The notes beneath the pieces are model-generated. The model was not told the DNA's origin. It saw only the letters and a list, made by a program, of their open reading frames with translations, and did not search any database. A DNA stretch of 31,000 nt, from assembly GCA_038240855.1 (NCBI GenBank), contig JBBRGI010000001.1:1-31000 (forward strand), written 5' to 3'. The first letter of the stretch is position 1; the number at the start of each line of letters is the position of its first letter. A program made the position numbers and the translations under genes. This DNA is from Bacteroidales bacterium (lineage in GTDB: Bacteria > Bacteroidota > Bacteroidia > Bacteroidales > Prolixibacteraceae). This document shows positions 1 to 31,000 of the stretch, in pieces.

Positions 1-2430
1 TTCAGTCAATCACCCCAATCCGACCTGAAATTGTGGTACACCAAACCTGCCAATCTTTGGGTCGAAGCCCTGCCATTAGGTAACGGACGTTTGGGCGCCA
101 TGGTTTTCGGCAATCCCTGGCGTGAGCGCATTCAGCTCAACGAAAATACCGTTTGGGCCGGAAGCCCATACCGGAACGATAATCCGGAAGCTTTGAACTC
201 ATTATCGGAAATCCGACAACTGATATTCGATGGTAAATATGATGAAGCCGAAAAGCTGGCCTGCAAAAAAATCACTTCACAGGGCGCTCACGGAATGCCC
301 TATCAAACCGTTGGAAATGTTTTTCTTTCGTTTCCAGGTCACGAAATGTTCAGCGATTATTACCGGGAACTGAATCTTCGAAATGCGGTGGCCACCACCA
401 CCTATCAGGTAGCCGGAACCACCTTTAAACGCGAAGTTTTTACTTCGTTTACCGATCAGGTGACGATCATTCGGATTACTGCCGACAAACCCGGGAAAAT
501 CAACTTCTCGGCTTCGATGGATCGGCCTGCCAAAGTGAATATTGCAACCGAAGGCAACGATAAATTAATCATGTCGGGCATTACCAGCGACCACGAGGGA
601 ATCAAAGGTGCCGTTAAATTTCAGACCATTGTGAAGATTGTACCCGAAGGTGGCAGCATTTCGTCCAGCGATCTGGCACTTAATGTCAGTAAGGCAAATA
701 GCGCTACCGTTTATATTTCGGTGGCTACCAACTTCAGAAATTATCAGGATATTTCAGGAAATCAGGCTCAAAAGGCAGAAGATATTCTGACTTCGGCGCT
801 TACAAAAGCTTATCCAACAGCTTTAGGCGATCATGTTGCAGCTTTTCAAAAAATGTTCAACCGGGTGGAACTCGATCTGGGAACTACCGATTCGATCCGC
901 AAACCCACCGATGTGCGTGTGAAAGAATTTGCCAAAGCCAACGACCCGCAAATGGCCGCTTTGTATTTTCAGTTTGGCCGTTACCTGCTAATCTGTTCCT
1001 CGCAGCCGGGTGGCCAGCCAGCTAACCTTCAGGGCATCTGGACTGATCAGCTTTTCCCGGCCTGGGACAGCAAATACACCGTGAGCATCAACACCGAAAT
1101 GAATTACTGGCCATCGGAAATTACCAACCTCACCGAAACCAATGAGCCACTGGTGCAGATGCTGAAAGACCTTTCGGTAACCGGACAGCAAACCGCAAAA
1201 ACCATGTACAATGCCAACGGCTGGGTACTTCACCACAACACCGATTTATGGCGTTTCAACGGTGCCATCGACGGTGCTCCGGGGCTTTGGCCAACAGGCG
1301 CAGCGTGGCTTTGTCAGCACCTTTGGGAAAAATATAAATTTAATGGCGATGTTGAATATTTAAAGTCGGTGTATCCCGTAATGAAAGGTGCTGCACAGTT
1401 CTTTCAGGATTTTTTAACCGAAGAACCGGTACACAAATGGCTGGTAGTCAGTCCTTCCATTTCTCCTGAAAACGCACCTTACAGCATTCGTCAGAAATGG
1501 GTTTGCATTACCGCCGGAACCACGATGGATAATTTACTGGTGTACGATTTGTTCACCAAAACCATTAAAGCTGCGGAGATTTTAAAAACCGATAAAGAGT
1601 TGGTGAAATCGCTTCAGGGTTTGACTAAACGCCTGCCTCCGATGCAGATCGGGCAATACAGCCAGTTGCAGGAATGGATGGAAGATTGGGACAATCCGAA
1701 AGACCAGCACCGCCACGTTTCGCATTTGTACGGTGTGTATCCCGGAAACCTGATTTCGCCTTACCGCACACCCGAACTTTTTGACGCCGCCCGCACTTCG
1801 CTCATATACCGTGGCGATGCTTCAACCGGCTGGTCGATGGGCTGGAAAATCAACCTCTGGGCTCGTTTTCAGGATGGAAACCATACCTATAAATTGCTGA
1901 CTGACCAGATTCATTTGATTGAACCTACCGATCAGAACCGGGGATGGAACAATGAAAACGGCGGTACTTATCCTAACCTGTTCGATGCTTGTCCGCCTTT
2001 TCAGATTGACGGGAATTTTGGCTGCACTGCCGGTATTGCCGAAATGTTGCTTCAAAGTTACGATGGTGCAATCTTTCCCCTACCCGCTTTGCCCGAGGTA
2101 TGGAAAAACGGAAGCATCAGCGGATTAAGAGCTGCCGGTGGCTTTGAGGTTGCTATGGAATGGAAAAATAATGAGTTGACCAAACTGGTGATCAAATCGG
2201 CCCTGGGAGGAAACTGCCGTTTGCGACTGGCTGGCGATCTGAATTCAACTTCAGGAGTTAATGTAAAACCGTCCAAAGGCGAAAACCTGAATCCGTTTTA
2301 TGCTACTCCGGTCGTAGCAAAACCCATTATTTCGGGAAAAGCAAAGCTGAATAAGCTGACCTTGAAACCAACCCAACTGGTTGAATTTGCTACCAAACCG
2401 GGTGGCGTGTATGAATTTGTAAAAAAGTAA
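1..2430 (+). CDS. GH95 alpha-L-fucosidase/alpha-L-galactosidase-like enzyme, 5'-truncated by window edge
   Basis: Frame 1 is open from base 1 ([13 protein letters not shown]...), so the TTG at 31 is not the real start. GH95 motifs: [60 protein letters not shown]. Confidence 0.93.
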
Positions 2431-2441
2431 ATGTTGAATCA

Positions 2442-3521
2442 ATGAACGTAAAATTTGTATTGATATTTGTTTTTTTCGTCCTGGGCTTCAATGTGAACGC
2501 TCAAAATACCTCTTTGGATTTCACCCGGCTCATTCCTGAACATCCTGAAAAACACATTTTTTCGATGCCCGGATACAATGTGTGGTGCAATGGCGTGGTG
2601 AAAGGTGATGACGGGAAATACCATATGTTCTTTTCGCGCTGGCCTAAAGCCCGTGGATTTGATGCCTGGGTCACCCATTCCGAAATTGCCCATGCCGTTT
2701 CCGATAATCTTTTTGGCCCTTATCACTTTTCTGATGTTTGTTTGCCTGCCCGTGGAAATCAATACTGGGATGGAGCCATGACCCATAACCCGCATGTGAT
2801 GAGGTACAACGGGAAATGCTATTTGTATTACACCGCCAACAAAGGCAGCGGATATTGGAATACCACCGCCGATACAGTGAAACCCCGGATGACGCATCCC
2901 GAATGGTGGGTGAACCGCAACAATCAGCGGGTTGGCGTTGCGGTGGCCGATAGCCCGTATGGTCCGTGGGAACGGTTCGACAAACCATTGATCGACATTA
3001 CACCCGGACGACGCACCACCGGGGTTCCTACCGTATTTCAGCGGCCTGATTGCAAATTCTCGCTGGCCTATAAATCGGTGATGGAAAAAGAAGGCTACAA
3101 AGGCGGTGCTGTAAAGCATTACATCTCGCTTTCCGATTCGCCGATGGGTCCATTTAAAGATTACGACAAGCCTTTTATCACTTCACCAAAATCCGATTTT
3201 CCGATCGACGATCATGTGGAGTGGTTTCAGGATGGAAAATATTACTGCATCGCCAAGGATCACGGCGATATGATTACCGAGCATGGCATCGCACTTTTAT
3301 TGTTCGAATCAGCCAACGGATTGGACTGGACGTTGTCGGCCAATTCATTGGTGCATAAATTCAGCATTACGTTTAAGGATGGCGAACACATGGAATTCGA
3401 CCGTTTTGAAATGCCCAAGGTTTACCTGGAAAACGGGAAAGTGGTTGCTTTGTTTCTGGCTGCCAAAACCAAAGGAAAGGAAGATTCGTTTTCGGTAGTG
3501 TTGCCGGTAACTTATAAATGA
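2442..3521 (+). CDS. Secreted five-bladed beta-propeller glycoside hydrolase (GH43/GH117-like clan), specificity unknown
   Basis: Signal peptide; motifs [51 protein letters not shown] are typical of Bacteroidetes GH43-like propellers. Confidence 0.7.
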
Positions 3522-3529
3522 TTGTTAAA

Positions 3530-5707
3530 ATGAAAAAAATACAATTGACACTTTTCTTGATGCTGTTTTGTTCGGTTTGGATCCATGCCAAATCAACCGA
3601 TAACGAATTAAAACTCTGGTACACCCAACCGGCCTCAAAATGGCTCGAAGCTTTACCAATCGGCAATGGCAGCCTTGGCGGAATGATTTTCGGTGGGGTG
3701 GAGCAGGAGCATATTCAGTTTAACGAAGAAAGCCTCATTACCGGAACCACCCAAACCGTTGGCTATTATCAGCCATTCGGCGATGTTTATCTCGATTTTT
3801 CCGGATTAAATTCCGAAAGTTATACCCGCGAACTGGATTTGAATAAGGGCATTCATCGGGTGAATTTTAAATCCAATGGCGTTAACTACCTGCGCGAATG
3901 CTTTGCCAGTTATCCTGATAAAGTTATTGTGTTGCGCCTCACCGCCAGCAAAAAAGGCATGATTTCAGGAAAAATCCGACTCAGCGATGCGCATCAGGCT
4001 GCAATTTCTGTTTCAGGAAATAAAATTATGGCTTCAGGCAAACTTACCGAAAACCAGATGGAATACGAATCGCAGATCCTGGTTCTGAATAAAGACGGAA
4101 AAATAACCTCCGATGCCACGGGAATTACGGTTCAGGGAGCCTCGGAGGTAACGGTTTTGCTCGCCGCTGGCACATCCTTTCTGAACGATTATCGCAAAGA
4201 TTTCAAAGGCGAACATCCTCATGCTGCCTTGACCAAACGTCTGTCAGATGCTTCGGCAAAATCGTATCAGCAACTTCGGAAAAATCAAGTAGCCGATTAC
4301 CAGGAATTGTTTAACCGTGTGAACCTCAATTTGGGTGCTACGCCCGGTCAGCCCACCATCGACCGCCTGAATGCCCATAAAAACGGGGTGAAAGACCCGG
4401 CACTCGAAGCCTTGCTGTTTCAGTACGGCCGCTATCTGCTGATCAGTTCGTCGCGCCCCGGAAGCCTGCCTGCCAACCTTCAGGGAATCTGGAACAACGA
4501 AACCAAGCCGGCCTGGTACTCGCAATACACCACCAACATCAACGTCGAAATGAATTACTGGCCAGCCGAGCAAACCGCTTTGCCGGAGTGCCATATGCCG
4601 CTGTTCGACTGGATCGAAAATTTTGCCGCGGTTCAGAAAAAATCGACCGATCCAAAGCTTCAAACCAAACGCGGCTGGATTTGTTACAGCACCAACAACA
4701 TCATGGGCGGCCCGTCAACCTGGGGAATTCACCGGCCGGGAAGCGCCTGGCTGAGCCAACATTTCTGGGAACATTACGCGTTTACCGGCGATCCGCAATT
4801 CCTGAAAACCCGGGCATACCCGATGCTGAAAGATGTTTCGGGCTATTGGGAAGACCATTTGATTGAAAGCAAAGAAGGCAAACTGATTACCCCCGATGGC
4901 TGGTCGCCCGAACATGGCCCCGGAAATGTGGAAGGCGACCGCACTCCCTATCCCGGCGTTTCGTACGATCAGCAAATTGTGTACGACCTGTTCAGCAATT
5001 GCATCGAGGCGGCAGAGGCACTGGGCGCAGATGCCGATTACAGCAAGGAGCTCACCGCGAAGCGAAACCGCTTGCTGGGTCCGCAAATTGGTAAGTGGGG
5101 ACAGTTGCAGGAATGGATGGAAGATGTTGATTTGCAGGATGACCACCACCGCCACAATTCGCATTTGTTTGCAGTTCATCCCGGAAGGCAGATCAGCCCG
5201 CTGACAACGCCCGGTTTTGCCAAGGCCGCCATGGTTTCGCTTAATGCCCGTGGCGATATCAGCACCGGTTGGAGCACCGCCTGGAAAATAAACCTCTTTG
5301 CACGTTTGGGCGAGGGTAACCGCTCTTACGATTTAATCCGCCAGCTTTTCCGGCAGTGCATCGTCGAAAATCTGTTCGACACGCATCCTCCATTTCAAAT
5401 GGACGGAAACTTTGGCTACACTTCGGGCGTGGCCGAAATGTTGCTCCAAAGCCAGATTAAAGAGGGAAATCATTATATCCTTCAACTGCTGCCAGCTTTG
5501 CCCGATGCGTGGATTAACGGCGAAGTAAAAGGCCTGAGGGCACGCGGTGGTTTTGTGGTGGATATGAAATGGAAGAACGGGAAATTGATCGACTGCAAAG
5601 TGAAATCATTGCTGGGAAACGACTTGAAAGTTGTTTACAACGGTAAGAAATTCATGGTAAACACTGTAAAAGATAAAATCTATATTCCTGACACGGTTTT
5701 AAATTAA
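3530..5707 (+). CDS. GH95 alpha-L-fucosidase (second copy)
   Basis: ORF track starts at 3518; MKKIQL at 3530 gives a cleaner signal peptide. Canonical motifs [37 protein letters not shown]. Confidence 0.93.
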
Positions 5708-5715
5708 ACTTCTGA

Positions 5716-7152
5716 ATGCAGCCTTTCCGGATAAAATTATCGCCCTTTGTATGCCTTGCCTGTTTGGTGAGTCTTTCTTCGCTTTCGACCCAAGCCCAAA
5801 ATCCTGTGGTTGATAAGCAAAGCCTCATCGCTGCCAGCCAGGCCGGGGCAAGTCCGCTGTATTTTTATCCTGAAGCGTTTGATTGGCCGGGTATTCAGCC
5901 TTCAGGCTTTAGCAATCTCGTTGAATTCAACGAGAGGGATGGGTTGCCCAATTTTTTCAATAAACTGAAATCGAATAAACCTGTCATCATCGGGTACCTG
6001 GGCGGAAGCATTACACGTGCCGACAATCAATACCGGGTGCAATCGGCAAAGTTTGTACAAAGGCTGTTTCCAAAAGCCAAAATCACCGGCATCAATGCAG
6101 GCGTTTCGGGAACCGGAACCGATTTGGGAGCCTGCCGACTGCACGAACAACTGCTGAAATACAATCCCGACCTGGTTTTTGTGGAGTTTGCCGTAAATGG
6201 TGCTTTTGCCGAAGGTATGGAAGGAATTATTCGGCAGATATGGAAGTTTAATTCCAAAATTGACATTTGCCTCATTTACACCATTACCGATGGATTGGGA
6301 AAGATTTATGCCGGTGGTGGAGTTCCGCAGCACATCGCCAAACTGGATCAACTTGCCGGACATTATGACATTCCATCCATCCATTTGGGCATGGAAGCCG
6401 CTTTTCTGGAAAAAGATAATAAGCTGATCTGGAAAGGAAATCCCGATCAGGCGAAAGATAAAATTGTTTTCTCTGCCGATGGGGTTCATCCCTTGCAAGC
6501 GGGCGGAAACCTCTATGCAGAAGCCATCGCCAGGGCCATCATAAAAATGAAAAACCAGCATTCTCCCCAAAAGCATTCTTTGCCAAAGCCATTGCTGCCC
6601 GACAACTGGGAGGATGCCAAAATGCTGGATCCTATGCAATTTACTTCGTTCAGTGGAGCCTGGGAAAAAATCAATCCGTCAGGGATCGACTACTTAAATC
6701 AGTTTGCAGGATGGTTTCCTTATTTGATGAAAGCCGAAAAGCCGGGTGCATCGTTTTCATTTCAGTTCGAAGGAAATATGTTCGGACTGTTTGATATTGG
6801 TGGCCCGGAGGTAGGTCAACTCGAAATTGAACTGGATGGCGCGAAAGTGAACTTAAAGCACTTGAACGCAGAGAACTATGAGGTAACAACAGACACCTCA
6901 ACCATTAAATTCATCAACCGTTTTAACCGGTTTTGCAATAACCGCTATCGTGGTCAATGTGCTTTTATCAAGGTCCGTCCGGGTAAACATCAGGTAAAAA
7001 TAATTATTTCAGAAATTATTCCCGACAAGAACAGAATTTTGGGTGAAAACCAATTAGTCGATATCACCGAACACCCGGAGAAATACAACCGTACGGTAGA
7101 ATACCTTGGGGAAATACTTATCCGAGGTGAGCTTTTAAAAATAAAGAATTGA
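5716..7152 (+). CDS. SGNH/GDSL hydrolase (putative carbohydrate esterase) with C-terminal beta domain
   Basis: Block I YLGGSIT, block II GVSGTG, block III EFAVNG, block V DGVHP; N-terminal signal peptide. Confidence 0.85.
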   Translation: MQPFRIKLSPFVCLACLVSLSSLSTQAQNPVVDKQSLIAASQAGASPLYFYPEAFDWPGIQPSGFSNLVEFNERDGLPNFFNKLKSNKPVIIGYLGGSITRADNQYRVQSAKFVQRLFPKAKITGINAGVSGTGTDLGACRLHEQLLKYNPDLVFVEFAVNGAFAEGMEGIIRQIWKFNSKIDICLIYTITDGLGKIYAGGGVPQHIAKLDQLAGHYDIPSIHLGMEAAFLEKDNKLIWKGNPDQAKDKIVFSADGVHPLQAGGNLYAEAIARAIIKMKNQHSPQKHSLPKPLLPDNWEDAKMLDPMQFTSFSGAWEKINPSGIDYLNQFAGWFPYLMKAEKPGASFSFQFEGNMFGLFDIGGPEVGQLEIELDGAKVNLKHLNAENYEVTTDTSTIKFINRFNRFCNNRYRGQCAFIKVRPGKHQVKIIISEIIPDKNRILGENQLVDITEHPEKYNRTVEYLGEILIRGELLKIKN

Positions 7153-7171
7153 TAGTATAATTTTTAGGGAA

Positions 7172-7894
7172 ATGAAACGATTATTAATGCCATTTTTATT
7201 CTTCTTAACCTTGGCAGTTCATGGACAAACCAAGGGTCTATTACAAAACGAACAGTCTTCTTATTTAATTAATTTGAAAAGCGAGTTGCAGGTTGAATGG
7301 CCAAAAAACCGAACCATCAACATTGTATTCCATGGTCATAGTGTTCCTTCCGGATACTTTAAAACGCCGTTGGTAAATACAATGGGGGCATATCCAAATT
7401 TGTTTCTGAAAAAATTGAAAGCAATCTATCCGTTTGCAGTGGTAAATGTTATTGTAACCGCCATTGGTGGTGAAAATTCGGTGAAAGGGGCAGCACGTTT
7501 TGAAAGTGATGTGCTCATTCATAAACCCGATATTGTGCTGATTGATTATGCATTAAACGATCGTAATGTTGGATCGGATAAAGCAAATGCTGCTTGGACG
7601 CAAATGATAAAACAAGCGAAAGATCGGGGAATTAAAGTGATTTTGTTAACTCCTTCTCCGGACCAAAGCGTGAACTATGCTGATCCGGATAACGAGCTGA
7701 ATAAACATGCGGATCAGATACGTCGTTTAGCAGAAGAGAATCAAGTTGGTCTGGTTGACAGCTATAAAGCATTTGAATTCCTTTATCAGGATAAGGAAAA
7801 ACTCAGTAAATACATGGCTCAGGTCAATCATCCCAACGAATTAGGGCATGAACTCATTGCTGAGGAGATTTTAAAATGGTTTCAAATAAAGTAA
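7172..7894 (+). CDS. Small secreted SGNH hydrolase, copy A
   Basis: FHGHSVP (block I Ser), AIGGENS, DYALND, NHPNELGH; signal peptide. Confidence 0.85.
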   Translation: MKRLLMPFLFFLTLAVHGQTKGLLQNEQSSYLINLKSELQVEWPKNRTINIVFHGHSVPSGYFKTPLVNTMGAYPNLFLKKLKAIYPFAVVNVIVTAIGGENSVKGAARFESDVLIHKPDIVLIDYALNDRNVGSDKANAAWTQMIKQAKDRGIKVILLTPSPDQSVNYADPDNELNKHADQIRRLAEENQVGLVDSYKAFEFLYQDKEKLSKYMAQVNHPNELGHELIAEEILKWFQIK

Positions 7895-7899
7895 AAAAC

Positions 7900-9609
7900 A
7901 TGAAAAAATTAGGATGCTTACTTTTATTTTTTTTTCTAATACAGACCATTGTGTCTTCCCAAAACCTGAAACATCCCGAGGAATCCCTTCCGATGGCTAA
8001 AGTTCCGGTAGAAATAGCGTCAGGCCCATGTGAACCCACGTGGAAATCGTTGGGCGATAACTTTAGATCGCCTGCCTGGTTTCGTCAGGCTAAAATCGGG
8101 ATGTGGTTGCATTGGGGGCCCCAGTCTATCGGTGAAGACGGCGACTGGTATGCCAAGTGGATTTATATGCCTCAGTCTGCCTGGCGCGATTACACACGGG
8201 TCTATCCCCATCATCTTGAACGGGTCGGTCATCCCAGCAAATATGGGTATAAAGACATGCTCCCGTTGTGGAAAGCCGAAAAGTGGGATCCCGACAAACT
8301 GATGGCCTTGTACAAACGTGCCGGAGCCCGCTATGTAATTGCCCAGGGGATGCACCACGACAATTTTGATCTCTGGAACTCCAAATACCAACCTTGGAAC
8401 TCTGTTAAAATTGGCCCGAAACGCGATATTGTCGGCGGATGGAAAGCAGCCGCGGATAAAGAAGGAATGAAATTCGGCATCGCCTTTCATGGCGATTATT
8501 CGCTTTTCTGGTTTCAACCGGCTTTCCTTAGCGACCTGGAAGGACCGATGAAAGGTGTGCCTTACGATGGCGCTCAAAACTACGATGGCAAAGATACCTG
8601 GTGGAAAAGGATGGGACTCGACTTGAAAGATCTCTATGGTATTGATTTGAAAGAGGATGTGGTTTATCCGGCTGATTTTAAAGGCGATTCGGTGGCTTTC
8701 CGGATGAAAGACCCACTGTCTCATGGCATTCCCGATGGTAACCTGAAAAAGAACATCGACTTTGCCCGATGGTACTGCACCAAATGGACCAACCGGGTAG
8801 TGGATGCCATCGACCAGTTTTCGCCCGATTTTATCTATTTCGACGGAGGAGGCAGTTACCCATTTTGTGGTTGGTTCACCGGTCGGGGCTACCGGTCTGA
8901 TGCTACACCTCGCGTAATAGCACATTTGTACAATAAAAATATGCAGAAGAATGGCGGTAAACTGGAAGCCATGGCCTTCACCAAAGGTAATGAAGATCAT
9001 CGTGCAATCGCCGTGAATGTGGAGTCGCGCTTCCCTGAAGGAATTAAAAAAGATCAGCCCTGGCAAACCGAAGTTGGTATGGGCGAGTGGTTCTACTTCA
9101 AAGGAACTTTTTACGAAAGCGGCATGGTCATTCACCAAATGCTGGAAGCCATTTCGCGCGATGGGAATTATGTGATCAACATCCCTCTGACCCCTTCAGG
9201 AGAATTGGATCCGGGCGGTGAACAAACCCTGAAAGATATGGGCGACTGGATGGACATCAACGGCGAAGGAATCTACAACTCTTCAGCATGGAAGGTTTGG
9301 GGCGAAGGGAAAATAGTGATGGAACGTGGGAACCTGGGGCCCAAACAGGCTGCAACTCCTTACACCTCTGAAAACATTCGCTTTACAGTGAACAACGGCA
9401 ACCTCTATGCCTGGCTCATGGCCTGGCCAACTGACAACAAGGTGGTTGTGAAATCGCTTCCGTTATCCTCCGGAAAAATAACTGCTGTGGTCTTGCTGGG
9501 CAGCAAGGAAAAGCTGAAATGGAAACAAACCGAAAAAGGATTGGAAGTAACCTTGCCAGCCAAACAGCCCTGCAAATTTGCTTTTGGATTGAAAATAAAG
9601 GAAATGTAG
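7900..9609 (+). CDS. GH29 alpha-L-fucosidase family protein
   Basis: ORF track starts at 7876; MKKLGC at 7900 is more likely. Motifs WFRQAKIGMWLHWGP, HHDNFDLWNS, FIYFDGG (nucleophile Asp), PWQT, DGNYVINIP, WMDINGEGIY. Confidence 0.9.
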   Translation: MKKLGCLLLFFFLIQTIVSSQNLKHPEESLPMAKVPVEIASGPCEPTWKSLGDNFRSPAWFRQAKIGMWLHWGPQSIGEDGDWYAKWIYMPQSAWRDYTRVYPHHLERVGHPSKYGYKDMLPLWKAEKWDPDKLMALYKRAGARYVIAQGMHHDNFDLWNSKYQPWNSVKIGPKRDIVGGWKAAADKEGMKFGIAFHGDYSLFWFQPAFLSDLEGPMKGVPYDGAQNYDGKDTWWKRMGLDLKDLYGIDLKEDVVYPADFKGDSVAFRMKDPLSHGIPDGNLKKNIDFARWYCTKWTNRVVDAIDQFSPDFIYFDGGGSYPFCGWFTGRGYRSDATPRVIAHLYNKNMQKNGGKLEAMAFTKGNEDHRAIAVNVESRFPEGIKKDQPWQTEVGMGEWFYFKGTFYESGMVIHQMLEAISRDGNYVINIPLTPSGELDPGGEQTLKDMGDWMDINGEGIYNSSAWKVWGEGKIVMERGNLGPKQAATPYTSENIRFTVNNGNLYAWLMAWPTDNKVVVKSLPLSSGKITAVVLLGSKEKLKWKQTEKGLEVTLPAKQPCKFAFGLKIKEM

Positions 9610-9666
9610 TAAAAAACTTTAGAAAATAAACTAATCAAATAAAACCGTTAAATGGAAGGGAATAAG

Positions 9667-10383
9667 ATGAAAAAACTATTTTTCACATTGCTAATTTTAA
9701 TATCCATTATCACAAGAGGTCAGAAGATTGAACCAATCTTAGCAAATAATGCAACCTATTTAGTTGATTTGAAAAAGGAGTTGCAGGTTGAGTGGCCAAA
9801 AAACCGAACCATCAACATTGTATTACATGGTCATAGTGTTCCTTCTGGATACTTTAAAACGCCGTTGGTAAATACAATGGGGGCCTATCCCTATTTGTTC
9901 TTTAAAAAGCTGAAAGCAATCTATCCGTTTGCAGTGGTGAATGTCATTGTAACCGCCATTGGTGGTGAGAATTCGGTGAAAGGGGCAGCACGTTTTGAAA
10001 GCGATGTGCTCATTCATAAACCCGATGTTTTGCTGATCGATTATGCATTAAACGATCGAAATGTTGGACTAGAGAAAGCAAATGCGGCCTGGACTCAAAT
10101 GATAAATCAAGCGAAAGCTCTGGGAATAAAGGTAATTTTACTGACGCCATCTCCAGACCAAAGTGTCAATTATGCCGATCCTGATAACGAACTTAAAAAG
10201 CATGCCGATCAAATTCGTCGGTTGGCCGAAGAAAATCAGGTAGGTCTGGCAGACAGCTATCAAGCGTTTGAATTTCTCTATTCAGACAAAAAGAAACTCG
10301 GCAAATACATGTCCCAGATCAATCATCCCAACGAATTGGGGCATGAATTGATTGTAGAAGAAATTATAAAATGGTTTAAATAA
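9667..10383 (+). CDS. Small secreted SGNH hydrolase, copy B (paralog of 7172..7894)
   Basis: ORF track starts at 9652; MKKLFF at 9667. 20 differences in 200 aligned residues versus copy A (hand count). Confidence 0.85.
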   Translation: MKKLFFTLLILISIITRGQKIEPILANNATYLVDLKKELQVEWPKNRTINIVLHGHSVPSGYFKTPLVNTMGAYPYLFFKKLKAIYPFAVVNVIVTAIGGENSVKGAARFESDVLIHKPDVLLIDYALNDRNVGLEKANAAWTQMINQAKALGIKVILLTPSPDQSVNYADPDNELKKHADQIRRLAEENQVGLADSYQAFEFLYSDKKKLGKYMSQINHPNELGHELIVEEIIKWFK

Positions 10384-10414
10384 ATAGTGCGATAACAAAT
10401 AAAAAAAATCAGTC

Positions 10415-13400
10415 ATGTCAGTAAAAAACTTCACCGCGTTTGTTTTCATTCTTGCATTTCTTGCATCGAACGGACAAGATAAAAAACTCCCTCCCGGTTT
10501 CCCGGATCGTTCCCCGAACCTGAATGTTCTTCCCGGATTTAAAACCCCTCCGAAAGGTTACGGTGAAGTATCTTTCTACTGGTGGCTGGGCGATACCCTG
10601 ACCAAAGAAAGAATAACCTCACAGTTGGATCAACTCAAAGACAAAAGCATCACCGGATTGCAGATTAACTACTGCCATACCGATAAAGGGGGCGCCAGTT
10701 ATGGCTTGACTTACCCCAGTCAGCCGGCCTTGTTCAGCGCAAAATGGTGGGAGCTGTTTCAATGGTTTTTGAAAGAGGCCAAAAAGCGCGACATGTCTGT
10801 CAGTCTGAGCGATTATACCCTCGGCGCTGCCGGCCAGGGTTGGTTTGTGGATGAAATGCTGAAAGAGAACAAGAATTACGGCTCAAAACTGGAAGCCAGG
10901 CAATTTGATGCAAAAGGCAATCAAAATTTTAAAACCACGGTGCCTGAAGAGGTGATTACGGCCATCGCCTACCCGGTTGCAAACGGCATTTTGTCTTCCT
11001 CCAATTCGATCGATCTGAAATCTTCGATCAAAAATACGGAATTGGAATGGCAGGTGCCTAACGGAGATTGGAAACTGATCGTGGTATACCGAAAGACTGT
11101 AAAAACCTCGTTCGACCCGATGAATCCAATCAGTGGTGCACAGGTTACCGAAAAATTTTACCAACGTTTTGAAGATTATTGTCCGGGCGAATCGGGCAAA
11201 GGTTTGAACTTCTTTTTTTCCGATGAACTTCAGTTTGGCATCCGGGGATTTTTGTGGAACGACCAGTTTGCAACCGAATTTAAGAAACGGAAGGGATACG
11301 ATCTCTTCCCCGAATTGCCCCATTTGTTTGCCAATCTGGGTCCCCGGTCATACAAAATTCGCCTCGATTACAACGATGTAATGGTTGCCCTTTCGGAGGA
11401 TGGGTTCTTCAAACCAGTGTACGAATGGCACAACAGTCGCGGCATGTTGTTTGGCTGCGATCACGGCGGTCGCGGCAGGGATGTAACCGAGTTTGGCGAT
11501 TATTTCCGCACCCAGCGCTGGTTATCCGGTCCGGGTTGCGACCAGCCCGGATTAGGCAGAGACATTGTAAAAAATAAAGTAGCCAGCTCGATCGCACATT
11601 TGTACGAGCGCCCGCGAACCTGGCTCGAAGGATTTTATGGCAGCGGGTGGGGAACCAGCAGCGAAGAAGTGGCTGATGCAACCTTTGCCAATTTTGCGAT
11701 GGGGCAAAACCTGTTAAGCCTCCATGGCCTATATTACACGACGCATGGCAGTATGTGGGAATGGGCGGCGCCCGATAATCACTGGCGTCAGCCATACTGG
11801 AACAACATGGGTGATTTTCTGAAATGCTCCGAGCGACTGAGTTACGTGCTTTCCCAAGGGCATCATCGTTGCGATGTGGCTTTGATCTATCCCGTTGCTC
11901 CGGTGGAGGCCAACCTCAAAGGAAAGGAATCAACTGAAACAGCTTTTGCTATCGCCCGCGACCTTTACCCTGCCGGAATCGACTTCGACTTCATGGATTT
12001 CGAATCACTCGGCCGCTGCCGTATTCAGAATAAAGAACTGAATGTCAGCGGTGAAAAATACAAGGTATTGGTATTGCCGGCTTTAGCTGCGGTGCGGTAT
12101 GCGACCATTGAAAAAGCGTTGGAATTCTTCCGCTCAGGCGGCATCGTTCTGGCAGTTGGCGCCTTGCCCGAAGCCAGCGACCGGATTGGTGGAGACGACA
12201 CACAATTGCAATCGATGATCAAAGAAATGTTTGGAACGACATTTTCTGAAAAACATGACACAACCGTAGTCTATTCCCAAAAAAGTAAGGCCGGGGGGGC
12301 CGGCTTGTTCATTCACAACCCGATTGAAGTAAAAAAGGTCATCGACAAGTTGATTCAACGCGACTTTAAAGTATTATCCGGAGAGAATGTTCCCGGAATT
12401 CTTCACCGTAAAATTGGAAACCGCGATTTGTATTTTGTGTATGGCCTTGCGAAAGGTACAAGCTGTGAATTCCGGGCTACCGGAAAGGTTGAACTCTGGA
12501 ATCCCTGGAATGGAAGCACAAAGCCGTTGAAGGTAACTGCTGTTTCTGAAACAGGGACAACAATTGCGCTTCCTTTGGAAAAAAGCGAACCGCAACTGAT
12601 TGTTTTTAGTCCGGGGAAACCTAAATTAGAAAATGCAGCTTCCGCTTTCAGCGAAAAACTAAATACTTTGCTCATTGATAATGATTGGGAATTTGAATTG
12701 AAACCCACGCTCGACAACCAGTATGGTGATTACCGCCTGCCGGCTTTCGATGGCAAACTGGGAGTTGAAGTCTGGAAAATGAAATTTGCTGAAGAAAAAG
12801 CTGCAGTTCAGGGGCAAAATCCAACCTTGGACGACAGTGGGTGGACTACTGCAACCGTTGGATACGGACCACAATTCTGGAAGCTTGGCCCTATGCCTAA
12901 CGATATGGATTCGGTCGCCGTAGAGGCAAAGTTGGCCTCTCTGAAACAAGTTAATCCGGACGAGCCTGTTGAGGTAAACGGAAAGAAATATTACTGGAAG
13001 CCGTATGAATTCTCGTGGCGCTGGGGTTTGAAGGAGGATGCCGGGCATCAGGGATACCACGGCATGAAAGGAGAGGTAAACAATGAACTGATTTCTTTGG
13101 GTGCCATCGACAAATCGCGGAAACATATACCTGTTTATCCGCTTTCCGCTGAACCTGACGGAAGCATCTATTACCTTTGGTCGACAGTTTCATCAACCAA
13201 ACCGATGCAGGCCAAAATCATAAAATCCGGACTTTTGCCTGTAAAAATATACCTGAACAATCGTTTGACCGATAGGGAAACGGACATGATTGACTTACAT
13301 GCAGGGAACAATCCGGTATTGCTCAAATACAACAAAGTTGGCCGTGGGGTCTTTGTTTTTCAAGATGCTCAGGCTGATGCACATTGGAAACAGTCCGTTC

Positions 13401-14110
13401 CATTGGCCACAAATTGGTACCTGAATCCGGCAATACTTCCTTACGATTGCAATCCGCAGGCAAGAGGACAATTTGGTTGGTACCGGTTTGTATCGCCTCC
13501 CGGAACCCAAACTTTTTATGTCACTTCACAAGCAAAGCCCGAAGTATGGGTCGCCGGAAAGGAATATCCTTGCGAGCCCGGGCAACTGCAGTCCGGAAGA
13601 ATCGCCGATGCGAACCTCAAAACCTGGAAAGTGAATTTGACTGAAACGATGCCGGTATCTGTCACCATTGCACTAAAAATGGAGCAACTACCCGGATTCT
13701 TTGGTGGTTCGGCGATTCCTGAACCTGTAATTTTCGAGTGCGAAAAGGGAAGAATCCAATTGGGCGATCTGGGCGAAAACGAATCATTGAAAACCTATTC
13801 AGGGGGAATGTGGTACCGTAAAACCATCAAAATGTCGCCGGAGCAGGCTGATTCAAAACAGATTGTCCTCGATTTAGGGCGGGTCGTGGCTTCGGCCGAA
13901 GTGATTGTAAACGGCAAAACGGTAGGTTCAAAATCTTCGTCACCATGGACATTCGACCTTTCAGGAAAAGTGATTTCTGGAGACAATAAAATTGAAATTC
14001 TTGTTTATAACACGCTCGGCAACCATTACCTGACCACGCCATCGCAATATGTTGGAAGGATCAATTCAGGGCTGATTGGGCCTGTAGATATTAATTTCTC
14101 AATAAAATAA
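10415..14110 (+). CDS. GH106-like alpha-L-rhamnosidase, 1231 aa, with C-terminal GH2-type jelly-roll
   Basis: Signal peptide; FYWWLG, LSDYTLG, FFSDE, SSIAHLY, NLLSLHG, CDVALIYP, DFDFMD and C-terminal LDLGRV..SAEVIVNG...NKIEILVYNTL...SGLIGPV are typical of GH106. Confidence 0.75.
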   Translation: MSVKNFTAFVFILAFLASNGQDKKLPPGFPDRSPNLNVLPGFKTPPKGYGEVSFYWWLGDTLTKERITSQLDQLKDKSITGLQINYCHTDKGGASYGLTYPSQPALFSAKWWELFQWFLKEAKKRDMSVSLSDYTLGAAGQGWFVDEMLKENKNYGSKLEARQFDAKGNQNFKTTVPEEVITAIAYPVANGILSSSNSIDLKSSIKNTELEWQVPNGDWKLIVVYRKTVKTSFDPMNPISGAQVTEKFYQRFEDYCPGESGKGLNFFFSDELQFGIRGFLWNDQFATEFKKRKGYDLFPELPHLFANLGPRSYKIRLDYNDVMVALSEDGFFKPVYEWHNSRGMLFGCDHGGRGRDVTEFGDYFRTQRWLSGPGCDQPGLGRDIVKNKVASSIAHLYERPRTWLEGFYGSGWGTSSEEVADATFANFAMGQNLLSLHGLYYTTHGSMWEWAAPDNHWRQPYWNNMGDFLKCSERLSYVLSQGHHRCDVALIYPVAPVEANLKGKESTETAFAIARDLYPAGIDFDFMDFESLGRCRIQNKELNVSGEKYKVLVLPALAAVRYATIEKALEFFRSGGIVLAVGALPEASDRIGGDDTQLQSMIKEMFGTTFSEKHDTTVVYSQKSKAGGAGLFIHNPIEVKKVIDKLIQRDFKVLSGENVPGILHRKIGNRDLYFVYGLAKGTSCEFRATGKVELWNPWNGSTKPLKVTAVSETGTTIALPLEKSEPQLIVFSPGKPKLENAASAFSEKLNTLLIDNDWEFELKPTLDNQYGDYRLPAFDGKLGVEVWKMKFAEEKAAVQGQNPTLDDSGWTTATVGYGPQFWKLGPMPNDMDSVAVEAKLASLKQVNPDEPVEVNGKKYYWKPYEFSWRWGLKEDAGHQGYHGMKGEVNNELISLGAIDKSRKHIPVYPLSAEPDGSIYYLWSTVSSTKPMQAKIIKSGLLPVKIYLNNRLTDRETDMIDLHAGNNPVLLKYNKVGRGVFVFQDAQADAHWKQSVPLATNWYLNPAILPYDCNPQARGQFGWYRFVSPPGTQTFYVTSQAKPEVWVAGKEYPCEPGQLQSGRIADANLKTWKVNLTETMPVSVTIALKMEQLPGFFGGSAIPEPVIFECEKGRIQLGDLGENESLKTYSGGMWYRKTIKMSPEQADSKQIVLDLGRVVASAEVIVNGKTVGSKSSSPWTFDLSGKVISGDNKIEILVYNTLGNHYLTTPSQYVGRINSGLIGPVDINFSIK

Positions 14111-14121
14111 AAACAATCACA

Positions 14122-16074
14122 ATGAAGAATAAAACTTTTTTCCCTGCTTTAATATTACTGGTTTGTTTAGGCCTGTTTGCCAAGGCTCAAACCAAAGAAA
14201 CCACTCCGGTTTACAAACCATTTGTCAACCAGGCCGGATACAATCTGGGTGAGTCGAAACGATTTGTCTGCTATGGTGCGCCAGACAATACGCCGTTTAA
14301 AATTATGGATACCAAAACCAAACTACCAGTTTTTGAAGGCAAAATGCTGAACAACGAAGGCTGGTTTTCAGAACTTAATCCGGTAACTTCCGGTGACGAA
14401 TATGTGGTTGAAGTGGCTGGTTACGGCCAGTCGAAATCCTTCTGGATTGCCGACCATTTGATGGAAAAAGTATCGTCAAAACTGGCGTATGATTTTTTTG
14501 TGGATGTGCGTGGTTACGACGATCTGGACAAATACGATATGTCGAAGGTGTATGGTGGCGGCCCTTCGCGCGATGGTGGCGCTTATGGTTTGGAAGCTAC
14601 TTTCGAAGTGTTGCAGTATGCGGCCAATCCGGCTTTGTACGACAACTGGAAAACAGAGTTGGGCGATAAAAATGTGCCCGATCTGATTGATCTGATTCTC
14701 TGGCATGCTGAATATGCCTACAAATATGTGGATTACAATGGCCCCACCGGATACCGTCATGGAACACTTGGTTATGAAGGTCAGCCACGTATGAATTACG
14801 ATTACTGGAATACGCTCGATCATCTGGCTGCTGTTTGTGCCGCCTATCATTCTTTCCTGAAACCATACCTTTCAGAAGAAAAATATCAGAAGTACCGCAA
14901 AGCCTGTCTGGATAACTGGGAGAAATACGACCGCCATAAAGTAGTGCGCTACTGGACTTACAGCAGTAAATGGGTTGATCAGGGATTTCAGGAATTTAAC
15001 GAGATGGGTAATGCTTTTGGGCAATCGGTTTTCAGTAACCTGTTTATGTATTTGTGCGAGAAAAACGAGAAAAATGGTCAGCCCGATAAGTTTTTGAAAT
15101 ATGCACAGGAAAGTGCAACGGATATCATTACCAATTGGGATTTCAACAACCCGCGGCAGATGTGGTGGATTCGCAATGCCGAGCACATCACGCCACAAGC
15201 ATTGGCCTGGTTCCTGATGGTGGCTCCTGATAAGGCACCTGCCGGATCGCGCGAAAAACTTGCCGCATGGGCTAATCACATGAAGCAGAAAACCAACAAT
15301 TTCTGGAAATACCGGATGCACAGCGAAACCGAATGGGCACATGCCAAAACAAAAGAATTAGGCGGGGCACCTGCTTTGGGCGGTTCGATGTTTGCCGTGG
15401 CCTATTTGTTAAACGATAAGGCATTGCGCGATTTGGGCTGGGCACAGGTCGATTTCGTTTTTGGGGTAAATCCGGTTGGCACACACCTGAGCAATAAAAG
15501 CGATGAACGGGTAAAAATCGGCGGTTTCTGGGAAGGTGTTGAAGAAGGCTGGCCACAGGCTCATCCCGATGGCTATGGAAGGCTTGGGCTGGTTCGCGGA
15601 ACGCTCGATGGTACTCCGTTGGACAGCCAATTCCCTATTGCCAAAACAGTTGAAAAGATAGTGGGTCAGAATGAAGGACAGATTTTTGGCAAAAATGCCT
15701 ACGCCACCGAGGGCTGGTGCGTTTCGAACCGGGGTTGGGAAGCAACCGTAACTTTTGCCACATTGGGAAGTCAGCAAATTAAACTGTACGATGCCGATTA
15801 TAAAAAGGAAATAACAAAGGCCAAACCGGGACAAACCATCACTGTTGAACTGAAAGCTGCCCTAAACCAGGATTGGAACAAAGTGGATCAGGGCTGGGTC
15901 GAAATCAGCACTGGAAACGAAGCTGCCAAAATGCTGAAAGTGAGCGAAACCGGCGCCAATACCGGAATCTTTACGGCTAAATATGTCACTCCAAAGGTTA
16001 AAAAGGGAAGTCAACTGGAGGTATCGTACGGCTATTTTGGATTTGGGAAATTAATTAGGCTAACAATTCAATAG
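14122..16074 (+). CDS. Secreted divergent GH9-like protein (N-terminal Ig-like domain plus probable (alpha/alpha)6 barrel)
   Basis: N-terminal FVNQAGY resembles the CelD_N VNQxGY motif; GGGPSRDGGAY aligns to GGWYDAGDY; AQVDFVFGVNP aligns to QxDYxLGxNP; YATEGWCVSN aligns to YxxNEvaixxN. Confidence 0.5.
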   Translation: MKNKTFFPALILLVCLGLFAKAQTKETTPVYKPFVNQAGYNLGESKRFVCYGAPDNTPFKIMDTKTKLPVFEGKMLNNEGWFSELNPVTSGDEYVVEVAGYGQSKSFWIADHLMEKVSSKLAYDFFVDVRGYDDLDKYDMSKVYGGGPSRDGGAYGLEATFEVLQYAANPALYDNWKTELGDKNVPDLIDLILWHAEYAYKYVDYNGPTGYRHGTLGYEGQPRMNYDYWNTLDHLAAVCAAYHSFLKPYLSEEKYQKYRKACLDNWEKYDRHKVVRYWTYSSKWVDQGFQEFNEMGNAFGQSVFSNLFMYLCEKNEKNGQPDKFLKYAQESATDIITNWDFNNPRQMWWIRNAEHITPQALAWFLMVAPDKAPAGSREKLAAWANHMKQKTNNFWKYRMHSETEWAHAKTKELGGAPALGGSMFAVAYLLNDKALRDLGWAQVDFVFGVNPVGTHLSNKSDERVKIGGFWEGVEEGWPQAHPDGYGRLGLVRGTLDGTPLDSQFPIAKTVEKIVGQNEGQIFGKNAYATEGWCVSNRGWEATVTFATLGSQQIKLYDADYKKEITKAKPGQTITVELKAALNQDWNKVDQGWVEISTGNEAAKMLKVSETGANTGIFTAKYVTPKVKKGSQLEVSYGYFGFGKLIRLTIQ

Positions 16075-16146
16075 ATGTCATAATGAATAAGCCGGTTGCT
16101 GAAATTTTCATTTCCCTGATGAATTCGAAAATAAACAATTCAGGTT

Positions 16147-16238
16147 TCGCTTCAGGTCTTCAACAGCACACTTCAATTCCAATATAGGACACTTCACTCG
16201 TTTTTTTTCGCAATGAAGGTTGATAGTCTATATTTTTG
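16147..16238 (+). promoter_or_regulatory. Putative LytTR operator (TCGCTTCAG 16147, ACACTTCAA 16168, ACACTTCAC 16189; 21-bp period) plus -7 element TATTTTTG at 16231
   Basis: 9-bp direct repeats separated by 12 bp, the known LytTR site geometry; Bacteroidetes TAnnTTTG starts 34 nt after the last repeat ends. Confidence 0.75.
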
Positions 16239-16272
16239 ATCGTATATTCACTTTTTAAATTTAATACCAATC

Positions 16273-17193
16273 ATGAAAAAAAACAGTTCAAAGATTTTAG
16301 GTGTTTTTTTGGCTATGTGCCTTTTCATCCTCACAATTAGCGGACAAGCCTTCGATTCCGGATCAGGATCATCAACGCGTACCTGCTCCAATGTTGCCTA
16401 CGCCAGCCTTTCGCCAGCCCAGGTGATGGATATTTATCTGCCCGAAGGCGATGGCCCGTTTCCTGTAGTGGTTTTAATTCATGGTGGCGCTTTTAAAATG
16501 GGCGATAAAGAAATGGAATCCCGCAATGCCGAAGCCTTGGTTGCCAAAGGATACGCAGCCGCGAGTATCAATTATCGGTTAAGCGGCGAAGCTAAATTTC
16601 CGGCACAGATTGAGGATTGCAAGGCTGTCGTCAGGTTTTTACGGGCCAATGCCGCCAAATATCGCCTGAATCCCGACAAGATTGGTTCGTGGGGTGCATC
16701 GGCTGGTGGCAACCTTTCGGCTTTGCTCGGAACCTCTTCCGGAGTGGCCGAATTGGAAGGAAAAGAGTTGGGCAATTCCGGAGTCTCTTCCAAGGTAATC
16801 GCTTCGGTTGACTGGTTTGGCCCCATTAATTTTCTGACCATGGACGACGAGGCTAAGGCGCTTGGTTTCACCGGACGGACTAACAGCGAATCTTCACCCG
16901 AATCGCAACTGATAGGCAAGGCAATTCAGTCGGTTCCCGAATTGGTTAAGAAAGCCAATCCTACCACTTACATTACTGCTGATGATGCGGCTTTTTTCAT
17001 TCAGGTGGGAAGTATGGATCGCAACATTCCGTATTCACAAAGCCGGAATTTCTACGATGCTATAAAACCAGTGATTGGTGCTGGTAAAGTGTCGTTTGAG
17101 TTACTGGAAGGAGCAGGCCACGGAGGACCGCAATTTTCAGCTCCATCGAATATTGAAAAGGTAATTGCCTTTTTTGATAAGTATCTAAAATAG
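16273..17193 (+). CDS. Secreted alpha/beta-hydrolase esterase (Abhydrolase_3/BD-FAE-like), copy 1
   Basis: HGGAF oxyanion motif, GASAGG nucleophile elbow, GSMD (Asp), GHGG (His); signal peptide. Confidence 0.88.
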   Translation: MKKNSSKILGVFLAMCLFILTISGQAFDSGSGSSTRTCSNVAYASLSPAQVMDIYLPEGDGPFPVVVLIHGGAFKMGDKEMESRNAEALVAKGYAAASINYRLSGEAKFPAQIEDCKAVVRFLRANAAKYRLNPDKIGSWGASAGGNLSALLGTSSGVAELEGKELGNSGVSSKVIASVDWFGPINFLTMDDEAKALGFTGRTNSESSPESQLIGKAIQSVPELVKKANPTTYITADDAAFFIQVGSMDRNIPYSQSRNFYDAIKPVIGAGKVSFELLEGAGHGGPQFSAPSNIEKVIAFFDKYLK

Positions 17194-17215
17194 ATAAATT
17201 AAAGAAAATGAATTC

Positions 17216-17260
17216 AGGCCTGGTTGTTTTTCCTACGAACAATCAGGCCTTTTTTCTTTT
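17216..17260 (+). terminator. Rho-independent terminator after esterase copy 1
   Basis: Stem AGGCCTGGTTGTT (17216-17228) / AACAATCAGGCCT (17238-17250), followed by TTTTTCTTTT. Confidence 0.85.
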
Positions 17261-17346
17261 CAATTCTTTTCAATTACACTTCAACCGCGAATAATTACGC
17301 TTCACGCAAATTTTTCTAAAAACCGTCAAAACCAGGGCTAGTTTTG
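17255..17346 (+). promoter_or_regulatory. Second putative LytTR operator (ACACTTCAA 17276, ACGCTTCAC 17297, weak TCTTTTCAA 17255) plus -7 element TAGTTTTG at 17339
   Basis: Same repeat, same 12-bp spacer and same 34-nt offset to TAnnTTTG as upstream of copy 1. Confidence 0.75.
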
Positions 17347-17376
17347 GGCATTGTTTAATTTTAAAACTCAGGAAAA

Positions 17377-18505
17377 ATGAAAAAGTTAATAGTAAGTTTA
17401 TTATAAACTTTAAAACCACCTCCTTTGGTGGTGGTTATGTATAAGCGGCTATGCCTGAAAATTAATTATTTTGTGGCATGAGCAATTTCAAAAATTAAGT
17501 CTTGTCAGTTATCAGAAAAAAAATGAACTAAGCAATAGAATCTGGACTTTGGCCCCTTATAGGGGCTTTTCAAGTCCACCTTCTCAGATGGTGGATTCTT
17601 TAATTGTTGCGACTAGTCTTTTATTCGGATCATGCAAGAAGAGTGATGTCGCTGTTGATGATACAACTGCCAGTACATCAACCAGTGCAACCACATTTAC
17701 AGATGTAGCCTATGCTACAACATCGTCGGCACAAAAGATGGATATCTATTTGCCTACGGGTGCCGGTCCATTCCCGGTGGTGGTAATTATTCATGGTGGC
17801 GCCTTTATGATGGGCGATAAAGGCGGAGAAACCTCAAATGCAGCAGCATTAGTGGCCAATGGAATTGCTGCCGTCAGCATTAACTACCGTTTAAGTGGTG
17901 AAGCTCCTTTTCCTGCGCAAATACAGGATTGTAAAGCCGCGGTCAGATTCCTGCGTGCCAATGCAACTAAATACAACCTGAATCCTGATAAAATTGGTTC
18001 GTGGGGTGCTTCGGCCGGTGGAAATCTTTCAGCCATGCTGGGCACTTCTTCAGGAATTACCGAACTGGAAGGAGCCAGCCTCGGAAATTCGAGCTTTTCT
18101 TCAAAAGTTATCGCATCTGTCGATTGGTTCGGTCCGATTAACTTTCTGACCATGGATGCCGAAGCCGCTGCATTGGGATTTACGATTTCAACAAACAGTT
18201 CTTCTTCTCCTGAATCAAAACTGATGGGAGCAGCCGTTCAAACAATACCTGCCCAGGTTGCCAAGGCTAACCCGTCCACTTACATTACGACTGACGATGC
18301 AGCGTTTTTTATTCAGGTGGGTAGCCTCGACCGGAATATTCCCTATACCCAGAGCCTGAATTTTTACAACGCGTTGAAAACGGTGAAAGGTTCGACGGAT
18401 GTAAGTTATGAATTGCTTGATGGCGCTGCACATGGAGGTACTCAGTTCTCTACCGCTACAAACATGGCCAAAGTGATAGCATTCTATACGAAATACCTGA
18501 AATAG
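17377..18505 (+). pseudogene. Lipoprotein alpha/beta-hydrolase esterase, copy 2, interrupted in its signal peptide
   Basis: ATG 17377 gives MKKLIVSLL-stop. Removing the ~200-bp insert fuses it in frame to IVATSLLFGS-CKKSD (lipobox Cys). Catalytic domain (HGGAF, GASAGG, GSLD, AHGG) is intact to the stop at 18505. Confidence 0.75.
17401..17602 (-). mobile_element. Non-autonomous miniature element resembling IS200/IS605 ends
   Basis: Sub-terminal hairpins AACCACC..GGTGGTT (17414-17436) and TCCACC..GGTGGA (17575-17595), nested TGGACTT-GCCCC-TTATA-GGGGC-AAGTCCA (17543-17578); no transposase; no terminal inverted repeats; splits a coding sequence. Boundaries uncertain by about 3 nt; strand is a guess from IS200 end layout. 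Confidence 0.6.
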
Positions 18506-18559
18506 TATTCCGCGCTGGCGTTTTTTATGCCAATTGATTTTTATTTTTGTAAAAAATTT

Positions 18560-18593
18560 AACCTGAATGTTCCGCAAAAAGAACATTCAGGTT
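18560..18593. other. Perfect 13-bp inverted repeat between esterase 2 and the sensor kinase
   Basis: AACCTGAATGTTC-cgcaaaaa-GAACATTCAGGTT; a TATTTTTG (TAnnTTTG) lies just upstream at 18542-18549. No long U-tract. Confidence 0.7.
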
Positions 18594-18635
18594 TACCACA
18601 TAGCTAGATCTGGTTAACTAAAATTATTCCTTAAA

Positions 18636-19646
18636 ATGAGCTCAAAAATCGGCCTGATTGATGCCAAATATTTACTCGCCGTATCCTTTACCGGAGCCTT
18701 GTTGTTATCGTTGATGCCCTTAAGTTTTGCACTCGACTCATTCATGATGCCTGATTTCTATTTGCGGTTTTTGGATGTTGTTTTGCTCTTTCTGATGGTG
18801 GCATTCATGTTTTACGCCGGCATATCATTCAACCTGAAATGGAGTCATTTCTCAACGGTGAAAAAGCTAATATTTAACCTGATTCTTTATCTGGTGGGTA
18901 CATTGGCTTGCATCGCCGTTCATTTGCCGATATGGAAAATAACATCGCACATTCCGTTGCCTTTTTACATCAAAGATGAAATTGTCAGAAATATGATCAT
19001 TCTGCTGGTTAGTTTCATGTCGGTCAGGTTTTATGTAAAAACCACTGAAAATAAGCAGTTAAAAGAAGACTATACCGATCTGCAAACCCAGCACCTGAAC
19101 AGCCAGCTTACAGCTTTGATGAACCAGATTAACCCTCACTTTTTCTTCAATACGCTAAATACCTTAAGTGGACTGATTCATGAGAATCCGGAAAAGAGCG
19201 AGGTTTTTATCAACAAACTTTCGCAGGTATTCCGATATATTCTGAATATGCAGGAAAACAGCCACGTACTACTTTCTGAAGAAATTAAATTTGCCCGCGA
19301 TTATGCGTTTTTGCTGAATGTACGTTTCGAGGATAAACTACAGATAAATTTTGGAAGTGTCGATCAGATCAATGCCCGGGTTCCATCGCTTTGCAGCCAG
19401 TTGCTCATCGAAAATGTAATCAAGCACAACCGGATGAACCAACAGTTTCCGTTAACCGTATCTTTTTCAGAAGAAAACGGTTACCTCAAAATCTGCAACA
19501 ATTTCATCCCTCAGTTAAGCGAAAATTCTACCGGTTTGGGTCTTAAAAACTTGAACCGCAGGAGCGAACTGCTGTCGGGAAAACCCATTGTGATTGAAAA
19601 GACAGAGGATTCGTTTTGTGTGAAAGTTCCGTTTATAAAAATTTGA
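18636..19646 (+). CDS. LytS/YehU-type membrane sensor histidine kinase
   Basis: Several N-terminal hydrophobic segments; H-box QINPHFFFNTLN; LLIENVIKHN; STGLGLKN. Confidence 0.9.
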   Translation: MSSKIGLIDAKYLLAVSFTGALLLSLMPLSFALDSFMMPDFYLRFLDVVLLFLMVAFMFYAGISFNLKWSHFSTVKKLIFNLILYLVGTLACIAVHLPIWKITSHIPLPFYIKDEIVRNMIILLVSFMSVRFYVKTTENKQLKEDYTDLQTQHLNSQLTALMNQINPHFFFNTLNTLSGLIHENPEKSEVFINKLSQVFRYILNMQENSHVLLSEEIKFARDYAFLLNVRFEDKLQINFGSVDQINARVPSLCSQLLIENVIKHNRMNQQFPLTVSFSEENGYLKICNNFIPQLSENSTGLGLKNLNRRSELLSGKPIVIEKTEDSFCVKVPFIKI

Positions 19647-19648
19647 TT

Positions 19649-20413
19649 ATGAATGTAGTATTGATTGAAGACGAAGGTATTGCCCTTCGAAAGTTAAAAA
19701 AAATAATTCTTGAAATTGCTACTGAAACGGTTTTCGTGGCCGAACTCGAATCGGTTTTTGATGCCCGAAATTGGTTTATGCAAAATCGCAATGCTGCTAT
19801 TGATTTGATATTTTCAGACATTCAGTTGTCTGACGGCCTGTCGTTCGAGATTTTTGAATCGCTGAATACCCAATTTCCTATCATTTTCACCACAGCTTAT
19901 AACGAATATGCACTCAGGGCATTCAAACTCAATGGGGTTGATTATTTGCTAAAACCCATCCAAAAGGACGAACTGCAACAAGCATTGAGCAAGTTCGAAA
20001 AAACCAGAACCAGCTATTCGAATGACCAGCTTTTCCAATTGCAGCAATTGATGCTGCAGTTTAAACAACCTGTTAAGAGCAGTCCAACATTCATTCCCTA
20101 CGTCAAAGACCAGATGATCCCATTTCAGTCTGAGTCGGTGGCCTATTTTTATACCAGCAACCAGCTCGTGTATGCTGTTACGGAGCAGCGCGAATTTGTG
20201 CTCACCGAAACCCTCGAAGAGGTTGAAAATCGGTTGCCTACCGCCCTGTTTTTCCGCGCCAACCGCCAATTTATCATCCAGAAACGATTTGTGGCCAATG
20301 CCGAGCTCTATTTCAACAACCGGCTAATCGTTCACCTGAAACAAAAAACTCCCGAAAAGATTGTGATCAGCCGAGAAAAGGCCGGTGCATTCAAAGAATG
20401 GCTGGTTGGGTAA
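19649..20413 (+). CDS. LytTR-family response regulator
   Basis: Start MNVVLIEDE at 19649 (track gives 19616); receiver DLIFSDIQL, IIFTTAY, DYLLKP; LytTR FFRANRQFII and VISREKA. Confidence 0.92.
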   Translation: MNVVLIEDEGIALRKLKKIILEIATETVFVAELESVFDARNWFMQNRNAAIDLIFSDIQLSDGLSFEIFESLNTQFPIIFTTAYNEYALRAFKLNGVDYLLKPIQKDELQQALSKFEKTRTSYSNDQLFQLQQLMLQFKQPVKSSPTFIPYVKDQMIPFQSESVAYFYTSNQLVYAVTEQREFVLTETLEEVENRLPTALFFRANRQFIIQKRFVANAELYFNNRLIVHLKQKTPEKIVISREKAGAFKEWLVG

Positions 20414-20452
20414 TGATTGTTTTTTGAATGCGGCAAAGGGGTTTTATCGGGA

Positions 20453-20776
20453 TTAATCCAGATGAAAAACCTCGTCCATATTGGCCCACCATTCACCTTC
20501 AGCACGATTTTCAACAGGTCGTTGCATCGGCATCATGATTTTCCACCATTCCTGTGTTTTAGCATCAGCAGCCATTTTGGCCATATCAGCAGCGAAATCA
20601 TCGCCGGCATATTCCATATAGGCAAACAGCATTCCGTCTTTGTGAAAAATAGAATAATTCCTGATGTTGCAGGCGGTAATCATCTCCAAAATTTCAGGCC
20701 AAACGGATGAATGATATTCCTTGTAACGCTCAAAGTTCTGCGGGTCAACCCCGATAATTTGCCCAAATCGTTTCAT
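20453..20776 (-). CDS. rhaM: L-rhamnose/L-fucose mutarotase (RhaM/YiiL family)
   Basis: YKEYHSSVWPEI, IRNYSIF, LFAYMEY, TQEWW, EVFHLD motifs; 107 aa. Confidence 0.85.
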   Translation of the reverse strand: MKRFGQIIGVDPQNFERYKEYHSSVWPEILEMITACNIRNYSIFHKDGMLFAYMEYAGDDFAADMAKMAADAKTQEWWKIMMPMQRPVENRAEGEWWANMDEVFHLD

Positions 20777-20781
20777 GTGAG

Positions 20782-20835
20782 TAGATTTTTAGTCATTAAG
20801 TTGTCATTTATAGTCAGTTATTGTCATTAGATTTT
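20782..20835. repeat. Short GTCA-core tandem repeats flanked by TAGATTTT direct repeats
   Basis: GTCA at 20792, 20803, 20813, 20823; TAGATTTT at 20782-20789 and 20828-20835. Confidence 0.55.
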
Positions 20836-20842
20836 AATTTCC

Positions 20843-22519
20843 TTAGAGCAGTACAATTTCATAAATACCGGGAGCCTGGCTGTATTCTTTCAGAACCAGT
20901 CTCACCTTTTGAGCAGTTGTTTTGGGTAGCTTTATCTCCAGCTTGCTGCCGATAGTGGTACCTTTGTATATTGTTTTCCATTGATCCCCGGTCAGAGCCT
21001 GAATTTCGAATGCCTTTACTGACTGGCCTCTTTCATAAAGAATTGCTTTGGATATTTTTTCAGGTTTACCTAGATCAATCTCAACCCAGGGGTTTAAACC
21101 CTTTTCTTCGGGTTCCCAATATGCGCCTGACCAATCGCCATTGGTTACAGAACTCAATTCAACCCATTGATGGTTGATCCATTGACCCTTAGGATTTGAA
21201 GATGCTGTCAAGGATTTCATATAAGAAAGTGAATTAGAACTGATTTCTAATGGCTCAACATTCATCACACTGCCTGAACATTCAAGTTCGACAATAGTAT
21301 TAACCGGCTGCAATTCCTCTGCTGAGAGTTCGATGGCATAACCTTTAGCCAACTTGGTCAACTTCACTTTTCCGCCGTGGGCAAGTTTGCAACTTTTAAT
21401 TTCCAATCCCAAATCGGGAATTGTAATTATTGGAGTAGTTCCAGTCCACTTCAAGATATGCAGATAAATGAAATTTCCTTTGCGGGTACTCACGCCCCAG
21501 TCGGCAGGTTTAAACGGACCACCGCGGGTTTCATAAATAGTATATCCATATTTCTGAAGCCACTGTCCCATTTCTTTCAATCGGGAAATTTGTTCAGGTT
21601 CAATACTTCCATCCGATTTTGGCCCCACATTAAACAACAAGTTTCCATCGCCACCGGCTGAACGTACTAACGATTGCAAACACTGCTCCAGCGATTTCAC
21701 CTTGTCATTGGGTTTCCAGGCCCACTGGCTGGCAATGGTCATGCAGGTTTCCCACGGACGGTCGATCTGGAATCCGCCAACCCGCTGCTCCGGTGTATCA
21801 AAATCACCTTTGGCACCGGTCCTGTTGTTGATGATAATATCTGGCTGAATCTGATGTGCGAAATCAATCACACTTTGACCGCGAACTGCATCAAATTTCT
21901 GCGGAACATCGAACCAAAGCACGTAAAGCGGTCCGTAATTCAGCAAAAGTTCTGCCACCTGCTTTTTCAAATAGGTGGTGTATGCATCTAAATTACTTTT
22001 TTCACGTGCAACACTGCCACCTGGACTGGTAAGCGGAAAATCGGGATTATACCAGTCACAGGTTGAATAATAGGTGCCAAAAGCCATACCTTGTTTACGG
22101 CAAGCTTCGGCCAGTTCCTTCACCACATCGCGTTTCAAAGGCGAATTCATGATGTTGTGATCGGTTTGACGCGTATTCCACAAACAAAATCCATCATGGT
22201 GTTTGGTCGTCAGAACAATGTATTTCATACCGGCAACTCTGGCTACATTCACCCAATCATCGGCATTGAAATTTTTCGCGTCGAATTGTTTGTAAAGGTT
22301 GTCGTATTCCTCCACCGGAATTTCGCGACCGCGCGACCATCCAATTTCAGTTCCTTTCAATGAGACAGGTCCCCAGTGGATAAACATCCCGAAACGGGCA
22401 TCTTTCCACTTTTCAATTTTCTGTTCGTTGCCGATTTGTTTTTGGGGGACTGATTGTGCCATTGACCCTTTCAGTAGAAAGGAAATCAGCAAAAGAATTA
22501 AAATTAGTTTTGTTTTCAT
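20843..22519 (-). CDS. GH29 alpha-L-fucosidase with C-terminal F5/8 (CBM32-like) domain
   Basis: WKDARFGMFIHWGP, KHHDGFCLW, VLWFD (nucleophile), DFDTPEQ, PWETCMT, LLFNVGP; C-terminal PWVEIDLGK. Confidence 0.92.
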   Translation of the reverse strand: MKTKLILILLLISFLLKGSMAQSVPQKQIGNEQKIEKWKDARFGMFIHWGPVSLKGTEIGWSRGREIPVEEYDNLYKQFDAKNFNADDWVNVARVAGMKYIVLTTKHHDGFCLWNTRQTDHNIMNSPLKRDVVKELAEACRKQGMAFGTYYSTCDWYNPDFPLTSPGGSVAREKSNLDAYTTYLKKQVAELLLNYGPLYVLWFDVPQKFDAVRGQSVIDFAHQIQPDIIINNRTGAKGDFDTPEQRVGGFQIDRPWETCMTIASQWAWKPNDKVKSLEQCLQSLVRSAGGDGNLLFNVGPKSDGSIEPEQISRLKEMGQWLQKYGYTIYETRGGPFKPADWGVSTRKGNFIYLHILKWTGTTPIITIPDLGLEIKSCKLAHGGKVKLTKLAKGYAIELSAEELQPVNTIVELECSGSVMNVEPLEISSNSLSYMKSLTASSNPKGQWINHQWVELSSVTNGDWSGAYWEPEEKGLNPWVEIDLGKPEKISKAILYERGQSVKAFEIQALTGDQWKTIYKGTTIGSKLEIKLPKTTAQKVRLVLKEYSQAPGIYEIVLL

Positions 22520-22553
22520 ATCTGGTCATATTTTAAGGTTTAGTTGAATCATT

Positions 22554-24284
22554 TTAATTGGGATAGAGCTGGAATTCCTTGATTCCGGAGAAACCCTCCC
22601 GATCAAGAATTACCAACCTGAATTTCTGCGCGGTAACGGGAGCAATATTTTGTTTCCAGTCGCCCATTTTCGTTCCGGCAGCAATTGTTAACCATTTACC
22701 ATCTTTTTCATACTGAATTTCAAAACCTTTAATTTCTGAATTTACAAAAACGAGTTCGCTTACCGCAATGCTTTTTACGGTCTGGGGTTTGCCCAAATCA
22801 GCTTCCAGCCAACCTTGTTTCTCGAAGAAAGCTTTCACTTCTTCGCTCCTGTAATTGAGTAGCTTACCAAATTGTGAGTCAAAATCGATATCAGTTCTGC
22901 GTCCGGGTTTCCAATGGGTTTTCGGGTTATCATCGAATGCCGCAGACGGATCGTGAAGAAACTGTCCAACGGAACTGGAAGCACTTGCTTTGCAATTGTA
23001 AGCTAATGAACCGGAGGTTGAAAATGGATAAATCAAAGCCAGTTCGTTCAATGACTTGTTGGTTATTAAAGTAATTAAGCTGGAGATGTTTTCGCGATCA
23101 GCTTGTGGAATAATCAGTTTTAGTATCTTTTTATCCTGAATAAATCGAACATCTTTCCCATTGATCAGGTTGGCTTTTTTAATTTTTGCAGGCAGTGCCG
23201 GCAATGTCAGCGTGTCGCCTTTCATGGCCAGAATATTCAGGTACATGGTGTTCCCGTTGTAAGTGCACAGATAGTCGTTGGTTGGGGTGTACGGTCCGCC
23301 ATTGGTGTTGTAAACCGATTGTCCATGTATTTTCAGCCAATCGCCCAATTCCATTAACCGTGCCTGGAAGTCTGCCGGAATCTGCCCCAGACTATCGGGA
23401 CCTACATTCAGCAACAGATTGCCATTTCCACCCGCGCAGCGCAGTAAGGTGGTGGCAGCTTCGCTGATCGGACGCGGAGTATCTTTTGGTCGCCACGCCC
23501 ATTGATGCCCCAGATTGGTGCAGGTTTCCCAGGGAATGGCACCATATCCGGCCACAAAACCTTCAGGTGTAGCATAATCGCCGTAAGGCCCAACAAAAGC
23601 GTGCGATTCGTCGGTATGAAAAACATCCAGCCGATTATTTACGATGATTCCGGGCTGCAGCTTCTTGGCCAGTTCGTATATTTCCTTGGGTTTTACAGGG
23701 CTTGGCGAACCTTCGTAGTCGATCCAAAGCAAGCTGATTTTTCCATAATTAGTTAGCAATTCACGAACCTGCTCCAATACACGTTTGGCAAACACATCGT
23801 TGGTTTTTGGGTTCCGGCAATCAGGATCTTTCCAGTCGGCAGGCGAGAAGTACCAGCAAATGGGCATATCGGCTTTGTGTGCAGCATCGGCCAGTTCTTT
23901 GCAAACATCACGTCCAAAAGGGGTTTTCATGATGTTGTAACTGGTGGTTTTGGTATTCCATTCACAAAAACCATCGTGGTGTTTGGCTGTGAAAACCATG
24001 TATTTCATTCCGGCTTTTTGCGCCAGTGCGACCCATTCGTCAGGATTAAATTTTACCGGATTGAATCCTTTGTATAATGAATCGTATCTGGCTTTGCCAT
24101 ATCCTTCGCGCGACCAGCTGATTTCGCCGCCAAAGCGGGTAACCGGTCCCCAGTGGATAAACATCCCAAAGCGGGCTTCCTGCCACCATTTCAAATCGGT
24201 AGCAGTGGATTTTTGTCCCTGCCCAAATCCTTCCACAAACAAAAAGACGATCAATAAACTAATAAGTGAAATTTTCAACTTCAT
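22554..24284 (-). CDS. GH29 alpha-L-fucosidase with C-terminal F5/8 domain (tandem paralog)
   Basis: WWQEARFGMFIHWGP, KHHDGFCEW, LLWID, DYATPEG, PWETCTN, LLLNVGP; WLEADLGK. Confidence 0.92.
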   Translation of the reverse strand: MKLKISLISLLIVFLFVEGFGQGQKSTATDLKWWQEARFGMFIHWGPVTRFGGEISWSREGYGKARYDSLYKGFNPVKFNPDEWVALAQKAGMKYMVFTAKHHDGFCEWNTKTTSYNIMKTPFGRDVCKELADAAHKADMPICWYFSPADWKDPDCRNPKTNDVFAKRVLEQVRELLTNYGKISLLWIDYEGSPSPVKPKEIYELAKKLQPGIIVNNRLDVFHTDESHAFVGPYGDYATPEGFVAGYGAIPWETCTNLGHQWAWRPKDTPRPISEAATTLLRCAGGNGNLLLNVGPDSLGQIPADFQARLMELGDWLKIHGQSVYNTNGGPYTPTNDYLCTYNGNTMYLNILAMKGDTLTLPALPAKIKKANLINGKDVRFIQDKKILKLIIPQADRENISSLITLITNKSLNELALIYPFSTSGSLAYNCKASASSSVGQFLHDPSAAFDDNPKTHWKPGRRTDIDFDSQFGKLLNYRSEEVKAFFEKQGWLEADLGKPQTVKSIAVSELVFVNSEIKGFEIQYEKDGKWLTIAAGTKMGDWKQNIAPVTAQKFRLVILDREGFSGIKEFQLYPN

Positions 24285-24289
24285 TGGAC

Positions 24290-25546
24290 TTAGCTTTTTA
24301 GGTTATTAAACTCTCTCACGGCCTCAAACATGGCCACAATATTTTGCGGTGGAACATCAGGTAATATGTTGTGAACGGTATTAAACACAAAGCCACCGCC
24401 TTTCGAGAAAATTTCGAGCCGTTCGAAAACCTGGTCGCGGATTTGCTGCGGGGTTCCGATGTTCAGTGTTCCCACCGTTTCGATTCCACCACCCCAGAAC
24501 GTACAATCCTGTCCGAATTCCTTCTTCAAAAAATCGGGAGCCATATTCCAGGAGTTAGTCTGAACAGGATTAAAGATCTCAATACCGGCCTCAATCATGT
24601 CGGGCATCAGCAATGAAATGGATCCGCACGAATGAATATAAGTGTGCATTTTACTATGCGATTTTACATAGTCGCACAGGATTTTATGGCGAGGTTTGAA
24701 TAGTGTTTTGTAGGTATCCACATCCATAAACGGGCCTGAACTCATGCCCAGATCGTCGCCAAAACGGATAATATCGACAATGTCGCCAACGGCATTACAC
24801 ACCTTTTCGAGCGTGGCCAGATGGCGAATCAAAAGTTGATCGAGCAGTTTTTCAACATTGTCCGGATCGCACATCAAATCCATCAGGAAATTGTCCATCC
24901 GGCGCAGGAAAGTTCCCCATTCAAACAGGTTGCAGCCGCAAACCACCAGCAATGCTTTATCTGTACTGGCACGAAGTTTCAAAGTATTTTCACGCAGTTT
25001 CTGCCAAAAGTTAGATTCACTGGCATGATCCCACGGACTATGCACATCGCGTGCCCACATGATGCGACCCATTTCAGCATCCAGGTTTTCGTAGGAATCG
25101 GGATAGCCGTCAACGTAAGGGAAATAAGTCTGATCGAAGAAGGTTGCTCCAATCGGCATCCTCGACAACATGCGTTTACCATCGTCGTCGTAGGTTTGAT
25201 ACGAACCATCTGGCATTTGTGTTGGCTGAAATGATTTGGGATAGAAAGCAGCGCCACCATTGGCCATTGTTATAGGACTCCAGTCAGAAGACTGATCGTT
25301 AAACGTCCGCCCGATATCGAGTACATCCACGCCAAACTGATCCAGAATAGCAATATCGGGTTGGGCGAGTTGCTGAACCACGTCATAGATCCACACAGGC
25401 AATTCGCTTCTATTTATATGTTTAAGCAAATTACTGTATGCAATAGCCGAAATTCCCGAACTTGGGGTGGCGCTTAAATCAATTGGAACCCGGTCCGGTT
25501 CCTTATGGCTAATTGCCGCTAAAATTCGTTCTCTTGAAGTTGTCAT
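24290..25546 (-). CDS. URO-D/MtaA-CmuA superfamily protein (not a canonical HemE)
   Basis: SRERILAAISHKEPDRVPIDL N-terminus, GDDLG, HSCG (HxC metal motif), FNPVQ, TFWGG, GGFVFNTVHNI; lacks HemE RQAGR; no signal peptide. Confidence 0.8.
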   Translation of the reverse strand: MTTSRERILAAISHKEPDRVPIDLSATPSSGISAIAYSNLLKHINRSELPVWIYDVVQQLAQPDIAILDQFGVDVLDIGRTFNDQSSDWSPITMANGGAAFYPKSFQPTQMPDGSYQTYDDDGKRMLSRMPIGATFFDQTYFPYVDGYPDSYENLDAEMGRIMWARDVHSPWDHASESNFWQKLRENTLKLRASTDKALLVVCGCNLFEWGTFLRRMDNFLMDLMCDPDNVEKLLDQLLIRHLATLEKVCNAVGDIVDIIRFGDDLGMSSGPFMDVDTYKTLFKPRHKILCDYVKSHSKMHTYIHSCGSISLLMPDMIEAGIEIFNPVQTNSWNMAPDFLKKEFGQDCTFWGGGIETVGTLNIGTPQQIRDQVFERLEIFSKGGGFVFNTVHNILPDVPPQNIVAMFEAVREFNNLKS

Positions 25547-25553
25547 ATCTTTT

Positions 25554-25648
25554 GTTTAAAGTTTAAGGTTGAATGTCTAAAGTTGTTCCAAGTTTCAAGT
25601 TCAAAATTCCAAGTTAACCTGGAACTTGAAATCTGAAACTTGAAACTT
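25554..25648. repeat. Heptamer-repeat array forming an imperfect palindrome
   Basis: TTCCAAG TTTCAAG TTCAAAA TTCCAAG TT|AA CCTGGAA CTTGAAA TCTGAAA CTTGAAA (25586-25645), centred on GTTAAC 25613-25618; degenerate heptamers continue to 25554. Confidence 0.75.
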
Positions 25649-25651
25649 TTT

Positions 25652-26686
25652 TTATCCGCTTATGCCAATTAAAAACGATGCTGTAATCAGCACCGCCAAT
25701 CCTAACCAAACTAATCCTTTGATTTTAAATTCAATCCCTTTCCACTCACCGCGGAAAAATCCCCAAATGGTGGCACAAACAATGGTCAGCGACATCAGGA
25801 TTCCCCAAGCTACAAAAGTAAATTCGCCCATTTTGCTGGTTCCCATCCCGTAAAAAATATAGTTGATAAACCACAAAAAGCTAGCAAAAGCGCATAGGGT
25901 GTAATTGGTGATCAATGTTTTCGAATCACCTTTGTAATAATCGCCCAACGAATTATTTTTGATGCCGAGGTAGATACACCAAATCAAGGTCGAAAGCAAC
26001 GACCCTGCGAAAAAGAGAACAAACACAGGGCATTTGGCAAACAATTCGGGAGTGCCTGCTTTAACGGTTTCTTCGGCAATCATTTTGCCCTGTTCAAAAC
26101 CAAGCGACATGGACGAACCGGTGACGCCCACAAACAGTGCAGCAAAAAGTCCTTTGCGCAAATCGAAATCCGCATTGGCTTTTACTCCTTTCAATGTTTC
26201 GAGCTTGCGGCTTTTTAAAATACCGGCATAAGCGGTAATCCCGATGCCAATACACGAAATAATAATACCGGAAATGAGCAGGATGCCGCCGTTTCCTTCA
26301 AACATCTTGCTCATTCGTCCATCGATCATGGGTGGCAGAAGGGTTCCGATTACCATCATCAATCCCAGCGAAATACAGAAGCCCAGAGCAACACCTAAGT
26401 ATCGCAACGACAATCCGAATGTCAGGTTTGCCAAACCATAAACTGCGCCCAGAATAAAAATAAGCCACAAGTTCCCCGATGGAATTGTCTTGTATATTTC
26501 CATAAAATTGGGAGCAACAATCAGGCAAATAATCAATGGGACAAAGAGATAGGCAAAAACACTAAAAGTTAACCACGAATTTTCCCATTTCCATTTGGTT
26601 ACTTTATCAAACGGGATACTGAAGCTACCCGAGGAAAAAGCGCCAAGGGCAATAATCAAAATACCAAGCAAAACACTTGCGCTCAT
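25652..26686 (-). CDS. rhaT: RhaT-family L-rhamnose/H+ symporter-like transporter (DMT superfamily)
   Basis: About 10 hydrophobic helices; SFSIPFDKVTKWKWENSW, GLSLRYLGVALG, GTLLPP, FYGMG, WGFFRGEWKG. Actual substrate not established. Confidence 0.85.
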   Translation of the reverse strand: MSASVLLGILIIALGAFSSGSFSIPFDKVTKWKWENSWLTFSVFAYLFVPLIICLIVAPNFMEIYKTIPSGNLWLIFILGAVYGLANLTFGLSLRYLGVALGFCISLGLMMVIGTLLPPMIDGRMSKMFEGNGGILLISGIIISCIGIGITAYAGILKSRKLETLKGVKANADFDLRKGLFAALFVGVTGSSMSLGFEQGKMIAEETVKAGTPELFAKCPVFVLFFAGSLLSTLIWCIYLGIKNNSLGDYYKGDSKTLITNYTLCAFASFLWFINYIFYGMGTSKMGEFTFVAWGILMSLTIVCATIWGFFRGEWKGIEFKIKGLVWLGLAVLITASFLIGISG

Positions 26687-26762
26687 AAGTTTACTGGTTT
26701 AGATGATAGGTTTTTTTTTGTCATATTTTTGTACTCCGGTAAAATTGATTAGAATACTCTTA

Positions 26763-26770
26763 CAAACTTA
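26763..26770 (-). promoter_or_regulatory. Candidate -7 promoter element (TAAGTTTG) for the rhaT operon
   Basis: Matches TAnnTTTG, 77 nt upstream of the rhaT ATG; TATTTG direct repeats further upstream (about 26808-26825). Confidence 0.45.
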
Positions 26771-26949
26771 CCTAATCGGAATAACTATATCTTGAACATT
26801 TCAGGCAAATAAGTGCACAAATACGACATATATCGATCCTATTATTTCTCAACTTTGAAAGCAACAAAATTAATCAACTCATTGCCAGACAACCAAAAGA
26901 AGTAGAATGACAAAATCAATGAAACACCATCATTGAAACTGGATTCATC

Positions 26950-31000: not shown

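Follow-up and report, generated by a model that had tools for sequence, protein, structure and literature searches.

A GH9-related protein lacking the established catalytic base, encoded in a fucosidase- and rhamnosidase-rich operon of a Bacteroidales bacterium, as a candidate new glycosidase family

The window, i.e., the whole stretch of 31,000 nucleotides analyzed here (positions 1 to 31,000 of contig JBBRGI010000001.1, assembly GCA_038240855.1, Prolixibacteraceae), carries on its forward strand an operon encoding, in this order, a GH95 cut off at the end of the contig, a 359-amino-acid GH43/GH117-like propeller, a second GH95, three SGNH esterases, a GH29, a GH106 and, as its last gene, the GH9-like protein that is the target of this study. 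The propeller (2442–3521, +), of the five-bladed type, is weakly GH43-like in Pfam (E 1.3e-7) and finds GH117 matches in the PDB (E 1e-7). The second GH95 (3518–5707, +), assigned with Pfam and the PDB, has the alpha-1,2-fucosidase FucOB as its closest solved relative. The GH106-type rhamnosidase (10415–14110, +; 1231 amino acids, assigned with Pfam) lies immediately upstream of the target, with 11 nt between its stop codon and the start of the target ORF. Two BD-FAE esterases and a LytTR two-component system are found downstream, and the opposite strand harbors two more GH29, a RhaT-type transporter and putative demethylation genes. The neighbors listed in a preliminary description of this DNA (two GH95, GH29, GH106, three SGNH and two BD-FAE esterases) are all present. 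A scan for terminators and promoters around the target gene gave background level only.

The target ORF (14122–16074, +) is intact and encodes 650 amino acids, which we assign to a GH9-related, presumably glycosidic family that is as yet uncharacterized. It starts with a predicted type I signal peptide (14122–14187, +; MKNK...FAKA, followed by Q), judged by eye and by comparison with 20 orthologue N-termini; in this close clade the peptides end in Ala or Gly followed by Gln, and a conserved lipobox Cys is absent from the 20 sequences. The signal peptide is followed by an N-terminal Ig-like domain (residues 33–110; 14218–14451, +) with the motif FVNQAGY at residues 34–40, delineated from a weak CelD_N match, the strands of the structural model and the alignment with GH9 Ig domains. 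The putative catalytic domain, a predicted (alpha/alpha)6 barrel (residues 113–545; 14458–15756, +), is supported by twelve helices in the model, by GH9 top matches and by hhalign. A C-terminal beta-sandwich domain (residues 552–649; 15775–16068, +) is predicted by the model and occurs family-wide, including in members outside Bacteroidota. That this sandwich could be a T9SS sorting domain was rejected, as NCBIfam gave no match and phyla that lack T9SS retain the domain.

Since the signal peptide comes without a conserved lipobox Cys, the target is probably periplasmic and not exposed at the surface. Such a location would be more in keeping with an enzyme that processes imported oligosaccharides than with an endo-enzyme at the surface, although it does not by itself settle the question of endo or exo attack. 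The suggestion that the protein might be the endo-acting or backbone enzyme of the locus found no support: the signal peptides point to the periplasm and the best structural match is exo-acting, if narrowly so. Members from Actinomycetota, Paenibacillus and Verrucomicrobiota have signal peptides together with additional N-terminal modules. Family members are secreted in every phylum sampled, and fusions with F5/8-C, CBM-type domains are frequent. Phosphorylases do without a catalytic base, and a phosphorylase reading was set aside on account of these signal peptides and fusions.

At the level of sequence models, PF00759 (GH9) gave no match to the target in Pfam at E values up to 10, nor to nine of its relatives, and a search of the whole genome with PF00759 retrieved two true GH9 fragments on other contigs and not the target gene. 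Nothing in NCBIfam matched the target, and the single protein, used as a query against PDB sequences, found nothing at E up to 10. CelD_N (PF02927) scores 21.1 bits (E 5.5e-4) against a Pfam gathering cut-off of 24.6, which several relatives of the target pass. A family alignment of 42 sequences (A2) served as the basis of an HMM, an hhalign profile and the AlphaFold model. The HMM detects CelD (1clc/4cj0) with an E value of 1.7e-8, placing wRDshqf on WHDAGDY. Compared by hhalign with six true Ig-GH9 proteins from related genomes, A2 reaches a probability of 99.7% (E 1.4e-24) in global mode and of 98.6% (E 8e-16) in local mode, the middle part of the alignment being of low confidence. Neither the target nor any of 42 family members matches the PROSITE GH9 patterns (PS60032 as printed in PMC6032398, PS00592 and PS00698), a test of low sensitivity in which each pattern recognized only one or two of six true GH9 controls.

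The AlphaFold model (mean pLDDT 85.5, pTM 0.89) contains the twelve barrel helices. When it is compared with the PDB by Foldseek, the top ranks are all GH9, with E values of 1e-13 to 1e-8 and identities of 12–17%. The best structural matches are likewise all GH9, with Z scores in the range 21–25 in VIA-align, a separate all-against-all comparison of structures: the GH9 exo-glucosaminidase 5dgq comes first (25.2), by a narrow margin, followed by the GH9 xanthanase 6fhn (23.8) and CelD (4cj1, 22.1). The next fold families, GH105 and GH88, reach 17–18.6 and none scores higher. Structural alignments begin at about residues 27–31 of the target, ahead of the barrel, and ESM Atlas fold and feature searches concur with a GH9-like fold. 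The fold comparison called for in the preliminary description yielded a predicted (alpha/alpha)6 barrel with GH9 ranked first. On the model, the target is an Ig-like domain joined to an (alpha/alpha)6 barrel, the architecture of GH9, and both profiles and model place its homology to GH9 on secure ground, far beyond chance.

The same combination of Ig domain and barrel is found in the Ig-GH9 enzymes PBPRA0520 (5dgq), the exo-beta-D-glucosaminidase from Photobacterium, CelD from C. thermocellum (1clc/4cj0) and BoGH9A from B. ovatus (6dht), with Z scores of 21.6–25.2 over 427–446 aligned residues at 12–17% identity. They share with the target the first Asp of DAGD, the acid Glu, the Arg of the first-helix motif and the FG-x-NP motif. 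They differ as follows: in the target family an invariant Arg stands in place of the His that precedes the first Asp, and the second Asp has given way to Ala in the target (Gln, Tyr, or His in relatives); the target has the extra conserved C-terminal beta-sandwich; and its context is one of fucose, rhamnose, and sulfatase genes, unlike the glucan or chitin genes of the Ig-GH9 systems. The top Foldseek match, the GH9 endo-xanthanase from Paenibacillus nanensis (6fhj/6fhn, Z 23.8), is by its entry title a multi-domain Ig-GH9 that cuts a decorated heteropolysaccharide and not cellulose; it is a genuine GH9 according to the same title and is 12–15% identical to the target.

In GH9, DAGD supplies the catalytic base through its C-terminal Asp, and its N-terminal Asp plays an essential supporting part (PMC6032398). 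Azide rescue identified Asp58 of Cel9A as this base (PMC4071793). The corresponding segment of the target, RDGGAY (14569–14586, +), is the counterpart of the GH9 HDAGDY by translation, alignment and family conservation. Positions 14566–14589 translate as SRDGGAYG, with Asp151 encoded at 14572–14574 and Ala154 at 14581–14583; when SRDGGAY is set against the GH9 WHDAGDY, Asp151 takes the place of the first Asp and Ala154 that of the second. The alignments put R150-D151-G-G-A154-Y155 on H-D-A-G-D-Y, T529-E530 on the N-E of the acid motif and QVDFVFGVNP (residues 442–451) on the GH9 FG-x-N motif. Positions 15700–15729 translate as YATEGWCVSN, and the Glu530 codon (15709–15711, +), within YATEGW, is assigned by translation, hhalign and conservation as the counterpart of the GH9 general acid. 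The initial reading of the motif, with an Asp at 14572 and the second Asp changed to Ala, is borne out, as are the putative acid Glu near 15709 and the order of FVNQAGY, QVDFVFGVNP and YATEGW along GH9, all three being present.

The description of the motif as rewritten stands only in part: the change is real, but it is a trait of a family present in hundreds of species and not special to this gene. In a tally of about 133 close and 105 distant members, Asp151 is invariant in all 236 members examined at this position and Glu530 in all 244. Nearly invariant are also Arg130, Arg150, Asn306, Arg351, Glu354, Trp395, Arg398, Trp405, Glu412 (E/D), Asp444, Asn450, Trp477, Trp532, and Asn536. The position of the second Asp is occupied by A/S/L/G in the close clade; among distant members Q/Y/H/A/F/G are among the commonest residues and Asp is not. 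About 240 members carry motifs of their own, namely WRDSHQFSFE, GQRMSEH, NEPGN, and TEGW. As far as the aligned sequences tell, the family keeps the GH9 acid and the supporting Asp and is devoid of the established base. With this base missing, hydrolysis may be slow, different or absent.

On the model, the conserved residues lie in loops leading into the inner helices or at the C-terminus of helix 11; from the topology, this side of the barrel would be the catalytic face of (alpha/alpha)6 glycosidases. This location favors a functional active site at the customary position over a dead protein. That the target is a catalytically dead, carbohydrate-binding descendant of GH9 could be argued from the loss of the base residue; yet the acid Glu, the first Asp and about 12 polar or aromatic residues of the catalytic face are invariant across phyla, orthologues are 70–88% identical between bacterial classes, and the gene sits inside enzyme operons and not beside SusD-type binding proteins. 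Inactivity accordingly appears highly improbable.

Regarding the extent of the family, a word-index search retrieved 449 relatives of the target, with many orthologues at 70–88% identity in Prolixibacteraceae, Chitinophagaceae, Cyclobacteriaceae, Maribellus, Zobellia, Arenibacter, and Kriegella. An exhaustive search gave 229 clusters at the 50% level, including proteins about 30% identical and often multi-domain, with F5/8-type-C, Golvesin_C or other modules. In a scan of species-representative genomes, 310 family matches were confirmed in at least seven phyla (Bacteroidota, Verrucomicrobiota, Planctomycetota, Actinomycetota, Bacillota, Chloroflexota, and Pseudomonadota), the hosts being soil, freshwater, marine, and gut bacteria. 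The gene is accessory: of 23 genomes of the same genus that were searched, 5 held a full or partial match, and of 16 genomes drawn from other families of the order, 1 did. The source genome holds a second family copy on contig C340, whose assembled part is limited to the final 110 residues, with 61% identity to the target.

New glycoside hydrolase families turn up regularly. The literature was searched for GH9-related new families, the Zobellia and Maribellus orthologues, the fucanase families GH168/174/187 and PF12831; within this incomplete coverage, no paper on the family and no characterized or solved member was found. GH174 is an unlikely match, being set apart by description: its reported catalytic residues (D119, E120, and E218) do not fit D151/E530. 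GH187, described without a statement of its fold, may still be a match. Four new families have been described in a PUL-screening preprint from 2026, namely GH140-like and GH36/27-like enzymes and alginate lyases, and none of the four is GH9-like (10.64898/2026.05.19.726164). The family is related to GH9, lies outside the GH9 sequence models and is probably a new one; a small chance is left that it has already been classified. The proposal of a candidate new CAZyme family made in the preliminary description appears reasonable, considering that Pfam GH9, NCBIfam and PDB sequence searches all missed the target and that no characterized or solved member was found.

To compare gene neighborhoods, 80 family loci, 24 of them from the close clade, were searched by tblastn with the proteins of the window. 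The propeller lies near the target homologue in 20 of the 24 close loci, and GH95 copies (74–85% identical) adjoin it or lie near it in 10, the usual order in these GH95-bearing loci being propeller-GH95-target. Both partners recur in Verrucomicrobiota, where four loci combine a distant family member with a GH95 that is 55–59% identical. GH106 is also found in loci L027, L031, L032, L035, L037, and L070. In Zobellia galactanivorans, the orthologue CAZ97732.1, which is probably ZOBELLIA_3594 by accession arithmetic from a preprint supplement, is preceded, in this order, by a sulfatase, a GH2, a 384-amino-acid propeller (42% identical to that of the window), a 433-amino-acid protein identical to PDB 4U6B and two sulfatases, and is followed by a lactonase-family gene. 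We take 4U6B to be the orphan GH117 paralogue Zg3597. The Larkinella neighborhood contains a flavoprotein, an SSF transporter, and a GH88-like protein. Because neighborhoods differ between clades, as do those of Zobellia, with its sulfatases and GH2, and Larkinella, specificity probably varies within the family.

A clade of GH117 proteins of about 41 kDa, found in PULs with GH95, is reported to show weak pNP-alpha-L-fucosidase activity (10.64898/2026.05.19.726164). The propeller of the window resembles this clade in size and context. In the CAZy-based maps of the same preprint, loci of similar layout display "unk" genes and no GH9 (10.64898/2026.05.19.726164).

With these neighborhoods at hand, it can be asked whether the target is simply a very divergent GH9, of the beta-1,4-glucanase, xyloglucanase, or exo-glucosaminidase type, in which the motif change is tolerated as in rare variants. 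GH9 proteins are indeed its closest structures, and loci for fucosylated xyloglucan combine GH9, GH43, and GH95. At the base position, PS60032 accepts D/S/N, and natural GH9 variants with N or G are reported (PMC6032398). Against this stand the absence of PF00759 from the target and nine relatives, an identity to GH9 structures of only 12–17%, and the roughly 240 members with their own motifs, among which Asp is not one of the commonest residues at the base position. Moreover, the sets of GH5, GH31-type xylosidase, and GH3 that usually mark glucan loci are missing from these loci, in which sulfatases, GH106, GH117-like genes, and flavoproteins are found instead. An assignment to GH9 proper is considered quite unlikely. 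The argument of the preliminary description against an ordinary cellulase gains from the conserved synteny, which is with fucosidase-type and not with glucan genes.

De novo clustering of the neighboring ORFs of all loci exposed another partner, an FAD-dependent oxidoreductase of PF12831, present in 25 of the 80 loci and directly adjacent to the family gene in 15. These loci are distributed over several Bacteroidota classes, Verrucomicrobiota, and Planctomycetota, and on the family tree the associations with GH95/propeller and with PF12831 recur on deep branches. The second family copy of the source genome reaches 4 nt into the start of a 794-amino-acid PF12831 gene. No close relative of PF12831 with a solved structure was found. 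As the source genome counts 18 PF12831 matches, part of this adjacency may be due to chance.

It is mainly because of the PF12831 adjacency that a non-classical mechanism is kept as a rival. The protein would then not be a simple hydrolase: the acid alone would act, in a non-hydrolytic or redox-assisted cleavage, for example on a sugar pre-oxidized by the PF12831 flavoprotein, by transglycosylation or in a reaction forming an anhydro-sugar. Such chemistry would be in line with the recurrence of the flavoprotein in several phyla and its overlap with the C340 copy, with the family-wide absence of the canonical base and with the lactonase-family gene following the Zobellia orthologues. The window copy, on the other hand, has no flavoprotein neighbor, and with a multi-copy PF12831 some adjacency is expected. 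A relocated base is a common occurrence in (alpha/alpha)6 hydrolases, as in GH8 subfamilies and in GH95, whose base is an Asn activated by an Asp. In these families, which are distinct from that of the target and serve as precedents by description, the base was moved or changed and the acid kept on one barrel fold, so that new chemistry is not required. This departure from hydrolysis is regarded as unlikely. The more specific proposal that the base-less GH9 offshoot and its adjacent PF12831 flavoprotein form a two-enzyme unit, which would perform a redox-assisted or otherwise non-classical glycosidic cleavage on fucose- and rhamnose-rich or sulfated glycans, is given very little probability.

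The reading we prefer, and hold to be fairly probable, is that of a periplasmic inverting glycosidase of an uncharacterized GH9-related family, acting on fucose- and rhamnose-containing oligosaccharides. In this enzyme, Glu530 would serve as the general acid and Asp151 would correspond to the "supporting" first Asp of DAGD, and we infer that cleavage would still proceed with inversion. The water might be activated by Asp151, paired with the invariant Arg150, or by one of the candidates Glu354, Glu412, and Asp444, which are family-invariant or nearly invariant carboxylates on the same face of the barrel. The protein most likely works with its GH95 and GH117-like partners to remove or cleave a residue other than fucose in oligosaccharides derived from a glycan that is acetylated and rich in fucose and rhamnose, a substrate suggested by the gene neighborhood. 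The homology, the fold, the residue conservation and the synteny are observed; the hydrolytic activity, its stereochemistry, the base, the substrate and the endo or exo mode are inferred.

If confirmed, the target would define a new glycoside hydrolase family in a clan with GH9, with 310 matches in species-representative genomes, and would show how an (alpha/alpha)6 enzyme can work without the canonical base. An "unknown" gene found alongside GH95 and GH117-like fucosidases would, moreover, acquire a function. Such a locus occurs in the model bacterium Zobellia galactanivorans, together with the orphan GH117 paralogue 4U6B. Confirmation would in this way help to explain the breakdown of fucose- and rhamnose-rich, acetylated or sulfated glycans.

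No other neighbour accompanies the target family as consistently as a 359-aa propeller protein, which is encoded on the forward strand at 2442-3521 in the window and is found in 20 of the 24 loci of the close clade. Its similarities to GH43 (E 1.3e-7) and to GH117 (PDB matches at E 1e-7) are both weak, and it is alike in size and context to a ~41-kDa GH117 clade reported in 2026 to have weak alpha-L-fucosidase activity (10.64898/2026.05.19.726164).

The arrangement of the genes between GH95 and the target varies among related loci. In relatives such as L028, L032, L034, L035, and L036, the target gene directly follows the GH95 gene, and in L027 a GH106 gene alone lies between them. In the window, the two are separated by five genes (5716-14110, forward strand), of which three encode SGNH esterases, one a GH29, and one a GH106, and this stretch looks like an insertion into, or an expansion of, the operon. 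The GH106-type protein (10415-14110, forward strand) carries a C-terminal GH2_N-like sugar-binding domain; its L027 copy is 71% identical, and similar GH106 + GH2_N proteins are found in a Maribellus locus. At 1231 aa, the window's GH106-type protein is exceptionally long. Upstream, the first GH95 (1-2430, forward strand) lacks its 5' end because the window begins at base 1 of contig C1, in an assembly that is 81% complete and comprises 378 contigs; for the same reason, any SusC/D pair preceding this gene lies beyond view.

Directly beside target-family members, an FAD-dependent oxidoreductase (PF12831, 545-794 aa) recurs in several phyla, namely at loci L032-L037, L055, L057, L080, L082, and L083. 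The same pairing is found in the window's own genome on contig C340 (L109, 1-2714), where a second target-family copy overlaps the start codon of the flavoprotein gene by 4 nt. No close solved structure was found for such PUL-associated PF12831 flavoproteins. Around distant family members, a repeated layout is seen in Larkinella (L057, L061, L062, L069, L071, and L073) and in L051. It comprises LacI and SusC/D, a 375-aa protein lacking Pfam matches, the flavoprotein, the target-family member, an 836-aa protein with weak similarity to GH88, an SSF transporter, one GH2, and another flavoprotein. Two additional unannotated families in this layout may merit attention.

In Zobellia galactanivorans, the locus L024 (FP476056.1, 4149237-4171180) holds the target orthologue CAZ97732.1, which is probably ZOBELLIA_3594. 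Its gene lies at a distance of three genes from that for the protein of PDB 4U6B, an orphan GH117 paralogue. Other members of the locus are sulfatases, a lactonase-family gene, and a GH2 that bears a Golvesin_C domain. The whole module is thus available in a tractable model organism.

Follow-up and report, generated by a model that had tools for sequence, protein, structure and literature searches.

The locus lies in the genome of a sediment Bacteroidota bacterium, and by the window we mean the whole 31,000-nucleotide stretch of DNA that was analysed. The neighbourhood is a glycan-degradation cluster, with GH95, GH29 and GH106 glycoside hydrolases, SGNH esterases, a rhamnose mutarotase and RhaT, and an AraC-type gene stands at the far end (30149-31000+). 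Within it are two tandem esterase genes, a histidine kinase gene and a response regulator gene, together with the promoter elements that are the subject of this report (Table 1).

Both esterases match the Pfam BD-FAE family (E about 1e-61 to 1e-63), which is named for a bifunctional feruloyl/acetyl-xylan esterase (PMC8165983). A stop at 17404 and an insert of about 200 bp separate the second gene from its ancestral start at 17377; no second copy of the insert was found in the window's genome.

The kinase contains a PF06580 domain at residues 157-235, the sole Pfam domain found in it. The initial annotation had named the adjacent pair as LytS/LytTR and taken it to activate both esterases. The adjacency and the type of regulator stand, and the promoter layout described below travels with the pair, while the name LytS holds in part: the protein shares its kinase core with LytS but gave no 5TM-Lyt or GAF match in Pfam, and thus does not have the LytS/BtsS sensor architecture. 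It also lacks any large domain outside the cell, from which we consider a membrane-soluble cue, a cue at the cytoplasmic face or a partner protein to be the likely input. The locus does not have the make-up of a peptide quorum-sensing cassette (an AgrC/ComD-type kinase with a precursor gene), as the kinase is of the PF06580 type and a survey of the called genes, which covered small open reading frames non-exhaustively, revealed no peptide gene; the genes of the unit are the esterases.

The regulator joins a receiver domain (PF00072, 50 bits against a cut-off of 30.2) to a LytTR domain (PF04397, 68.7 bits where the cut-off is 22.6). All 10 regulator homologs compared retain Asp57, within SDIQLSDG, and in the FFRANRQ motif F201, F202, R203, A204 and R206 are invariant in an alignment of homologs; relative to the FhRhHRS-like motif defined for LytTR domains (PMC4227749), the canonical His and Ser are replaced by Asn and Gln. 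The AlphaFold model, with pLDDT >90 over residues 160-254, predicts the all-beta LytTR fold, and Foldseek matched it to full-length ComE (4cbv, E 2.6e-10), to the LytTR structure 3d6w (TM 0.82, rmsd 2.1) and to AgrA (4g4k and 3bs1, TM about 0.75). A phmmer search against solved structures matched the receiver domain alone, the LytTR domain being confirmed by Pfam and by fold.

Table 1. Promoter elements and genes of the locus, with repeat units at loci of regulator orthologs
Feature	Position in window	Strand	Details
Distal weaker unit, promoter 1, TCGCTTCAG	16147..16155	+	predicted at -96 to -88; top 0.04% of genomic 9-mers by repeat matrix
Middle unit, promoter 1, ACACTTCAA	16168..16176	+	predicted at -75 to -67; sequence read
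Promoter-proximal unit, promoter 1, ACACTTCAC	16189..16197	+	predicted at -54 to -46; sequence read
T-rich stretch TTTTTTTTC in the -33 position, promoter 1	16201..16209	+	anchored alignment, sequence reading
-7 box, promoter 1, TATTTTTG	16231..16238	+	predicted transcription start near 16243
Esterase 1, BD-FAE family, 306 aa	16273..17193	+	Pfam PF20434, E 1.3e-63
Intrinsic terminator hairpin and T-run between the esterase genes	17216..17250	+	
Distal weaker unit, promoter 2, TCTTTTCAA	17255..17263	+	top 0.45% of genomic 9-mers by repeat matrix
Middle unit, promoter 2, ACACTTCAA	17276..17284	+	sequence read
Promoter-proximal unit, promoter 2, ACGCTTCAC	17297..17305	+	sequence read
TTTTTC at the place of the -33 element, promoter 2	17311..17316	+	alignment, information content, sequence reading
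-7 box, promoter 2, TAGTTTTG	17339..17346	+	predicted transcription start near 17351
Esterase 2, BD-FAE family	17588..18505 (alternative start 17471)	+	likely start ATG 17588 (MVDSLIVATSLLFGSC)
Histidine kinase, PF06580 His_kinase domain, 336 aa	18636..19646	+	4 predicted membrane helices
Response regulator, REC (Asp57) and LytTR domain (FFRANRQ)	19649..20413	+	Pfam, alignment, model and fold matches
L034, first site, ACGTTTCAA-N12-ACGCTTCAA			downstream: 603-aa BD-FAE-like protein with type-IX secretion tail, then BD-FAE esterase
L034, second site, ACACTTCAA-N12-ACGCTTCAC			downstream: last esterase
L053, ACGCTTCAG-N12-ACACTTCAC			
L052, ATGTTTCAA-N12-ACACTTCGC			
G019, TTGTTTCAA, ATGATTCAA, TCGATTCAA			downstream: esterase-kinase-regulator operon
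G147, CAGTTTCAA, ACGTTTCAA, ACGTCTCAA			downstream: esterase-kinase-regulator operon
G010, AGGATTCAA, TTGCTTCAC			downstream: esterase-kinase-regulator operon

Phased repeats and core promoters before the esterase genes

Each esterase gene is preceded by a strong pair of 9-bp direct repeats separated by 12 nt, and by a weaker third unit 21 bp upstream of that pair. The units follow the consensus AC[A/G][C/T]TTCA[A/C], stand three to a promoter at a 21-bp period and so lie on one helix face. In general a LytTR operator pairs two repeats of 9-11 nt across a spacer of 11-13 nt (PMC4847170); both promoters show this arrangement, with 9-mers, 12-nt spacers and a third phased copy. From the end of the proximal repeat to the -7 box is 34 nt in both promoters. 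When we re-read the sequence, the repeat, spacer and -7 coordinates given in the initial annotation were all correct, as were its weaker third units and its identical 34-nt offset.

Both -7 boxes agree with the Bacteroidota housekeeping-sigma consensus TAnnTTTG (PMC7366714, PMC9723704). This box spans -12 to -5 in flavobacteria (PMC9723704), and the transcription starts and unit positions in Table 1 are predictions made from it, with the centre of the strong pair expected at -60.5. The -33 element TTTG is absent from the esterase promoters. In its place is a conserved TTC/TTTC at +12 to +15 from the proximal TTCA, predicted to lie at -38 to -35, a replacement that fits an activator-dependent promoter, and the -33 element is itself not general across the phylum (PMC7366714). 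An Rfam scan of the region returned just two sub-threshold chance matches, and an RNA element is thus not indicated.

The two sites stand alone in their genome. A scan with motif and spacing, which the initial annotation had proposed, found only these two at no more than one mismatch in the 3.4-Mb assembly, while a reversed control found none; the assembly is 81% complete, so further sites may exist. Shuffled windows gave an expectation of 0.01 matches against 3 found, 8-mer core pairs occurred at the 21-nt period only, and a chance origin of the repeats is excluded. A matrix built from the units of other genomes alone placed the window sites 1st and 2nd among 6.83 million genome positions, with the distal-middle pair of promoter 1 at rank 4. 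The position at rank 3, C186:2584, has no -7 box at the right distance and was rejected. For such comparisons the core pattern with one mismatch is too loose (7-13 matches per genome, mostly intragenic), and it was exact matches and the matrix scan that were informative.

Tandem paralogs raise the question of inheritance, and one reading would make the repeats a functionless remnant of the esterase duplication. The two proteins are indeed 76% identical in amino acids, but the third codon positions of their genes agree at 35%, as does the promoter sequence around the repeats and -7 box, whereas the two strong repeats match at 17/18 positions (94%), with 7/8 in the -7 box and 6/9 in the distal unit. 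The spacers are therefore as unrelated as the initial annotation had held them to be. By these figures the esterase genes are old paralogs, and the repeats appear to be kept by selection rather than left over from duplication, because neutral positions are 35% identical and the repeats 17/18. The elements are also conserved in other genera and in another class. The data already contradict the remnant reading, which we regard as the least probable of those considered here.

Conservation at orthologous loci and across the order

Regulator orthologs, at 69-85% identity, are few: 5 of the 332 other family genomes searched have one, and metagenome contigs supplied more; the closest named relative locus belongs to a Prolixibacteraceae MAG of the same family group as the window's genome. 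The conservation anticipated for orthologous loci was found wherever upstream DNA could be read. All of these loci (six, from Prolixibacteraceae) carry the layout, and in each the first T of the proximal TTCA stands exactly 38 nt ahead of the TA of the -7 box. We aligned, anchored on the proximal TTCA, 10 promoters from 7 genomes or contigs with a regulator ortholog, including a homolog of 50% identity; the 38-nt distance recurs in L035, a near-duplicate Kapaibacterium copy counted separately, and is exact in 10/10, a count that overstates independence since the promoters are related and represent about four lineages. Information content per column averages 1.4 bits in the strong units, 1.0 in the distal unit and 1.5 in the -7 box against 0.55 elsewhere, and, counted from the proximal TTCA, positions +13 to +15 hold a conserved TTC at 1.4 bits. 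The distal unit ranks in the top 2.5% of genomic 9-mers in 9/10 promoters. In the G019/G010 group conservation does not extend to ACRC, the upstream half of the 9-mer, and GATTCAA and similar sequences occur. The ortholog contig of G010 ends within the esterase gene, and its matching promoter was found on a separate short contig, C440. At L034 the same terminator hairpin occupies the same place as the one between the esterase genes of the window.

What lies downstream of the repeats varies among loci, and includes BD-FAE esterases, large BD-FAE-like proteins with a type-IX secretion tail and, in the Kapaibacterium system, whose regulator is 50% identical, DUF3500, dioxygenase-like and HupE genes followed by the kinase and regulator; here the units are ACAATTCAC, ACACTTCAC and CCGATTCAC. 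Through all these changes of target the kinase-regulator pair is constant, which makes the adjacent regulator the best candidate for the binding protein.

A related layout can be recognized beyond these orthologs. In 201 genomes of the order, the pattern TTCAC-N16-TTCAC followed by a -7 box within 23-43 nt had 85 matches, with gaps of 33 nt in 20 of them, 34 nt in 10 and 32 nt in 6; other gap lengths had 0-5 each, except 41 nt with 9. Some of the nine matches at 41 nt are short tandem TTCAC-type repeats. When the gap was fixed at 33 nt and the distance between cores left free from 6 to 26 nt, 20 of 38 matches fell at 16 nt, with three each at 17 and 21 nt. Seven of the sites with gaps of 32 or 33 nt were checked, in five genomes, and four lie either directly adjacent to a LytTR gene or no more than 3.2 kb upstream of one on the same strand, for which the chance expectation is about 1% or less. 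Loose exact-pattern scans also located similarly built sites at LytTR systems that are paralogous: G073 has three or four copies of [T/A]CAGTTCAC before kinase-regulator genes and also before small 108-aa secreted proteins, and in G022 a repeat pair lies directly 5' of a kinase-regulator pair. A blind scan of 55 paralogous LytTR loci for self-similar 9-mer pairs 42 nt before a -7 box gave no peak, but many of these loci offered about 1.5 kb per side, so that little follows from the result. Taken together, the spacing peaks and the adjacency of four of seven sites to LytTR genes point to the layout as a common signature of putatively LytTR-dependent promoters in the order.

Whether this extends to a general LytTR promoter grammar in Bacteroidota is, in our judgement, an even call. 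Such a grammar would comprise 9-mers with a TTCA[A/C] core in 2-4 copies at a strict 21-bp period, 38 nt (37-39) separating the proximal core from the TA of the -7 box, and a register to the start point like that of Firmicutes. If it holds, a polymerase contact would be conserved across phyla, for the register would be the same even though the housekeeping sigma factor and its upstream element differ from those of Firmicutes, and the regulons of orphan LytTR systems in the phylum would become readable from sequence. LytTR systems number 7-28 per genome in the genomes counted.

A candidate LytTR operator and its likely regulator

Based on these observations, we propose that the adjacent LytTR regulator uses the repeats as its operator and switches on both BD-FAE esterase genes, a reading we hold with good, though not complete, confidence. 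We infer that the regulator binds the repeats and, from the geometry alone, that it activates rather than represses; the operator is thus probably an activator site. The membrane kinase would phosphorylate the regulator, and phosphorylated regulator molecules would then bind the phased units side by side, from about -96 to -46. Bound in this way, they would bring in RNA polymerase, or set its position, at a promoter with a good -7 box but only a T-rich TTTC where the -33 TTTG would be, and the predicted outcome is that both esterase genes are on. In G019, G147 and G010 the kinase and regulator genes are separated from the esterase by only 6 nt and share its operon, so that the circuit probably feeds itself, and positive feedback is likely in this group. 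In the window's genome the interval from esterase 2 to the kinase gene contains a weak terminator, a hairpin and a -7-like box of its own (18542-18549), which leaves self-regulation uncertain there.

The protein that binds might instead be one or more of the other LytTR regulators of the genome, with the neighbouring pair contributing one input or none. There are 7-8 LytTR genes to choose from, and the near-identical cores and same spacing of paralogous systems elsewhere, such as the G073 repeats above, imply that specificity rests on few positions. We nevertheless think this unlikely, as the layout occurs at this locus only: the other six LytTR loci of the window's genome have no TTCA-type pair with a -7 box within 4.5 kb, and the site travels with the orthologs of this regulator through changing neighbourhoods. 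Somewhat less probable again, in our estimate, is that the adjacent regulator binds but represses or only modulates promoters that are constitutive or served by another activator. Near-consensus -7 boxes in both promoters would suit this model; however, every unit is placed upstream of the core promoter, at a predicted -96 to -46, and overlaps neither the -7 nor the -33 position, and the spacing between the units and the -7 box, which does not vary by a single base pair among 10 promoters and peaks sharply across the order, is what would be expected of a polymerase contact and not of blocking. Characterised LytTR sites at this position also activate (PMC4227749, PMC6560143).

A regulator of another family could in principle bind the repeats, and the AraC-type protein encoded at the window's end is one example. 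AraC/XylS activators typically use direct-repeat half-sites phased by about 21 bp, the period seen here. Their claim is very weak at this locus all the same, since 13 kb separate the gene from the repeats and it faces another operon, whereas the motif co-occurs with the kinase/LytTR pair in loci of differing content, and the order-wide sites adjoin LytTR genes far above chance. The motif resembles characterised LytTR boxes base for base as well (PMC6560143). The adjacent LytTR regulator, acting as an activator, remains our preferred reading.

LytTR operators are well known as a kind of element in Firmicutes and Proteobacteria. In the literature searched we found none described for Bacteroidota (Bacteroidetes), and an operator of this kind appears to be uncharacterised in the phylum, where LytTR regulators are numerous. 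The locus supplies a conserved candidate binding motif, a fixed activator-promoter distance and a small, clear regulon, and is therefore a ready test system for LytTR activation of the unusual Bacteroidota promoter. The predicted regulon consists of BD-FAE acetyl/feruloyl esterases within a fucose/rhamnose glycan-degradation cluster, and would place carbohydrate esterases under a two-component system that stands apart from the hybrid two-component, SusR and ECF-sigma schemes usual at polysaccharide loci. The search pattern already picks out LytTR-linked promoters across the order, for which the spacing rule is a useful extra.

Comparison with characterised LytTR systems

BlpR and ComE of Streptococcus pneumoniae are close parallels, with direct repeats that likewise recur every 21 bp. 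In the BlpR case the box is ACAATTCAAG as a 21-bp tandem (a 19-21-nt block) followed by N33 to the start, and the right box of ComE, ACADTTGAGR, is followed by N42 (PMC6560143). The unit ACAATTCAAG differs by one base from ACACTTCAA of the esterase promoters; the proximal streptococcal unit starts at about -54 to -52 (PMC6560143), and the proximal unit here is predicted to start at -54. Full-length ComE is the best structural match of the regulator model, although protein identity with BlpR/ComE is below 20%. Streptococcal promoters are read by a sigma-70-type factor with a -10 box, whereas the promoters here have a Bacteroidota core with the -7 element TAnnTTTG. The kinases differ too, those of the streptococci sensing secreted peptides while the one here is of the PF06580 kind with no evident peptide gene, and so do the targets, which are bacteriocin and competence operons in one case and carbohydrate esterases in the other.

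AgrA of Staphylococcus aureus offers a second comparison. Its unit is ACAGTTAAG (PMC11039898), and at P2 and P3 the pair is centred near -60 in promoters that are suboptimal without AgrA (PMC4227749). The 9-bp direct repeats are shared with the esterase promoters, as are the position of the pair, which is a predicted one here, and a suboptimal core, the sequence of which suggests a need for an activator here as well; the model of the regulator likewise resembles AgrA in its predicted LytTR fold. The AgrA promoters have two units, whereas a third phased unit is kept in 9 of the 10 promoters aligned here, and the AgrA unit differs from our motif at positions 4, 7 and 9. In physiology the two stand apart, AgrA serving quorum sensing and the present system lying among genes for glycan breakdown.

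In its protein components the pair resembles YpdA/YpdB and BtsS/BtsR of Escherichia coli, which likewise combine a kinase of the PF06580 His_kinase family with a REC-LytTR regulator. Binding of YpdB to its site, a direct repeat of GGCATTTCAT, is cooperative (PMC4847170). Pyruvate is sensed by the E. coli kinases, large proteins with 5TM-Lyt/GAF domains (PMC10653868), whereas the kinase here, at 336 aa with its 4 predicted membrane helices, is without those domains. Both E. coli systems have a small, local regulon, as is predicted for the system described here, and their targets are transporters where ours would be esterases.

The esterase 2 promoter, leader and downstream gap

Directly 3' of the -7 box lies a conserved block, G..CAT(T)GTTTAATTTTA[A/G]AA, that is common to the esterase promoters of several genera and spans the predicted start point and the early leader. 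The ancestral start of esterase 2 in the window is the ATG at 17377 (MKKLIVSLL), whose reading frame is closed by a stop at 17404. Beyond this stop, an insert of about 200 bp with sub-terminal hairpins falls within 17377-17590, and the lipoprotein-type signal picks up again at ATG 17588 (MVDSLIVATSLLFGSC), whereas the signal peptide is unbroken in the ortholog at locus L034. With translation likely to start at this downstream ATG, the second promoter is predicted to have a leader of about 237 nt. We found no second copy of the insert in the window's genome.

The gap that separates esterase 2 from the kinase gene contains a weak terminator, a -7-like box and a hairpin (Table). Hairpins likewise occupy the corresponding position at three loci with regulator orthologs (L034, L052 and L053), and the gap is just 6 nt in the G019, G147 and G010 group of genomes.

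Locations of features in the window and in related loci and genomes
Feature	Location	Remark
Block after -7 box	window 17346-17368; L034 5921-5943; L033 6134-6156	sequence conservation
Weak terminator, esterase 2-kinase gap	window 18516-18532	
-7-like box TATTTTTG, same gap	window 18542-18549	
Hairpin, same gap	window 18560-18593	14-bp stem
AraC-family regulator gene	window 30149-31000	truncated by window's end
Palindrome-like element or half-copy	L004 about 800-850	minus strand
	L033 6026-6045	
	L086	upstream of distal unit
TTCACCG...N...CATTCACCGA	G000:C143:7243-7309	minus strand
	G010:C27:18059-18125	
	G506:C7:67850; G431:C17:9908; G397:C12:673721; G490:C47:5667	
	G491:C45; G491:C48	

Additional candidate regulatory sites

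A second, widespread and putative operator type, TTCACCG...N...CATTCACCGA, stands at the same distance from the -7 box as the first, and LytTR genes adjoin its sites at G506:C7 and G431:C17. The window's genome holds a single one-mismatch copy, distant from every LytTR gene found.

In G010 the regulator gene is followed by two copies of a palindrome-like element, TTTTCGGAAACGTTTCCGAAAA, and in both G019 and G010 a half-copy, AACTTTCCGAAAATTG, immediately precedes the distal repeat. This element, which is absent from the window, may be recognised by another factor.

The AraC-family gene at the window's end points away from the minus-strand operon at 20453-29953 (rhamnose mutarotase, fucosidase, RhaT and related genes), which its product probably controls.

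Related LytTR systems

The Kapaibacterium locus (L055 1367-6589; L035) encodes a kinase and LytTR regulator of the same type as the window's, at 50% identity, and its three TTCAC units precede a TATTTTAC box by 38 nt. Unlike in the window, the genes predicted to be controlled are not esterases; they encode a DUF3500 protein, a dioxygenase-like protein with a type-IX secretion tail and a HupE/UreJ membrane protein.

In the paralogous LytTR system of genome G073 (L109, L111, L112 and L113), three to four phased [T/A]CAGTTCAC units lie 33 nt before -7 boxes, upstream both of the kinase-regulator genes of the system itself and of genes that encode small secreted proteins of 108 aa (MKKLAIIFAIISLALNVAVA...), an arrangement reminiscent of peptide or bacteriocin-type regulons.
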